Sequence record: PP430346
Strand: one strand, 5' to 3'
From: Escherichia phage vB_EcoM-LTH02
DNA: 64,000 nt
Shown: piece by piece, positions 1 through 64,000 of the stretch
How positions within the stretch are numbered: position 1 is the stretch's first letter
Layout: the number at the start of each line of letters is the position of its first letter
The notes under the pieces: model-generated
Databases searched by the model: none
Told to the model about the DNA's origin: nothing
The model's input: only the letters and a program-made list of their open reading frames with translations
Translations under genes and position numbers: made by a program

Positions 1-285
1 GGCCGGGAAAATCCATCAAAAGAGGCTTATATCAGTTTACAGAAAGAACTAGAAAGAGATTTAGAGGCTTCAGAATATAACATCGCCGCGAAAGTTGTAG
101 ATGCAAACGGTAGCACGGTTTTAGAGAGTTTTTATATTGGTTATGCTTTCGATTGGTGCTACAGTGACGGCGATGATTTAGATGACAGACTAAAAGAGGA
201 AGTGAACAACGCAGACGCAGAATCTGAAGTATTAGAACGCTTGGAAGCATTAAAAGATTCAGTGATGAATATCTTTAAGAACTAA
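1..285 (+). CDS. hypothetical protein, C-terminal fragment (gene begins upstream of window)
   Basis: Frame 1 is open from the window edge to TAA at 283-285 (94 codons, no internal stop); absent from ORF track only because it has no start codon inside the window. Confidence 0.5.
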   Translation, partial: GRENPSKEAYISLQKELERDLEASEYNIAAKVVDANGSTVLESFYIGYAFDWCYSDGDDLDDRLKEEVNNADAESEVLERLEALKDSVMNIFKN

Positions 286-376
286 ATAGATTTCTTTACA
301 CGGGGCTAACAAGCGGATATGATAGCCCCAGATAAAGAGATTTATCAAATTAACCCTTAAACTAGGAGATTCAAAA

Positions 377-673
377 ATGAAATTATCAAATAAAGTTAGG
401 GAAAACCTTAGCAAATTACTCAACAAAATTGATTTTATAGAGACATCAAGGAATAGTCATGATGTTATGGAATGGTTACACGGCAAAATAAAAGGCCGTC
501 GTGTAGTGATTTGCTTATGGAATAGTTGCAGGGAGTATAAAAAGCCTGTATTGCAAATTAATGTTTATGATGATACTTTTAAAAGTCCTGTAAAGTCTAA
601 AAGCGATTTATTAGAATCCTATGAGATAACTGTAAATGGCAAAGTATCACGTAAAGAGGAAACACCATGTTAA
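377..673 (+). CDS. hypothetical early protein (98 aa)
   Basis: ATG at 377 preceded by conserved leader CTTAAACTAGGAGATTCAAAA (SD AGGAG); ORF track. Confidence 0.6.
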   Translation: MKLSNKVRENLSKLLNKIDFIETSRNSHDVMEWLHGKIKGRRVVICLWNSCREYKKPVLQINVYDDTFKSPVKSKSDLLESYEITVNGKVSRKEETPC

Positions 674-999
674 TGACTGGTATCACTGCAATCATTGCCA
701 TTTTCGCGCTATATAAGGCATATAAAGCCTATAATCTAGCAAATAAGGCAATCACACAGCAAGTTAGCAATAACCTTGTAGAGAGCTTTCTAGGGCGTTT
801 AAGTGATGAGCAAATAAAGCGGCTAGAGATGAGCTTCAGATATAAAGCGAAAACCTATCAGATAAGTGACATCTTCAAAGATGATTTCCAGTTAGTTGAT
901 GATTATAATTCTCTGATAAATGCTTTAAACATCAGTGACTTGAAAGACTATCACGCTGTAATTGTTCAAGAATTGAGCAAACGAAAACAAAGTGTTTGA
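667..999 (+). CDS. hypothetical small protein with hydrophobic N-terminus (110 aa)
   Basis: ATG at 667 overlaps the stop of the upstream ORF (translational coupling); N-terminal MLMTGITAIIAIFALY looks like a transmembrane helix. Confidence 0.55.
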   Translation: MLMTGITAIIAIFALYKAYKAYNLANKAITQQVSNNLVESFLGRLSDEQIKRLEMSFRYKAKTYQISDIFKDDFQLVDDYNSLINALNISDLKDYHAVIVQELSKRKQSV

Positions 1000-1024
1000 C
1001 ACTGATTTTTAGATAGGTTAAATT
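996..1024 (+). promoter_or_regulatory. sigma70-like promoter (TTGACA-17-TAAATT), one of a repeated set
   Basis: TTGACA 996-1001, 17-nt spacer, TAAATT 1019-1024; the same architecture recurs at 2045-2073 and as the near-identical block AAAAGATGTTGACA upstream of the gene at 4275. Confidence 0.55.
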
Positions 1025-1034
1025 ACACATCAAC

Positions 1035-1055
1035 GGGGAGGGGATGACCTTCCCC
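1035..1055 (+). promoter_or_regulatory. conserved 5'-leader hairpin (GGGGAGGG-GATGA-CCTTCCCC) upstream of SD
   Basis: 8-bp GC-rich stem between predicted transcription start and SD; variants at 311-336, 1560-1588, 2075-2095, 2358-2390, 2690-2718, 3649-3669, 4210-4230, 4814-4832, 5149-5169. Confidence 0.5.
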
Positions 1056-1090
1056 ACTAAATAAAGTCCTTAAACTAGGAGATTCTAAAA

Positions 1091-1249
1091 ATGTTTTGTG
1101 CAGGTGATAAAGTTGTCTGGAATGATATAGATGACGGTTTATGTACGAAAGTTGTTGTTATCTTAGAAATTGATTATATCACTGGTGTTGCAACTGTAGC
1201 AGATAATGATATAATCTTTGATGTCTTAATTAGTGAACTGTCAAAATAA
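1091..1249 (+). CDS. hypothetical small protein (52 aa)
   Basis: ATG at 1091 directly after the conserved leader/SD module; below ORF-track size cutoff; translated by eye MFCAGDKVVWNDIDDGLCTKVVVILEIDYITGVATVADNDIIFDVLISELSK. Confidence 0.45.
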   Translation: MFCAGDKVVWNDIDDGLCTKVVVILEIDYITGVATVADNDIIFDVLISELSK

Positions 1250-1274
1250 AGTCCTTAAACTAGGAGATTCAAAA

Positions 1275-1547
1275 ATGTACACTACTAACAACGGTCGCAC
1301 CTTAAACGTAACCCTACGCCACTATGTGAACGGTGTAATGCACTTCGAGGATTTACAAGCTGAACAGCACATTTTGGATTGGCAACTTGCAGGATTCCAA
1401 AAAACTGCTACCGGATACGGGAAAAAGATTCCAACTAGCTGGAAAGTATACTACGAAGGCCGTTTGCGTAGAATTTATCAAGATGTATGCGGCAATAGCG
1501 CATCAAGTTACATCATAGTAAAAGGCAAAAAGCTGCATTTAGCATAA
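1275..1547 (+). CDS. hypothetical early protein (90 aa)
   Basis: ORF track 1233..1547; start moved to the ATG at 1275 that follows CTAGGAGATTCAAAA. Confidence 0.6.
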   Translation: MYTTNNGRTLNVTLRHYVNGVMHFEDLQAEQHILDWQLAGFQKTATGYGKKIPTSWKVYYEGRLRRIYQDVCGNSASSYIIVKGKKLHLA

Positions 1548-1632
1548 AGTACTTTACAAGGGGCTTATAAGTCTGTACAGTAAGCCCCAGATAAAGAGCT
1601 TTACCACTAAATCCTAAATTGGAGATTCAAAA

Positions 1633-2037
1633 ATGGCTATTAATAATCGTGAGTTATCTATCTTAAAAGCACGTTTGACCGTCAACCGGATTAATGTTAT
1701 CACATCATCAGCACCAGATGAAACACTGCAAAACATTATTGGGAAGATTCAAAGTATTATCTTAGACGTTGAAAGCGTAAAAAACTCATTGGCTGACGTT
1801 GCAGCCGGTATCACGCTAGACGGTGCACAACATGAGATGGCCGACATGTTAGGCAAATCAAAGGTAATGAATAAAGAGCTTGATTTAAAGATGTTCCGGT
1901 TTGCTGTTAAAGTGTGGCTATCCGTCGAGTATGACGCTAATTTTGCAATCGCTGATTTCTTTGCCACTTGGTTACAACGTAACTTAACAAATCATGATTT
2001 CCGTGATGTCTGTGATGCAATCTACGCAGAACTTTAA
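1633..2037 (+). CDS. hypothetical early protein (134 aa)
   Basis: ATG after hairpin plus TTGGAGATTCAAAA leader; ORF track. Confidence 0.6.
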   Translation: MAINNRELSILKARLTVNRINVITSSAPDETLQNIIGKIQSIILDVESVKNSLADVAAGITLDGAQHEMADMLGKSKVMNKELDLKMFRFAVKVWLSVEYDANFAIADFFATWLQRNLTNHDFRDVCDAIYAEL

Positions 2038-2044
2038 AAAGATG

Positions 2045-2073
2045 TTGACACTGATTTTTAGATAGATTAAATT
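2045..2073 (+). promoter_or_regulatory. sigma70-like promoter (TTGACA-17-TAAATT)
   Basis: TTGACA 2045-2050, 17-nt spacer, TAAATT 2068-2073. Confidence 0.55.
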
Positions 2074-2137
2074 ACTCATCAACGGGGAGGCAATAACCTC
2101 CCTGCTAAATAAAGTCCTTAAACTAGGAGATTCTAAA

Positions 2138-2335
2138 ATGGCTATTATTAACGGCTTAACCATTGAAACAACACACATCAAAGATATCAAAGTTGGTGAT
2201 GTAGTCCTTTCCCACGGCGTAGAAAAAACTGTCACTGCAAAGGATATCAAAGAGGATTCTTTCATGGGTAGAACTCTCTTCGGTGATTCTTATTGCTTAG
2301 GTTATCTTGCAGTTTTAAAAGTTGTCAAAAATTAA
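2138..2335 (+). CDS. hypothetical early protein (65 aa)
   Basis: Promoter-hairpin-SD module upstream (TTGACA 2045-2050); ORF track. Confidence 0.55.
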   Translation: MAIINGLTIETTHIKDIKVGDVVLSHGVEKTVTAKDIKEDSFMGRTLFGDSYCLGYLAVLKVVKN

Positions 2336-2425
2336 GTAATAAAGTACTTTACAAGGGGCTTAAAAGTTGGTATCTTAAGCCCCAGATAAAGAGCTTTACA
2401 CAGTCCTTAAACTAGGAGATTAAAA

Positions 2426-2674
2426 ATGATGAACTATTTCAATGTCCCTGATACCTGCCGACTATTGACACAAGAAGAAAACTTGGGTAAACCTTTTCTT
2501 TACCACATGCCAGACAACACACCAAAAACTTATAGTTACAATGTCAACCGTTTTACCGCATACGCTGCAAAGAACGGTTATAAGTTGGTCACTCAAAAAG
2601 TAATGCTGGTTACAACCGCTGACGAGATTCCTACAGTTGCAGTTAAACTAATTTTCTCAAAAAAAGTTAAATAA
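2426..2674 (+). CDS. hypothetical early protein (82 aa)
   Basis: Conserved leader CTAGGAGATTAAAA then ATG; ORF track. Confidence 0.55.
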   Translation: MMNYFNVPDTCRLLTQEENLGKPFLYHMPDNTPKTYSYNVNRFTAYAAKNGYKLVTQKVMLVTTADEIPTVAVKLIFSKKVK

Positions 2675-2759
2675 AGTACTTTACAAGGGGCTTATAGTTC
2701 GATAAAGTAAGCCCCAGATAAAGAGCTTTACCACTAAATCCTAAACTGGAGATTCAAAA

Positions 2760-3323
2760 ATGAAATGCTATCACGGAACTACCCTCAAAAACTTTGTAAA
2801 CCTGCTGAATGGTGGCGACAAGCCGGAAGGAATCTGGAACTGCTCATACATGGATGATTGTTTCTACGTTTACCCAATGAACAAGATTATCAAAACGGAA
2901 TGTCTGGAAGATGAGGAAGATTCTTACATTCGTGAACGCTGCATTCAAAACGCTTTAGAATCTGGGCTTATTACGGCAGCTTTCCAAATGGAAACGCAGG
3001 ACGTAATTGTCATTGAGATGGATATCCCAGAGGAAGAGCTAGAGGATGATTATTCTTGTGACAACATGAGCGATATCGCCAGCTTTACCGGACACTTTGA
3101 TAAAGGTTGGATTATTGGCCTTCACTCGACGAAATTTAGTGCGATGTATGCACCTTTCTTTGTACCAGATGCAACTAACCGCAATTTAGGCTATGTTGAC
3201 GATGATTTGTTAAGTATGGCGAAAATTGTACAGAATAGCGGTGATAGTTCCGTGTTTTGTGACTTGCTGGATAAAATCACGGCAAACATCACAGAGCGCA
3301 ATTTAAAAGACTTTTTAGGTTAA
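2760..3323 (+). CDS. hypothetical acidic early protein (187 aa)
   Basis: Conserved leader; product rich in D/E (EEELEDDYSCDNMSD, YVDDDLL). Confidence 0.6.
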   Translation: MKCYHGTTLKNFVNLLNGGDKPEGIWNCSYMDDCFYVYPMNKIIKTECLEDEEDSYIRERCIQNALESGLITAAFQMETQDVIVIEMDIPEEELEDDYSCDNMSDIASFTGHFDKGWIIGLHSTKFSAMYAPFFVPDATNRNLGYVDDDLLSMAKIVQNSGDSSVFCDLLDKITANITERNLKDFLG

Positions 3324-3386
3324 TCAGAACAAAGACACCAACTTCCAACTTAAGGCCCATACAGGGCCATTTAAAGGGCTTAAATC

Positions 3387-3620
3387 ATGCTTACAACCGT
3401 TTATCTTATCCTTTCTATTTGTAATGGTCATTCATGTGATTTTAAAGGGCTTGAGGAGTTTACAGGGAGTAAAGAAAATGCTATTCAAGTTTGCCAGATA
3501 GCAAGACAAGACTATCCCGCCAGTGATGATATTCAATGCTACTTTAAGACAGAAGATGAAGACGGCGTCTATTTTGACAGTGTTGATGGTCAATATGAAA
3601 TTATCATTGAAAAAGACTAG
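3387..3620 (+). CDS. hypothetical protein (77 aa)
   Basis: ORF track; preceded by hairpin GGCCCATACAGGGCC; weak SD. Confidence 0.45.
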   Translation: MLTTVYLILSICNGHSCDFKGLEEFTGSKENAIQVCQIARQDYPASDDIQCYFKTEDEDGVYFDSVDGQYEIIIEKD

Positions 3621-3711
3621 ACAAGCCTGATAAAAGTCTGTAAATTGTCAATCAACGGGGAGGGAATGACCTTCCCCACTAAGTAAAGTCCTTAAACTAG
3701 GAGATTCTAAA

Positions 3712-4053
3712 ATGGCTTATGTAACTGTAATTACCGATAAAGAAGATTCATCTTGGTCAACTCAAGTAAGTGATAAGATGTCACCTATGCAGTGCCTAAA
3801 ATACTTTGAGCAGTGGAACAAAGGCGAGGATGTCAGCCCCTTTCAAGTGATGCAAATCATCCATACAGATAACGAAGGGAACAAAACGACACTTAATAGC
3901 GAGTATTACGCAAATCGTTTTGAGAGTCGAGTTGAAACGATGAAGGGGCTGCGTGAGGCCGGATATGGGCACATTGCCGCCTTGTTATGGGATAGCCTAC
4001 TAAAAAATCAGCGTATCAGCTATGTAAAACCTGAAAAAATATTCATCAGTTAA
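3712..4053 (+). CDS. hypothetical early protein (113 aa)
   Basis: Promoter-hairpin-SD module (hairpin GGGGAGGGAATGACCTTCCCC), ATG at 3712. Confidence 0.6.
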   Translation: MAYVTVITDKEDSSWSTQVSDKMSPMQCLKYFEQWNKGEDVSPFQVMQIIHTDNEGNKTTLNSEYYANRFESRVETMKGLREAGYGHIAALLWDSLLKNQRISYVKPEKIFIS

Positions 4054-4274
4054 TCAATAACTTACAAAAAACTTTTAAAAAGATGTTGACAATCCCTCTT
4101 GACATTGGTAACTTTGTTCGAGGGGGTTATCTAAAAGGGATTAACTTAAAAGATTCTTTATAGATAGACTTAAAAAATTGCTTGCAATCAGATATCAAAA
4201 CAAGTAAATTACTCATCAACGGGGAGGCAATAACCTCCCTACTAAGTAAAGTCCTTAAACTAGGAGATTCTAAA

Positions 4275-4805
4275 ATGAACAAGTTCAAAGCTATCAACTA
4301 TATTCGTTCAAATAATGTAATGTCTAAGCCTGTTAAAGATACCTATGAATTTCGTTGTAATGGGGTACACTTTGCAACCATTACCAAATCAGAAAACGGG
4401 GCTTATTACGTTCATCGTCGTAATGTTGCAACCGTTGTAGTCTCTCATTTTATGCAAGCTGTCGCGGAACTTCTCCCGATGTTTTTAGGTCTTTATTTAG
4501 ATGAGTGTAAAAACGTTCACAGCCACGTTAAAAACCTTTTAAACGGTTATAAAATGGCTTATGAACGTTCTATCAAGTCACTAAACAAGTTTTACAATGC
4601 ACCTGCAAATACTGTTTCAATAGCCTATGCTGCAAATGGTGAGATGGTAAACTTATCCAATGTGGAAGAAATCAAGCTGCATGATTTACGCCCTAGCGGT
4701 TACTCTAAGACTCTCGGTGAAGGTTTAACGTTCAATATCAAGAACTTAGAGAAAACTTTAAAAGATATTGAAAAAGATATTGACGAGACAATCAAAAATC
4801 TGTAA
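4275..4805 (+). CDS. hypothetical early protein (176 aa)
   Basis: ORF track 4182..4805; start moved to ATG at 4275 after conserved CTAGGAGATTCTAAA leader. Confidence 0.6.
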   Translation: MNKFKAINYIRSNNVMSKPVKDTYEFRCNGVHFATITKSENGAYYVHRRNVATVVVSHFMQAVAELLPMFLGLYLDECKNVHSHVKNLLNGYKMAYERSIKSLNKFYNAPANTVSIAYAANGEMVNLSNVEEIKLHDLRPSGYSKTLGEGLTFNIKNLEKTLKDIEKDIDETIKNL

Positions 4806-4867
4806 ATTACTAATCAACGGGGGATGACCTCCCCCCACTAAATAAAAACCTAAACTGGAGATTCAAA

Positions 4868-5131
4868 ATGGAACACGTCGAACTGACCACACTTTTACAA
4901 ATTGCAACCGACAAAGAGGATGTAGCATTATTCCACCGCATCGAAAGTGATTTGTTCAATGGTGAAATCATTAAAGAATCTTATGAAGTTGTCGGATTCA
5001 AAGATGGTAAATCATTTGGATTCTTTGACCTCGACAAAGGCAAAGCGGTTACAAAATATGATGTTTTATCTTGTGAGATTCTGACAAAATACAACGAAAA
5101 AAGACTTGCAACATACGCCAACATGCAGTAA
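4868..5131 (+). CDS. hypothetical early protein (87 aa)
   Basis: Hairpin plus AAACTGGAGATTCAAA leader; ORF track. Confidence 0.55.
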   Translation: MEHVELTTLLQIATDKEDVALFHRIESDLFNGEIIKESYEVVGFKDGKSFGFFDLDKGKAVTKYDVLSCEILTKYNEKRLATYANMQ

Positions 5132-5199
5132 ATTACTAATCAACGGGGAGGGAATGACCTTCCCCACTAAGTAAAATCCTTAAACTAGGAGATTCTAAA

Positions 5200-5448
5200 A
5201 TGGCAACTATCCGCGCAACTGTCAATGCTTATGGCTGTTATACTCTGGACGTGAAATTTGATATTGGTGGGACTGATGAGTGTTTTTCATTAGTGAAGAC
5301 AGTTATCAAGCAAGTTATCCCAGATTATAACCCTACTGATGACTTCTGGAAAGATGCAGTAAAAGAGGCGTTGAACGATGAACATCATTACCATTATTGG
5401 GGTGACTTGATTGTCTCCCTGTACTACAATAAACAAGGTTACAACTAA
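5200..5448 (+). CDS. hypothetical early protein (82 aa)
   Basis: Conserved hairpin/SD module; last gene of the plus cassette, followed by an intrinsic terminator. Confidence 0.55.
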   Translation: MATIRATVNAYGCYTLDVKFDIGGTDECFSLVKTVIKQVIPDYNPTDDFWKDAVKEALNDEHHYHYWGDLIVSLYYNKQGYN

Positions 5449-5486
5449 TCGACGCAGCGGGGCTAAATAGCCCCAGATACCTTCAA

Positions 5487-5511
5487 AGCTCCTTTTCATA
5501 GGGGCTTTTTT
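5487..5511 (+). terminator. intrinsic terminator closing the early cassette
   Basis: Stem AGCTCC/GGGGCT with loop TTTTCATA followed by TTTTT; a second hairpin GGGGCTAAATAGCCCC sits at 5459-5474. Confidence 0.55.
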
Positions 5512-5977
5512 ACGTCTTATCGAATCTCTATACAATCCTTTCCCTTTCCTTCCCAGAATCTTACTAGACCTTAAAAGCAATAACTCTATAGCTTACTCTA
5601 TAACCTTTTATCAAATCAACTTAAATATAAGCCCATAACCCGAAAGGGAAGGGCAACCGTTTAAACGCTCTATAAAGCTCTATAACAGCCTTATCAACCT
5701 AACTTAAGGGATTGCATTAACTCACCCTTAAAAGCCCTTTATAAAGCTTCCTAGAGCCTTAAAAGAATCTTATAAGGGTGTAAGCTTTATCATCTCGTTA
5801 GCTATCTTGTGAACTACTAAAAATGGCTTGTTAGTGTCTTAAAAGTATGCTATAGGGGCTATAAAGTTACTCCAAAGTTACGTGAAAGGGGCTATAAAGT
5901 TACGTAAATGCTAGCCCCCTTAACATTTCTTTAACAATTTCTTAACAATCCCTACATAGTTATGCTTTTAAGGAACT

Positions 5978-7050
5978 TGTTAGCAACTTGTTAGCCCCTT
6001 GTTAAATCTTTGTTAAGACCACGTAAAAGCCTTGTAAGAGTCTTTGACATAGCCTTAAAAGCCCCTGTAAAGCCCTATAAATAGGTATCTGTACAGTTGG
6101 GGTGTAATTACTAGGAAGAGGCTTAAAAGAGCTTACAAAGAGCTATAGAGAGCTTTTAAGAGGGCTATTTAGAGAATCACTAAGAGGGAAAGGGAACGAT
6201 AAGAAAGAGATAGTGACCATGTTAATAGCTTGTTAAAAAGATTAAACACTTGTTAGAAACTTGTTAATTATCTTAACAAAATAACTCATAAAAATTAACT
6301 TGTTAGCTCTTGTTAGTCATCTGTTAAGAGACTATAAAGACCATGTAGCAACTGTTAAGAACTTGTTACAGCCTTGTTAGTTCTGTTAAGAGTCTGTTAA
6401 GACCTCTGAAGAGATGTTAAGAGGTTGAGAGAGTTGTTAAGAGATTGTTAATGATATTTTAAAATTCTGCAAAGGGGATGTTACAGGGATGTTAAGGGCT
6501 ACCAAGCAGATATACACCTTCTACAGATATTTTTGAGTTCCTTCAAAGACCCTAAAAAATGACTTGATAGTCCTATTTTATAAAAATTTTAAAATTCTGA
6601 ATAATTACCTAAACAGTCTTTTAAAAATACAGGCATAAACAGGCTTATAAGATACCTTGTTAATACCGTGTTAGACCTTGTGAGATAAGGTCTGTAAAGA
6701 TATTCCTGTTAAGTTTGTTAAAACAGTCTATATAGAGGCTTAGTAATACCTAGTGAACACCTATAGAGGGTAACATAGCTAACATAATGGGTTACTGTTA
6801 AGTAACACAGGTAACCTAGAGATTAAGAGGTGTATAGGGGCTTCTAAGAGGCTATAGAGAGATGGTTAAGGTGATTGTATAGGTTGTTAAGAAGGCTTGT
6901 TAGAAGGCTTGTTAGAGGGCTATTTAGAAGGTTTATACAGAAGGCTATTAAGACCACTAGATAGATACTAAGATACTATATAGTACTATATAACTATATA
7001 TAGAGAGTAAGCTTAAGAAGGTTGTTAAGAAGGATAGATATTTTATTCAC
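5978..7050. repeat. iteron-like array of TGTTA(A/G) repeats (more than 30 copies, one orientation, about 10-11 bp phasing)
   Basis: Copies at 6251, 6262, 6301, 6311, 6322, 6353, 6364, 6375, 6384, 6395, 6415, 6435, 6446, 6490 and further copies 5978-6030 and 6650-7050; spacings are 9-11 bp or multiples; no ORF above the track cutoff in 5581-7161. Confidence 0.7.
6968..7006. repeat. AT-rich block with three tandem ACTATATA units
   Basis: ATACTATATAGTACTATATAACTATATATAGAG; possible DNA-unwinding element next to the iteron array. Confidence 0.45.
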
Positions 7051-7161
7051 ATATGATGGTGACCCAGAGGTTGGGACAACCGATAAAATTTTATAAAAAT
7101 TATAAATTTCGTAAAATTTACTCAATAAAAAGCCCCCAATTAAGGAGGCTCTTAAGATATT

Positions 7162-7767
7162 TTAAATCAGTGTTTCCAGAACTGTCTTCAGTGATGACTT
7201 GGTTGTCTGATAAAAATGAGTAAATCCATTGTTGTTATCGAATACCTGCATCATGATATCATCTCCCTTGATTGGGTACACTCGGATATCATAGTGGAAC
7301 CCGTTAAAGACAGCAGAACCATTACAGAATGAACTAAAGTCATCCACTGAGATGTACTCTTCGTGACCTGTGATTTTTATACAAACACCTTTACTCGGTC
7401 TCTTAGGGTTGATATCTTCCATCACAGACATACTCTGTCCACCAAGAGATATCATAGTGACCACTTTACGGTTCTTCTGTCTAAAGTACATCTTAACTTT
7501 CTGTAAAGTATCTTCATAGAACGGATAAGACCTTTCTACAAAGATTCCTTCAAGTGGCTCTTTACCATTTTCAACTTCTCTGTTATGCCGTACTGCAAAG
7601 ATAATTTGTTCAAACCAGTCAAGATTTTCTTCGGATAGTGCTTCCCGAACATCATTCCAGTCAAGTACTAGGTAGTTACCTTCAACATCTTTTGAGTTAT
7701 CTTTTTTCATATCTATTACACCATTATCGTAAAACTTGGTAAGCTGGAACTGCAAACTTGTTGCCAT
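7162..7767 (-). CDS. hypothetical protein (201 aa)
   Basis: ORF track; ATG start verified; overlaps upstream ORF by 44 nt, so the true start may be the internal Met near 7710. Confidence 0.5.
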   Translation of the reverse strand: MATSLQFQLTKFYDNGVIDMKKDNSKDVEGNYLVLDWNDVREALSEENLDWFEQIIFAVRHNREVENGKEPLEGIFVERSYPFYEDTLQKVKMYFRQKNRKVVTMISLGGQSMSVMEDINPKRPSKGVCIKITGHEEYISVDDFSSFCNGSAVFNGFHYDIRVYPIKGDDIMMQVFDNNNGFTHFYQTTKSSLKTVLETLI

Positions 7768-8188
7768 TGTTCTTAATGAGGTCTTCTTCTGTTACTAAGA
7801 ATGTAAGACCAAACAAATGTAAATAGGTGCTATCACACTCAAATATCTTAAATAGGTATTTACCGTCATGATAAACAAATTCTACTACACCTTTTGCAAC
7901 AACCTCTCCAGTCTTGAAATCTTTAAGGCAGTATACATTACCAACTTTAGGAACTGTTTTCATCTCAGGTTCTTTTAGCTTCTCACCAACTTCTACATCA
8001 CCTAGTAAGTTAGAACTTTCAAAAGCTACATGTTGCATATAAGCCTCTGAGCATTCCCAGATAAAACAATGTACAAGAACCTTAGCTGCATGTCTTGAAC
8101 AATTCAACTTATCACAAATCTCTTTGTACATTTCATCTTTAGTTGAGTTATCAAGCATTGCTTTTTGAGCGACTTCTTTAATTTTCAT
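7724..8188 (-). CDS. hypothetical protein (154 aa)
   Basis: ORF track; ATG start verified. Confidence 0.5.
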   Translation of the reverse strand: MKIKEVAQKAMLDNSTKDEMYKEICDKLNCSRHAAKVLVHCFIWECSEAYMQHVAFESSNLLGDVEVGEKLKEPEMKTVPKVGNVYCLKDFKTGEVVAKGVVEFVYHDGKYLFKIFECDSTYLHLFGLTFLVTEEDLIKNNGNKFAVPAYQVLR

Positions 8189-8241
8189 TTCGCTACCTTC
8201 TAAGTTTCTACAAAGGGGCTATCAAGTAACCCCTCAAGTTA

Positions 8242-8466
8242 TTACTCAGACTTTTCAGCCTTCTTATCGGATTTCTTACTAGTCTTCTTCTCAGCTTTCT
8301 GTTCAGGTTCCTTCTCAGAAGTTTCCTTGATAATCATATCAAGAAGCTCTGATAAGTCACTCTTCAGTAGAGTAACAGGCTGCTCATTGTAGAAGTTTTT
8401 GTCAAGATAATCTTTGAACTCTTCAATAGAAGGAAATCCAAAAATTGGTACAGGTGTCTTAATCAT
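8242..8466 (-). CDS. hypothetical protein with lysine-rich C-terminus (74 aa)
   Basis: ORF track; ATG start verified. Confidence 0.4.
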   Translation of the reverse strand: MIKTPVPIFGFPSIEEFKDYLDKNFYNEQPVTLLKSDLSELLDMIIKETSEKEPEQKAEKKTSKKSDKKAEKSE

Positions 8467-8542
8467 TACTTAGTTTCTCCATAAGCATCTTTCAAGATTG
8501 CCTTGTTAATCATTTCAGCGATTGCAAAACGAACACATACAG

Positions 8543-9046
8543 CTATAATTGTAGGTTGCATTCTTTACTTACCTCTTCAAGTTTAACCTCAGAATCCTTA
8601 AGTCGTTTCTTATGAACTCTGAATCTCATTAGTGCTATGATGATACCAACTAAAGGGACAGAATACAAGTACCAAACATCATATACCTTTGCAGTAATCT
8701 GTGTAATGGTCAAGTCTTGAGCTATGGAACTGATTGCTGATACTGCCAGTAATGTTGCTAGGAAAAATGCCAGTACCATTACCGTACTTAAACAACCTCT
8801 GGCGTGGTGTTCATGCTTAATGCACTTATTCTTTTCGTCAACGACCCTGTTGTAGTCGTTTGTAAAGTCTCTGTAGAAAGCTTTCAAGTATTCTTTATTG
8901 TAGCCTTCAAAGCAACCTGTACCGTACCAATAATCACCACCAAAGTGTGCTATGATACCAGTATCTCCATTCGGTTTAGTTACTCTCAAAGATGTGTGAT
9001 GACGAGTATCTTGATAGTCTATTTTGTATCTTTCTTCGTAAATCAT
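8543..9046 (-). CDS. hypothetical membrane protein (two predicted TM helices)
   Basis: ORF track 8543..9076 begins at GTG; moved to ATG at 9046 (SD GAGGG upstream; abuts stop of upstream ORF); hydrophobic stretches LSTVMVLAFFLATLLAVSAI and YSVPLVGIIIALM. Confidence 0.5.
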   Translation of the reverse strand: MIYEERYKIDYQDTRHHTSLRVTKPNGDTGIIAHFGGDYWYGTGCFEGYNKEYLKAFYRDFTNDYNRVVDEKNKCIKHEHHARGCLSTVMVLAFFLATLLAVSAISSIAQDLTITQITAKVYDVWYLYSVPLVGIIIALMRFRVHKKRLKDSEVKLEEVSKECNLQL

Positions 9047-9276
9047 TTTCCAATCCCTCTCAATCGTTTGTTCCACTCAAGGTCAACAAGTCTTTGTAGG
9101 ACTTTCCCTCTAGGTGTTACACCTTTTAAATCTGCATCGTAGCAACGGTAAAAGTCACCTTCAGCGTGTTTACCATAGCATTTCCTGATATTCTGACTTC
9201 TACGATATTGTTCTAATAGAGACAGTCTGTAGTAATCTTCAACTGTAGTTAGTTTTTTCATTCTTTCACCACGCAT
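9043..9276 (-). CDS. hypothetical protein (77 aa)
   Basis: ORF track; ATG start. Confidence 0.45.
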   Translation of the reverse strand: MRGERMKKLTTVEDYYRLSLLEQYRRSQNIRKCYGKHAEGDFYRCYDADLKGVTPRGKVLQRLVDLEWNKRLRGIGK

Positions 9277-9344
9277 CTTCTTAAGAAACTAAAAAGGGAA
9301 CTACCTCTCGATAGCTCCCATCATAGTTAACATTGTATACTTGG

Positions 9345-9926
9345 TCAAGAGTATTTTTTAGGCAGTAATGCGCTACGCTTGTTGCTCTCTTCACTCAACA
9401 GTGCGATGAAGTCGTCACCTTTGCCTTTCCACGGGCTGAATGAAGGGATATGTTCACGAATAGCTTCAATCACTGTCTTCAGTGCTGTATTTTTCATCCA
9501 CCAGTCAGAATCTGCTGATGCTACAACATAGTACCCGCCATCATCAGTAAGGATTGGCTCTGAGATACATGGTGAAATAAGAGTGGTGATGATTGAGCCA
9601 TTGTTCATGTAGTATGTGCGTTTCATAACCTTTTCAAGAAGCTTGTGAAGGTCACCAAACAGTGTTACAAGCTCTTTATGGTCAATGTCTTTTTCGAGAT
9701 TTGCTCGATACTTCAAAAGTGCAGCATCAACTTCTCTGTCATTAAACTTGAAGTACTGGACTTCCTCAACAAGACAAACACTGATGTTGTTGACATTCAT
9801 AGTCAACTTGCAGACTTTTGCAGGAGAATTGATATTTGGTTGAAAAAGTGCAATACACCCTTCAATGTTTCCAAAATGTTGTACTAATGTCACTTGTGGA
9901 GTGATACTCTGTTGCTCTTCGGACAT
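9345..9926 (-). CDS. hypothetical protein (193 aa)
   Basis: ORF track; ATG start. Confidence 0.5.
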   Translation of the reverse strand: MSEEQQSITPQVTLVQHFGNIEGCIALFQPNINSPAKVCKLTMNVNNISVCLVEEVQYFKFNDREVDAALLKYRANLEKDIDHKELVTLFGDLHKLLEKVMKRTYYMNNGSIITTLISPCISEPILTDDGGYYVVASADSDWWMKNTALKTVIEAIREHIPSFSPWKGKGDDFIALLSEESNKRSALLPKKYS

Positions 9927-10270
9927 TACAGTTTCCTCATTAAATACTTTTTAAGTTGTGTGTTAGGTTTCTCAAAAACTTCTATAGAAGATATCTTGAC
10001 AGATTCACCACGCATACCTGTATGTTTGAAAATATAGTACTCCAACATACCTATATACTTTGCTGGTAAGTCATGCTTGACATACACCGTTACAGAATCT
10101 TCAAATTCAACAACCTTTGTACCATCTTTGTAGTTAAACTCTTTAGGATGGTCGTAGTTGTCGATATCATACATTAAAAAGAGTCTTTTCCGTTGCATAT
10201 CAAGCTTATTGGTTAAAGACTCTTTGATGTCTGAGAAGTTTTTGTACACTGTGACATGGAGCTTACTCAT
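9926..10270 (-). CDS. hypothetical protein (114 aa)
   Basis: ORF track; start overlaps the downstream gene. Confidence 0.5.
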   Translation of the reverse strand: MSKLHVTVYKNFSDIKESLTNKLDMQRKRLFLMYDIDNYDHPKEFNYKDGTKVVEFEDSVTVYVKHDLPAKYIGMLEYYIFKHTGMRGESVKISSIEVFEKPNTQLKKYLMRKL

Positions 10271-10556
10271 CGTTAAACTCTCTGACGAAGAAATAGTTGA
10301 CTTTATTATTGCCTACCATAAGGTCAAAGCAGGTATTCTCAAAAGGTTTGTTGTAGGCATCATATGAAGTGTACGTATCAGCTACTTGTTTAGTATTGAG
10401 CTTTTTACTTGATGGATTTAAGAGGCCACCATACAGTTTCTTTATAGCCTCTTCTACAACAGACCAGATAATTTCGTCAGTAATTTCTTCGTACAGGTCA
10501 AGTTCACGCTCTAGTGAGAAGTCACAAATAGGGAAAATAACCTGTACTTTACTCAT
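10263..10556 (-). CDS. hypothetical protein (97 aa)
   Basis: ORF track. Confidence 0.45.
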   Translation of the reverse strand: MSKVQVIFPICDFSLERELDLYEEITDEIIWSVVEEAIKKLYGGLLNPSSKKLNTKQVADTYTSYDAYNKPFENTCFDLMVGNNKVNYFFVREFNDE

Positions 10557-10951
10557 TAACGAATAACCTGTGAGACTTGAATTGCTTCAGTTACAGACAA
10601 ATCACCAACTTTCTCTTCTTTGATAAAAGTGAAGGTGAGTTCAACAGGCTCTTGCTCTTCTTGCTCAACCGGAATACCGTTAAGCTCATCAAAGATTGAT
10701 TGGGTAGTCCAGTCTTCCCCACCATCTGGATAGTGGATGGCATAAAGAGGGAACTCTAAATTATACCAAGCAAAAACAGGGCAACCATCTGCATCATCTC
10801 GGCATCTGTGGAGATATGTGTTTGTACCTTCAAAATGCAAATGGAGATTACCATTCTTCTCAAAGAGAAGAGCATCTTGCAGGTCTAGTTCCTCATTTTC
10901 GCTGTAACGGCTGACATCGACTTTAACGTGAATATGACTGTTATTATTCAT
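10556..10951 (-). CDS. hypothetical protein (131 aa)
   Basis: ORF track. Confidence 0.5.
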   Translation of the reverse strand: MNNNSHIHVKVDVSRYSENEELDLQDALLFEKNGNLHLHFEGTNTYLHRCRDDADGCPVFAWYNLEFPLYAIHYPDGGEDWTTQSIFDELNGIPVEQEEQEPVELTFTFIKEEKVGDLSVTEAIQVSQVIR

Positions 10952-11342
10952 AAAAACCTCTCTCTGCTTGTTCGATTTTTGCTTTTAGAACTTCACACCG
11001 TTCAATGTGATATCTGGCTTCATGTTCATGTGTCGCCAAAGTTCTTTCAAGAATGGTTTTATAGTAACCTGCAAGTTGCTCTCTTGTCAATGGGTTCTCT
11101 GAAATAATATCGAGACCACTTTCACCAAGAGTATTAAACTGCCCATGTTCATTTACATGATAAGTCTCAAACTTGAATAAACCGTTATTAGCAGATTCAA
11201 TAGGCGATAGTTCAACCAACTCAACAGTGAACATTGTGTGCACCCTATCACCAACTGTAACAATGTTACTTCCAATGATGCGTACAAGCGAACCATTACG
11301 AGTGTACTTAAAAGTCCCAAAGTCACTAGCCCAAAGCTTCAT
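10944..11342 (-). CDS. hypothetical protein (132 aa)
   Basis: ORF track; strong SD TAAGGAGAAAACT upstream of ATG. Confidence 0.55.
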   Translation of the reverse strand: MKLWASDFGTFKYTRNGSLVRIIGSNIVTVGDRVHTMFTVELVELSPIESANNGLFKFETYHVNEHGQFNTLGESGLDIISENPLTREQLAGYYKTILERTLATHEHEARYHIERCEVLKAKIEQAERGFYE

Positions 11343-11361
11343 AGTTTTCTCCTTAGAAAAT

Positions 11362-11383
11362 AAAAAAGGCTCCCGAAGGAGCC
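11362..11383 (-). terminator. intrinsic terminator downstream of the endolysin gene
   Basis: Hairpin GGCTCC-CGAA-GGAGCC followed on the minus strand by TTTTTT. Confidence 0.55.
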
Positions 11384-11393
11384 TATGAAGATA

Positions 11394-11858
11394 TTACTTT
11401 GGATATACACTGTCAAGATAAATGCCAGCTTCCATTCTACGTCTGTTTTTCAGGCCGTTTGAAGTGACCTTCTTACCTTTGACTGTGACCTTGTTCCACC
11501 ACTGCATAGCTTCTGCACAACCTACCTTGTTACCAGCATTGTGGCGCTTGATAAATGTAGAATCCTGCATAGCTGTGATACCGATGTTGTATGTTTCACT
11601 TACAAGTGCATCGAACTCGTTCTGAGAAGTTGGAACCTTGATAGCTTTATTCACTGCTGCAACGAACTTCTCAACATCTGCAAGAAGATACTGTTCAGCT
11701 TGTTCAGCAGTAATTTTCATACCCATCTTAACAGTTTTTCCGTCAATACGGATTGTACCATACCCGATTGTCGGGATTCCGGCAGAGTCTTCGTAAGCCT
11801 CTAACTTCAGACCTTCGAAGAACTTAATAGCTTCTAAACCTTTTCTTGAGAGTTGCAT
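11394..11858 (-). CDS. endolysin, T4-lysozyme-like muramidase (GH24)
   Basis: Catalytic-region signature EGLKLEAYEDSAGIPTIGYGT matches the Glu...Asp...TIGYG pattern of T4 e-type lysozymes; ATG overlaps stop of upstream gene (TAATG). Confidence 0.85.
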   Translation of the reverse strand: MQLSRKGLEAIKFFEGLKLEAYEDSAGIPTIGYGTIRIDGKTVKMGMKITAEQAEQYLLADVEKFVAAVNKAIKVPTSQNEFDALVSETYNIGITAMQDSTFIKRHNAGNKVGCAEAMQWWNKVTVKGKKVTSNGLKNRRRMEAGIYLDSVYPK

Positions 11859-12991
11859 TATGCCTCCCCTGCTGGGTTAACTGTAACTGTTGCCGCATTA
11901 GATGTTACAGAGCCACCTGCACCAGTAACTACACAGGTGTAGCTTCCTGCGTCAGCAGTGGTTGCACCTTCTTTGGTGTAAGTTGCAGCAGTTGCGTCTA
12001 GGATGTCTTCCTCACCCTTCTTCCACTGATAACCTGTCGCACCAGTAGCCACAACATTCAGCGTTAAGGTCTCACCTTCAGTGATTTCTTGATTGGTTGG
12101 CTGCTGAGTGATAACTGGCAAAGCATTTACCGTGATTGTTGCAGGGTTAGAAGTAACAGAACCTCCAGCACCAGTTACAACACAAGTATATGAGCCTGCA
12201 TCTGCTGGCAGTGCACCAGACTTGCTATAGGTAGCATTTGTAGCTGAAGGGATGTCAGAGCCATCTTTCTTCCACTGGTAACCTGTTGCACCTGTTGCAG
12301 TCACTGATAGACTGATGTTTCCACCTTCATTAATGGTCTGGCTAGAAGGTTGCTGTGTAATCACAGGCAGTGCGTTAACAGTAACCGTTGCTGCATCTGA
12401 GGTGACACTTGTTCCACCCTCTCCAGATACAACACAAGTGTATGAACCAGCATCAGAAGGTGCTACGGATTGTTTTGTGTAAGTTGCAGAAGTGGCACTG
12501 GGGATGTCCTCACCATCCTTCTTCCACTGATATCCAGTGGCGTTAGTTGCTAGAACACTTAAAGTAAGTGTGCCACCCTCATTGACTGTTTGGCCTGTTG
12601 GTTGCTGAGTAATTGCTGGTGGCTTAATAGCATCCTTCAGCTTAGCATTCAACATTGAGAACGGCTTAACTCTTGCCAACCATTCACAATACACTGTGTC
12701 AACGTCTTTACCATTGATGATTGCATACTGTAAATCCATGAAGAAATCAGCAGTCCTCATCTGTGCACCAACACTGTAAAGGAGTTCATCACTAAAAGGA
12801 ACTTTGTAGTCTGGTTTGTAGTCAAACTTCGCAACCTCTGCAATATCAGCTTCAGGCCAATATGAGCTATAGGTTAGCGGTAAAATAGCTTCTTGATATG
12901 TTCTAAAATCATATCTCTTACCAGCCTTTACATTTGCAACGAAACCTTTTACAAATTCTTTGAAGTCTGGGTAAGTCTTTGCTTTAATCAT
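11858..12991 (-). CDS. protein with N-terminal domain plus three tandem Ig-like (I-set-like) domains
   Basis: Three roughly 80-aa repeats each with P.ITQQP...EG..L.V.ATGATGYQWKK.G.DI..AT.ATY.K...DAGSYTCVV.G.GGSVTS..AT.TVN; matching roughly 255-bp DNA repeats at about 12010, 12266, 12518. Confidence 0.7.
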   Translation of the reverse strand: MIKAKTYPDFKEFVKGFVANVKAGKRYDFRTYQEAILPLTYSSYWPEADIAEVAKFDYKPDYKVPFSDELLYSVGAQMRTADFFMDLQYAIINGKDVDTVYCEWLARVKPFSMLNAKLKDAIKPPAITQQPTGQTVNEGGTLTLSVLATNATGYQWKKDGEDIPSATSATYTKQSVAPSDAGSYTCVVSGEGGTSVTSDAATVTVNALPVITQQPSSQTINEGGNISLSVTATGATGYQWKKDGSDIPSATNATYSKSGALPADAGSYTCVVTGAGGSVTSNPATITVNALPVITQQPTNQEITEGETLTLNVVATGATGYQWKKGEEDILDATAATYTKEGATTADAGSYTCVVTGAGGSVTSNAATVTVNPAGEA

Positions 12992-13359
12992 TTCTTTTTA
13001 GCCTCTAAACGTGCGTTTAATCTAAAATAGCCTTTATGTTGTGGAGACACATCACTAACAACAATGCCTTCAACTTTATAACCCTTACCAATTACATACT
13101 GGATATCCATAAGAAACGTACCAAGCCCAACAATGTGGAACATTGGGTATAGCAACTTATCTGAATCTGGGAGTTTAATTTCTGGGTTATAGGTGGGTTG
13201 TTCGGCGGTTGGTGTAATATCCTCTTCAGGCCATTTACTCATTCTCCATGTTAAAGGTGATGCAATAACATCGTTAAGATTGTATCTTTCACCATTCTCC
13301 ACGGAGTGGATATAGGATTGTAGGAAGCAATAAAAGTCTTTTGCACTCTTAGCCTTCAT
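12988..13359 (-). CDS. paralog of the N-terminal domain of the Ig-like protein
   Basis: Shared motifs AK..DF..F......V..G.RY, WPE.DI, SD.LLY, F.MD.QY.I, LNA.L with the first about 130 aa of 11858..12991. Confidence 0.55.
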   Translation of the reverse strand: MKAKSAKDFYCFLQSYIHSVENGERYNLNDVIASPLTWRMSKWPEEDITPTAEQPTYNPEIKLPDSDKLLYPMFHIVGLGTFLMDIQYVIGKGYKVEGIVVSDVSPQHKGYFRLNARLEAKKK

Positions 13360-13406
13360 TAAATATCCTTATAAACAGATAAAGGGGCATCAGCCCCTGT
13401 TTATAC

Positions 13407-13997
13407 TTAAGCTTTGGTCTTAAGTAGGTTCTTAAGTTTTTTGAGATTCATGCTCTCGTCAAACTTAAAACCAAATCCATTGACATAATCAATGAACTCG
13501 GATTTCTTACTAAGTGATAGTGCGTAACTCATATCAAAGTTATTACTTGTTTCTGCGTCTGGACTAGAGTTCACATCAAATGAAATTTCTGTAGGCTCTT
13601 GCTTGCTACTTCTCATATTATCAATCAATAGACAGGTGTAGTTCGCTGGATAGAAGTTAACACTCCCATCAACATACCCATACTTATTATTGTGAATAAG
13701 GCTGGAAAATACCTTAAGAAATGTTTCTGAGTCGTGGCATACAAGTTTGAATTGACTGCATTCCCCAAGAGCCACTAAAGAGTAAGGGCTTTCACTATCA
13801 ATGTCATAGTTTGGATTTGATGTTGTAACCGTCACACGCATCAAGTTATTAGCGATAGTCTTCTGCTTGAAAGAATTTGGGACATAGTGAAGACCTCTAT
13901 CACACTGATTAACTAACTCTTTCAATAGGTCATTTGCATATGGTGAATTAATTGATACAGAGCCATCACTATTATAATTAAAACTTACTGTTAACAT
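13407..13997 (-). CDS. hypothetical protein (196 aa)
   Basis: ORF track; ATG start. Confidence 0.5.
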   Translation of the reverse strand: MLTVSFNYNSDGSVSINSPYANDLLKELVNQCDRGLHYVPNSFKQKTIANNLMRVTVTTSNPNYDIDSESPYSLVALGECSQFKLVCHDSETFLKVFSSLIHNNKYGYVDGSVNFYPANYTCLLIDNMRSSKQEPTEISFDVNSSPDAETSNNFDMSYALSLSKKSEFIDYVNGFGFKFDESMNLKKLKNLLKTKA

Positions 13998-14224
13998 TTT
14001 TCAGTTCTCCTGCGATTTATGATTTTGCTGCAATAGAGAAACGAAGTAAACTCACTGGAAGAAACCATTAAGTGTTGTTCACTAGATTGAGCCATTGCCC
14101 TGAAATACATTCCAGTCAAAGCATCGTAGTGACTATTCTTTCCAATTGAGGTTATATAGCCATGACTCTTTGCAGTTTTATATAAATCTATAATATCTGC
14201 GATTTCTAATTGGGAACTACACAT
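13991..14224 (-). CDS. hypothetical protein (77 aa)
   Basis: ORF track; ATG start. Confidence 0.4.
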   Translation of the reverse strand: MCSSQLEIADIIDLYKTAKSHGYITSIGKNSHYDALTGMYFRAMAQSSEQHLMVSSSEFTSFLYCSKIINRRRTEKC

Positions 14225-14466
14225 AGATAATCCTCTTGTCTTCTGTAATTTTGAAAGAACAGGTACAGACCAATTTCAGAGGATGAATAGTAGAGTAACT
14301 CTACCCTTTTTGATTCCTTACAGTGATTGGTATTTTTACCTTTCTTCGGGTTGTTTGATTTTCTCATTAAGTCTCCTTTGTAGAACAAGGCAGACCTACA
14401 GCTTTAAGTAAGATGGTACAGTAATCCATACAACAAGTCAAGAACTATTGCAAGTTAAAAAAGTTG

Positions 14467-14490
14467 TTGACAAAGTACTTGACAAGGTGT
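14467..14490 (+). promoter_or_regulatory. conserved tandem-TTGACA motif TTGACAAAGTACTTGACAAGGTGT (copy 1)
   Basis: 23 of 24 identical to 56431-56454; both copies sit at minus-to-plus strand-switch regions 120-170 nt upstream of the first plus gene; TATAAATA at 14496-14503. Confidence 0.5.
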
Positions 14491-14616
14491 AGGCTTATAA
14501 ATACTTAGAAGATAACTTAAAAGGTTCCTCTAAAAAGGCTATTTAAACAGATATCTTTCTGGATATCTATCTTTTATCTTAAAAGCCTTTTAAGAGGTCT
14601 TATAAGAGGCATACCA

Positions 14617-14988
14617 ATGAAAAACAGAACAAACAAAGGCCAGTTTAAAAAAGGCCAGTCTGGAAACCCATCTGGAAGACCAAAAGGCTCTCGTAACAAA
14701 AGCTCACTCGTAAAAGCTCAACTGACCATTGATAATTCTGCTGAGTTCGCTGCAAAGCTGTTTGAGGCGATTGTTACAAGGGACGCGGCTAAGCTTGCAG
14801 AGTTCGGGTTAAACACAGATGACGTAACCATCAAGAGTATGATTGAGGTCGGTAAAACTATCTTTACTCACTCAGCAGGTGAGATGAAAGCACTTGCAGC
14901 AGACACTAAGAAGGCTCCTGATAATGGTGGTCAACAACAGACAGATAACAAACCAACGTTCTCTGCTGTAGCGACTCTCAAAAAATAA
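14617..14988 (+). CDS. hypothetical protein with N-terminal basic motif GQSGNPSGRPKGSRNK
   Basis: ORF track; SD AAGAGG 8 nt upstream of ATG. Confidence 0.55.
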   Translation: MKNRTNKGQFKKGQSGNPSGRPKGSRNKSSLVKAQLTIDNSAEFAAKLFEAIVTRDAAKLAEFGLNTDDVTIKSMIEVGKTIFTHSAGEMKALAADTKKAPDNGGQQQTDNKPTFSAVATLKK

Positions 14989-15000
14989 TTTTAAAAGGTG

Positions 15001-15035
15001 TTGACAGACTCTACAAAGTTGCTCTAAAGTCTGTC
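15001..15035 (+). promoter_or_regulatory. promoter (TTGACA-17/18-TAAAGT) overlapped by an 8-bp palindrome
   Basis: TTGACA 15001-15006; inverted repeat GACAGACT (15003-15010) / AGTCTGTC (15028-15035) could be an operator. Confidence 0.45.
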
Positions 15036-15069
15036 ACATCAAACAACAAATGAGAGAAGAGAGTAAAAT

Positions 15070-16485
15070 ATGAGCGAGTTATTTAAACATGCGCACCTTC
15101 ATGCAGGTCGAACTGAAAATGGTGCTGTAAACCATACTTCATCAATGTCTGCTCTGGTAGACTTCTACAAAGCCGCTGGCTCAAGCCGTAGTAATGTAGA
15201 AATCTTACCAGACCTGTTCTACAAAGCTTTGCGTGAGGATGTTGATGTTGCAGTTCGTATTTTACTGCATATGCGAGATGTACGAGAAGGTATGGGTGAG
15301 CGTAAAGCTTTCCGAACTGTTTTACTTCAAGCGATTGAAGATAAGTTTTTAGAGCCTACACAGGTTCTTCGCATTATGGATAAGATTGTAGAACTTGGTC
15401 GTTTTGATGACTTCAAAATCTTCATAGGTACTCGTTTTGAGACAGATGCCTTCAAACATTTAGAAGCAGCATTACTAGACCCTGCAACAGCAGGTTTAGC
15501 AGCTAAGTGGTTACCACGAGTAAAACCACGCCACAAACAGTTTGTAAAACGTTTCTGTAAGTTTGCAAACTTAAGCGAGAAAGAGTACCGCACACTGTTA
15601 TCTGCACTGTCTGATACGGTTGAGCAAAAAATCTCTGCTAATGAGTTTGGTAAGATTGACTACAGCAAGATTCCTTCACTCGCTGCTGCACGTTACCAAA
15701 AGCTCTTTAACCGTAAAGATGGGGAACGTTACAAAGCTTATATCGAGTCACTCTCAAAAGGTGAGGCTAAGATTAACGCTGGTGCTGTTTACCCATACGA
15801 TGTGATTAAATCTATTAAGTATGGTAATGCAGATGTTGCTAATGAGCAGTGGAAAGCACTTCCAAACTGGATGGCAGAAGGTGAAAACATCTTGTGTATG
15901 ACTGATGTTTCAAGCTCAATGTCTTGGGTGAATCTTGGCTCAATTACTGCCCTTGATATTGGTGTATCACTTGCCTTATATGTAGCAGAACGCAATACAG
16001 GTTGCTTTAAAGATGAGTTAATGGTCTATTCAACAAACCCTCATTTCATTGAACTGAGTGGTGATTTACGAAACCGTCATCGTCAGGTAATGCGTCATGT
16101 TGAATATGGTTCAACTAACTTACAAGCAGCTTTTGACCGTATTCTTGAGATAGGTAAGAGAAACAACTTGACTCAGAAAGATATGCCAAGTAAGCTTATC
16201 ATCTTCTCCGATATGGAGTTCAATCAGGTTGATGGAGCTAACGGTCGTACAAACTTTGAAGCAATTCAGAGTAAGTACAAAAAAGCTGGATATGAGATGC
16301 CACAACTAGTATTCTGGTACTTAGCAAACCGTAATGGTACTTGCGAAGTGTCTGTTAAGGATAATGGTGTAGCAATGGTATCAGGGTTCTCTCCAGCCAC
16401 TTTAAAAGCTCTGCTTGGTGGTGAGAAGTTTGACCCAATCAGCGTAATGCTCAAAGCAGTAATGATTGACCGTTACATCTGGTAA
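15070..16485 (+). CDS. vWA-domain protein with MIDAS motif, possibly Ro60/TROVE-like
   Basis: 471 aa; MIDAS D-x-S-x-S in ILCMTDVSSSMS followed by a vWA-like C-terminal region; N-terminal helical region with TENGAV...SALVDFY; gene lies immediately upstream of the tRNA array. The vWA call is from sequence; the Ro60/TROVE assignment is from my memory of the family and its position, not a search. Confidence 0.55.
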   Translation: MSELFKHAHLHAGRTENGAVNHTSSMSALVDFYKAAGSSRSNVEILPDLFYKALREDVDVAVRILLHMRDVREGMGERKAFRTVLLQAIEDKFLEPTQVLRIMDKIVELGRFDDFKIFIGTRFETDAFKHLEAALLDPATAGLAAKWLPRVKPRHKQFVKRFCKFANLSEKEYRTLLSALSDTVEQKISANEFGKIDYSKIPSLAAARYQKLFNRKDGERYKAYIESLSKGEAKINAGAVYPYDVIKSIKYGNADVANEQWKALPNWMAEGENILCMTDVSSSMSWVNLGSITALDIGVSLALYVAERNTGCFKDELMVYSTNPHFIELSGDLRNRHRQVMRHVEYGSTNLQAAFDRILEIGKRNNLTQKDMPSKLIIFSDMEFNQVDGANGRTNFEAIQSKYKKAGYEMPQLVFWYLANRNGTCEVSVKDNGVAMVSGFSPATLKALLGGEKFDPISVMLKAVMIDRYIW

Positions 16486-16495
16486 AAAGTTTTAA

Positions 16496-16527
16496 AAAGG
16501 GTATTGACAATGTGTTTGATACCCTTT
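16496..16527 (+). promoter_or_regulatory. hairpin (AAAGGGTAT/ATACCCTTT) after the vWA gene with an embedded TTGACA
   Basis: 9-bp inverted repeat enclosing TTGACA at 16504-16509. Confidence 0.4.
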
Positions 16528-16594
16528 AATATGTTCTACATAGAAACGAAATGAGAGCTTTTCTAAGATACTGAAAAATATTTTAAAAAAGTTC

Positions 16595-16623
16595 TTGACA
16601 ACCACTAAAAAATAATGTTAAAG
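16595..16623 (+). promoter_or_regulatory. candidate promoter of the tRNA operon (TTGACA-17-TTAAAG)
   Basis: TTGACA 16595-16600, 17-nt spacer, weak -10 TTAAAG; first tRNA begins at 16651; flanked by inverted repeat AACCACT/AGTGGTT. Confidence 0.45.
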
Positions 16624-16650
16624 TGGTTACATAGAGTTTGAAAAGTTTAT

Positions 16651-16727
16651 CTCTGTTTAGCTCAGCTTGGTAGAGCGTTCCGTTTGGGGCGGTAAGGCCG
16701 GAGGTTCAAGTCCTCCAACAGAGACCA
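16651..16727 (+). tRNA. tRNA-Pro (anticodon TGG)
   Basis: Cloverleaf by eye: acceptor CTCTGTT/AACAGAG, D GCTC..GAGC, anticodon loop TTTGGGG, T-arm GGAGG-TTCAAGT-CCTCC, CCA encoded. Confidence 0.75.
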
Positions 16728-16734
16728 AATTAAT

Positions 16735-16812
16735 GTTCCAGTAGACAAAATGGTAAAGTCACCACTCTTTCAAAGTGGATATTTGAGGGTTCAAATCCCT
16801 TCTGGAACGCCA
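16735..16812 (+). tRNA. tRNA-Glu (anticodon TTC)
   Basis: Acceptor GTTCCAG/CTGGAAC, anticodon stem CCACT/AGTGG with loop CTTTCAA, T-loop TTCAAAT, CCA encoded. Confidence 0.75.
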
Positions 16813-16819
16813 GTTTTGA

Positions 16820-16892
16820 CAGAAGACCAATTGCAGCAAACTTAATCTTATTCATCTGACACGAAATCGGACAAAGAAGAGATTTGGTCTGG
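16820..16892 (+). ncRNA. structured element of the AGACC/GGTCT stem family (a)
   Basis: 5' CAGAAGACCAA-TTGCAGCAA ... TTGGTCTGG 3'; terminal 7-bp stem AGACCAA/TTGGTCT; lies between tRNA-Glu and tRNA-Met. Confidence 0.45.
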
Positions 16893-16903
16893 TCATTAAG
16901 AAT

Positions 16904-16980
16904 TGCGGGTATAGAGAAAGGGCGTCTCACATGTCTCATTAGCATGGTATCGGCAGGTTCGACTCCTGCACCCGCCTCCA
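16904..16980 (+). tRNA. tRNA-Met-like (anticodon CAT), irregular
   Basis: Anticodon stem CATGT/GCATG with loop CTCATTA, D-stem GAGA/TCTC, T-arm GCAGG-TTCGACT-CCTGC, 3' ACCCGCC-T-CCA; the acceptor pairs only with a T1/C72 mismatch or an extra nucleotide before the D-stem. Confidence 0.5.
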
Positions 16981-16986
16981 ATTTTG

Positions 16987-17046
16987 CAGAAGACCGTATT
17001 CAGCAACAAACTACTTTTTGCGGATAAAAGAAAAAACACGGTCTGG
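16987..17046 (+). ncRNA. structured element of the AGACC/GGTCT stem family (b)
   Basis: CAGAAGACCG-TATTCAGCAA ... CGGTCTGG; stem uses CG where elements a and c use CAA/TTG (compensatory change). Confidence 0.45.
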
Positions 17047-17057
17047 CAATGTATTAA

Positions 17058-17134
17058 GGTTAGGAAGCACATAAGGTATGTGCGGTCGCCTGTTAAGCGA
17101 ATGGCACAGGGTTCGAATCCCTGACTAACCGCCA
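17058..17134 (+). tRNA. tRNA-Asn (anticodon GTT)
   Basis: Acceptor GGTTAGG/ACTAACC, D GCAC..GTGC, loop CTGTTAA, T-arm CAGGG-TTCGAAT-CCCTG, G-CCA. Confidence 0.75.
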
Positions 17135-17143
17135 AATTTAAAT

Positions 17144-17231
17144 GTGTCGTTATCCCGTAGATGGTAGCGGTGGGGACTGTAAATCCCTTGTCATTGAGAC
17201 TCGGTAGGTTCGACTCCTACACGGCACACCA
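17144..17231 (+). tRNA. tRNA-Tyr (anticodon GTA), class II
   Basis: Acceptor GTGTCGT/ACGGCAC, loop CTGTAAA, long variable arm, T-arm GTAGG-TTCGACT-CCTAC, A-CCA. Confidence 0.7.
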
Positions 17232-17237
17232 AATAAA

Positions 17238-17315
17238 GGTTATGTAGTTTAATCTGGTTAAAATACTCCCCTGTCACGGGAGATGATGAGGGTTCAAATC
17301 CCTTCGTAACCGCCA
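17238..17315 (+). tRNA. tRNA-Asp (anticodon GTC)
   Basis: Acceptor GGTTATG/CGTAACC, anticodon stem CTCCC/GGGAG with loop CTGTCAC, T-loop TTCAAAT, G-CCA. Confidence 0.75.
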
Positions 17316-17402
17316 AATTATAATAAGTATTTCAAGATGATGTTTTGAGAGGGCTATTTAGCCCCTCCCTTAAAGAGTTCTTACGAGTATTCTTTAAAGG
17401 AG

Positions 17403-17479
17403 CAGAAGACCAAATTCAGCAAGTACGTATGATATTTTCAAGCCAATTTAATTTTGAAAAAATTTAAAACTTGGTCTGG
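17403..17479 (+). ncRNA. structured element of the AGACC/GGTCT stem family (c)
   Basis: CAGAAGACCAA-ATTCAGCAAG ... TTGGTCTGG; internal hairpin TTTTCAA...TTGAAAA. Confidence 0.45.
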
Positions 17480-17492
17480 CTCAACAAATTTA

Positions 17493-17624
17493 CAGAAGAC
17501 CGTTTACAGCAAAACTTAAACAATCTATTTCTCCGGTAAAGAAAAGGCGAAGGTTCGATTCCTTCACTCGGCAGATGTCGAGTTGGTGTAATGGTAGCAC
17601 TTAAGATGATAAACAACGGTCTGG
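17493..17624 (+). ncRNA. YrlA-like (Y-RNA-like) candidate: terminal stem plus circularly permuted tRNA-like module
   Basis: Terminal stem AGAAGACCGTT (17495-17504) / AACGGTCT (17615-17622); inside, in this order: hairpin TTTCT-CCGGTAA-AGAAA (17528-17544), canonical T-arm GAAGG-TTCGATT-CCTTC (17549-17565), closed acceptor-like stem ACTCGGC-AGAT-GTCGAGT (17566-17583), D-arm GTGT-AATGGTA-GCAC (17586-17600). Confidence 0.55.
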
Positions 17625-17631
17625 TAATTAT

Positions 17632-17763
17632 CTTTGTAGATAAGTTATTAAGCTTACCTGTGAGTATGCGACCACAAAGGGTGAAAGGGTAAATTCTAGA
17701 TTTAAACCCAACAAGGCACATCGCTACAGACCTTAAGCAAGTCTGGGTAGCTTATCTACAAAG
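17632..17763 (+). ncRNA. structured region closed by a 13-bp long-range inverted repeat
   Basis: CTTTGTAGATAAG (17632-17644) pairs with CTTATCTACAAAG (17751-17763); encloses hairpin CAGACC-TTAAGCAA-GTCTGG (17726-17745). Confidence 0.4.
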
Positions 17764-17773
17764 ATAATTTAAT

Positions 17774-17849
17774 GGAAGTGTAGCAGAATGGTGATGCGGC
17801 AGACTTTTAATCTGACAGGCGATGGGTTCGAATCCCTCCACTTCTACCA
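17774..17849 (+). tRNA. tRNA-Lys (anticodon TTT)
   Basis: Acceptor GGAAGTG/CACTTCT, loop CTTTTAA, T-loop TTCGAAT, A-CCA; T-stem weak (3 bp). Confidence 0.65.
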
Positions 17850-17853
17850 ATAT

Positions 17854-17930
17854 GGTTCAGTCGCAGATAAGGTAATGCAAGGGTCTCATAAACCCTATGA
17901 ATGTGGGTTCGATTCCCATCTGAACCTCCA
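17854..17930 (+). tRNA. tRNA-Met or Ile2 (anticodon CAT)
   Basis: Acceptor GGTTCAG/CTGAACC, anticodon stem AGGGT/ACCCT with loop CTCATAA, T-arm GTGGG-TTCGATT-CCCAT, T-CCA. Confidence 0.75.
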
Positions 17931-17931
17931 A

Positions 17932-18007
17932 GCTGGTATAGTTAAGAAGGTTATAACACTCCCCTGATAAGGGAACATCGGTGGTTCGATTCCACCTACC
18001 AGTACCA
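17932..18007 (+). tRNA. tRNA-Ile (anticodon GAT)
   Basis: Acceptor GCTGGTA/TACCAGT, D GTTA..TAAC, loop CTGATAA, T-arm GGTGG-TTCGATT-CCACC, A-CCA. Confidence 0.75.
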
Positions 18008-18022
18008 ATTTCAATAAAGTTG

Positions 18023-18051
18023 TTGACATTGAGATGTGACCACTTTATAGT
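18023..18051 (+). promoter_or_regulatory. internal promoter in the tRNA region (TTGACA-17-TATAGT)
   Basis: TTGACA 18023-18028, 17-nt spacer, TATAGT 18046-18051; about 200 nt non-tRNA leader follows before tRNA-Arg. Confidence 0.6.
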
Positions 18052-18254
18052 AACCTTAGTTTTCGTTGCGTAGCGTCTATTTTGCAAATTTAAAATAAAT
18101 GCAAACGACAATGTTTTTCTGGCAGTAGCTTGATAGGCTAAACACCAGTGAGGTCTTCCAATCCCTCATCAAAGAATTTGGCGTACTCGCCCACGGTATG
18201 ATTAATAAGGTGGGCATCTTTAAGGGCTTTCTAAGAGAGTCTTTAAAGATTAAT

Positions 18255-18331
18255 GCACCCTTAGTTCAATTGGATAGAGCAACGGTCTTCTAAATCGTTA
18301 GTTACAGGTTCGAATCCTGTAGGGTGTGCCA
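18255..18331 (+). tRNA. tRNA-Arg (anticodon TCT)
   Basis: Acceptor GCACCCT/AGGGTGT, D GTTC..GAGC, loop CTTCTAA, T-arm ACAGG-TTCGAAT-CCTGT, G-CCA. Confidence 0.75.
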
Positions 18332-18473
18332 AATAGTTAGCAGATTGCTTAGACGACCTTATCGGGTCTCCGTGTAAGGAGGTGGTCTGTATCTCATGTT
18401 TTCCAGAACATGTAAATAATCTGAGAAGGGGCTTTACAGTGTTGCGAAAATACGGTAAGCTTCGAATTATAGT

Positions 18474-18556
18474 GTGGGACGATGTTAAGACTCTAAGGCA
18501 TGAGCAACGGCCTCCAAAACCGTTTCAAAGGGGTTCAACTCCTCCGTCCCATGCCA
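18474..18556 (+). tRNA. tRNA-like, possibly Trp (anticodon CCA), irregular
   Basis: Acceptor GTGGGAC/GTCCCAT, T-arm AGGGG-TTCAACT-CCTCC, G-CCA; anticodon arm ACGGC-CTCCAAA-ACCGT; 9 nt instead of 2 between acceptor and D-stem, total 83 nt. Confidence 0.4.
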
Positions 18557-18569
18557 AAGTCTTATTAGG

Positions 18570-18659
18570 GGTAGGTAGCGGCTAATGGTAGCCAAACTGT
18601 CTTGAAAACAGTTGCCACTGTAGAGATACGGTGAGGGTTCGACTCCTTTACTTACCGCC
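18570..18659 (+). tRNA. tRNA-Ser (anticodon TGA), class II
   Basis: Acceptor GGTAGGT/ACTTACC, anticodon stem ACTGT/ACAGT with loop CTTGAAA, long variable arm, T-arm GAGGG-TTCGACT-CCTTT; 3' end reads G-CC-T, so CCA is not fully encoded. Confidence 0.7.
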
Positions 18660-18814
18660 TAATAAGATTTAAAGCCAAGCTTCATTCGGATGTTGCTTTG
18701 GTATCCCTCGTGTATTGTCGTACACGCACAGTAAAGCACCTAGTAGGTGTCACGGAGAAGAGATAATATCAAGCTCTCCAAAGGTTCTAGTCACCGGATT
18801 AAACAAGACTATGC

Positions 18815-18836
18815 AAAGACCAAATTAGGTCTTTTT
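18815..18836 (+). terminator. terminator-like hairpin using the AGACC/GGTCT stem
   Basis: AAAGACC-AAATTA-GGTCTTT followed by TT. Confidence 0.4.
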
Positions 18837-18915
18837 AGAGGGCTTCTAAGGTTATTACAGCTTGTTGTGGAACCTTGTTGCTTAGGTTCTTAGAAGTTCT
18901 CTAAAAAGATTTAAT

Positions 18916-18992
18916 GCACCTATAGCCCAATTGGTAGAGGCAGCAGACTTAGAATCTGCTCAGTGTGAGTTCGAATCTCTCTAGGTGTACCA
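18916..18992 (+). tRNA. tRNA with anticodon TAG (Leu by anticodon; short variable arm)
   Basis: Acceptor GCACCTA/TAGGTGT, anticodon stem GCAGA/TCTGC with loop CTTAGAA, T-loop TTCGAAT, A-CCA; 77 nt. Confidence 0.65.
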
Positions 18993-18999
18993 AATTAAT

Positions 19000-19075
19000 G
19001 CAGGTGTAGCAAAATGGTTATGCGGCTGACTCTTAATCAGTAAGACGATGGGTTCAATTCCCTCCACCTGTACCA
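19000..19075 (+). tRNA. tRNA-Lys (anticodon CTT)
   Basis: Acceptor GCAGGTG/CACCTGT, loop CTCTTAA, T-loop TTCAATT, A-CCA; paralog of tRNA-Lys(TTT). Confidence 0.65.
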
Positions 19076-19081
19076 AACATT

Positions 19082-19157
19082 GGGGATGTAGTTTACATGG
19101 TTAAAACATAAGTTTTGCAAACTTAAGTACAGGGTTCAATTCCCTGCTTCTCCACCA
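19082..19157 (+). tRNA. tRNA-Ala (anticodon TGC)
   Basis: D GTTT..AAAC, anticodon stem TAAGT/ACTTA with loop TTTGCAA, T-arm CAGGG-TTCAATT-CCCTG, 3' CTTCTCC-A-CCA. Confidence 0.7.
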
Positions 19158-19163
19158 ATTAGT

Positions 19164-19238
19164 GCATCCATAGTTTAAACGGGAAAATTACAGTCTTCCA
19201 AACTGAGGTTGAGGGTTCGATTCCCTCTGGATGCTCCA
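19164..19238 (+). tRNA. tRNA-Gly (anticodon TCC)
   Basis: Acceptor GCATCCA/TGGATGC, loop CTTCCAA, T-arm GAGGG-TTCGATT-CCCTC, T-CCA. Confidence 0.75.
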
Positions 19239-19244
19239 AACAAT

Positions 19245-19321
19245 GCTGCTTTCGTATAATTGGCTATTACACATCCCTTGTAAGGATGGAAATGCAGGTT
19301 CGAGTCCTGTGAGCAGCACCA
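19245..19321 (+). tRNA. tRNA-Thr (anticodon TGT)
   Basis: Acceptor GCTGCTT/GAGCAGC, anticodon stem CATCC/GGATG with loop CTTGTAA, T-loop TTCGAGT, A-CCA. Confidence 0.75.
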
Positions 19322-19325
19322 ATTC

Positions 19326-19411
19326 AGAGGTCAAGTGAAAGACCGCTGGTGTCAACTGAAGACCGTAACAAATTCCACGGAGTTGAGTTAGCGGCACAAC
19401 TTCAGACCTCT
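19326..19411 (+). ncRNA. multi-stem structured element between tRNA-Thr and the next tRNA
   Basis: Nested stems AGAGGTC (19326-19332) / GACCTCT (19405-19411); CCGCT (19343-19347) / AGCGG (19390-19394); TCAACT (19352-19357) / AGTTGA (19381-19386); apical loop carries GAAGACCGTAACAAATTCC, related to the 5' arms of elements a-d. Confidence 0.45.
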
Positions 19412-19416
19412 TCCAT

Positions 19417-19491
19417 ACTCGCTTAGTTTATATGGTAAAACACCACCCTTACAAGATGAAGAAAAAGGTTCAAGTCCTTTAGTGAGTACCA
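19417..19491 (+). tRNA. tRNA-like, anticodon probably TAC (Val); weak anticodon stem
   Basis: Acceptor ACTCGCT/AGTGAGT, D GTTT..AAAC, T-arm AAAGG-TTCAAGT-CCTTT, A-CCA; anticodon region CCACC-CTTACAA-GATGA forms only 3 of 5 pairs. Confidence 0.45.
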
Positions 19492-19492
19492 T

Positions 19493-19570
19493 GTTCCAGT
19501 ATCCCAATTGGCAGAGGATGCAAGCTCAAACCTTGTACTAGTGACGGTTCGAATCCGTCTTGGAACACCA
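19493..19570 (+). tRNA. tRNA with anticodon CAA (Leu by anticodon; short variable arm)
   Basis: Acceptor GTTCCAG/TTGGAAC, anticodon stem GCAAG/CTTGT with loop CTCAAAC, T-arm GACGG-TTCGAAT-CCGTC, A-CCA. Confidence 0.65.
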
Positions 19571-19575
19571 ATTTT

Positions 19576-19651
19576 GCAGGATTAGTTCAAATGGATAGAG
19601 CAACAGTCTACGAAGCTGTTAATAGGGGTTCGAATCCCTTATCCTGCGCCA
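19576..19651 (+). tRNA. tRNA-Arg (anticodon ACG)
   Basis: Acceptor GCAGGAT/ATCCTGC, D GTTC..GAGC, loop CTACGAA, T-loop TTCGAAT, G-CCA. Confidence 0.75.
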
Positions 19652-19670
19652 ATTTAAAGAGGCTATTTAG

Positions 19671-20228
19671 ATGAGATATTTGAAGTATGCTTCATGGATT
19701 TTCTTAGCTTTGTTAGAGCCATTTGCAGCAATCTTAGCAGTTATCTTAGCACCTTTCGTAGTTCCATTTTACAGTGAGAAGAAAGGACACTTACCTTTCG
19801 GATTTAGATGGATGGAAACTTACGACAACCCGATTGATGGTGATGAAGGTCACGTCAAACGATGGGCTAAGATTAGAAAGATTGGTAAGCTTGGTATCTA
19901 TATGCAGAGAGTCGGTTGGCTCTGGAGAAACAAAGCTTATAACTTCTCTTATCATGTGTTAGGAAGAGATGTGAAAGATGTTACTAAGTGGAAAGGTAAT
20001 ATTAATGTAAGTTCTAACCCTGAAGATAATCAGACAGGTTATCTCCTAATGTGGAACAGTAATGCTTGGGGATTATTCGCTTTTATCCCATCAATTAAAG
20101 TCTTTGGTAAACAATTCTACTGGAGAATTTATGTTGGATGGAAACTTAAAAGTGTTGTCCCAAAAGAAAGAGCATTCTCAAGGGAAAGAGTTATGTTGGC
20201 ATTCTTTATTCATCCACTAAGAAAGTAA
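19671..20228 (+). CDS. hypothetical Trp-rich membrane-anchored protein embedded in the tRNA array (185 aa)
   Basis: ATG at 19671 with SD in AAGAGGCTATTTAG; N-terminal hydrophobic helix WIFLALLEPFAAILAVILAPFVV. Confidence 0.55.
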   Translation: MRYLKYASWIFLALLEPFAAILAVILAPFVVPFYSEKKGHLPFGFRWMETYDNPIDGDEGHVKRWAKIRKIGKLGIYMQRVGWLWRNKAYNFSYHVLGRDVKDVTKWKGNINVSSNPEDNQTGYLLMWNSNAWGLFAFIPSIKVFGKQFYWRIYVGWKLKSVVPKERAFSRERVMLAFFIHPLRK

Positions 20229-20236
20229 AGATTTAA

Positions 20237-20312
20237 AGGGGATTAGTTTACAAGGTTAAAACCTCGGTCTTTGAAATCGAAGAAGTTGGTTCAATTCCAA
20301 CATCCCCCGCCA
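20237..20312 (+). tRNA. tRNA-Gln (anticodon TTG)
   Basis: Acceptor AGGGGAT/ATCCCCC (A1/C72 mismatch), D GTTT..AAAC, anticodon stem TCGGT/ATCGA with loop CTTTGAA, T-arm GTTGG-TTCAATT-CCAAC, G-CCA. Confidence 0.7.
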
Positions 20313-20314
20313 AT

Positions 20315-20393
20315 GCTCCATTACTCCAATTGGCAGAGAGGCCAGACTTAAAATCTGTGTTATGTATCGGTTCGAATCCGATATGGAGTACCA
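20315..20393 (+). tRNA. tRNA with anticodon TAA (Leu by anticodon; short variable arm)
   Basis: Acceptor GCTCCAT/ATGGAGT, loop CTTAAAA, T-arm ATCGG-TTCGAAT-CCGAT, A-CCA. Confidence 0.6.
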
Positions 20394-20398
20394 AATTT

Positions 20399-20474
20399 AG
20401 CGGTATAGCATAACTGGCAATGCAGCAGTCTCTGAAGCTGTCTTATTAAGGTTCAAATCCTTATGCCGCTGCCA
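20399..20474 (+). tRNA. tRNA-Gln (anticodon CTG)
   Basis: Acceptor AGCGGTA/TGCCGCT, D GCAT..ATGC, loop CTCTGAA, T-arm TAAGG-TTCAAAT-CCTTA, G-CCA. Confidence 0.7.
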
Positions 20475-20505
20475 CTTCTAAGGGTTCTTACGAGAGTCCT
20501 TAAAT

Positions 20506-20581
20506 GTGGCCTTATCATAAAAGGTAATGACCCATGCTGTGAACATGGTCTATACGGGTTCAAATCCCGTAGGTCACCCCA
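20506..20581 (+). tRNA. tRNA-His (anticodon GTG)
   Basis: Acceptor GTGGCCT/AGGTCAC, D TCAT..ATGA, anticodon stem CCATG/CATGG with loop CTGTGAA, T-arm ACGGG-TTCAAAT-CCCGT, discriminator C then CCA. Confidence 0.75.
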
Positions 20582-20586
20582 ATTTA

Positions 20587-20663
20587 TAGTCCAAGTAGCT
20601 TATATGGTTAAAGCGCGTGTCTGAAAAACATGAGAAGAGGGTTCAAATCCCACTGGACTACCA
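20587..20663 (+). tRNA. tRNA-Phe-like (anticodon GAA), irregular acceptor/D junction
   Basis: D GCTT..AAGC, anticodon stem CGTGT/ACATG with loop CTGAAAA, T-loop TTCAAAT; acceptor TAGTCCA/TGGACTA pairs perfectly but leaves a nonstandard junction and 3' end. Confidence 0.55.
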
Positions 20664-20679
20664 ATTTCAAAGGTGCTTA

Positions 20680-21414
20680 ATGAAAGAGATGACAGAACAA
20701 GGTAAGGAGATTTTTAATCTCTTAAAAACCGGTAGAGGGTTTTCTAATCCCCTTATTACTGGTGCAGCAGTTCTCGGTGGAACCGTAGCTGCCTCTACAT
20801 CACTTGTAAGCTCTATTAGCTCTGTAACAGACCCTACAATAAAAGATAAGCTTATTGCTGCTGGACTTACAACAGTTCTGCTTAATAGCTTTACAACGAG
20901 TCTGACAAGCACTACATCAACCACTAAGACATTGACAGATTACGGTCAAAAATCAATTGATGAGTTTTCATCACGTATGCAGGTAGCAAAAGGATATTCC
21001 AATGTTATGGGTGCAGCAGGAGAGCAAGTTGGTTGTACACCATTTAGTGGTATTATGGGTGTTGCTACAGAGTATGGTCAAAAAGCTATTGACACAATTA
21101 ACAGCACACTAGACAGTGTTAACGGTGTGTTAAGTGACTTACAGGATGCTATTGATGAAGGTCTTGATACCATTTCTGATTTAGCTAACCAAGCTGTTAG
21201 CAAGATTAATGAAGGTATCTCAAAGATTACAGCTTATGCAGATGAAGTTGTGCAGATGATTGAAGAAGAAGCTGCCCTTATTGCAGAGTACCTTAAAACG
21301 AATATCAATGGGTTCTTAGCAGGTATCTTACCAGACTGGTTTGATGATGCTTGTAAAACTGGTGTAATTGATACTATTGCAACACCAGAAATGAAGAACG
21401 CATTACAGAAATAA
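20680..21414 (+). CDS. hypothetical Ser/Thr-rich protein (244 aa)
   Basis: ORF track 20617..21414 starts at GTG inside tRNA-Phe; moved to ATG at 20680; stop lies 1 nt before tRNA-Ser(GCT). Confidence 0.55.
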   Translation: MKEMTEQGKEIFNLLKTGRGFSNPLITGAAVLGGTVAASTSLVSSISSVTDPTIKDKLIAAGLTTVLLNSFTTSLTSTTSTTKTLTDYGQKSIDEFSSRMQVAKGYSNVMGAAGEQVGCTPFSGIMGVATEYGQKAIDTINSTLDSVNGVLSDLQDAIDEGLDTISDLANQAVSKINEGISKITAYADEVVQMIEEEAALIAEYLKTNINGFLAGILPDWFDDACKTGVIDTIATPEMKNALQK

Positions 21415-21415
21415 T

Positions 21416-21508
21416 GGAAGATTAACCCTAAAAGGTAAGGGAGCAGTTTGCTAAACTGCCAGTAGCTGAGAAATCGGTGTACCAGTTCAAGTCTGGTATC
21501 TTCCTCCA
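21416..21508 (+). tRNA. tRNA-Ser (anticodon GCT), class II
   Basis: Acceptor GGAAGAT/ATCTTCC, anticodon stem GCAGT/ACTGC with loop TTGCTAA, long variable arm, T-arm ACCAG-TTCAAGT-CTGGT, T-CCA. Confidence 0.7.
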
Positions 21509-21512
21509 ATTT

Positions 21513-21588
21513 GAATCCGTGACAGAAATGGCTATGTGCCTGTCTGCAAAACAGGTTTATAAGGGTTCGAGTCCCTTCGGATTCTCCA
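21513..21588 (+). tRNA. tRNA-Cys (anticodon GCA)
   Basis: Acceptor GAATCCG/CGGATTC, anticodon stem CCTGT/ACAGG with loop CTGCAAA, T-arm AAGGG-TTCGAGT-CCCTT, T-CCA. Confidence 0.75.
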
Positions 21589-21625
21589 AGTTATTTTACT
21601 CTCTCTCAATTAAAATAATAATAAT

Positions 21626-21686
21626 GCCCTGCTATAAGTATTCTTCCTTTCGCTACCGAAGAGTATTTTTAGACAGGGCTTTTTTA
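21626..21686 (+). terminator. intrinsic terminator after the tRNA array
   Basis: GCCCTG ... CAGGGC stem followed by TTTTTT; a second hairpin GACGGT-CTCTGT-ACCGTC plus TTTTTT lies at about 21752-21775. Confidence 0.55.
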
Positions 21687-21810
21687 CAGAGTTATACTTT
21701 ATAAGAAGACTTATACAGTATGTCTCTGACGTACATTGTGGTTTCTCCTTGACGGTCTCTGTACCGTCTTTTTTAAGGGGAAACATGGTTAATTATTTGG
21801 AGAAAACATA

Positions 21811-22011
21811 ATGAGCGAGACCGTTTACAAAGAACTTTATGAAGCTAATAAGAAGCTGGAATTTATGCAGAATACTATTATGGCAATTGCAGACAGATTA
21901 TCTGTAGCAACAGGTATTGATATTAAAGAAGCATCTATGGATGCACTTCTTGATGCTGTTGATGCAAAGTTCGAAGTTAAGAAAGAAGAGACTGCTACAG
22001 ACTCTGAATAA
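21811..22011 (+). CDS. hypothetical protein (66 aa) upstream of large terminase
   Basis: ORF track; SD GGAGAAAAC; position is compatible with, but does not establish, a small terminase subunit. Confidence 0.45.
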   Translation: MSETVYKELYEANKKLEFMQNTIMAIADRLSVATGIDIKEASMDALLDAVDAKFEVKKEETATDSE

Positions 22012-22032
22012 TTCTATTTGCGGAGGTGCTTA

Positions 22033-23634
22033 ATGGACTTAAATGCTGTTAAGCAGAAGCGAGTGGAAGATGTTAGGAAAGTCCTAGCTGGAGAGTTGGG
22101 GCTTTCTGATGAAGTAAAAGAAATTATCAAATCATTCGGTAAAGACCCCTCTAAATTCCTTCCAACTCAAATTCTGACTTTATTAAGATACACACCAGAC
22201 CAAGTTAGACTTATCTTCAAATTGATGACTGATAAGAACTATGTAGCCCCTCAGCCGGGTTCTCAAGAGGTCTTTTTAAATACTAATGCTGACTTGGTTC
22301 TATATGGTGGTGCTGCTGGTGCTGGTAAAACTGCTGCATTGTTAATGGACTCTTTAAGGTTTATTGAAGACCCTAACTATAATGCTGTATATTTCCGTAG
22401 AAATACAACACAGTTACAAGGTGGTTTATGGCCTGCTGCAAAGAAACTATTTGGTAAGTTTGGCGGGGTTCCTCATGAGCAGAAGATGACTATCACATTC
22501 CCTTCTGGGGCAACTATTAAGTTCACCTACCTAGAACTTGAAAAGCACGCTGAAGGTCATCAGGGTATTGAATACTCAGCTATCTACTTTGACGAAGGTA
22601 CACACTTCTCTGCTTCACAGATTTCATACCTACAGACCCGTCTTCGTTCTGGTGCTGAAGGTGATTCATACATGAAGATTTCTATGAACCCAGATAGAGA
22701 CCACTTCATTTATGATTGGGTAGAGCCATTCTTAGATGAAGAAGGTTACCCAGACCCTGAGAAATGTGGTCGTATTCGTTGGTATGTCATGAATGATGGT
22801 GTGATGGTTTCTGATTGGGAGAGAGACAAGATTCTTGAAATGTTCCCTCTTGAGATTCCTCAGACATACACCTTCATCTCTGGTACGATTGATGATAACC
22901 CAATTCTTGACTTCTTAGAGCCTAAATATCGTGGTAAGTTGGAAAACAACACACCTGTAAACGTTGCAAGACTTCGTTTCGGTAACTGGAAGGCTCGTGC
23001 AGAAGGTTCAAACTATTGGCAAAGACAATGGTGTGAGATTGTTGATTCACTACCAGAAGATGTGTTTGATGTCAGAGCATGGGACTTAGCAGCGACTTTA
23101 CCATCTGAAATTAACCCTAACCCAGACTGGACAGCGGGTGTTAAGATGGGTAAATCTAAAAAAGACGGTTGCTATTATATCATTGATGTAGTAAGATTTA
23201 GAGATAGACCCTCTGGAGTCGAAACACAAATTAATTTGACTGCTGAAAGTGACGGTAAGCGAACTGGTATTTTTATCCCTCAAGACCCAGGCGCTGCTGG
23301 TAAATCCTATGCAACATCCCTCATCAGGAAACTTGCCGAGAAAGGTTATCGCGCAAGAGCTAAACCAACAAATAAAGATAAAGTTACCCGCTTTGCGGGA
23401 TTTTCTGCTGCTTCTGAAGCTGGACTTGTAAAAGTCTTGAGAGGTAGTTGGAATGAAGCTTACTTTCAAGAACTTGAAGGTTTTTGTGGCGATGGTAAAA
23501 CTAAAGATGACCAAGTGGATGCTACCAGTGATGCTTTCAACAGTCTTAACGAAGTTAAATTATTCAAGCCACCATCAATGGGTGCTCACACAGACTTAGT
23601 GAGAGGAAACCCATATGAGGGGCTTAGACGTTGA
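22033..23634 (+). CDS. terminase large subunit
   Basis: Walker A LYGGAAGAGKTAAL, Walker B-like AIYFDEGTHF, C-terminal nuclease-type region; start moved from TTG 22018 to ATG 22033 (SD GGAGG). Confidence 0.85.
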   Translation: MDLNAVKQKRVEDVRKVLAGELGLSDEVKEIIKSFGKDPSKFLPTQILTLLRYTPDQVRLIFKLMTDKNYVAPQPGSQEVFLNTNADLVLYGGAAGAGKTAALLMDSLRFIEDPNYNAVYFRRNTTQLQGGLWPAAKKLFGKFGGVPHEQKMTITFPSGATIKFTYLELEKHAEGHQGIEYSAIYFDEGTHFSASQISYLQTRLRSGAEGDSYMKISMNPDRDHFIYDWVEPFLDEEGYPDPEKCGRIRWYVMNDGVMVSDWERDKILEMFPLEIPQTYTFISGTIDDNPILDFLEPKYRGKLENNTPVNVARLRFGNWKARAEGSNYWQRQWCEIVDSLPEDVFDVRAWDLAATLPSEINPNPDWTAGVKMGKSKKDGCYYIIDVVRFRDRPSGVETQINLTAESDGKRTGIFIPQDPGAAGKSYATSLIRKLAEKGYRARAKPTNKDKVTRFAGFSAASEAGLVKVLRGSWNEAYFQELEGFCGDGKTKDDQVDATSDAFNSLNEVKLFKPPSMGAHTDLVRGNPYEGLRR

Positions 23635-23650
23635 TAGCTAGGTGAGAAGA

Positions 23651-25117
23651 ATGGCAGAAATTACAGAAACACAAGAAAGCTTACCACCATTTAGAATGGG
23701 TGAAGTAGGTTCTTTGGGTCTGAAGGTTAAGAATGGAAGAATCTATGAAGAACCTCGTCAGGCACTAAGGTTCCCTGAAAGTATTAAAACTTTCCAATTA
23801 ATGATGCGTGACCCTGCTGTAGCAGCATCTGTAAATATTATTAAGATGTTTGTCAGAAAAGTCAACTGGAGATTCGTACCTCCAAAGGGAAAAGAGCAAG
23901 ACCCTAAAATGCTTGAAAGAGCAGACTTCTTTAATTCTTTAATGGATGACATGGAGCATGATTGGGCAGATTTTATTAACTCTGTAATGTCATTCTGCAC
24001 TTATGGGTTCTGTGTTAACGAAAAGGTTTATAAGAAACGTCAGGGTAAAAAAGGAAAGTACCAGTCAAAATTTGATGATGGTCTAATTGGGTGGGCTAAA
24101 TTACCAATCAGAAACCAATCAACACTTGATAAGTGGTATTTTGACGAAGACTTTAGAAAAGTTACTGGTGTCAGACAAAATCTAAGAAATGTTTCACATA
24201 TTGCTGGAGCAATTAATCTTGGAGAAAGACCACTAACAAGAAAACTCCCACGAGCTAAATTCATGCTGTTTAAGTATGATGATGAGTATGGTAACCCAGA
24301 AGGTCGTTCACCATTACTTAACGCTTATGTACCGTGGAAGTATAAAGTACAGATTGAAGAGTATGAAGCTGTTGGTGTTTCAAGAGACTTAGTAGGTATG
24401 CCAAAGATTGGTTTACCACCAGATTATCTGGATGAAAATGCAGAACCTGAAAAGAAAGCTTTCGTACAATACTGCAAAACTGTTGTTAATGATATGATTG
24501 CTAACGATAGAGCAGGTTTAATCTGGCCTAGATATATCGACCCAGATACTAAAGAGGATATTTTTGAGTTCTCATTAGTTTCTAGACAGGGTGCTAAAGC
24601 ATATGACACAGGTTCTATTATTGACAGATATTCCAAGCAAATTATGATGGCATTTATGTCAGATGTTCTTGCTATGGGTCAGTCAAAATATGGTTCATTC
24701 TCTCTTGCAGATTCTAAGACAAGCCTATTAGCTATGTCAGTAGATATTCTGCTGAAGCAAATTAAGAACGTAATTAACCGTGATTTAGTTGCACAGACTT
24801 ATGCTCTTAATATGTGGGATGATGAAGAACATGTTCAAATCACATATGATGATATCGAAACTCCAGACCTTGAAGCAATTGGTTCTTATATTCAGAAGAC
24901 TGTTGCAGTAGGTGCTTTGGAAGTTGACAAAGAGCTATCTAACAAACTTAGAGAGCATATTGGTCTTCCTCCTGCTGATGAGTCTCAGCCAGTATCTGAA
25001 AAGCTTTCTCCAAATAGCCAAAGCCGTTCAGGAGATGGTTATAAGACCGCTGGAGAAGGTACTGCAAAGACACCTTCAGCGAAAGACCCAAGCACAGCAA
25101 ATAAGGCAAATAAATAA
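23651..25117 (+). CDS. portal protein
   Basis: About 490 aa, immediately downstream of large terminase and upstream of the prohead protease (conserved order); start moved to ATG 23651. Confidence 0.7.
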   Translation: MAEITETQESLPPFRMGEVGSLGLKVKNGRIYEEPRQALRFPESIKTFQLMMRDPAVAASVNIIKMFVRKVNWRFVPPKGKEQDPKMLERADFFNSLMDDMEHDWADFINSVMSFCTYGFCVNEKVYKKRQGKKGKYQSKFDDGLIGWAKLPIRNQSTLDKWYFDEDFRKVTGVRQNLRNVSHIAGAINLGERPLTRKLPRAKFMLFKYDDEYGNPEGRSPLLNAYVPWKYKVQIEEYEAVGVSRDLVGMPKIGLPPDYLDENAEPEKKAFVQYCKTVVNDMIANDRAGLIWPRYIDPDTKEDIFEFSLVSRQGAKAYDTGSIIDRYSKQIMMAFMSDVLAMGQSKYGSFSLADSKTSLLAMSVDILLKQIKNVINRDLVAQTYALNMWDDEEHVQITYDDIETPDLEAIGSYIQKTVAVGALEVDKELSNKLREHIGLPPADESQPVSEKLSPNSQSRSGDGYKTAGEGTAKTPSAKDPSTANKANK

Positions 25118-25617
25118 TGGCTGAAGTTATCTCTATTTCAAATGCTACACGAGTGCATTCGTATAGAGGTGTCCTTATCATTACTGATAAACTATCTGTA
25201 GAGGCTGGCTCAAGGGTCAGCCTTTCAGGTTATGTTAGTGATGGTGGAGTCTCTGACGTTTTCACTATTTGTAGGTTACTTGATGCACCAATGAGTGGAA
25301 AACCGTTTATTTCAGGAAATTGTAGTGAAATTGTTAAAATTCCATTTGACAGTTCATGCCTTTTGGGTGTAAAGTTATATAACTGCGAGAATAAACGTAT
25401 CAATGTTAATAGCATTGAAGCCGCTTTCATTACCCTCGACACTGCATTTCAATCTCCAATGGCAGTTAATAAAGAAACAAACAGACTTGAATACATTTTT
25501 TCACAAAATGATTACAAAGTACTTGTCAAAGGTAAAGTATATGATATGATTGTAAATGTGGTAGATGAATCTGGTAACCATTCAACAGTCCTTAAACAAA
25601 AAGTAAGGTTTAATTAA
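25117..25617 (+). CDS. hypothetical protein (166 aa)
   Basis: ORF track; start overlaps portal stop. Confidence 0.5.
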   Translation: MAEVISISNATRVHSYRGVLIITDKLSVEAGSRVSLSGYVSDGGVSDVFTICRLLDAPMSGKPFISGNCSEIVKIPFDSSCLLGVKLYNCENKRINVNSIEAAFITLDTAFQSPMAVNKETNRLEYIFSQNDYKVLVKGKVYDMIVNVVDESGNHSTVLKQKVRFN

Positions 25618-25949
25618 TGGGAACATTAACTATTGATGGTAAGAATAAAATCCTCGCCACGCTAACCCCAACGACTATTATTTTACACAATGTAGACCCA
25701 ACGGCAGACCCTACAGCAAATAAGGTTACTCAGCCAGTGGCTATTTATTTTTCTGAACCGGATAATGGCTTAATTGCCTCAGAAGACACAGTTAATATTA
25801 CTGTTCCAGCTTCTGCAACGGTCTCACACTATAGCTTGTGGGATGCTAACGATAAATGCGTGGCAACTGGTGCTCTTAGCAAACCTCAATTCTTTGCTGA
25901 AGAAGGTATCTATGTTATCTCTTCAGTCTCTGTAGATTTAAACAAATAG
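25617..25949 (+). CDS. hypothetical protein (110 aa)
   Basis: ORF track. Confidence 0.5.
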   Translation: MGTLTIDGKNKILATLTPTTIILHNVDPTADPTANKVTQPVAIYFSEPDNGLIASEDTVNITVPASATVSHYSLWDANDKCVATGALSKPQFFAEEGIYVISSVSVDLNK

Positions 25950-25960
25950 GGTGAGTAAAA

Positions 25961-27307
25961 ATGAGTTCGAATATCTTCAGACTTGCTGATAGATTATTCA
26001 ACCAACCTTTACTAGCCACTGAATCATTAGCTCACTCAGCAGCAACTTATGTGAATAACAGATTGCTGGGTGATGTCCAAGCAGCAGTAAACTTTGATAA
26101 ACCCAAAGGTGAAGCAAGAAGTCTTTTAAAAGTAAAAGATGACATTGCTATTATCCCTATTATGGGTGGTTTAACTCATCGTATGACATTCATTGATGCA
26201 ATGTGTACAGGTGGTCTAAGCTCTTATGAAGGTTTACGTAGAGGCTTTGACGAAGCTTTAGCAGATGAGTCAATCAAGACTATTGTTCTGCATATTGATT
26301 CTGGTGGTGGTGAAGCTTCAGGTTGCTTTGAATTAGCACGTCACATTATGGCTTCAAGAGGCCAAAAGAAAATTATTGCTTATGTAGATGAGTTCGCTTG
26401 TTCCGCTGCATATGCTCTTGCATCTTCTGCTGAAGAAATTATTGCATCACCAGATGCAGATGTTGGTTCTATTGGTGTAATCATGGTTCATCAGGAATTA
26501 ACTAAGGCATTTGAAAAGAATGGCGTAACAATTAACGTCATCAAAGCTGGTGAGTTTAAAGGTATGGGTTCACCATTCCAAGCACTTTCAGAAGAAAGCA
26601 AAGAAAGACTTCAAAAGAGAATTAATGATACCTACGCAACCTTTACAGGTTTTGTAGCCGAATCTCGTAATCTCTCTGAAGAAGCTGTAAAGAATACTGA
26701 GGCGAATGTTTATTCTGCTCAGGAAGCTCTTGAACTTGGTTTAATTAACTCAATCATGTCTCAAGATGATTTCTTAAATTACTTACAAGGTTCTGAAGAG
26801 GCTCCTGTAAGTTTAAACGTTAACAATTCAGGTGAAGAAATGACTGAACAAGAAAAGCAAGAACTAGAAGCTTTGCGTCTTCAGGTTGCTCAAATGAAAG
26901 CTAAAGAACAGGAAGCTGCTTTGTCAGATTTGACTAATAAGATTTCTGCTTCTGCTGAAGCTTTTGGATTTGATGCAAAAGAAGCTGCAACGACTATTTT
27001 AGGTGCTGGTCTTGATAACCCTCTGAGTGTTCTGTTTATGAATGCTATGGAAGGTGCTAACCAGAAACTTAATGAAACTATCGCATCCCATGCTTCTGCA
27101 ATGGAAGAAAAAGAATCAGAGATTACCAAGCTGAAAGAAACTGCTGGTGCTGTTCTTGAACATTCCAACGCTATGGAAGAAATGGGTAATGACGGCGAAG
27201 CTGATTTGGTTGAAGAAGAAAAAGAACCAGCTAAGAATGCTTCCGAAGACACCGCTGAACAACGCAAACTGGCTCTCCAGAATGCTCTAAAATCTCTTAT
27301 CAAATAA
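25961..27307 (+). CDS. prohead protease (S49/SppA-like) fused to a coiled-coil scaffolding domain
   Basis: HIDSGGGEASG and DEFACSAAYALASSAEEI..GSIGV resemble S49 motifs; C-terminal half is Ala/Glu-rich coiled coil (EQEKQELEALRLQVAQMKAKEQEAA). Confidence 0.7.
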   Translation: MSSNIFRLADRLFNQPLLATESLAHSAATYVNNRLLGDVQAAVNFDKPKGEARSLLKVKDDIAIIPIMGGLTHRMTFIDAMCTGGLSSYEGLRRGFDEALADESIKTIVLHIDSGGGEASGCFELARHIMASRGQKKIIAYVDEFACSAAYALASSAEEIIASPDADVGSIGVIMVHQELTKAFEKNGVTINVIKAGEFKGMGSPFQALSEESKERLQKRINDTYATFTGFVAESRNLSEEAVKNTEANVYSAQEALELGLINSIMSQDDFLNYLQGSEEAPVSLNVNNSGEEMTEQEKQELEALRLQVAQMKAKEQEAALSDLTNKISASAEAFGFDAKEAATTILGAGLDNPLSVLFMNAMEGANQKLNETIASHASAMEEKESEITKLKETAGAVLEHSNAMEEMGNDGEADLVEEEKEPAKNASEDTAEQRKLALQNALKSLIK

Positions 27308-27318
27308 GGAACACAATA

Positions 27319-27696
27319 ATGGCATATCAAGGTTTTACTAAGTTAGGTAAAAGAGAACCTCTGAATGATATCATTCTTTGGGAACAGGTTACCCCAACAG
27401 GCCACTCTCGTAAAGAGTACACCCCAGTTGCTTCAACAGAATACCGTGTAGGTGAAGTTCTGAAAGCAGACGGTACTAAAGTTACAGCAGGACAAGAAGC
27501 TCAGGCTGATTCAGTATGTATCGTTAATTTCTACGCAGACCTGCAACTGTCTTACCACGGTCAGTTGAAAGTTGTTGGTATCCACCGTGATGCAGAACTA
27601 AAAGACCTGCTAATTCTTGAATCAAGCGTTGATGCTGATGAAGTCAAGAAAGCTCTGGCTGCTAAAGGCATTGATTTCGTACCAACTGGCCTGTAA
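27319..27696 (+). CDS. head decoration protein (lambda gpD-like position)
   Basis: 125 aa between protease/scaffold and major capsid gene, the position of lambda D; assignment is positional. Confidence 0.45.
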   Translation: MAYQGFTKLGKREPLNDIILWEQVTPTGHSRKEYTPVASTEYRVGEVLKADGTKVTAGQEAQADSVCIVNFYADLQLSYHGQLKVVGIHRDAELKDLLILESSVDADEVKKALAAKGIDFVPTGL

Positions 27697-27729
27697 TAAC
27701 AATAATAAGACATTCTGGAGAATTTTACA

Positions 27730-28836
27730 ATGTTGACTAATTCTGAAAAAAGCAGATTTTTCCTTGCTGACCTGACTGGTGAAGTCCAGTCTATCCCAAA
27801 TACTTATGGGTATATTTCCAACTTAGGTCTGTTCCGTTCAGCACCAATCACCCAAACTACTTTCCTTATGGACTTGACTGATTGGGATGTTAGCTTGCTT
27901 GATGCGGTAGACCGTGATAGCCGTAAAGCAGAGACTAGCGCACCTGAGCGTGTTCGTCAAATCAGCTTCCCAATGATGTACTTCAAAGAAGTTGAAAGCA
28001 TCACTCCTGATGAAATTCAGGGTGTACGTCAGCCAGGCACTGCAAACGAGCTTACTACTGAAGCTGTAGTACGTGCTAAGAAGCTGATGAAGATTCGTAC
28101 CAAGTTCGATATTACTCGTGAGTTCCTGTTTATGCAAGCTCTGAAGGGTAAAGTTGTCGATGCTCGTGGTACTCTGTACGCTGACCTGTACAAGCAGTTC
28201 GATGTTGAGAAGAAGACTGTTTACTTCGACCTTGACAACCCTAATGCGGATATCGACGCTTCTATTGAAGAACTGCGTATGCACATGGAAGATGAAGCTA
28301 AGACTGGCACTGTAATCAACGGTGAAGAAATTCACGTAGTTGTTGACCGTGTGTTCTTCAGCAAGCTGACTAAACATCCTAAGATTCGTGATGCTTATCT
28401 TGCACAGCAGACTCCGCTGGCTTGGCAACAGATTACTGGTTCTCTGAGAACTGGTGGTACTGACGGCGTTCAGGCTCATATGAACACCTTCTACTACGGT
28501 GGTGTTAAGTTTGTCCAGTACAACGGTAAGTTCAAGGACAAGCGTGGTAAGGTTCACACTCTGGTGAGCATTGATAGCGTAGCAGATACTGTTGGTGTTG
28601 GTCATGCTTTCCCTAACGTTTCTATGCTGGGTGAAGCAAACAACATCTTCGAAGTGGCATATGGTCCATGTCCTAAGATGGGTTATGCAAATACACTTGG
28701 TCAGGAACTGTACGTATTCGAATACGAAAAAGACCGTGACGAAGGTATTGACTTTGAAGCTCACTCTTACATGCTGCCATACTGTACTCGTCCTCAGTTG
28801 CTGGTAGATGTTCGCGCTGACGCCAAAGGTGGCTGA
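27730..28836 (+). CDS. major capsid protein (lambda gpE-like)
   Basis: 368 aa, size and position typical; gene order protease-decoration-capsid matches lambda-type head modules. Confidence 0.75.
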   Translation: MLTNSEKSRFFLADLTGEVQSIPNTYGYISNLGLFRSAPITQTTFLMDLTDWDVSLLDAVDRDSRKAETSAPERVRQISFPMMYFKEVESITPDEIQGVRQPGTANELTTEAVVRAKKLMKIRTKFDITREFLFMQALKGKVVDARGTLYADLYKQFDVEKKTVYFDLDNPNADIDASIEELRMHMEDEAKTGTVINGEEIHVVVDRVFFSKLTKHPKIRDAYLAQQTPLAWQQITGSLRTGGTDGVQAHMNTFYYGGVKFVQYNGKFKDKRGKVHTLVSIDSVADTVGVGHAFPNVSMLGEANNIFEVAYGPCPKMGYANTLGQELYVFEYEKDRDEGIDFEAHSYMLPYCTRPQLLVDVRADAKGG

Positions 28837-28856
28837 TAAACTTAGGAGGGTTATGA

Positions 28857-29306
28857 ATGTGTTATACAGGCGACCCAGCCAATAACCCTCTTGATAGAGT
28901 AAGAATCCTCTGCACAGACACCAATAATGACGAAATTCTTATTGAGCAGTCTGTGCTAGAGTGGTTCTATCTAGAATCTGGAAAGGATGAAAAGAAAGCA
29001 GCCATCAAAGCTCTTAAATATTTACTCTTTCAAGTAGCCAAGATGGGAGATGAGAAGGTTGGTGGTGTTTATTTACGTAACTCTTCCAGATTCAAATCTC
29101 TGAAAGCTGTTTATGATGACCTTGTTAAAAGCTCTGTTTCAGGACTACCCTATGCAGGTGGTATTAATCAGTGTGATATTGACATGCGTCGTCAGAATCC
29201 TTGCTCTGTCAAGAAATACACAGAATATGGTGATGCTGCCAGATACGAAGGCAGAGATTACTGCAACCGTGTTAATGGCGTATTTATTATCGAGCGAGAT
29301 GAATAA
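28857..29306 (+). CDS. hypothetical head completion/connector protein
   Basis: ORF track; SD AGGAGGG 6 nt upstream; positional. Confidence 0.5.
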   Translation: MCYTGDPANNPLDRVRILCTDTNNDEILIEQSVLEWFYLESGKDEKKAAIKALKYLLFQVAKMGDEKVGGVYLRNSSRFKSLKAVYDDLVKSSVSGLPYAGGINQCDIDMRRQNPCSVKKYTEYGDAARYEGRDYCNRVNGVFIIERDE

Positions 29307-29788
29307 TGGTTAAAAGGGTTATTCACCCCGCTAGAGCAAAATTAGTCGGGGCTATGAAGAACTTGCAAACGGCTAATGCTCAAGTTGGGTATTTTCAAGA
29401 ACAAGGTCAACATAGCTCTGGTTTTTCTTATCCTGCTTTAATGTATTTACAAGAAGTTATTGGGGTTCCTTCAGCTTCTGGTAAAGTATATCGTAGGTTG
29501 TTTGAAATCACTATGATGCTAAACAAACAGGCCTTGTTAGAGCAGACTAAGAAGAATCTATATAAGCAACTTAGCAGTCTCAACACAGACCCTTCAAATA
29601 CCTTAGAAGCATTTGCAAAGAATGCTCAAAAGGCAATTAAAAGAGGTTTTGGTAATTCTGCTATCCTCCCTCCTAACGCACCTTCCACAGTCAAGAAAAA
29701 AGGCTTTAATGCACCTCTTGTTGAGACAGGTGACTTAAGAGATAACCTTGCTTATAAAATTTCTACTAAGAAGGGTATTAAAAAATGA
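29306..29788 (+). CDS. hypothetical head-tail joining protein
   Basis: ORF track; overlapping stop/start. Confidence 0.5.
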   Translation: MVKRVIHPARAKLVGAMKNLQTANAQVGYFQEQGQHSSGFSYPALMYLQEVIGVPSASGKVYRRLFEITMMLNKQALLEQTKKNLYKQLSSLNTDPSNTLEAFAKNAQKAIKRGFGNSAILPPNAPSTVKKKGFNAPLVETGDLRDNLAYKISTKKGIKK

Positions 29789-30186
29789 GACTCTTAAACA
29801 GACACAGCTTTGTAGTAAAGCGTAAAGTCTCTGAAGACGGTTATTATAATGATGATGGTGATTGGGTAGCTTCACAAGATATTGTAGAGGTTAACTGTAA
29901 AGGTAATATCCAGCCATACATCAAAGGTTCTGTAAAGAATGGTACACAGATTGCTTTACCGGAAGGTGTTAGGCTTACCGATACAAGAATCCTGTATACC
30001 ACATATAAACTTAGAACTTCAGATGATGTAGAGTGGAATGAGTCTGACATTGTTATGATTGATGGTCATGAGTATGAAGTATTTATGACTATGGATTGGT
30101 CACAGCAATTAGCCCATACGTCCCATTATGAATATATCATTATTAGAAGGGATAAAATGAATGCAGTTAGAAACAGCAGAACTTGA
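29785..30186 (+). CDS. hypothetical head-tail joining protein
   Basis: ORF track. Confidence 0.5.
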   Translation: MRLLNRHSFVVKRKVSEDGYYNDDGDWVASQDIVEVNCKGNIQPYIKGSVKNGTQIALPEGVRLTDTRILYTTYKLRTSDDVEWNESDIVMIDGHEYEVFMTMDWSQQLAHTSHYEYIIIRRDKMNAVRNSRT

Positions 30187-30760
30187 AAAAGGTCTAGTTA
30201 GAACCTTAGTGGATGTTATTGGTCACAGACTAGCTCGTGATAAGAATAATAGACCAAATGTAATTAGAGCTTACCCTTCTGATAACTCAAATGACAAAGG
30301 TTTAAAACCTGACCAGCCATTTATTACCGTATATTGTCAAGATGCTGCAACACCTTATGGTTGGGTTCTTGATAAGTTTGTTGAGGATGATGTAGTTTGC
30401 TACAGAATTGCTTTTCAGATTCCAGTATTAATTACGGTAAATGGTAAAGGTGCTCACAGCATTATGCTTGAGCTTAAACAACGATTAGAGATGAGTTCAG
30501 TCAGAGATTTAATTCTTGAAGAGACAGGAGCTACAGTTCTAGATACTGGAGCTATCCCAAATGACTATACTTATCTTAATACAGATTTCGAAAATTCTGC
30601 ACCTCTTGTTGTAACTCTTGTAAAAAATTCAGTCCTGAAAGATGAACGTGGAAGTATTATTGAACGTGTCATCGTTGATGGTGAATTAGTTTACGAAGAA
30701 GGACAAGAGCCACCAGAATATACTATCCATCTAGATGTAGACTCCAAAGGGGTAAAATAA
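30161..30760 (+). CDS. hypothetical tail completion protein
   Basis: ORF track. Confidence 0.5.
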   Translation: MQLETAELEKGLVRTLVDVIGHRLARDKNNRPNVIRAYPSDNSNDKGLKPDQPFITVYCQDAATPYGWVLDKFVEDDVVCYRIAFQIPVLITVNGKGAHSIMLELKQRLEMSSVRDLILEETGATVLDTGAIPNDYTYLNTDFENSAPLVVTLVKNSVLKDERGSIIERVIVDGELVYEEGQEPPEYTIHLDVDSKGVK

Positions 30761-32113
30761 ATGTGGAATCCAATTGTTAATGTAGATATTACATTGAACA
30801 CCGCAGGAACTACAAGAGAAGGTTTTGGGCTACCACTATTTTTAGCTTCAACAGATAACTTTGAAGAAAGAGTCCGTGGTTACACTTCCTTAACTGAAGT
30901 TGCTGAAGATTTCGATGAGAATACTGCTGCATATAAGGCTGCTAAACAACTTTGGAGTCAAACTCCTAAAGTAACTCAGCTTTATATTGGTAGACGTGCT
31001 ATGCAGTACACTGTATCAATTCCTGATGCCGTTACCGAAAGTACAGACTACTCAATTACTGTAGCTGCTGGCGGTGGAATTTCTCAACCATATCAGTATA
31101 CAGCAATAGAGTCAGATACTGCTGAAAAAGTATTGCAACAGTTTAAGACACAGATTGAAGCTGACCCAACAATCAAAGATAAGGTTTCTGTGAACGTAAC
31201 TGGTAGTGGTGCTTCTGCCACAATGATTATTACCAAAGCTGGTGATAATGACTTTGTGAAAGTAACAACCACAGCACAGACTGTATATATTGCAAGCACA
31301 ACTGCTGATACAGCATCAACTGCTCTGGCAGCTATTGAAGCTTATTCAACTGACTGGTATTTCATTGCAGCAGAAGATAGAACTCAACAGTTTGTCTTAG
31401 CAATGGCTTCTGAGATTCAGGCTCGTAAGAAAATCTTCTTCACTGCTAACTCTGATGTAGCAGCACTGCAAGGCACAGAATTAAACAGTGCAAATGATGT
31501 TCCAGCACAGCTTGCTAAGAACATGTACACCCGTACAGTTTGCTTGTGGCATCACACAGCAGCAGAAGACTATCCAGAGATGGCATACATTGCTTATGGT
31601 GCTCCATATGATGCAGGGTCAATTGCTTGGGGTAATGCTCAGTTGACTGGTGTAGCTGCTTCTCTACAGCCAGCTAATAAGAGACCTCTGACAAGTATTC
31701 AGAAGTCTGCTTTAGATGCACGTCACTGTAACTTTATTGACCTTGATGGTGGTGTTCCAGTGGTTCGTAGAGGGATTACTTCTGGTGGGGAATGGATTGA
31801 CATCATCCGTGGTGTTGACTGGTTAGAATCAGACCTGAAAACTTCTCTGAGAGACTTGCTAATTAACCAGAAGGGTGGTAAGATTACTTATGATGATACT
31901 GGTATTACTCGTATTCGTCAAGTCATTGAAACCTCTCTACAAAGAGCAGTCAACAGAAACTTCCTGTCATCTTACACAGTTAATGTTCCTAAAGCCTCTC
32001 AAGTTGCTTTGGCAGACAAGAAAGCTCGTATCCTGAAAGATGTTACCTTCGCAGGTATCTTAGCAGGTGCTATCTTGGATGTTGACTTGAAAGGTACAGT
32101 GGCTTACGAATAA
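30761..32113 (+). CDS. tail sheath protein (putative)
   Basis: 450 aa gene directly upstream of a roughly 150-aa tube-sized gene and the chaperone/tape-measure block, the conserved contractile-tail order. Confidence 0.55.
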   Translation: MWNPIVNVDITLNTAGTTREGFGLPLFLASTDNFEERVRGYTSLTEVAEDFDENTAAYKAAKQLWSQTPKVTQLYIGRRAMQYTVSIPDAVTESTDYSITVAAGGGISQPYQYTAIESDTAEKVLQQFKTQIEADPTIKDKVSVNVTGSGASATMIITKAGDNDFVKVTTTAQTVYIASTTADTASTALAAIEAYSTDWYFIAAEDRTQQFVLAMASEIQARKKIFFTANSDVAALQGTELNSANDVPAQLAKNMYTRTVCLWHHTAAEDYPEMAYIAYGAPYDAGSIAWGNAQLTGVAASLQPANKRPLTSIQKSALDARHCNFIDLDGGVPVVRRGITSGGEWIDIIRGVDWLESDLKTSLRDLLINQKGGKITYDDTGITRIRQVIETSLQRAVNRNFLSSYTVNVPKASQVALADKKARILKDVTFAGILAGAILDVDLKGTVAYE

Positions 32114-32128
32114 TAGAGGTAAATTGGA

Positions 32129-32575
32129 ATGGCTATGTATCAGCAATATTCCCCTAAAGACGTTGTATGTAGCTGGAATGGTATTGCCATTGAAGGCTTT
32201 GCCCCAGACTCATTCTTACGTCTACAGAGAACATCACCGCTTATCACACCAGTTGTAGGTGCGGGTGGTCAGGTTGCTCTGACAAGAAATGCAGACAAGA
32301 CAGGTACTATTGAGATTGAGCTAATGCAGACTTCTCTCTCTAATCAGATGCTTTCTGCAATTCAAGCTAAACAAGACAATATGGAACTTGAAGAAGATAT
32401 CTCTTCTAACTTCGTAATCTACGACCCATCAGGCTCTGTTCTGGCAACTGGTATCAATGCTTGGTTGCAGGAACTACCACAGATTGAACTTGGTCGTGAC
32501 CAGAACTCTAAAACTTGGATTTTTGGTTGTGAGAAGCTAGACTACACTTCTACAATTCCAGCGTCAAGTGTTTAA
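32129..32575 (+). CDS. tail tube protein (putative)
   Basis: 148 aa between sheath and chaperones; followed by hairpin plus T-run at about 32590-32625. Confidence 0.5.
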   Translation: MAMYQQYSPKDVVCSWNGIAIEGFAPDSFLRLQRTSPLITPVVGAGGQVALTRNADKTGTIEIELMQTSLSNQMLSAIQAKQDNMELEEDISSNFVIYDPSGSVLATGINAWLQELPQIELGRDQNSKTWIFGCEKLDYTSTIPASSV

Positions 32576-32648
32576 TAAATCCTATAAGGGGGAGACTTTA
32601 AAAGGTCTTCCCCTTTTTTGTTTCTTTTAAAAGTATTAAGGAATCACA

Positions 32649-33047
32649 ATGAAAACAGAATCTAGAGTAATTAATGGTAAGAAAGTAAATATCGTTCTGC
32701 TTGGGGCAAGAGATGGTATTAAGATGTCTATGAAGTTGGGTAAAATTGTTGTTCCAACTTTTGCACAGATGCTATCAAGTCTGACTGATAAAGATAAGAA
32801 AGAAGCTCCAATGGTTCCATTTAAAGAACTTGTTGAAGCTTGTTTTGACAGAATTGAAGAAATTAACCTTGAAGAAATGGCTACCCTGTTATTTCAAGGG
32901 GCAACTGTTGATGACTTCCCACTTAATATTGATACATACTTCCAAGCAAACTATGGTGAATTTATTGATTACTTAGCATTTGCGCTGGAGGCAAATTTCG
33001 GAAGTTTTTTCGAAGCAAGCATTTTCAAAAGCCTAACTTCTCAGTAA
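32649..33047 (+). CDS. tail assembly chaperone (G-like)
   Basis: Acidic 132-aa protein immediately upstream of the tape measure gene; contains slippery heptamer T_TTT_TTC near its 3' end. Confidence 0.5.
   Translation: MKTESRVINGKKVNIVLLGARDGIKMSMKLGKIVVPTFAQMLSSLTDKDKKEAPMVPFKELVEACFDRIEEINLEEMATLLFQGATVDDFPLNIDTYFQANYGEFIDYLAFALEANFGSFFEASIFKSLTSQ
33005..33011 (+). other. candidate -1 programmed ribosomal frameshift site (T_TTT_TTC)
   Basis: Heptamer in X_XXY_YYZ register of 32649..33047; the -1 frame from here is open and is the frame of 33050..33289. Confidence 0.45.
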
Positions 33048-33049
33048 AC

Positions 33050-33288
33050 ATGGGTAACACTCTACAGACACCACTGACTGATGCTGCTGTAGAGGCAACC
33101 TATGAAGAAGCAGACGAGATGAAATTTGTGCTTGCTATTTATGGTATGGAAGGGTGTAAAGAAACACTTGACCAACTCTTTGCTATGACATTCTCTGATT
33201 TATTATCATTGAGACAATTTCTTGAAATTCAGAGGTCGTATAAAGAGGAAATTGCTTACAACGAACTTAGAAGAGCAGGAAAAATGTA

Positions 33289-33289
<1 letters not shown>
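33050..33289 (+). CDS. tail assembly chaperone extension (GT-like, probably made by frameshift)
   Basis: ORF in the -1 frame relative to 32649..33047; ends with stop overlapping the tape measure ATG (TAATG). Confidence 0.4.
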
Positions 33290-41305
<8,016 letters not shown>

Positions 41306-41307
41306 TA

Positions 41308-42495
41308 ATGGCAGTAGGTGAAATTCAAATTAGTGCCTTGCCTCAAGCAGCCTTACCAATTGACCTTAGTGATATCTTCCATCTTAAGCAGGGTATTGAG
41401 GATAAGAGATGTACTCTTGAGCAATTACTTGCTCCACACTCAAGCCTAAAAAATAACCCTCATGGTGTTACTAAAACACAAATTGGTTTAGATAATGTTA
41501 TTAATGCTCTTCAGTTAGTCGCTGCAAATAACTTATCAGATATTGTTAATGTAGCTGAGGCAAGAGCAAATCTACAGATTATGTCTTCAGAAGAGGTTAA
41601 TAACCTTGTCCAGCAACATATCAAGGACAAGAGTAACCCACACAATACAACTAAGGCACAGGTTGGTTTAAGTAATGTCCAGAACTGGACAACATCTAAT
41701 CTGTATAACGAAGATGCAGATAAGTATGCTACAGCAAGAGCAGTAAATAACTTGTACAAGGCTGTTCAGGCTTCTTATCCAGTAGGTACTATCCATCTTT
41801 CTATGAACTCTGCAAACCCCTCTACATACTTAATTTGTGGAGGTACTTGGGAGTTGGTTTCAAAAGGTAGGGCATTGGTTGGTTATGACTCTGATACAAG
41901 GCCAGCAGGTTCTGTATTTGGTGCTTCAACTGTCACTTTGTCAGTTAATAACATGCCTCAACACTCACATTCTGTGTCTCTTAGTGGTGGCGGTCACACT
42001 CATAATGCAACTGTTTCAATTTCAGCTTTTGATTATGGAACTAAGACTACCAACTCTTTTGACTATGGAACAAAGACCACTAACACAACTGGTAACCATA
42101 ATCACGTTGGCAGTGGGTCAACAAGTGCTGCTGGTGCTCACAACCACAGATTGACCTATGAAGCAGGTGGTGGTCTATCGGAAAGACCTGCAATGGTCTG
42201 GTCTACAAGGAATGACCAATCATGGTACTCAGCAGATGCTGTCTGTGAAGTCGCTGGTTCGCACACCCACTCTTTTAGCGTTACCACTAATACAACTGGT
42301 AACCATAATCATACGGTGGGTATTGGTGCTCATAGCCATACAGTTGGTATTGGTTCACACACACACAATGGTACTGTGGCAGTTTCTTCTTCTGAGCATA
42401 CACATAGTGGAAACACTAATAGTGTTGGTGGTGGACAAGCTTTCAACATTGAACAGCCATCATTCGTACTGTATGTATGGCAGAGAACAGCTTAA
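41308..42495 (+). CDS. tail fiber protein with C-terminal HxH repeat domain
   Basis: C-terminal third holds many H-x-H motifs (HSHSVSLSGGGHTHNAT, GNHNHVGSG, GAHNHRL, GSHTHSFS, GAHSHTVGIGSHTHNG, EHTHSG) and ends QPSFVLYVWQRTA. Confidence 0.65.
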   Translation: MAVGEIQISALPQAALPIDLSDIFHLKQGIEDKRCTLEQLLAPHSSLKNNPHGVTKTQIGLDNVINALQLVAANNLSDIVNVAEARANLQIMSSEEVNNLVQQHIKDKSNPHNTTKAQVGLSNVQNWTTSNLYNEDADKYATARAVNNLYKAVQASYPVGTIHLSMNSANPSTYLICGGTWELVSKGRALVGYDSDTRPAGSVFGASTVTLSVNNMPQHSHSVSLSGGGHTHNATVSISAFDYGTKTTNSFDYGTKTTNTTGNHNHVGSGSTSAAGAHNHRLTYEAGGGLSERPAMVWSTRNDQSWYSADAVCEVAGSHTHSFSVTTNTTGNHNHTVGIGAHSHTVGIGSHTHNGTVAVSSSEHTHSGNTNSVGGGQAFNIEQPSFVLYVWQRTA

Positions 42496-42541
42496 TTTCT
42501 TTACAGGGGCTTTATAGCCCCTTTTAAGAGGAAAATTTATA

Positions 42542-44926
42542 ATGGCAGATTACAAATTGAGTGAATTAAACTCAATCGACACAATCCGTTCAGATGACCT
42601 TCTTCATGTCAGAGTTAAAAAGAGACCTGAAATGCTGGGTGATGAAGACCGTCGAATGACCTATCAAGATTTCTTAGCATCTTTTAAGCTTGAGAGATTT
42701 GTTCAGATTATTGGTAGTACCATGACGGGTGATTTAGGTATTGTTAAGTTACTTTATGGTGGTAAGACAGTATTTGACCCTACAGGCTCTTCTGAGATTA
42801 ATATTGGGGATGTTTTAAAGACTTTTAAAATTAACGCAAATGGTCTTAAGCTAACTATTGCAGATGCTTCAAGGTCGGCAACTGTTTATCATACCCTGAA
42901 TAAACCAAGTCCTAATGAGCTTGGGATGAGAACTAATGAAGAGAATGATGCAAGATACTCAAGATTAGCTGCAAATAACATCTTTACCTTCCAACAGGTT
43001 ATTCAAGCAAACGGTGAAGCCATTAGGTTAAAAAACTCTTCTGAGAACTCACCGCTGTATATTAGAGGTCAGGATAGCACTGGTGCTAATAGGTGGTATG
43101 TAGGTAATGGTTCAGGGAATGATGATGTTATTATCCACAACTACAAGACAGGTTGTGAAGTTAATCTGTCTAGTGTTGCTGCTATTAGCAAAACACTAAG
43201 AATCACTGGTCAAGTTCAACCATCTGACTTCTCTAACTTAGATGCTAGATATTTTACTCAGACAGTAGCTAATCAGAGATTTGCACAGTTAGCTGCTAAT
43301 AATAATTTTACTGGAACAAACACGTTTAGTAGAAACCTACTTATCATCAGTGACAGTGCTGCTTTAAGGTTGAAAAATACTGTAGCAAATGCTGCGCTAT
43401 ACGTTAAAGCCGAAGCTAATGATGGTTCTGGTAAGTGGTATGTAGGAAATGGTGATAATACATCTGCTGTATTCCTCAGCAACTATGTATATGGTTCTTA
43501 TCTTAGACTTGACAATGGACATGTCGCAGTCAACCAGAACTTCAGAATCACTGGTCAAGTTCAACCTTCAGATTGGGCTAACATTGACTCTAGATACATC
43601 CCAGCCGCAACTTTGAGTAACCTACCTAAACTTAATGTTGCTAACACATTTGTGAATGTGCAAACTATTGTATCAAATAATGAAGGCGTAGTATTGAGGA
43701 ACTTAACACAGGGACAGCCACAATATATCCGTGGTGTTGATACTGCGAATGTATCTAGGTGGTGGGTAGGTGTTGGTGGCACAAATTCTACTGATGTAGC
43801 ATTAAACAACAGCTACTCTGGGACTCAAATTACTCTTATGTCCTCAGCGATTAAAGCTAATAAGAATCTAACCATTACTGGTCAAGTACAACCATCTGAT
43901 TGGTCTAACTTAGATGCTAGATACTTTGTTAAGACTCAGTTATTAAATCAATCCTTGATGACTGTATCTGTAGATAATCTTGAAAACCCTTCAGCATTTA
44001 ATCTTGGGTATTCAGGTTTTGTCAGAAACAACAGTGTGACTAGTGGTCTGAAAGAGTTGGCAATTCATGTTGCTCACTCTAATAAGTCTGCTGCACACGC
44101 AAGGGGTATCTCTTTTGTATACGGTTCAAACGGTTTGGCAACATTCACCTATGCCTATGACAAAAATGGTGACTATGCCGGAGAGGCACAGCTTTACACA
44201 ACTGATTTTAAACCAACCCCTTCAGATATCGGTGCATACACTAAAGCTGAGACTGACCAGAAGATTGCACAGGCAGTAAGTGACTCTACAGACCTTAATA
44301 AAATCTACCCAGTTGGTATTGTAACGTGGTTTAACAGTAATGTTAACCCTAACACAGCGTTGCCTGGGTTAACTTGGACGTACCTGAACAATGGTGTTGG
44401 TAGAACTATCAGAATCGCAGCAGCAAACGGTTCAGATGTTGCTACAACTGGTGGTTCAGACTCTGTAACTTTAGCTGTTGGTAACTTACCATCACACACT
44501 CACAGTTTCTCTGCTACCACTTCATCTTTTGATTATGGTACGAAGGGCACTAATAGTACTGGTGGTCATACTCACTCTGTAAGTGGTACAACAAGTGCTG
44601 CTGGTAACCACGCTCACCACTTAGGTCTGCTATTGGTTAATGGTGGTGATGCTTTGTACGGATATACAACAGTTGGTAACAGCCTCCCTAGAACGCTTGA
44701 CTGGCTTGATAGAAGAGATAACAAGTTCCCTAACACTAACACAACTGGTAACCATACACACACATGGTCTGGTACTACAAGCGGTGCTGGCGACCATTCC
44801 CACTCTGTAGGTATTGGTGCTCACAGCCACACAGTTAGTGGTAACACTGGTAGTACAGGTTCTGGTTCGGCATTTAGTGTTACTAACCAGTTCTACAAGT
44901 TAATGGCTTGGGTAAGAACTGCTTAA
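42542..44926 (+). CDS. long tail fiber protein with three internal repeats and C-terminal HxH repeat domain
   Basis: Three roughly 110-aa repeats each ending ITGQVQPSD(F/W)(S/A)N(L/I)D(A/S)RY (DNA at about 43204, 43548, 43873); C-terminus [50 protein letters not shown], ending [11 protein letters not shown]. Confidence 0.7.
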
Positions 44927-45005
44927 TCCCTTGTTGACTGATTGTCAAGATGGTGTTAATATTTTTTATGGGTATTCTCACCATCTTGGCTGATGAGGTG
45001 ATTAA

Positions 45006-45203
45006 ATGCCTACAATCCTAGCAATTCTTCTAAAAAATCTAGGTAGCTTCTTCTGGAAACTCATTTTATCCCTTCTAAGTGAATACATGATTGAGAAAGT
45101 GTTCTTTAGGCTTGCAAGATACCTTGCGAGTAAAACAGACACACCTATTGATGATGAGTTCGTAGATAACTTAGAAAAAGCTTTTAAGGGGGAGAATAAA
45201 TGA
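45006..45203 (+). CDS. hypothetical small membrane protein (65 aa)
   Basis: Hydrophobic N-terminus PTILAILLKNLGSFFWKLILSLL. Confidence 0.4.
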   Translation: MPTILAILLKNLGSFFWKLILSLLSEYMIEKVFFRLARYLASKTDTPIDDEFVDNLEKAFKGENK

Positions 45204-45571
45204 AGTGGCTAGAGGAAGCTTTTAAAAATAATATTGGTGCAATTGTAGTTGGTATTTTTAGTGTTATTGGGATGTATACCACCATGCAAGTCTCGGATGG
45301 TAAGCAAGAAGTGTCTATCACAACAAAGTTACAGCAGTTAGATAATTATTCCAAAAGTAATTATTCAGCTATTCGTGATTTACAGTCTGATATGAGGCTG
45401 CTTCAGCTAGGGATGGAGAACCAGAAAGTCCAGTTAGAGAATGTTAAGGGTGAGAACGCAAAACTTACTAAGACTCTTGATAAATTCTCTGATAGTGTGA
45501 ACAATCTGGCTCAATCAGTATCAGCCCTCCAAGCTATTACTGAAAAGAACACAAAGAATACTGAAAAGTAA
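45200..45571 (+). CDS. hypothetical membrane-anchored coiled-coil protein (123 aa)
   Basis: TM segment IGAIVVGIFSVIGMYTT then coiled-coil region. Confidence 0.45.
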   Translation: MKWLEEAFKNNIGAIVVGIFSVIGMYTTMQVSDGKQEVSITTKLQQLDNYSKSNYSAIRDLQSDMRLLQLGMENQKVQLENVKGENAKLTKTLDKFSDSVNNLAQSVSALQAITEKNTKNTEK

Positions 45572-45576
45572 AGTTT

Positions 45577-45605
45577 AAGGCTCCTTTTTACGGGAGCCTT
45601 TTTTG
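45577..45605. terminator. bidirectional intrinsic terminator between convergent genes
   Basis: AAGGCTCC-TTTTTACG-GGAGCCTT followed by TTTTG. Confidence 0.6.
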
Positions 45606-45607
45606 TT

Positions 45608-46507
45608 TTATTTACCTACTGACAAAGGTGCTTCAATCTTTCCTGCATGTTGGTAATTGTTAATACCACCGATAAAGTCACTTGCAGTGAGATGTTTTAA
45701 GTCACTTAAAGTGTTAAGCTGTAAACCAATCTCAAAAGTCGGTGCATGAAACTCTTCATTGTTCATCAGTTCATAAACCTGCTTCATATGATTCTGATAA
45801 ATCTGAGTATCTCCAAAAACACCTATCAAGTACCGTGGAGTGTATCCAGTCATCTTACAAAGAACTTCCAGAATAAATCCATAAGATGCAATATTAAACG
45901 GAAGTCCTAAAAAGGTGTCTACAGAACGCTGATACCATTGTAAGTCAACTTCACCCTCGTTAGTGATATAAATCTGAAACAGAACATGACAAGGTGCTAG
46001 AGCCATTGAGTTTGCTGCAATATCTGCTGCATTCCAAGCATTAACAAGCATGTAACGGTCTGTGATATCACCCTTCATCTTCGTTACTAAGGTCTCTAAC
46101 TGGTCTACAACACAGCCGTTATGACCTTCAAAGTTTCTCCACTGAACCCCATAAATCCTTCCACCTGCATCTTCTAACCAATCTTGCTCAGAAGAGTAAT
46201 TAGAGCTTAACCAGCGTTTAAAATCATCTGACCAGATTGTCCAACGTTCACCATCATTTTCACCCCAAGTACGGTAACGGAGTTCACCAAGCTTATTCTC
46301 ACCGTTCAGGAACCATAAAGCTTCCCCAATAACTTGCCGTGTAAACACCTGTTTAGATGTTAAGAGAGGGAAACCAGTTCGCATATCAAAACGAAACTGA
46401 GGTGGAGCAAATGCAGAGATAACATCTCCAGTTCGTGTAGTACGCAGTTCACCAACTGATAAAACATGGTTCAGGATATTTTTGTAACTTGAATCTGCTT
46501 GTGACAT
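45608..46507 (-). CDS. thyA: thymidylate synthase
   Basis: Active-site region ALAPCHVLFQIYI and DTFLGLPFNIASYGFIL match conserved ThyA motifs. Confidence 0.9.
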   Translation of the reverse strand: MSQADSSYKNILNHVLSVGELRTTRTGDVISAFAPPQFRFDMRTGFPLLTSKQVFTRQVIGEALWFLNGENKLGELRYRTWGENDGERWTIWSDDFKRWLSSNYSSEQDWLEDAGGRIYGVQWRNFEGHNGCVVDQLETLVTKMKGDITDRYMLVNAWNAADIAANSMALAPCHVLFQIYITNEGEVDLQWYQRSVDTFLGLPFNIASYGFILEVLCKMTGYTPRYLIGVFGDTQIYQNHMKQVYELMNNEEFHAPTFEIGLQLNTLSDLKHLTASDFIGGINNYQHAGKIEAPLSVGK

Positions 46508-46508
46508 A

Positions 46509-47054
46509 TCAAAAGTGTCCTTTTACTTGTGGAACATAAATTTCAAAAGTTGCTTTACCATCCTCTGATGGTTTTGATTGTACCTTTGTAAATACACGGT
46601 TATCATACAGCTTCTCAAAGAAGTTTTCAAAAGGTAAATGCACAGTGGCCTCTTCAGTAACTTTATGGAAAACTGTATGGAACACCACACCAGCATACGG
46701 TAAAGCATTGACAAGGACACCTGCACCACCAATTACAAAGACATCTTCATCAATAGAGCTATCAAGATACTTCAAAAATGCTCCAAATGAATCTTTACTG
46801 GCTTTAGCATACATTACATCATCTTTGCCAAAGTCTATACCTAAGTATGGTACAGAATTTGTTAAGATGAGGTTTGCACGTTCTGGTAAAGGTTTACTAC
46901 CCAGAGTCTTAAAAGTCTCATTACCCATCACTACTAAGTTATTTTTAGTGAGTCTCTTAAACTCTTGCATATCCTGTTTATGTCGAGGCCACGGCATACC
47001 AGTTGGAGTACCAAACTCACCATTTTCACCACTTGCAAAGATTAATTTAATCAT
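46509..47054 (-). CDS. folA: dihydrofolate reductase
   Basis: N-terminal MIKLIFASGENGEFGTPTGMPWP, MGNETFKTLG and VIGGAGV motifs; adjacent to thyA. Confidence 0.8.
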   Translation of the reverse strand: MIKLIFASGENGEFGTPTGMPWPRHKQDMQEFKRLTKNNLVVMGNETFKTLGSKPLPERANLILTNSVPYLGIDFGKDDVMYAKASKDSFGAFLKYLDSSIDEDVFVIGGAGVLVNALPYAGVVFHTVFHKVTEEATVHLPFENFFEKLYDNRVFTKVQSKPSEDGKATFEIYVPQVKGHF

Positions 47055-47311
47055 TTTGTAAACCCTCTCTTAATGAACCAGTTGATAACAGTCTTCACAG
47101 CTTTATTGCTATGATAGATTAAGTGTGGTGTAGGTTGGTATGAACCATAAGCCCAGAATGATAGGTGCTCACCACAACCAACACATGTAGTACTCTCTTC
47201 AGCTATATGACCATTAACAATCATATGAACTTCACCTTGTAAGTCTGTACATCCACAATGTGGACAACGAATGGGTGTTCCATCAGACTCATAGCAGTGT
47301 TCAATTTTCAT
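47051..47311 (-). CDS. zinc-ribbon protein (86 aa)
   Basis: CPHCGC...CVGCGEH four-cysteine motif. Confidence 0.5.
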   Translation of the reverse strand: MKIEHCYESDGTPIRCPHCGCTDLQGEVHMIVNGHIAEESTTCVGCGEHLSFWAYGSYQPTPHLIYHSNKAVKTVINWFIKRGFTK

Positions 47312-47827
47312 TTATTTAACCTCAAAAACTGGTTCAAGAACCAATATAAAGTCTACACAGTCATCTTCTTCATCCAGAATACCATCAAAGTTCTTAGGAA
47401 CGAAGTCGAAGAGGCTCATAACAAAGCAGTCAGAAGTAACTCTAATAGTGCCTCCCATATTCTCTACAGTCAACACTGTACGACTTTCTTTTACCTCTCT
47501 CAGAAGATTACTCACAAAGTCATCTAAGAAGTACTTCATCAGTGACTTAAAACCTTTAGGGTAATCTGTACCAGAGTATGTTTCAATCTGAGGTACAAGC
47601 TTAACATTTATACTAGTCTTTGCTAAGAACGTGCTAGAGAACATACTATCAGGTAACTTGCAAACAGTCTTTCCAGTGCCTTCATGCTCAATCTCAACAA
47701 AACCAGCTTCATCACCACACGTAACTATTTTAAAAGATGCTTCATTCTCATACTGTGAAGCCATGAACTTTTTAAGCATCACTTTAAGGAAATCTGCATG
47801 AGCATCTTGTAAGTAGATATCAATCAT
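47312..47827 (-). CDS. hypothetical protein (171 aa)
   Basis: ORF track; ATG start. Confidence 0.5.
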   Translation of the reverse strand: MIDIYLQDAHADFLKVMLKKFMASQYENEASFKIVTCGDEAGFVEIEHEGTGKTVCKLPDSMFSSTFLAKTSINVKLVPQIETYSGTDYPKGFKSLMKYFLDDFVSNLLREVKESRTVLTVENMGGTIRVTSDCFVMSLFDFVPKNFDGILDEEDDCVDFILVLEPVFEVK

Positions 47828-47840
47828 AATTCATCACCTA

Positions 47841-48200
47841 TTATGGGAACAGACACTTGATGTCATCATTTTTGAAAACAAAGCTTGTGTAGTTGTGACC
47901 GTCAACATCCAACCAAACAGCCTGAACATCTACACCATCAAGATTCTGGTAAAGCTCTTTGATGAAGTGGTCTTTCACAATCTGACTGCTAGTTGTTTCC
48001 AGCTTAATGTTTGAGATTGCTGAACCTACAGCCATATAACCCATGACGCGTTTCTTCTCAGTATGCTTAATCTTACCATCTTTGTAGGCCATAATGAGAT
48101 TGGAAAGAATCTTCACACCATAATACTTTTCAAGGTGAGTTGGTACACCATAAAAGCCTAATGCGAAGTTTTCAGAGTGGATAATGTTTTCACGTTTCAT
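47841..48200 (-). CDS. hypothetical protein (119 aa)
   Basis: ORF track; ATG start. Confidence 0.5.
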   Translation of the reverse strand: MKRENIIHSENFALGFYGVPTHLEKYYGVKILSNLIMAYKDGKIKHTEKKRVMGYMAVGSAISNIKLETTSSQIVKDHFIKELYQNLDGVDVQAVWLDVDGHNYTSFVFKNDDIKCLFP

Positions 48201-48201
48201 A

Positions 48202-48501
48202 TTAATCTGCCAACCTTAAATTAAAATTAACACCAAATTTTTCACATACTTCCAACATAAACTCAAGAGAGACATTACCAGTGAGGTTGATTATGTTGGA
48301 TACACGAGCCTGAGAGATACCACAAATTTTAGCAACTTGCTCTTGAGAAAGACCTCTGGATTTAATCTCTCTCTTAAAACGATGTGCAACGAAGTCTCTC
48401 ATTTCGTCTACATCCATTGGACAAATATAACTCTCCATTTCAGCCTCTCTGTCAGCCTCCCAATCATCTTGTGGAGCATAAGGGTCAAAAACCTCATTCA
48501 T
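48202..48501 (-). CDS. helix-turn-helix (XRE-like) DNA-binding protein
   Basis: LSQEQVAKICGISQARVSNIINL helix-turn-helix; track start is TTG at 48531, moved to ATG at 48501 with SD GGAAGAAG. Confidence 0.6.
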   Translation of the reverse strand: MNEVFDPYAPQDDWEADREAEMESYICPMDVDEMRDFVAHRFKREIKSRGLSQEQVAKICGISQARVSNIINLTGNVSLEFMLEVCEKFGVNFNLRLAD

Positions 48502-48706
48502 CTTTCTTCTTCCGTTTTCGTGAAGTGTCAATCAATGAATCTATGTTTGTAGCCCTAACCTTTTCACGTTCATCGTTAAGATAATCATCAAGAGCCTTTT
48601 CAATCTGTGAATCATCTTGACAGATAACTGTAAAGACTGTAAAGCCGTCTGTATCGTCAATTATCTTACCATAACCGCTTCTGGGATGTAACTTTTTAAG
48701 AGCCAT
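48494..48706 (-). CDS. hypothetical small protein (70 aa) directly upstream of the HTH gene
   Basis: ORF track; ATG start; 3' end overlaps the HTH gene start. Confidence 0.45.
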   Translation of the reverse strand: MALKKLHPRSGYGKIIDDTDGFTVFTVICQDDSQIEKALDDYLNDEREKVRATNIDSLIDTSRKRKKKDE

Positions 48707-48707
48707 A

Positions 48708-49091
48708 TCAAATACCTGTGCAGCTTCTGTTTTCTAAGAAATACTCAACACCATACATAGCTTTTTGCATCAAATCTTCTTTAAACTGAATACGATGATT
48801 GAGCATAGCCTGTACATCAATATCATCAGGGTGCTTCTCTTTAATATTTGCAGATTGCAGGAAATACTCTGCAAGAACACGATACTGATAGTCAGTTACC
48901 TTATCAGTCATCTCTGTTAAAGACTCTTCAGAGATTGGTTTAAGTAACTCACCATTAGCTAGAGCAACACCTTTAACAATCTGGCAAGTATCTTCTGGAA
49001 CACCTGATAAGTCCACATTTGGAAGTTCTGTTGCATTGACTGGTAAATTCATTGCCATAACCATTGCAGCAGCTAATAAAATCTTTTTCAT
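48708..49091 (-). CDS. secreted/periplasmic protein with N-terminal signal peptide
   Basis: MKKILLAAAMVMAMNLPVNATE has signal-peptide character (basic n-region, hydrophobic core, A-x-A-like site). Confidence 0.55.
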   Translation of the reverse strand: MKKILLAAAMVMAMNLPVNATELPNVDLSGVPEDTCQIVKGVALANGELLKPISEESLTEMTDKVTDYQYRVLAEYFLQSANIKEKHPDDIDVQAMLNHRIQFKEDLMQKAMYGVEYFLENRSCTGI

Positions 49092-49612
49092 AATGACCTC
49101 AAAGTTATATTAAATTTTGTATTACGTTGAGTATAAAAATAAGCTATAACACCTGACTTGTCAACAGATTTTATAGCTTATTTTGGCAGATTTTTTTATA
49201 AGGCTACTGCCATCCTTCCATACATTACCTTACCACACCCTACCATACCTAACCAAACTACACCATACAATACCTTGTTAAAAGACCTTGTTTAAATGCC
49301 TTTTAAAAAGGTAAGTCTCATTTTAATGTAGCTGAGACTAACTACCCATACATTACCTTACCATACCAGACCTCACCCTACCTTAACTTACCTTACTCTA
49401 TCCTACCAAACACCACTTAAAAACCCTCTTAGAAGACTCTTAAGTGATGTAATCGGATTTTTATGTAGCTCCGATTAACTACCCATACCAAGCCTAACCT
49501 GACCGCACCAAACTTTACAACACCACACCATACCTGACCATACCAAACCTCATTAAAAGACCCTCTTAAAGACCTTTTAAAAAGGAGCCTCCGAAGAGGC
49601 TACCTAGTCAAC
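49092..49612. repeat. repeat-rich intergenic region R1 (three modules)
   Basis: Plus-strand CCATAC/CCTTACC pyrimidine tracts, each followed by a hairpin with conserved loop (minus-strand GCTACAT(T/A)AAAA); modules shared with R2, e.g. TTGGCAGATTTTTTTATAAGGCTACTGCCATCC at about 49186 and 50718. Confidence 0.6.
49576..49601 (-). terminator. intrinsic terminator downstream of gene 49613..50053
   Basis: AGCCTC-CGAA-GAGGCT hairpin followed on the minus strand by TTTTT. Confidence 0.5.
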
Positions 49613-50053
49613 TTAGAAAGGCTTTCTACGTTGCTTGTTAATGTTAGCTTTCATAGCAGCTAAGTGGTTTTGCTGTTCAATTAGTCGTGAACGTTCTTGG
49701 TGGCTAAGTGCCATAGTGTTCACATTCTCAATCGCTTGAGTGGCTTGCTTTAAAGCACGACCAATCTTACCAGACATTTTACGTTTTGCAATAGTTGCTT
49801 GATGTTTAGGTTCAACCACACGATAACCAACACCCATTGAAGCAACCAGATAAATCTTCTCTTCTTTAAGAAGTTTTTCAATGAACTTCTCAAGCCGGTT
49901 TAGACGTGTAAGCGCATAAGCCTTCATCTCATCTTCGTACTTAACAATGTCGCCTTGATAAGTTGGCTTCACAATACCTAAGAAGGTATCCATCTCAGAG
50001 TGTGATACAGTGTCACCGTAACTAAACTTTGCTGCTAATGCTTTTGTATTCAT
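49613..50053 (-). CDS. hypothetical protein (146 aa)
   Basis: ORF track; ATG start; flanked by R1 and R2 together with 50056..50643. Confidence 0.5.
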   Translation of the reverse strand: MNTKALAAKFSYGDTVSHSEMDTFLGIVKPTYQGDIVKYEDEMKAYALTRLNRLEKFIEKLLKEEKIYLVASMGVGYRVVEPKHQATIAKRKMSGKIGRALKQATQAIENVNTMALSHQERSRLIEQQNHLAAMKANINKQRRKPF

Positions 50054-50055
50054 AA

Positions 50056-50661
<606 letters not shown>

Positions 50662-50856
50662 TTAGTTGATTGTTAAGTTGTTTGTAAAGAACCCTCAACA
50701 GAAGACTCTTTAGAAACTTGGCAGATTTTTTTATAAGGCTACTGCCATCCTTCCATACATTACCAAACAGTACTGTGCCACAACACACCATACCCAACCC
50801 CACCTAACTCTACCACACCTCATTAAAAGACCTTGTTTAAAGACCTTTTAAAAAGG

Positions 50857-51058
50857 TAAGTCTCATTTTAATGTAGCTGAGACTAACTACCCTTACCAGA
50901 CCTAGCCTTGCCTTACCATACCGTACTTTACCTTACCGTACCGTACTTTACCCTACCGTACCGGACAATACTTAACCCGACCTCGCCCTACCGGACATCA
51001 CTTAAAAACCCTCTTAGAAAGACTCTTAAGTGATGCTGGTGAGTACCCGTTGGTTTAT
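50857..51058 (-). ncRNA. candidate G/U-rich small RNA (promoter-to-terminator unit without ORF)
   Basis: Minus-strand transcript would carry GGTA(A/C)GG repeats and end in hairpin AGTCTC-AGCTACATTAAAAT-GAGACT followed by TTTTT; longest ORF is 8 codons. Confidence 0.4.
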
Positions 51059-51065
51059 GCTGCTC

Positions 51066-51094
51066 AGTATACTCACCAAATTTTCTATGTCAAC
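51066..51094 (-). promoter_or_regulatory. minus-strand promoter (TTGACA-17-TATACT)
   Basis: Reverse complement of 51089-51094 is TTGACA; 17-nt spacer; reverse complement of 51066-51071 is TATACT. Confidence 0.6.
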
Positions 51095-51100
51095 AACTTT

Positions 51101-52201
51101 TTATTCGTAGTCTCGAATAACTAACCCAACAGGGAACTGTAAAGAACCTTTACGAGTCATCTTCTGGAACTGAACCGTCAAAGGTTTCCCGATAAACTCT
51201 TCAGGATGTTCAGCAAGATACTGTTTCTTCTCATGAGTAGTCTTCCATGAGACATCCACAAAGACGTTAGGAAGAGTCTCTACAACAAACTTGCCATGAC
51301 CACGCTTATCAGTCTTTACACCAGTCACTTTAAACTCTTCAGTGTGCATCTTCTTGTGCTTAATCAAGAAGTATGAACGGTGACAACACTCATAGAAGGA
51401 GTCTTCAGAGATTGAACGGTACATTGCACCTTCAAACTTAGCTTCAACCCACTTATCATGAGCTTCATCAAACTCTTCCCAAGAATTTACACGACGAGAC
51501 TTAACAGGGACAACTTTGCAGCCATCTCTAAAGTCATTCAATGGTGAAGTCTCAATAATATCTCTACGCTCAGGCCACGTTTTAGTACTGTCACAGATAT
51601 CATACCAGTAGAACTGGAGTAGATGTCGGTCTGGATTGTCAGCATTCTTAATCATAGACACAATATCTTCTAAGTCCCAACCATGAGCATAAATCTCACC
51701 ATCAAAATCTTCGACCTGTGGATGCAATTTAAGCAACAAAAGTAAATCTGGGATTAGTTCTGCTGGGACGTTGTAAACAGTATTCTCACGAGAATAAGCC
51801 GTGAAGCTAACTGAATCAGCATCCCTTGAAATTCTACAACGGACACCATCAAGTTTTGGTTGAGCATCAGCAGGGAACTTCAAATACTTTGCATGACTAA
51901 CCTTTGCAGCATCATGAGCAAGCTGTACACCTACCTTTTCAGTGTTCTGTGCAGACTCTTTTGTGTAAGCATAACCTTTACGGTCAACTTGCTTTTTATA
52001 CTTAGCAGCAACTTCAAAGAGAGCTTGCTGTTCAGCATTACGCCCATTCTTTTTACCGATGTTCTTCGGTTCTGCTGTATACTCTTCAAACATCATCTTG
52101 CCATTTTCTTTACCGTAGGTTGTAATAACTTTGTCACCTACAGCAACGCATGACCAGACGTTAAAAGAGCCGTCTTTATTTTGTTTGTACAGTATTGTCA
52201 T
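51101..52201 (-). CDS. ATP-dependent DNA ligase
   Basis: Motif I KLDGVRC (K-x-D-G-x-R adenylation motif); start moved from 52237 to ATG at 52201 (SD GAGGAA; avoids overlap with upstream ORF). Confidence 0.75.
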   Translation of the reverse strand: MTILYKQNKDGSFNVWSCVAVGDKVITTYGKENGKMMFEEYTAEPKNIGKKNGRNAEQQALFEVAAKYKKQVDRKGYAYTKESAQNTEKVGVQLAHDAAKVSHAKYLKFPADAQPKLDGVRCRISRDADSVSFTAYSRENTVYNVPAELIPDLLLLLKLHPQVEDFDGEIYAHGWDLEDIVSMIKNADNPDRHLLQFYWYDICDSTKTWPERRDIIETSPLNDFRDGCKVVPVKSRRVNSWEEFDEAHDKWVEAKFEGAMYRSISEDSFYECCHRSYFLIKHKKMHTEEFKVTGVKTDKRGHGKFVVETLPNVFVDVSWKTTHEKKQYLAEHPEEFIGKPLTVQFQKMTRKGSLQFPVGLVIRDYE

Positions 52202-52202
52202 T

Positions 52203-52394
52203 TTATTCCTCTGAGTGATACCAAGTATTGCAAGCATTACATGCGTAAAGCTCTAAGTCATTTTTATCTGGTTTATGAAAACAGTTTGCTCCGCAGTGGC
52301 AACGAAACGGCTTTCCACCAACTGTCAGGATGAAGGATTGAACCTTTCCATCAGGAGTCCGTACAGCATTTTTATGCTTGTCTTCTTTATTCAT
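52203..52394 (-). CDS. zinc-finger protein (63 aa)
   Basis: CHCGANC...CNACNTWYH cysteine/histidine cluster. Confidence 0.45.
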   Translation of the reverse strand: MNKEDKHKNAVRTPDGKVQSFILTVGGKPFRCHCGANCFHKPDKNDLELYACNACNTWYHSEE

Positions 52395-52550
52395 TTGTGA
52401 TATTGCCTTTGTCAGATTTCATATAGGACATGTTACTATGCCTTTTAATAAAATGTACAACGCATTTTGGTGTATCTTTTGTGTCTTTGATGTGCAATCT
52501 ATCGAAACTGTGTACTGTGAAGGTTGCATCTGTCATTGTTTGCTTAGGTT

Positions 52551-52757
52551 TCATTTTCTCTTACCACCAATCTCTACGTCAATAACTTGAACATCACCAG
52601 CAACATCAAACTTATGAATGATGCTTTCCACAGTGTAAGTCCAACCCTCGATTCGAACCAACTCACCTTCTCGTGGGACGATTGGGTTACGTTGGGCTAC
52701 CGTTGTAGTGGAGTGAACAGTATCATAACAGTAGATATAGTTTACTAGAACTTCCAT
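52551..52757 (-). CDS. hypothetical protein (68 aa)
   Basis: ORF track 52551..52856 overlaps the lipoprotein gene; start moved to ATG at 52757 with SD GAGGTG. Confidence 0.4.
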   Translation of the reverse strand: MEVLVNYIYCYDTVHSTTTVAQRNPIVPREGELVRIEGWTYTVESIIHKFDVAGDVQVIDVEIGGKRK

Positions 52758-52767
52758 CTTGAACACC

Positions 52768-53004
52768 TCACTCAATAACAGTAGTGTGTGATTGACCATT
52801 TTTACCATAGCTATAAGATGTTGTTGTTTGAGAGTTTGGACATCTGACAACAACAATGTCTCTGCTTATGGCATCACCATGTAACTTATAGACTTTGCAA
52901 TCTTGCATCTCTGGTGGGAGGCTATAAGAAGCGTTTTTGTCCTCGTAAGAGGGATTACAGCCAGATAGAAAGATAACACTAAGCACAATTACTGCTTTCC
53001 ACAT
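52768..53004 (-). CDS. small lipoprotein (78 aa precursor)
   Basis: Track start is GTG at 53028; ATG at 53004 with SD AGGAGA gives MWKAVIVLSVIFLSGC, a signal peptide with lipobox L-S-G-C; mature part has 3 more Cys. Confidence 0.55.
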   Translation of the reverse strand: MWKAVIVLSVIFLSGCNPSYEDKNASYSLPPEMQDCKVYKLHGDAISRDIVVVRCPNSQTTTSYSYGKNGQSHTTVIE

Positions 53005-53190
53005 AATACTTCTCCTGTTACTGTTCACGATGTTCTACTTCTCTGTACGTTCGTCGATAGTTTATAATAAGCTGTGCTAACTCGTTGCTTTTAACATCTG
53101 AACGTAGGAGTTGCCAATCAAAACCTTTACCGACTCTTCCATATAAACTAAAGAATTTTAGTTTGCGTTTCATTTTGGTATCTCCAATAC

Positions 53191-53403
53191 TCAGATGTCA
53201 ATGCTAATACGTTCACCCTTAAGGACTCCTGTACGGTCCCTTGCAATCTTACCGTCAACAATAAGGATATGTGCAGACCTTAAAGATTCGCCATTAAAAG
53301 CTTTTACGAACTTACAAGGCATTACCACAATAGACATCTCCTGAATCAACTCTGGAGTATAGCAATTGTCGTGAAGTTGCTGAATAACGTCTGCAAGTGT
53401 CAT
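53191..53403 (-). CDS. hypothetical protein (70 aa)
   Basis: Track start TTG; moved to ATG at 53403 with SD GGAGA. Confidence 0.4.
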   Translation of the reverse strand: MTLADVIQQLHDNCYTPELIQEMSIVVMPCKFVKAFNGESLRSAHILIVDGKIARDRTGVLKGERISIDI

Positions 53404-53609
53404 TTTTGATGTCTCCAATATTCAATGTCAATAAGTTCTTGTGCAATGCTTTTCAGATTGCCTTTCAAGAAAACCTTCTCAGAACCTGAAAGAGATGAAT
53501 TGTCAATTAGCCTGTTCATTCTCTCAAACAACTTCTGCTTACGATTCTTGATAGTCTCCTTTGAAGCACCTTTCATCATCGCTGCATGGGTTCTTCCACG
53601 GTGGCTCAT
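53400..53609 (-). CDS. hypothetical basic protein (69 aa)
   Basis: ORF track; ATG with SD AGGAGGG. Confidence 0.45.
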   Translation of the reverse strand: MSHRGRTHAAMMKGASKETIKNRKQKLFERMNRLIDNSSLSGSEKVFLKGNLKSIAQELIDIEYWRHQK

Positions 53610-53670
53610 AAGCCCTCCTATATAAGATATTGTATAAGGTACTCTTCCATGAGCACCTTGTCAATACTAA

Positions 53671-56370
53671 TTAGTGTACCTCAAGCCAGCTTTTACCAAC
53701 CTTACCAGTACCTGTAACAAGTGTTTCTTTCTTAAGACCTAAGTTCTTAGAAGCTTGTCCATAATACCAGTCAGTAACTGCTTTCACTTCTGCCGTCATA
53801 CTCTCTGGACATTCCCAACTTGTTTCATCGTGATATGCACAGAGCAAACGAGCACCAATAGCTGGTTGACGACCATTTAACTTCATTAAACCTTCGTCAA
53901 TCATACGACGACAAGCGAGGTTAATTGCCTCATTTTGAATCTGAGCCTCTGAACCCATCAAAAGATAGTTCAACAGTTTGTGTGGAGATTTACACCACAA
54001 CCAAGCTCCAGCAACCTTTACAAATCCCCCTTTAGAAATTGCAGCAGTCTTACCAAACACCTCTTCAAGTGCCTTTTTAGTCGCTTTGTAGTCAGCTTCC
54101 AAGTCATCTAACAGCTTCTTAATTTTAGGCAAACGAATAAAGTAAGTCTGTTTAGTCAGTGCACCTTCCTGAGTAGTTGCAGCTTTAATTGTCTTAGCAA
54201 ACTTCTCATCCCCTGCACCGAACAGTAGCGCATAGATACCATTCTTAGCTTTCTTACGACCCTTACTAATCTCATGAAGAAGATTCTCATCCTGAGTAGC
54301 TCGACAAGTCAAGATATCCTGCTCATCATTCAAGCTAAAGTAAATACTGTTCAGTGTGTGTGCATCAGTCCCTGAATAGACAACGTAAAGGTCATTCTCA
54401 GAGTCATAGCGAAGGTACTTATCAATCTCTGGATTGAGGTACTCATCAAAGTGTTTGCAATAATAGCGTCCATCTTCTTGACGAATAAACTCAATCTCTT
54501 CTTTACCTTGCGTAACCGCTTTGGTGAAGTCTTTGTCACCCATAAAGTTACAAAGAAGAACTAGCTGGGCTGAGTTCATGTCTACAGAGACAACGTTAGT
54601 ACCTTCTTCACAAATCCACACTGCCCTCATTGGTTCCCCATAGACAGCAGCACCAGACGGTACGTTTACAATACCATATTGTGTCATACGTCCAGTTGAA
54701 GTACCAAATACCATTGCACCAGCACTAAGGCGACCATCAGGACGAATCTGGTTCAACCAACCTTTTTCATCATCCTTTGAGTTCTCAATAGTTCTACGTC
54801 GGTGCATCAAAGTATAGTATCTCGCAATCTTCTGTCCAAGCTCACCTTCAATCGTATCATAAGATGATTCAGTAAGTTTTGGTGAAGTACGGATTAAGCA
54901 AGGCTCAAGCAAATCTGTGTACTTCTTCACAGACCAGTTATGTTCAATGTACTGGACACCTTCGTGTTCAACATAACTCAAACCACACCGCTCCACCATC
55001 TCATCCCACTTAGGATGTTTTGTAATCATCTTTTTGTTGTCTTTGAAACGACAAACCTTAACAGGACGACCATCTGAGTCTTTCTTATAGTTCCAGTCAT
55101 CTGGAATCCAACCAACTGATTTTAAGTAGTCTTTAACAACTGCTACCTGAGTCATACGAGAAACTTCGAACTCAATTGGTGTATAAGGTGCATCAATCAA
55201 ACCTGTGTAGCGACTTGACTCAAGCTCAAAGTGATTAACAACATGGCTGTTATAGTACTTCACAGTTTTAACTGTTTTTACTGGCTTCCAGTCTTTGCAT
55301 TTCTTACCAATCTTTGCATTCAACTCATTACAAATTGCACGAGCATCCTTCATTGCTACAAAACCTTCCTTGTACTCTTCACCAGTTACAGAGTTGGTTG
55401 GTGTATAGCAATTCCGCTTTTCAATGTTAAAAATCTTTGTAGTTGGCTTACCAAATGGCTTGATTTCATATGTCTGCATCTCACCGTTACGTACCTGTTG
55501 ACGATACTTTGTCTTAGGGTACTTGGTAATTCTCTTCAGCCCATCTGCATGACCGAATGCTTCAACATACTCATTCCAAGCTTTTGCAAACTCTTCTCCA
55601 GTAACTTTACCTTTGGTCTTAATAGTTGGTGGAAGGTGTGGTTCAACTTCCGAAGCAAGCTCATTAGTCAACTTGTCAAGTTCCTTTACATGGAACTCCA
55701 TAAGCTCTTTATCAGCTTTCCAACCATTGATAGCCTGTTGACTCATCCAGAAAGATGTTTCTTTAGCTCGCATGTAGGTTTCATAAGTATCTACGCCACA
55801 CTTCTTTAGCTTGAGATATTCATTATCCAGTGCGCGTTTAGTTTTGGCGTTAATACGGATATCTTCCACAACACGAGTGAAGATTTCTGCATTCCACACA
55901 CCCCAATGTTCAATCTCTGGTTTACGTACACCAACACGAGCACCCCATGCAGCCAAGCCATGAGCACCTTTATAACCTTTTGGAGTTGGTCTATCCATCC
56001 ACTGAACACGGGACTGGATAAGAGAATCCTGAAAGAAATTACTCCACGGCTTACACTTTGGATTATCAAAGTTCCACAAATCAGGTGCAATGTGATTGAA
56101 AACCCACCAGTCATACCCTAGACCATTATGGATGCAAAGCCGTTTTGCCTTTAACGCAAACTCAACACCTTCACGCAAACCACCCTTAATGTACTTGGTA
56201 TACTTGTGACCGAGGATAGGCTCATCTGTAAAGACCCATACAGGTGGCTCTTCATCGTCAGATTTATAGTCTGCGAAAGCCATTACGTGTACTTTAGTGA
56301 ACTCAAGGAGTAAACCATCAGTTTCTGTATCACCAACTAAATGTAAGTTTTTAAAATCTACGTTTTCCAT
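53671..56370 (-). CDS. DNA polymerase, family A (T7 gp5-like) with 3'-5' exonuclease domain
   Basis: Exo I VGDTETDGLL; polymerase motifs GTSTGRMTQ, NGIYALLFGAGDEKF, LCAYHDE resemble T7 TGRATHAFPN, FIYGFLYGAGDEKIG, HDE; start moved to ATG at 56370 with SD GAGGGAG. Confidence 0.9.
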   Translation of the reverse strand: MENVDFKNLHLVGDTETDGLLLEFTKVHVMAFADYKSDDEEPPVWVFTDEPILGHKYTKYIKGGLREGVEFALKAKRLCIHNGLGYDWWVFNHIAPDLWNFDNPKCKPWSNFFQDSLIQSRVQWMDRPTPKGYKGAHGLAAWGARVGVRKPEIEHWGVWNAEIFTRVVEDIRINAKTKRALDNEYLKLKKCGVDTYETYMRAKETSFWMSQQAINGWKADKELMEFHVKELDKLTNELASEVEPHLPPTIKTKGKVTGEEFAKAWNEYVEAFGHADGLKRITKYPKTKYRQQVRNGEMQTYEIKPFGKPTTKIFNIEKRNCYTPTNSVTGEEYKEGFVAMKDARAICNELNAKIGKKCKDWKPVKTVKTVKYYNSHVVNHFELESSRYTGLIDAPYTPIEFEVSRMTQVAVVKDYLKSVGWIPDDWNYKKDSDGRPVKVCRFKDNKKMITKHPKWDEMVERCGLSYVEHEGVQYIEHNWSVKKYTDLLEPCLIRTSPKLTESSYDTIEGELGQKIARYYTLMHRRRTIENSKDDEKGWLNQIRPDGRLSAGAMVFGTSTGRMTQYGIVNVPSGAAVYGEPMRAVWICEEGTNVVSVDMNSAQLVLLCNFMGDKDFTKAVTQGKEEIEFIRQEDGRYYCKHFDEYLNPEIDKYLRYDSENDLYVVYSGTDAHTLNSIYFSLNDEQDILTCRATQDENLLHEISKGRKKAKNGIYALLFGAGDEKFAKTIKAATTQEGALTKQTYFIRLPKIKKLLDDLEADYKATKKALEEVFGKTAAISKGGFVKVAGAWLWCKSPHKLLNYLLMGSEAQIQNEAINLACRRMIDEGLMKLNGRQPAIGARLLCAYHDETSWECPESMTAEVKAVTDWYYGQASKNLGLKKETLVTGTGKVGKSWLEVH

Positions 56371-56430
56371 TTTTACTCCCTCTAAAATCATTAACCTCAT
56401 ACATTACTGCAAAAAATTATAAAAAGCAAG

Positions 56431-56454
56431 TTGACAATGTACTTGACAAGGTGT
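56431..56454 (+). promoter_or_regulatory. conserved tandem-TTGACA motif TTGACAATGTACTTGACAAGGTGT (copy 2)
   Basis: 23 of 24 identical to 14467-14490; at the DNA polymerase (minus) to plus-gene strand switch. Confidence 0.5.
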
Positions 56455-56627
56455 TAATCTTTGCGAAGTGGGTTTTTACTTAAAAGGTTACTTAACAGTT
56501 TAACTATACAGATACTTTAAAACTCTTAAAAGATTATTTAATAGCTTTTAAAAAGCTTTAAAGTATAACGTATAGAATACGTTAAGATAAGAGATTAAAA
56601 CTTAATAGTTACTTAAAAGAGGCTTAC

Positions 56628-57050
56628 ATGCAGAAAATGTTTGTTCACCCAGACATAGCTGACTTTGTTAGAGCTTTGCAGAAGTTGGAAGAACTTGACA
56701 TTGCTGCTCAACGGGAATATGCTCACCATCACAGGAGAATGGTTGATATACAACATGAAATAGAGTTGTCTGAAAACTATGAAGATGACTTAAAATGCTC
56801 TGTGTTTGAGCATATGAAAGATGTTGCTACAGCGAGACGTAAAGCTAAAGACACAGTTGCTTTACTAGATTCTCTTAAAAAGAGGTTGCAAAGTGGTACA
56901 GACCTGTGTAATCTAGCATCACTGATTAATGATGTTGAAACTTCTTGGGATAGACATTACTATCCACGTTCTGAAAAGACACTTGACTTTTCTTCATCCG
57001 AAAACTTAAAATGTTCTAGAAAGAAACTTAACCAACTGAGAGAGAAATAA
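56628..57050 (+). CDS. hypothetical protein (140 aa)
   Basis: ORF track; SD AAGAGG. Confidence 0.5.
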   Translation: MQKMFVHPDIADFVRALQKLEELDIAAQREYAHHHRRMVDIQHEIELSENYEDDLKCSVFEHMKDVATARRKAKDTVALLDSLKKRLQSGTDLCNLASLINDVETSWDRHYYPRSEKTLDFSSSENLKCSRKKLNQLREK

Positions 57051-57051
57051 T

Positions 57052-57864
57052 ATGAACACTACTGTAGACCAGATGCTTGAAGAAAAAGGTATTGATGAAG
57101 CATTCTTAATCAATGCCGTAGAAAGCATGGCTATGATTCTTCGTGGAAACAACTACACAGAACAGTTTATGCCTGCAAGCTATAACCTGCCTAAAGACAA
57201 GTCTGATAATGGTGCTTTTGCAGAACAGGTTAATATGATGCTGTGTGACAAAAAACTTGCTTTAGCATCTATTGTTGTAGGTGTTGATGCTCTTGCAGAG
57301 TTCATTTTTTATGAGATGCAGAAAAATGACTATATTGCCATGACCTCTGAAGAAAAAGACTCGTTACTGCTCTTAGGTTATGATGAGCTAGTTGACCTGT
57401 TAATTTCGTCAACGAGTGCTGTTATGGCTGCTCTTGAGAAGCGCATGGAAGAGAAGTTGTCACGATATGAAAAACTTGATTGGGGTGTAGAAGAGTTAAG
57501 CCCACGAATCAAAGAGATTATCCAGCAAACCAAAGACTCTTTAGCAGAAGCTGTGAAAGATGATTCTGTAGCTGATGTAGAACCACTACAGGTGAAGGTT
57601 GCTTTGATGATTCCAGCTATCTCTACGATGATGAATATCGTTGCACTAATCCAGCTTTCACAGATGATGGGTGCAAGCATTGAGTTCATTGAGAGCATGA
57701 CTGGTGGTGTGAGTATGCAAGCAATCAATGATGTTTTGGTAAGCATCGGTGCTTCAATCATTGAAGAGAAGCTGCGCATTAACTTTGGTGATGATTTTGT
57801 GAAGCAAATCTCAGCTATGGCTGAAAAAGAACACTCACAGATTACCAGTGACCAACTGCACTAA
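57052..57864 (+). CDS. hypothetical protein (270 aa)
   Basis: ORF track; coupled to upstream gene. Confidence 0.5.
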   Translation: MNTTVDQMLEEKGIDEAFLINAVESMAMILRGNNYTEQFMPASYNLPKDKSDNGAFAEQVNMMLCDKKLALASIVVGVDALAEFIFYEMQKNDYIAMTSEEKDSLLLLGYDELVDLLISSTSAVMAALEKRMEEKLSRYEKLDWGVEELSPRIKEIIQQTKDSLAEAVKDDSVADVEPLQVKVALMIPAISTMMNIVALIQLSQMMGASIEFIESMTGGVSMQAINDVLVSIGASIIEEKLRINFGDDFVKQISAMAEKEHSQITSDQLH

Positions 57865-57925
57865 GTCTTTATAAATCTTACAAGCCTCCTTAGTTGGGGG
57901 CTTTTTAGTAATTAAGGGAGATAAA

Positions 57926-58669
57926 ATGAGTAGTATTATCGCATTTACTGGAAAGGCACGTTCTGGAAAAGATACCTCATGCTCTATTGTTAAGAATATT
58001 CTAGAAGATGAGTATGGCTACAATGTTGCAGTAATGGCCTATGCAGACAATCTTAAGCTATCTGCATCAAAGATATTTGACTTGACGTGGAATGACCTGT
58101 ACGGTGAAACTAAAGAGACTCCACAGGTTTTTGATTTATCATACTCTGAACTTATGCCTAAAGTTACAGAAGCTATGGAGTTTACCTTCAGAGATGAACG
58201 TTACCATATGGACTTCAAGCTTATATCAGAGTTAACCGGACGATTAATCATGGAACTTAAGAAGGTAGCTAAACCGACTCTATTGACACGTCTAGGGTTT
58301 AGTAAAAAGTATAAATTCTCGTCAAGGCAAATTCAACAGATTTGGGGTACTGAAGTTATCCGTAAAGTTATGGGTGACAAATTCTGGGCTAAAGACCTTG
58401 AAAAACGAATGGCTCGCTTCTTTGAATCTTGTTCACTTATGAATCAAGAGGGTGTTGTTTTAATCAGTGACTTAAGGTTTGACTCTGAAGCTGAGTGGCT
58501 GAGTAGATTTGCACACCAGACTATTGAAGTAAAAAGAGACAATGTGGACAAGGTTTCATCACATGTTTCAGAAAATGGAATTTCTACCAAATATGCGCGT
58601 GACATTATCCATAATAATGGTACTCTTGCAGACCTTGAAAGTAAGCTAAGAGCTATCCTGAAAATTTAA
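57926..58669 (+). CDS. deoxynucleoside monophosphate kinase (T4 gp1-like)
   Basis: N-terminal P-loop IIAFTGKARSGKDT resembles T4 gp1 LIFLSGVKRSGKDT. Confidence 0.75.
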   Translation: MSSIIAFTGKARSGKDTSCSIVKNILEDEYGYNVAVMAYADNLKLSASKIFDLTWNDLYGETKETPQVFDLSYSELMPKVTEAMEFTFRDERYHMDFKLISELTGRLIMELKKVAKPTLLTRLGFSKKYKFSSRQIQQIWGTEVIRKVMGDKFWAKDLEKRMARFFESCSLMNQEGVVLISDLRFDSEAEWLSRFAHQTIEVKRDNVDKVSSHVSENGISTKYARDIIHNNGTLADLESKLRAILKI

Positions 58670-58677
58670 AAGAGAGA

Positions 58678-58878
58678 ATGAAGATGAGAGTAAAAGATAA
58701 TTTTAAGGTTATTGACCATCGTTTAGTGGAACTCTCATCTCTTTCCAATGAGGTAATGATTGAACGTCTTAAGAGAGTTGAATCACGAAGGAAAGAGATT
58801 GCAGATGAGATTCATGAACTGGACAAGATTGAAAATGGATTGAAGGCAGAACTACAACGAAGAGGTGCTAATGTCTAA
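58678..58878 (+). CDS. hypothetical small coiled-coil protein (66 aa)
   Basis: ORF track. Confidence 0.4.
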   Translation: MKMRVKDNFKVIDHRLVELSSLSNEVMIERLKRVESRRKEIADEIHELDKIENGLKAELQRRGANV

Positions 58879-60856
58879 AGGTCGTAAATTGAAAGAGGCT
58901 GGTCAGTTTATTGGTCATTGTGCATGTCCACGTTGTGGTTCATCAGATGCTGGTTCAATCTACCATCATGACGATGGTTCTTATTCGATGACTTGCTTTA
59001 GCTGTAACAAAGGTTTCCCAGAGTGGGATTTTGATAAAGGACAAATCGTGAGCACTTATTCTACTGGTTCAGATAATAAAAACCGTACTTTCCGTGGAAT
59101 GGATTTAGATGATGTAAAAGAAAACCTAGAAGCAATGGATTTGAAAGACAGGAAGATTCCTGCAAAAGTCCTTGAGCGTTTAGGTATTAAGGTTGACATT
59201 GATAGTGACGGTGAAATTGATGCGCATTTCTATCCAACTTACAAACGTAATGAAGATGGCAAGCTAGAACATGTTGGCTACCGTGTTCGTCACCGTTACC
59301 CAGAAGACCATCCAAAAGAACACCTACGTGGCAAGTTAAAAGACTTTTCAGGTGGTGTTGGGGATATTAAAGGTGAACTGGCAATGTTCGGTTCATGGAT
59401 TGCTCCAGAAGGTGGTAACCGTTTATTCATCTGGGAAGGTGAGATGGAATGTGCTACAGCAATCTACATGACTTCTCTGGCAATTAAAGATAAGTCTCGT
59501 CGTAAGAATTACTGTCACGTATCTGTACCATCAGGTGCAAACATTAAGTCTATCAAAGACAACTATCAGTACATTACATCATTTGACGAGATTTACTTGT
59601 GCTTTGATAATGATGAAGCAGGTGCTAAAGCAACAAAAGAGGCTGCTGGCATCTTACCTATTGAGAAGGTTCGTTTGTTCCAGTATCCAGAAGGTGTAAA
59701 AGACCTTAATGAATGGTGGACAAAGTTCTATAAAGAGAAAGACACAGTTCTGGAAGGATTTAAGCAGCGTATCTACAATGCACCTCGTTACTGCCCTGCT
59801 GGTATCAAGAATTTCGCAGACGGTTTTGAGGCAATGAAGAATCGTGGTCAGATTCCATTGATTCCTTTCCCAGAGTCTTTCGGGGATTTGAACAGGCTGA
59901 CTTATGGTGGTTATGGTTTAGGTGAGATTACAACTATTGCAGCACCATCTTCAGTAGGTAAGTCAGCTTACACTCGTGAGATGATTTATTCAGCTTGGAA
60001 AGAAACTGATTACAATATCGGTGTAATTCCTGTAGAAGACACCTATGAAGAGTTGATGGAGATGCTCTGTGCAATTCACCTAAGCAAGCAGATTTCTGAG
60101 ATTCCTTATGACGAACGTAATTGGGATGAATTAAAGGAAGCACACGCAGAACTATCTAAAGGTCGTCGTATCCACATCGTAGACCATCAAGGGGCAATTG
60201 ACCAAGATAACCTGCTTGAATTTGTTGACTATCTTGTTAACAGTTTAGACTGTAAGATTATTATTCTTGACCCTATTACGTTGGCTCTGTCACGTTCAGA
60301 TACGGATGAAGAGGAAGTTTTGTCTGAACTATTGCGTCGTTGCAAACGCTATCAGTATGCACAGGTTAACGTCTGTCACGTTCGTAAGAGTGCAGGTGGT
60401 CAGAAAGCTAACTCTGAAGGTGGAGATATCTCTGAAGAGGATATTAAGGGTTCTGGTGCATACTTCCAGATTTCCATGAACAACATTCTGTTAATGCGTA
60501 ACAAGGTTGACCCAGACCCTGTTAAGAAAAACTTGACAAAAATCAAGTTAACTAAGTGTCGTCGTCATGGTAAGTCAACAGGTATCGCTGGTCATACTTG
60601 GTACAATCCAGACACAGGACGTCTTATCAAAGCTTCTGGGTGTGGTGTTGACATTGATGGTGCAGCAGAGAATATTCGTCAACAGTTTGGTATTGGTGAA
60701 GCTGAAGACCATTATGATGACTCTTTACCTCATTACGAGGATGAAGTGTTTGACCGTGAGACTGGTGAAGTTTATACTGAAGAACAGCGTCAAAGCTCAA
60801 CGATTCCACCTGTATTAAGTGAGGATGCAGATGACTGCCCATTCGAAACTGAGTGA
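58869..60856 (+). CDS. DNA primase-helicase (T7 gp4-like)
   Basis: N-terminal zinc ribbon CACPRCGSSD...CFSCNKG, TOPRIM-like FDNDEAGAKA, helicase Walker A AAPSSVGKSAYT; start moved from GTG 58865 to ATG 58869 (SD AAGAGGTG). Confidence 0.85.
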
Positions 60857-60953
60857 TAGTTATAAAAGAGAGGGGTTCATACCCTTCTTTGAAGAAAAAA
60901 GTTTAAATGAATTTCAGGAAGAGTGTTTGACAAAGGTTGATAGGTTCTATAGA

Positions 60954-61112
60954 ATGCTCTACATGAAATGTGATGGAGGCGTTGAGGTAGAAGAAAAGTT
61001 CCATCACAGCATAATCACAGTCACTATTACTATACCTAAACATAATATTGGTTGGCTGTTTATAATTAAAGAAAATGTGTTTGAATATCAAGTATATCGG
61101 AGAATATCATGA
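60954..61112 (+). CDS. hypothetical small protein (uncertain start)
   Basis: ORF track 60819..61112 begins at GTG inside the primase gene; first ATG past the primase stop is 60954; stop overlaps next ATG (ATGA). Confidence 0.25.
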   Translation: MLYMKCDGGVEVEEKFHHSIITVTITIPKHNIGWLFIIKENVFEYQVYRRIS

Positions 61113-61258
61113 AACACTCTAAAGCATTTGAACAAGTTTTTGGGGATTCCTTAAAAGCCACTGCTGGTAAACCAGCAAAATACTATGAAGAGAAGCGTGT
61201 AAGAACTGGAAAAACTGCACGTAAAGCAGCTTCTAAAGATAAGCACAACTTCCAGTAA
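61109..61258 (+). CDS. hypothetical small basic protein (49 aa)
   Basis: ATG at 61109 overlapping upstream stop; below track cutoff; translated by eye MKHSKAFEQVFGDSLKATAGKPAKYYEEKRVRTGKTARKAASKDKHNFQ. Confidence 0.35.
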   Translation: MKHSKAFEQVFGDSLKATAGKPAKYYEEKRVRTGKTARKAASKDKHNFQ

Positions 61259-61330
61259 TTAATATTTGACAATAGAGTATCAACAAATTAGAATTGGTAC
61301 TCTTCATAAATTGAGATAGAGGTTTAAATA

Positions 61331-62188
61331 ATGTCTAAAGTTGTTAAAATGAAAGCTCCGGTAGAGAAGTACAATGGTACTGAACGTCAAACTCTGCGTT
61401 ACCTTCTGAAAGATGTCTGGTTTTATTACCTGAACACTTCACCACGTCCGGGAAAAGGTAAATCCATTGATAAGAAATTCCCAGGCAAAGACTGTAACTA
61501 CAGTGTTTCAATTCTGGCAGAAGATGGTAACAAGCTGTTTAAAGAGTTTACTAAGTCTAAGAAAAACCCAGAAGGTTGGGATAAAGTTACTACTGAAGCA
61601 GTTGATGCAGATGACTTCGAAGAGAAGTTTGGTTGCAAACCACCATTTGAAGCAGACACTTACTACATCTTGAAAGTAAGTCGTGCAGCAGCTTATAAAG
61701 ATGGTGCTGTGTGGACAGCTAAACAGTCATTCCCTGTAATGCTGATTGAAGAAGTAAATGGTAAGCGTGTAGCTGTTAAACAGCCGATGAAGAAAATCAA
61801 AGCTCAAGCATCTGACAAACATGAAGATGACAAGAACTATGATGTAATTCATCCAGATATTGCAGTCGGTAATGGTTCTTTTGGTAGTGTGATTCTTTCT
61901 ACTCACTTCTACACTTTTGAGAACAATGTTCTGACAAAACCTATTCAGGAACAGTTTATCATTGATACCCTTGTACCTTACACTGGTGGTAACGGTACTA
62001 ACGGTGAACCTGAACTGGATGAAGACGAACTGGCTATGCTTGGTCTTGATGGTGTTGAAGATAACGGTGAAATCACTGAAGAAGACGCAAAAGACCACAA
62101 ACCTGCTAATGATTCTGATGATGGTGACGATGAAGACTTGCCAGACCCAGATGACGAAGAAGATGAAGACTTCGATACAGAAGACTAA
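61331..62188 (+). CDS. single-stranded DNA-binding protein (putative)
   Basis: Acidic C-terminal tail DDGDDEDLPDPDDEEDEDFDTED with a penultimate aromatic residue, as in phage SSBs; sits in the replication module. Confidence 0.5.
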   Translation: MSKVVKMKAPVEKYNGTERQTLRYLLKDVWFYYLNTSPRPGKGKSIDKKFPGKDCNYSVSILAEDGNKLFKEFTKSKKNPEGWDKVTTEAVDADDFEEKFGCKPPFEADTYYILKVSRAAAYKDGAVWTAKQSFPVMLIEEVNGKRVAVKQPMKKIKAQASDKHEDDKNYDVIHPDIAVGNGSFGSVILSTHFYTFENNVLTKPIQEQFIIDTLVPYTGGNGTNGEPELDEDELAMLGLDGVEDNGEITEEDAKDHKPANDSDDGDDEDLPDPDDEEDEDFDTED

Positions 62189-62250
62189 TCTCTAAAAGTT
62201 ACTTTAAAGCCCTGTACTTAGTATGGGGCTTTTTCATATGGAGAGCCACA

Positions 62251-63291
62251 ATGGAGAAGTATACACTAACAAAACTTCCCGATTCAGTTACACATGTCTT
62301 TATCGACTCTGACAGTATTGCCTATAAAGGTGCTTGTGTAGTTGAGAAAGCAAAATATAAGTATGTCAATAAACTCACAGCAGAAGAATCTGAATCATTT
62401 GATAATGCAAAAGATGCTGCAAGATGGTTAGCAGACCAGAGAATCCTTGTAGAAGAACTTGGCCTAACATTTGATGAAGATGAATGGGAAAGACAGACTT
62501 GGAAAGAAGCTAAGAGTGAAAAAGAAGCTATCATGGCTACTCAGCAGGTTCTTCAGGAATGGCTTAAGGTTGTTGGTAAAGAAAGAACTTGGGTAGGTTA
62601 CTTGACAGAGAAGGGTGTACATAAGCATAAAGACGTTAAAGGTCTTGAACACCAATATCAAGGTAACCGTAAAGATGCTGTCACACCAACGCACTTAGTT
62701 GCTTGTCGTGAATATCTTTTATCCAGACCAGAGTTCAAACTCTTAAAGGGTGGATTCGAAGCTGACTCAATCGTAATTGCTAAAGCTGAAAAGATGGGTA
62801 AGAAAGCTGCTCTTATGAGTATTGACAAAGACCTTCGACAAGCTGAAGGAACCTATTGTATTGATATGACTTATGAAAAATCACCACTAATTTTTATCGC
62901 TGATAATAATGTTGGTGATATCTGGGATTGTCCTATCAAATCAAAACCAAAAGCTGCAAAAACAGTTGGTGTAGGTTTTAAATTCTTGTGTTATCAGGCT
63001 GTTGCTGGAGATAATGCAGACAACTACTTCGGCCTTAAAGGTGCTGGAAAAGTAGCTGTGATGAATGCTTTAGATGGTAAAGAGACCTATAAAGAGTGTC
63101 TTGATGCTATCTATGAACTCTATGCTAAAAAAGAGTCTTACACCTATGTGTCATGGGATGGACAGACTGTCACAAAGACACCATTAGAGCTAATGGAACA
63201 GCATTTCTGGATAGCATATCAAGAGAGAAATCCAAAAGATAATTTCTCTTTTAAGAAATATAATTGGGAGCCGTGTATGAATGAAGATTAA
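62251..63291 (+). CDS. 5'-3' exonuclease / flap endonuclease (FEN-like)
   Basis: N-terminal HVFIDSDSIAYKG, acidic cluster GFEADSIVIAKAEKMGK, H3TH-like FGLKGAGKVAV. Confidence 0.6.
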   Translation: MEKYTLTKLPDSVTHVFIDSDSIAYKGACVVEKAKYKYVNKLTAEESESFDNAKDAARWLADQRILVEELGLTFDEDEWERQTWKEAKSEKEAIMATQQVLQEWLKVVGKERTWVGYLTEKGVHKHKDVKGLEHQYQGNRKDAVTPTHLVACREYLLSRPEFKLLKGGFEADSIVIAKAEKMGKKAALMSIDKDLRQAEGTYCIDMTYEKSPLIFIADNNVGDIWDCPIKSKPKAAKTVGVGFKFLCYQAVAGDNADNYFGLKGAGKVAVMNALDGKETYKECLDAIYELYAKKESYTYVSWDGQTVTKTPLELMEQHFWIAYQERNPKDNFSFKKYNWEPCMNED

Positions 63292-63778
63292 AGGATTTGG
63301 CAATTGTCCTACCTATGGTCATTGGGTATCTTTATGTGGGGAAGTTGACCCCACTAAACATTTTGGTTTTGTCTATTTAGTACACTGTAAGAAAACCGGG
63401 CAATATTATATTGGAAAGAAACAGCTTAATAGCGTGACCAAAAGAAAAGTTGCTGGCAAGACTCGGAAGAAGGTAGTCACTAAGGAGAGTGATTGGATGA
63501 CTTATGAGACTTCTTCTGAGTATATTAAAAAGGATATTGAGAGCTTTGGAAAAGAATTTTTTGACTTTTACATTATCCAAACCTACTACACAAAAGGCGG
63601 TCTAGTTTATGGCGAAGCAAACCTTCAACATAAATTCGATGTCATGACAAAAAGGATTGACTCTAAGCTCAGACTCTTCTACAATGCCAATATTGCAGCA
63701 ATTAAGTTTATTACTAAAGAAACTTATGAAGATGCTGAAAAAAGAATCCATAAGGTAATGAAAGCAAGCTGTGCTTGA
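63281..63778 (+). CDS. GIY-YIG endonuclease-like protein (candidate homing endonuclease)
   Basis: FGFVYLVHCKKTGQYYIGKK fits GIY-x(9-11)-YIG; ATG overlaps the last 11 nt of the exonuclease gene. Confidence 0.55.
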   Translation: MKIKGFGNCPTYGHWVSLCGEVDPTKHFGFVYLVHCKKTGQYYIGKKQLNSVTKRKVAGKTRKKVVTKESDWMTYETSSEYIKKDIESFGKEFFDFYIIQTYYTKGGLVYGEANLQHKFDVMTKRIDSKLRLFYNANIAAIKFITKETYEDAEKRIHKVMKASCA

Positions 63779-63799
63779 TAACTATTGAGAGAGAATAAA

Positions 63800-64000
63800 A
63801 TGTTTAACAAAAGTAAAGCTGTGAGTCATGTAGCAAAGGTTGACAGCAAGATTGAAGAACTTGAGCGCATTCTTGCAAATGCCAGAGAGTCAATAATTAA
63901 AGAAGTTGAAGCTGTTGAATCTCAAATGCAGCACCTAATGCTTAAACGTCAAGAGTTACGTGAGCATCTGGAATATATTGAAACACGAGAGCTAAAAGTT
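63800..64000 (+). CDS. hypothetical coiled-coil protein, N-terminal fragment (continues past window)
   Basis: ATG at 63800 with SD GAGAGAGAA; open to the window end. Confidence 0.45.
   Translation, partial: MFNKSKAVSHVAKVDSKIEELERILANARESIIKEVEAVESQMQHLMLKRQELREHLEYIETRELKV

Follow-up and report, generated by a model that had tools for sequence, protein, structure and literature searches.

The tRNA array of Escherichia phage vB_EcoM-LTH02 (sequence record PP430346) raises the question of what occupies the 95-nt gap between its tRNA-Thr(tgt) and tRNA-Val(tac) genes. In the 64,000-nt stretch of this genome analyzed here (the window), a preliminary description had drawn three nested stems at positions 19326-19411 of the + strand (86 nt; hereafter, the element). 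Such a structure could be a spacer of the tRNA precursor, a tRNA-like molecule, a relic, a site acting at the DNA level or an RNA gene in its own right.

Location of the element in the tRNA array

By BLAST, the window region corresponded to Felix O1-like phages (Ounavirinae: Felixounavirus, Mooglevirus and Suspvirus), with identities of up to 99-100%. ARAGORN predicted 26 tRNA genes on the + strand (16651-21588), 24 of which were confirmed by Rfam; 15 of the 25 tRNA junctions in the array were 1-9 nt long. The element begins 4 nt after tRNA-Thr and ends 5 nt before tRNA-Val (Table 1). The closest upstream promoter was sigma-70-like and, judging from its sequence, probably drives the part of the array that holds the element. 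No terminator-like sites were found on the + strand between this promoter and position 21718, nor was there an intrinsic terminator (a G+C-rich hairpin plus a U run) at 19322-19416, the tail being UCCAU. With a promoter upstream and no terminator between, the element lies inside the tRNA transcription unit, as had been proposed.

The bases 3' of the outer stem were variable, reading UCCA in this window alone: CCA was absent in nearly all the relatives, most of which had UUCA, UUAAAG or UCAAAG, and Avunavirus copies had UCUA or ACUA. Among otherwise near-identical Felix-type arrays, tRNA-Ala(tgc) (19082-19157) and tRNA-Thr(tgt) were each present as two alleles, about 23% divergent, indicating a cassette-like replacement of single tRNA genes. 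The element was the same beside either tRNA-Thr allele.

Table 1. Positions of the element, its parts and neighboring features in the window.
Feature	Positions	Strand	Remarks
AGACC/GGTCT hairpins E1-E4 (window 16819-17624)	16819-16892, 16986-17046, 17402-17479, 17492-17624	+	Same strand as the element
Sigma-70-like promoter	18023-18051	+	TTGACA, 17-nt spacer, TATAGT; 11/12 matches
tRNA-Thr(tgt) with encoded CCA	19245-19321	+	ARAGORN; Rfam tRNA, 54.7 bits
Linker AUUC, from CCA of tRNA-Thr to P1	19322-19325	+	AUUU, GUUC or CUUC in relatives
P1, 5' strand AGAGGUC	19326-19332	+	Pairs with 19405-19411 (7 bp); 94.6% of cells paired, 29 distinct sequences
Joining region AAGUGAAAGA	19333-19342	+	Purine-rich
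P2, 5' strand CCGCU	19343-19347	+	Pairs with AGCGG, 19390-19394 (5 bp)
Conserved core GUCAACUGAAGACCGUAACAAAUUCCA	19351-19377	+	27 nt; identical in Felix-type and Avunavirus-type copies
P3, 5' strand UCAACU	19352-19357	+	Part of core; pairs with 19381-19386 (6 bp)
GAAGA bulge	19358-19362	+	Part of core
P4, 5' strand CCGU	19363-19366	+	Part of core; pairs with 19377-19380 (4 bp)
Loop AACAAAUUCC	19367-19376	+	Part of core; 10 nt
P4, 3' strand ACGG (19377-19380), and P3, 3' strand AGUUGA (19381-19386)	19377-19386	+	Nested fold
P3', 5' strand GGAGUUG	19379-19385	+	Pairs with 19397-19403 (7 bp)
P2, 3' strand AGCGG	19390-19394	+	In the 11-nt loop of P3' in the P3' fold
P3', 3' strand CAACUUC	19397-19403	+	Within internal direct repeat
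P1, 3' strand GACCUCU	19405-19411	+	
3' tail UCCAU	19412-19416	+	Reaches the tRNA-Val RNase P site
tRNA-Val(tac)	19417-19491	+	ARAGORN, Rfam

Coding potential and database searches

No credible ORF was found in the element, in agreement with the preliminary description. The antisense ORF at 19188..19397, suspected there to be spurious, spans the tRNA-Thr and tRNA-Gly genes, and 1-nt indels at 19347-19350 in close relatives disrupt its frame; on both grounds we also regard it as spurious. Some GenBank records annotate a hypothetical protein at this place, and not one of 259 records annotates an RNA.

A search of Rfam 15, which covers riboswitches, ribozymes, Y RNA and sRNAs, yielded no family match for the element at the gathering threshold or at E <= 10, the E <= 10 output there consisting of just two chance snoRNA fragments (E = 0.34 and 4.1). 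Likewise, 19322-19416 gave no ARAGORN call and no Rfam tRNA match even at E <= 10. An origin as a tRNA remnant was rejected, the best likeness among the 32 tRNAs of the window phage and Erwinia phage phiEa21-4 being non-significant (z = 2.9), and so was the N-CCA following a 7-bp acceptor-like stem as a tRNA trait, for it is not conserved and CCA is encoded in nearly all the tRNAs of this phage. The literature search retrieved no Felixounavirus transcriptome paper and nothing relevant on the element.

Distribution among phages

Phage records matching a 141-nt query centered on the element were counted. The element was found in 259 records, 253 of them with at least 80% query coverage, comprising Felixounavirus, Mooglevirus and Suspvirus together with six Avunavirus-type records (Vequintavirinae; Av-05, TH18, 24-2-1 and others) in which the match (82%) was confined to the element. 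In Av-05 it directly follows tRNA-Gly(tcc) and precedes two small ORFs, and Thr, Val, Leu and Arg tRNAs are missing. The protein of the second small ORF, Av05_008, is 78-81% identical to that of the Felix-type ORF at 19671-20228, downstream of tRNA-Arg, revealing a common module of the form Gly, (Thr), element, (Val-Leu-Arg), ORF. The element was thus retained across both phage groups, while four tRNAs of the module differ.

In phiEa21-4, which belongs to the sister genus Kolesnikvirus, the syntenic order Gly-Trp-Thr-Val-Leu-Arg was conserved with a 7-nt Thr-Val spacer and no element, which is therefore dispensable for this genus. A Thr-Val junction lacking the element in phiEa21-4, and an element lacking Thr and Val in Avunavirus, argue for a separate accessory gene and not a spacer; on this comparison of sequences, the element is a clade-specific accessory unit that the Thr-Val junction does not need. 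The preliminary description had counted relatives devoid of the element against an RNA; phiEa21-4 is such a relative, but we read it as the mark of a clade-specific accessory gene, which leaves the RNA unrefuted.

Wider scans of IMG/VR for core patterns (one 19-mer, two 14-mers) and of metagenomes and GTDB genomes for a 19-mer, screened with nhmmer, returned, beyond chance matches in coding sequences, only Felix-type and Avunavirus-type copies and one more divergent metagenomic copy (L263). The covariance model R1 detected no second copy in the 64-kb window and gave no match over 50 kb of phiEa21-4, and in the T4, JS98, RB43 and YerA41 regions its matches did not get below E = 0.25; in 39 IMG/VR loci carrying the neighboring ORF family it added two further Felix-type copies and nothing else new. 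The single 24-nt match in E. coli genomes is meaningless, the database being too large for short seeds.

Two kinds of insertion present in relatives are missing from this window: about 110 nt holding a small ORF, placed between tRNA-Leu(caa) and tRNA-Arg(acg) (e.g., L001 1171-1287), and, in some relatives, an HNH or endonuclease VII gene located 5' of the element. The ORF at 19671-20228, which lies downstream of the tRNA block and has its homologue in Avunavirus, encodes 185 aa with a hydrophobic N-terminus; many T4-like phages have homologues with about 57-61% identity, and the JS98 copy is located directly 3' of the tRNA cluster and an rnaD-like RNA.

Conservation of the element and its core

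Mean divergence from the window over 26 Felix-type loci was 1.7% for the element, 0.1-3% for most flanking tRNAs, and 2.4% and 13.0% for codon positions 1+2 and 3, respectively, of the next ORF. The element thus diverged about eight times less than the third codon positions of its neighbor, and on this sequence comparison it is under purifying selection; with its presence in 259 phage records, this marks it as more than a chance structure.

The element has a conserved 27-nt core, for which the 29 distinct sequences contained only three single-base variants (U19374 to C, U19374 to A and G19365 to A). Much of this core is unpaired in either of the folds described below, yet it is conserved across both clades, which points to sequence-specific recognition by a partner. 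No antisense target of the core better than chance was found in the 64-kb window: the best duplex reached -19.4 kcal/mol, whereas shuffled sequences averaged -21.0. A likeness of UGAAGACCGUAACAA to UGAAGUCGUAACAA of the 16S rRNA decoding region was dismissed as chance, 200 of 300 shuffles scoring as well.

The nested fold

All three perfect stems of the preliminary description (7, 5 and 6 bp) were read directly in the sequence as P1 (AGAGGTC/GACCTCT), P2 (CCGCT/AGCGG) and P3 (TCAACT/AGTTGA), the last enclosing 23 nt (19358-19380, GAAGACCGTAACAAATTCCACGG). RNAfold recovered this nested fold as both the minimum free energy (MFE) and the centroid structure (-30.7 kcal/mol, z = -3.03; stability matched by 2 of 200 dinucleotide shuffles), so the thermodynamic prediction coincided with the drawing. 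Within the 23 nt it added a 4-bp helix, P4, that leaves a GAAGA bulge and the 10-nt loop; the apical loop is thus enclosed by the stems as described, but it is partly paired in the MFE structure. The minus strand folded about as well (-31.3 kcal/mol, z = -2.9), and energy therefore does not decide the strand.

Two alignments were used, one of 25 sequences (A1) and a later set of 29 distinct sequences. Under the nested model 96.1% of the cells were paired, three pairs were changed on both sides, and none of 500 shuffles reached the observed covariation score; RNAalifold retained P1, P2, P3 and P4. P1 showed a compensatory G-C to U-A change in Avunavirus and one G.U variant, and P2 a compensatory G-C to A-U change in a metagenome contig (L259), with a G.U intermediate in another (L283). 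A further pair, G19341-C19395, can extend P2 and is A-U in Avunavirus. By comparison, then, the outer and middle helices are real, and both bear the compensatory changes that the earlier drawing called for.

The inner stem did not share this behavior. P3 and P4 were paired in 98.9% and 97.4% of the cells of the 29 sequences, with no both-sided changes, two changes tolerated as wobbles and no positive covariation, and four variants broke pairs (C.A in wV8-type copies, A.C in L303, and, terminally in P3, U.U and U.C). Covariation among homologs hence upheld P1 and P2 and not the 6-bp inner stem, whose competitor covaried best (see below).

Three additional contacts were considered. P1b, which RNAfold placed beside P1 by pairing AAGU of 19333-19342 with ACUU at 19399-19402, was rejected: it was paired in 90.9% of the cells, showed A.C mismatches, competes with the alternative helix P3' and is not formable in Avunavirus owing to a 2-nt deletion. 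A K-turn at the GAAGA bulge was rejected by inspection, the A required at 19381 being G in Avunavirus and the register unfit. In a scan of all helices, the GAAGA bulge was complementary to UCUUY at 19409-19413 (the 3' end of P1 and the tail), a pairing maintained in 97% of cells with two variable pairs; since it overlaps P1, it would be an alternative or transient contact.

A competing helix and the strand of the RNA

When all possible helices of 5-7 bp in the alignment were scanned, the first rank among those variable yet fully maintained went to P3', in which GGAGUUG pairs with CAACUUC. All of its 203 cells were paired in the 29 distinct sequences, although four of the seven pairs vary: A-U to G-C in Avunavirus, G.U to G-C in three lineages, G.U to A-U in wV8-type copies, U-A to U.G in Mooglevirus, and G-C to G.U. 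The competition between P3 and P3' stems from an internal direct repeat (CAACUUCAGACC at 19397-19408 and CAACUGAAGACC at 19353-19364), and P3' is mutually exclusive with P3, P4 and the AAGU/ACUU extension. As P3' crosses P2, the two together would form an H-type pseudoknot, with P3' stacked on P1 across a single intervening nucleotide.

Single-sequence MFE structures contained P3' in Av-05 and L263; for Felix-type sequences the nested fold was about 7 kcal/mol better than the best pseudoknot-free fold with P3'. The comparative preference for P3' over the inner nested stem is suggestive, on perhaps nine substitutions, mostly transitions; the sequences are close (mean column identity 94%) with few independent events, and the covariation probably falls short of formal R-scape significance. 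The inner architecture probably differs from the nested drawing, with P3' and a pseudoknot, or is dynamic. Because both pairings can form in essentially every sequence, a two-state switch between the P3 and P3' folds is possible.

The wobble variants bear on the strand: G.U pairs are valid on the + strand only, and 20 of 29 sequences have such a pair at A1 columns 58-80, in P3'. Since all the wobble variants are G.U on the + strand, they indicate an RNA on the tRNA strand.

AGACC/GGTCT hairpins and other structured sequences of the array

Four paralogous hairpins, E1-E4, share the layout 5' CAGAAGACC(R)(W)..CAGCAA and 3' GGTCTGG. Their outer 4-bp stem, AGA bulge and inner AGACCNN/NNGGTCT stem covary between copies and phages, and the interiors bear no relation to one another. 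Felix-type loci conserve these hairpins, which the tRNA region of Av-05 lacks. The core sequence CUGAAGACCGU of the element matches the 5' arm CAGAAGACCGU of E2 and E4 at 10 of 11 positions, which bears out the relatedness to this motif noted earlier for the loop, and CAGCAA is missing from the element. Both kinds of structure have C(A/U)GAAGACCGU at the 5' side of a helix in which CCGU pairs with an ACGG further downstream. They differ in that the 3' arm NNGGUCUGG of E1-E4 pairs with AGACCNN, while on the 3' side of the element, ACGGAGUUG, just CCGU/ACGG can pair; the element has no 3' GGUCUGG arm, its AGA is unpaired and two extra helices enclose it. The covariance model R1 did not cross-detect E1-E4.

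Several other features of the array were observed along the way. Inside E4, the interior at 17516-17610 reads as a circularly permuted tRNA-like unit, in the order anticodon arm (UUUCU-CCGGUAA-AGAAA), T arm (GAAGGUUCGAUUCCUUC), 3' acceptor strand (ACUCGGC-A), a 3-nt linker, the complementary 5' acceptor strand (GUCGAGU) and D arm (GUGUAAUGGUAGCAC), with a partial Rfam tRNA match at 17516-17566 (22 bits, E = 0.077); it could be a permuted tRNA gene or the deletion remnant of tandem tRNAs. In phiEa21-4 (L290, 22205-22335), a TTGACAG ... GGTCTGGTCAA pair surrounds the whole tRNA-Ala gene and resembles the outer arms of E1, a hint that AGACC/GGTCT arms may mark the boundaries of tRNA cassettes. 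A motif, GGTTCTTACGAGAGTC, bounded by inverted arms of the CTTTAAAG type, recurs a few bases before tRNA genes or groups of them (17371-17402, 18222-18251 and 20475-20505, with a variant at 18880-18905) and is conserved in phiEa21-4 (L290, 24255-24283). Just upstream of tRNA-Leu(tag), 18813-18914 contains a small AAAGACC-AAAUUA-GGUCUUU hairpin followed by an inverted repeat of about 21 bp (UCUUUUUAGAGGGCUUCUAAG...CUUAGAAGUUCUCUAAAAAGA); its match to MIR473 (26.7 bits) was judged spurious. At 18474-18556, GUGGGAC...GUCCCAU-G-CCA may be an aberrant tRNA-like gene whose anticodon loop is oversized; ARAGORN made no call there, and the Rfam tRNA-Sec model scored 23 bits (E = 0.042).

Comparison with known RNAs

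RNA C and RNA D of phage T4 (species 1 and 2 RNAs; rnaC and rnaD) are tRNA-cluster RNAs whose role is unknown (PMC3014915). Like the element, they are small, non-coding, carried on the tRNA strand and located within a phage tRNA cluster or at its end, and homologous ORFs lie downstream of the tRNA regions of both Felix-type and T4-type phages. They are longer (139 and 119 nt against about 86 nt) and fold differently, and RNA C has a canonical T arm (GGGUUCGAAUCCC) that the element lacks; no sequence or structure homology of the element to rnaC or rnaD was detected with the covariance model R1 in the T4 and JS98 regions. With tRNAs and tRNA-like structures the element shares a 7-bp terminal stem, size, location and the topology of P1, P3' and P2, but it has no cloverleaf, no T- or D-loop motifs and no conserved CCA.

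Hairpin RNAs other than tRNAs that are matured by RNase P include the 4.5S RNA precursor and the C4 antisense RNA of phages P1 and P7. Like the element, these have a terminal helix ending in a short single-stranded 3' extension, and tRNA-processing enzymes would be expected to free the element, too, from a longer precursor; these RNAs show no homology to it, and its RCCA-like 3' tail is not conserved.

Discussion

The reading that we find best, and to which we give about an even chance on the sequence comparisons, is that of a non-coding RNA gene in its own right, some 86-90 nt long, specific to its clade and embedded in the phage tRNA operon. It is supported by a structure specific to the + strand, purifying selection, independence from particular tRNAs, an upstream promoter and the lack of a terminator before 21718. 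On this best reading, it would represent a new, previously unannotated family of phage small RNA of the same kind as T4 RNA C and RNA D.

Against a separate gene, the element could be a cis-acting hairpin with no function of its own, aiding the processing, folding insulation or stability of the tRNA precursor near Thr and Val. Its position within the transcription unit, a few nucleotides from either tRNA, and the further structured spacers of the same array would suit this, but we regard it as unlikely: phiEa21-4 has the same junction with 7 nt, most junctions of the array are equally short, Avunavirus keeps the element ahead of ORFs with neither Thr nor Val, and a generic hairpin would not need the nucleotides that are conserved in both clades although unpaired in either fold. 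Quite unlikely, in our judgment, is a mimic of tRNA topology, a model in which the acceptor-like P1 is stacked on the 7-bp P3' arm and the 11-nt loop docks upstream through P2, just as the T loop of a tRNA docks on its D loop; jointly with this topology, and at the same low probability, the mimic would engage RNase P, the CCA-adding enzyme or, as a decoy, a host tRNA-targeting defense nuclease. The terminal 7-bp stem followed by N-CCA in this window, a tRNA-like size and position, and 3' strands of P3' and P1 that are nearly continuous with their 5' strands apart, as in tRNA, speak for it, as does the precedent of T4 RNA C, which also lies in a tRNA cluster and has a canonical T arm. Neither ARAGORN nor the Rfam tRNA models recognize the element, however, T-loop and D-loop consensus sequences are missing, CCA is lacking in nearly all the relatives, likeness to the tRNAs of the window phage and phiEa21-4 is at chance level (best z = 2.9 in 32 comparisons), and the pseudoknot is a predicted one.

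A relic or selfish insertion, that is, a decayed AGACC/GGTCT hairpin or a derivative of a tRNA cassette with no benefit to the phage, would account for CUGAAGACCGU being common to the element and the 5' arms of E2 and E4, for the over-representation of GAAGACC in the window (17 found, 6.2 expected), for the internal direct repeat and for the sister genus lacking the element. We consider it very unlikely, with divergence about 8-fold below that of synonymous-like sites, helices maintained by compensatory changes, a copy kept in Avunavirus, whose tRNA region has no AGACC/GGTCT elements, and a covariance model blind to E1-E4. The same compensatory changes, which keep the pairing rather than the sequence, make it highly improbable that the hairpin potential is incidental to a DNA-level site, such as a homing-endonuclease target or a recombination or protein-binding site. 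Homing endonuclease genes do come and go in the tRNA region of the relatives, and the minus strand folds as stably as stated above, but the endonuclease and ORF insertions fall outside the element, and several G.U pairs of the + strand would become C.A mismatches in a minus-strand fold.

Taking the small RNA gene as the preferred reading, the RNA would be transcribed from the + strand together with the tRNAs, from an early sigma-70 promoter. Cleavage by RNase P at the 5' end of tRNA-Val would release its 3' end, and its 5' side would be set by the 3' maturation of tRNA-Thr through RNase E and 3' exonucleases. The product may persist as a compact RNA with its ends clamped by P1, a helix shown by the sequence comparison, in which GGAGUUG would pair either with UCAACU, as a nested rod, or with CAACUUC, placing P3' on P1 in a pseudoknot with P2, the option favored by comparison. 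The 27-nt core would be the working part, presumably a site that acts in trans by binding either a protein or another RNA. A more specific proposal, a pseudoknotted RNA of tRNA topology or a two-state switch whose core captures a host factor, for instance as a decoy or inhibitor of a tRNA- or RNA-targeting defense nuclease, is speculative and carries a small probability.

The annotation can be corrected now, given that the element is unannotated in every record checked and sometimes lies under spurious hypothetical protein calls. To our knowledge, non-tRNA RNAs in phage tRNA arrays have gone unexplained for decades, and the element provides a compact, strongly conserved second example. With two competing pairings that are conserved equally well, it is amenable to study as a candidate RNA switch or pseudoknot. 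The group of phages that carry it, Felix O1 and its relatives, is widely used in therapy and typing, and a natural copy for comparison exists in Avunavirus. Phage tRNA arrays are increasingly viewed as countermeasures to host nucleases that cut tRNAs; if the decoy proposal were true, the array of these phages would carry an RNA-based counter-defense besides its replacement tRNAs.

Follow-up and report, generated by a model that had tools for sequence, protein, structure and literature searches.

The receptor-binding tip of T4 gp37, the structure of which was reportedly described by Bartual et al. in 2010, is carried by the distal half-fiber (1026 aa) of a long fiber made of four proteins and depends on gp38 and gp57A. 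In the T-even phages, the short conserved motifs that flank the variable adhesin segments of gp37-gp38 are said, in reports by Tetart et al. from 1996 and 1998, to be recombination joints, and the same authors reportedly found duplications of small units bounded by His boxes. Phages of the Felix O1 type are applied in Salmonella typing, biocontrol and therapy and have LPS, not proteins, as receptors. The architecture of their fiber pair is already published, for Felix O1 in 2010, VpaE1 in 2015, Sf14 in 2025 and, by cryo-EM, Bas63 in 2025. In Bas63 (Escherichia phage JohannRWettstein), the short tail fiber (STF) attaches to wedge 2A of the baseplate, gp25, named the platform of the long tail fiber (LTF), attaches to wedge 1, and collar-needle-head tips are present on STF and LTF alike (Sci Adv 2025, PMC12609058). 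Moreover, the authors of the study on the Shigella phage Sf14, a Mooglevirus, read its fibers (gp52/gp53) as Mu-like and put a C24/gp37-like domain in the middle of the fiber (Commun Biol 2025, PMC11821841).

The locus described here lies in a window of 64,000 nt (record PP430346) and has the genus, the gene order and the gp37-like tips of Bas63. Sequence comparison places the region in a Felixounavirus, i.e., a Felix O1-like E. coli myovirus, with 96.4% nucleotide identity to EF202P1. The two adjacent tail-fiber genes, proposed by an initial annotation made from the sequence, were found as open reading frames at 41308..42495 (STF, 395 aa) and 42542..44926 (LTF, 794 aa), both on the + strand, as are all features given below. 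The LTF sequence matches the tail fiber of vB_EcoM-LTH02 at 100% identity. The order wedge 2 - wedge 1 - platform - STF - LTF is that of Bas63 gp23-gp27, and the first three proteins have the same lengths as in Bas63 (489, 285, and 100 aa) at 96-97% identity. Specifically, the two wedge proteins (38674..41003; Pfam Baseplate_J), which represent the fiber attachment sites, are 97% and 96% identical to bas63_0023 and bas63_0024, and the LTF-platform protein (41003..41305) is 96% identical to bas63_0025, which occupies the equivalent position. The fibers are more divergent: the STF (PHROG 2097 tail fiber, 2e-137) is 76% identical to Bas63 gp26, while the LTF (PHROG 4277 over its full length, 1244 bits) is 62% identical to Bas63 gp27 and ~48% identical to the LTF of Sf14. 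A scan of the locus for promoters and terminators returned counts no higher than chance.

The same annotation had described both proteins as ending in paralogous tips dense in HxH motifs and had compared these motifs with those of T4 gp37 and gp12. The STF contains nine such motifs, all within aa 219-366, compared with a mean of 1.4 and a maximum of 7 in 2000 whole-protein shuffles, and the LTF contains six, all within aa 652-763, compared with a shuffle mean of 0.47 and a maximum of 5. The paralogy extends over the C-terminal ~235-260 residues (BLASTP of STF aa 136-395 against LTF aa 562-794, 35% identity, E 1e-38), and both tips match the T4 gp37 tip structure 2XGF in a phmmer search of the PDB (STF aa 146-366, E 7.3e-26; LTF aa 650-774, E 5.1e-22). 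In a four-way MAFFT alignment, the seven HxH columns of T4 are occupied by all six LTF motifs and by seven of the nine STF motifs, and this correspondence extends to the descending and ascending strands of both fibers. The fibers also share with the T4 tip the FDYGTK and VGIGAHxHTV motifs and an ending of the V/W-R-x-A type, but the tip is carried by single-protein fibers here and by the distal half-fiber in T4. The first description is thus upheld in these respects and not in its comparison with gp12, since no gp12 chain is found among the PDB matches at E <= 0.01 for either protein and the collar matches the C-terminal domain of T4 gp10 instead. The terminal peptide that had been noticed is indeed common to both fibers (...YVWQRTA in the STF and ...MAWVRTA in the LTF, i.e., W-x-R-T-A, corresponding to VRLA in T4); however, it does not mark the distal end, because the gp37 chain doubles back and its C-terminus returns to the collar.

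We read the two genes, with a probability of roughly 0.9 for the explanation as a whole, as coding for two sets of trimeric lateral fibers, each with a T4 gp37-type receptor-binding tip. The short fiber would attach to baseplate wedge 2 and the long fiber would do so via the small platform protein. In each tip, the chain would leave the collar, descend as an HxH-bearing beta strand, form a small distal head and ascend as a second HxH-bearing strand, so that the W-x-R-T-A peptide would end in the collar. The head, which is predicted to contact the receptor, would be the insert between the two HxH blocks.

In the STF, this path starts with a collar of the T4 gp10 C-terminal/tail-collar type at aa ~136-215 (41713..41952; Pfam PF21939 Gp10_C, 68.7 bits with a cutoff of 27; gp10 chains 2fkk/5hx2). 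The descending needle strand (41953..42147) has HxH motifs at aa 219, 230, 264, and 278, of which 219, 264, and 278 align with T4 H883, H915, and H929 and 230 is an extra motif inside a 13-aa insertion; the strand also contains a tandem duplication of FDYGTKTTN. The predicted head at aa ~281-318 (42148..42261) corresponds in the alignment to the segment of T4 gp37 that lies between HxH 929 and HxH 966 and forms the head there. It is followed by the ascending strand (42262..42411), in which the motifs at aa 319, 333, 342, and 351 align with T4 H966, H980, H989, and H998 and that at aa 364 is again extra, and by the C-terminal peptide ...QPSFVLYVWQRTA (42412..42492), which aligns with the T4 gp37 C-terminus ...NYIVRLA and would lead back to the collar; W391 and R393 are invariant in 44 homologs. 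The Bas63 STF differs in length (382 aa) and in having seven HxH motifs, as it lacks the two distal descending ones, and it has a different head.

The LTF tip follows the same plan. Its collar at aa ~553-648 (44198..44485) is aligned with the T4 gp37 collar and scores 25.7 bits for Gp10_C, slightly below the cutoff; precomputed PF21939 matches are present on many LTF homologs. The segment has a single allele (at least 91% identity) among 120 homologs. The descending strand (44486..44617) has HxH motifs at aa 652, 676, and 690 (HAHH), aligned with T4 H883, H915, and H929, the predicted head spans aa ~693-737 (44618..44752) and is aligned to the T4 head segment, and the ascending strand (44753..44836) has motifs at aa 738, 752, and 761, aligned with T4 H966, H980, and H989, with no counterpart of T4 H998. 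The Bas63 LTF likewise has six HxH motifs, including one of the HHxH type beside the head, but its head and its cassette alleles are different. Full-length AF2 monomer models of the STF and LTF reach a mean pLDDT of only 63 and 42, respectively, with tips below 50 and the STF collar as the best-modelled part of that chain; they are uninformative about the fold of the tips, as each chain would be intertwined with two others in the trimer. Foldseek searches of the PDB with these low-confidence models gave weak matches to gp10, C24, T7 gp17, and 5NXH (E 0.11) and did not recover 2XGF; the support for the fold therefore comes from sequence homology and from the published Bas63 maps.

Receptor specificity would lie in the head segments. 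Variability among 48 STF homologs is highest in the head, exactly between the HxH blocks (identity 0.33-0.54), and in VpaE1/NBEco005 the heads of both the STF (nucleotide identity 0.43-0.60) and the LTF (0.29-0.31) are swapped for others. Since the two heads are unrelated to each other, the phage probably recognises two distinct features of the cell surface, which are most likely structures of the LPS core; two tips with unrelated and independently varying heads may fit different ligands, and the binding of different receptors by the two fibers has already been proposed for Sf14 (PMC11821841) and Bas63 (PMC12609058). Alternatively, the role of the short fiber may be limited to irreversible binding in a second step, with no widening of the host range: the LTF would scan reversibly and the STF, like T4 gp12, would lock onto a conserved LPS-core structure after the rearrangement of the baseplate, leaving a host range no broader than with one tip. 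We regard this sequential use as possible and yet lean against it. It is in line with the suggestion by the Bas63 authors that STF occupancy is maintained and that these fibers may work as T4 STFs do, with the variable occupancy of LTFs on Bas63 virions (PMC12609058) and with the closer conservation of the STF than of the LTF relative to Bas63. Conversely, a hypervariable STF head that is replaced in relatives would not be expected if the fiber bound an invariant core site, and the STF tip is gp37-like, with gp12 missing among its matches.

The shaft of the LTF is made of gp34/gp37-type repeat domains. Pfam PF20744 gp37_trimer covers three stretches of it with 231.1 bits (cutoff 21.7), and the three repeats, at aa 123-237 (42908..43252, 115 aa), 238-352 (43253..43597, 115 aa), and 353-461 (43598..43924, 109 aa), are 35-44% identical in pairs, each matching an HMM made from all three at E ~1e-56. 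The repeats of about 110 aa that had been noticed at the outset are thus real, but the peptide that was said to end each of them is exact only in the third and differs in the others; at the DNA level, the repetition is weak, with only ~68 nt around the linker recognisable (69-84% identity). The longest exact nucleotide matches between repeats are 23, 20, and 11, and that between the two tips is 23. The same HMM finds no further copy at E <= 10, which indicates that the 'five beta-helix domains' of Bas63 include domains unlike repeats 1-3 in sequence. A fourth variable, beta-rich segment at aa 462-552 (43925..44197) has a weak Pfam gp37_C match, no sequence similarity to repeats 1-3 and beta strands at aa 506-549 in the model. 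As in Bas63, the shaft combines beta-helix repeats with helical linkers (PMC12609058). The repeats weakly match T7 gp17 in sequence (E 1.5e-3) and, by Foldseek, in fold (E 1.7e-3), and the T4 gp34 rod (5NXH) is reached only at E 0.11 with the low-confidence model; compared with gp34, PF20744, and the T7 gp17 pyramid domain (4A0T/4A0U), the LTF shaft has three similar copies and flanking beta domains of dissimilar sequence.

The addition of the present analysis is that the variable segments are exchanged as cassettes at conserved linkers. Among 120 homologs, repeats 1, 2, and 3 have 6, 10, and 5 alleles, respectively, with minimum identities of 22-27%, and are separated by single-allele linkers; the fourth segment has 3 alleles and is swapped for another in Z31 and SeBD_211. 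In repeat 1, the exchangeable cassette is the body of the repeat (aa ~145-220), and it sits at the position of repeat 3 in LF110P1 and in the metagenomic relatives L007 and L008 (89-90% identity over 280 nt). The single L007 gene has 280-nt copies at positions 1 and 3 that are 88% identical. Furthermore, identity profiles step abruptly, different phages have different cassettes replaced, and all four combinations of repeat 1 and repeat 2 alleles occur in 11 allele quartets. These patterns argue against relaxed constraint and gradual point mutation with no recombination, the first of three possibilities for the shaft variability in the Bas63 paper (PMC12609058), which we hold to be improbable even if beta-rich shaft domains may tolerate substitutions. 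Exchange reaches the tip as well: an LTF module common to T4-like gp37 proteins (aa ~659-764, 44516..44835), bordered by the FDYGTK and VGIGAHxHTV motifs, is 90.9% identical over 320 nt to the gp37 of the Tequatrovirus BYEP01, with 20 of the 25 differing codons synonymous and a head that is 100% identical at the protein level. The gp37 proteins of sutha, SHBML-50-1, N2, and AV122 have this distal needle and head in common with the LTF, as does that of BYEP01. A Moogle-type repeat 1 cassette (88.5%) was not counted as a cross-genus transfer because it has the same position and its flanks are already ~80% identical, and no evidence was found that 'VpaE1_ev78' is a host-range mutant from an evolution experiment.

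Diversity arises as heads and shaft cassettes pass from phage to phage by homologous recombination in the conserved linkers and motifs. Recombination between the repeats, which the annotation had suggested as a possible source of host-range change, is evident as cassette replacement and not as a change in copy number. Specifically, 118 of the 120 LTF homologs have 792-796 aa, the length outliers involve a 30-aa difference in the start site, an 8-aa deletion in the head and insertions of +59 aa inside aa 472-548, and no variant in repeat number was found among the 120. Unequal crossing-over that alters repeat number, fiber length and hence host range, which the ~68-nt linker block common to the three repeats and the L007 copies could support, is very unlikely given this constant length, the exact identity of at most 23 nt between the repeats and the invariable repeat number likewise seen by the Bas63 authors (PMC12609058). 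Compared with the T-even phages, the tandem FDYGTKTTN and VGIG-HxH units of the STF resemble the duplications bounded by His boxes, but exchange here joins two unrelated phage groups, Ounavirinae and Tevenvirinae, and includes shaft cassettes.

In the trimer, three chains would give six histidines around one iron ion for each HxH motif, with six predicted sites in the LTF and up to nine in the STF, compared with seven in T4. That HxH is a mere signature of beta structure, with no metal binding in fibers of the Felix O1 type, agrees with the variable number of motifs among STF homologs (6 to 11) but is scarcely credible beside the column-for-column alignment with the seven motifs that coordinate Fe ions in the T4 needle (Bas63 paper, PMC12609058) and the histidines that are invariant or at least 90% conserved in homologs at H219/221, H264/266, and H351/353 of the STF and at all six motifs of the LTF.

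The gp37/Stf module of receptor-binding protein plus chaperone has a gp38/Tfa-type assembly gene next to the fiber gene (Magaziner & Salmond 2022, PMC9659904), and no such gene is detectable beside the fibers here or elsewhere in the window. The LTF is followed by open reading frames for membrane-type proteins of 65 and 123 aa, a tblastn search of the window with BYEP01 gp38 gave a best E of 0.21, and no genome of Felix O1 size is among the T4 gp38 tblastn matches listed. In contrast, the T4-like gp37 proteins that share the module with the LTF are T4 scaffold in the remainder and are followed by a gp38-type assembly gene.

As the basic architecture has been described before, the fiber pair is a real but ordinary finding that opens no new question by itself. 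The host range of Felix O1-type phages is set by these two fibers, and the predicted head coordinates are a practical guide for fiber engineering, with natural joints at FDYGTK and VGIGAHxHTV around the heads and at the ITGQVQPSD linkers that flank the shaft cassettes. More tentatively, and at odds that we place somewhat below even, shaft repeats and heads may form a shared pool of cassettes that recombine at the linkers irrespective of repeat position and reach across families. Such a pool would account for the variability of the beta-helix repeats called unexpected in Bas63 (PMC12609058), it would imply a selected function of the shaft cassettes, e.g., lateral receptor contacts or evasion of defence systems, and it would mean that, on fibers of the Felix O1 type, heads of the gp37 type need no gp38-type chaperone for folding.

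The two tail-fiber genes lie on the forward strand, the first coding for a short tail fiber (STF; 395-aa ORF, 41308..42495) and the second for a long tail fiber (LTF; 794-aa ORF, 42542..44926), and form the end of a baseplate block in which ORF and Pfam assignments place a Baseplate_J-type protein of 489 aa and proteins of 285 and 100 aa; 3' of the LTF gene, two small membrane-type ORFs are followed by thymidylate synthase and DHFR genes in the opposite orientation. The window matches 259 phage records, nearly all of them Felix O1-like, with 96.4% nucleotide identity to Escherichia phage EF202P1, and the LTF equals the Escherichia phage vB_EcoM-LTH02 tail fiber at 100% protein identity; these matches place the phage in Felixounavirus (Ounavirinae). 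Phage Bas63, whose tail has been described by cryo-EM (PMC12609058), is collinear with the window gene for gene, with identities of 97% for wedge 2, 96% for wedge 1, 96% for the platform, 76% for the STF and 62% for the LTF.

The initial annotation, largely right on these fibers, had proposed two genes with paralogous tips dense in His-x-His (HxH) motifs. Nine such motifs are found in the STF (aa 219-366) and six in the LTF (aa 652-763), against whole-protein shuffle means of 1.4 and 0.47, and aa 136-395 of the STF align with aa 562-794 of the LTF at 35% identity (E 1e-38), down to the similar terminal peptides noted earlier (...YVWQRTA and ...MAWVRTA). Both C-termini also match 2XGF, the PDB entry of the T4 gp37 receptor-binding tip (E 7.3e-26 for the STF, 5.1e-22 for the LTF), which bears out their assignment to the gp37 type, while the STF additionally hits PDB chains of the T4 gp10 C-terminal domain and, at 68.7 bits, Pfam Gp10_C over a part that, by this homology, is the collar. 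The structure prediction that the initial annotation called for does not decide the matter: AlphaFold2 monomer models reach a pLDDT of 63 for the STF (collar good, head <50) and 42 for the LTF (60-85 for the three internal repeats alone), and Foldseek returned weak matches to T4 gp10 and C24 with the STF model and, with the repeats of the low-confidence LTF model, T7 gp17 (E 1.7e-3) and gp34 (5NXH; E 0.11); the basis for the tip fold is therefore similarity in sequence to 2XGF, together with the Bas63 maps already in print.

Alignment of T4 gp37 785-1026 with the STF tip, the LTF tip and one T4-like gp37 places the HxH motifs in T4's positions. Specifically, the seven T4 motifs, three before the head (H883, 915, 929) and four after it (966, 980, 989, 998), correspond to STF residues 219, 264, 278 and 319, 333, 342, 351 and to LTF residues 652, 676, 690 and 738, 752, 761, the seventh T4 motif being absent from the LTF; STF motifs 230 and 364, one per strand at the collar-proximal end, are additional to the T4 set. 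The gp37 chain doubles back at the head, as summarised in PMC12609058, between the two HxH blocks, and the predicted receptor-contact segments are therefore STF aa ~281-318 and LTF aa ~693-737, while the shared terminal peptide (T4: ...IVRLA), judged by the same alignment, does not form the distal end but goes back up to the collar. Six HxH motifs are present in 120/120 LTF homologs among the matches listed; nine are the commonest number among STF homologs (51/74; range 6-11), so the nine found here, versus seven in the STF of Bas63, represent the majority state. This range suggests that the STF needle lengthens or shortens as small His-box units are gained or lost. Tandem micro-duplications are visible in the STF gene at 42028-42087 (FDYGTKTTNS/FDYGTKTTNT, aa 241-260) and at 42323-42375 ([17 protein letters not shown]). 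A single HxH also occurs in the central spike protein (ORF 37632..38255, 207 aa, Pfam PF18352) as H188/H190 (38193-38201), the residues where PMC12609058 puts the probable iron site in Bas63's puncturing apparatus; by analogy, they would be a third type of predicted HxH metal site in the same tail.

Twin gp37-type tips are already on record for this genus. A resemblance of the gp76 and gp77 C-termini to T4 gp37 was pointed out in the Felix O1 genome paper (2010), and the VpaE1 paper (2015) described gp74 and gp75 as likewise gp37-like, with conserved N-termini, variable C-termini and a variable long-fiber middle, and showed an LPS-core carbohydrate to be the receptor. [quoted passage not shown] According to PMC9659904, an adjacent gp38/Tfa chaperone gene always accompanies tips of the gp37/Stf family. 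No gp38 homolog is detectable in the window, no gp38/Tfa-like fiber chaperone is recognisable among the post-LTF ORFs or elsewhere in it, and a search of the phage collection with T4 gp38 gave no Felix O1-sized genome among the matches listed, a suggestive but not exhaustive result.

The three internal LTF repeats, predicted at roughly 110 aa, were recovered at aa 123-237, 238-352 and 353-461 (R1-R3; 109-115 aa, pairwise identity 35-44%), each closing with ITGQVQPSD(F/W)(S/A)N(L/I)D(A/S)RY, and are covered by Pfam PF20744 gp37_trimer (231 bits). In DNA they are poorly conserved, being recognisable only over ~68 nt around the linker (69-84% identity), with longest exact matches of 23, 20 and 11 nt. 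The expectation that DNA-level repeats support recombination holds in part: cassette replacement is evident, but copy number does not change, as 118/120 LTF homologs are 792-796 aa long, no repeat-number variant occurs among the 120, and the outliers never differ by one repeat unit.

Against five relatives in a sliding window, flank DNA identity is 0.93-0.98 and drops abruptly and independently to 0.3-0.7 at the STF head, the R1, R2 and R3 bodies, LTF aa 463-552 and the LTF head, while linkers and collars keep ~0.9 or above; the STF is most variable at aa 271-320, where homologs average 0.33-0.54 identity to it, the stretch of the predicted head with the adjoining distal needle. When the LTF segments of the 120 homologs are clustered at 85% identity, the four shaft segments fall into 6, 10, 5 and 3 alleles (minimum identities 0.11-0.27), and the N-terminus, linker 1 and the collar into a single allele each. 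R1 alleles are paired with R2 alleles in 21 ways, and 11 allele quartets show every one of the four possible pairings. PMC12609058 offers three other explanations for repeat variability, and the word "recombination" is absent from its text; the abrupt drops, discrete alleles and R1 x R2 quartets indicate, at the sequence level, cassette recombination and not gradual drift. Moreover, the R1 cassette (LTF nt 435-714, 42976-43255) recurs at R3 in the LTF genes of two Felix O1-like metagenomic relatives, L007 (4101-4380; 90.0% over 280 nt) and L008 (4111-4391; 89.3% over 281 nt), and in that of the sequenced isolate LF110P1 (LTF nt 1111-1391; 89.3% over 281 nt), against a baseline of ~30% protein identity between repeat bodies at unlike positions, and L007 carries it at both R1 and R3 (88% self-identity). 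Such position-independent shuffling of shaft cassettes is a modest addition and no new kind of system.

The same applies to the LTF head module, which this LTF shares with T4-like gp37. Over 320 nt, the DNA at 44516-44835 (LTF aa ~659-764) has 90.9% identity to the gp37 3' end of BYEP01, a T4-like phage; 25/106 codons differ, 20 of these 25 synonymously, and the head itself (aa 678-746) is identical in protein. BYEP01 gp37 is T4-like on either side of the module, a gp38-type assembly gene comes after it, and the same head occurs in four further T4-like (Tequatrovirus-type) phages. In many Felix O1-like relatives, too, the alignment with the LTF extends no further than aa 665. The module junctions lie at motifs common to these tips, FDYGTK and VGIGAHxHTV ([10 protein letters not shown]; [14 protein letters not shown]).

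Around the fiber genes, a short GC hairpin (GGGGC-TTTATA-GCCCC) with TTTT after it lies in the 46-nt STF-LTF gap (42496-42541), immediately 5' of the LTF ribosome-binding site, and for the corresponding gap of Moogle a terminator is annotated; the hairpin could tune the STF:LTF ratio. The ORFs directly after the LTF gene (45006-45571), of 65 aa with a hydrophobic N-terminus and 123 aa with a TM segment and coiled coil, are 100% identical to bas63_0028 and bas63_0029, and the Moogle homolog of the larger is annotated as a putative holin. A strong terminator-like hairpin (45577-45600; 9-bp stem and T-run) lies at the end of the rightward operon of structural genes, with the convergent thymidylate synthase gene directly beyond it. 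Among records matching 41308-44926, KT184313-KT184316 (KhF1-3, XTG1) carry GenBank "cos site" and terminator annotations in or beside the tail-fiber region.

Each fiber would be a homotrimer with its N-terminus on the baseplate, the STF on wedge 2 and the LTF on wedge 1 through the 100-aa platform, as described in PMC12609058. By inference from T4, iron ions probably stiffen the needle, with six histidines from three HxH motifs around each ion. Two small heads would touch the cell surface; their most likely contacts, judging from Felix O1, VpaE1 and Bas63, are LPS-core structures. Since the two heads show no sequence relationship and each varies independently of the other, they likely recognise two ligands, and such a pair may serve either a wider host range or a two-step binding pathway.
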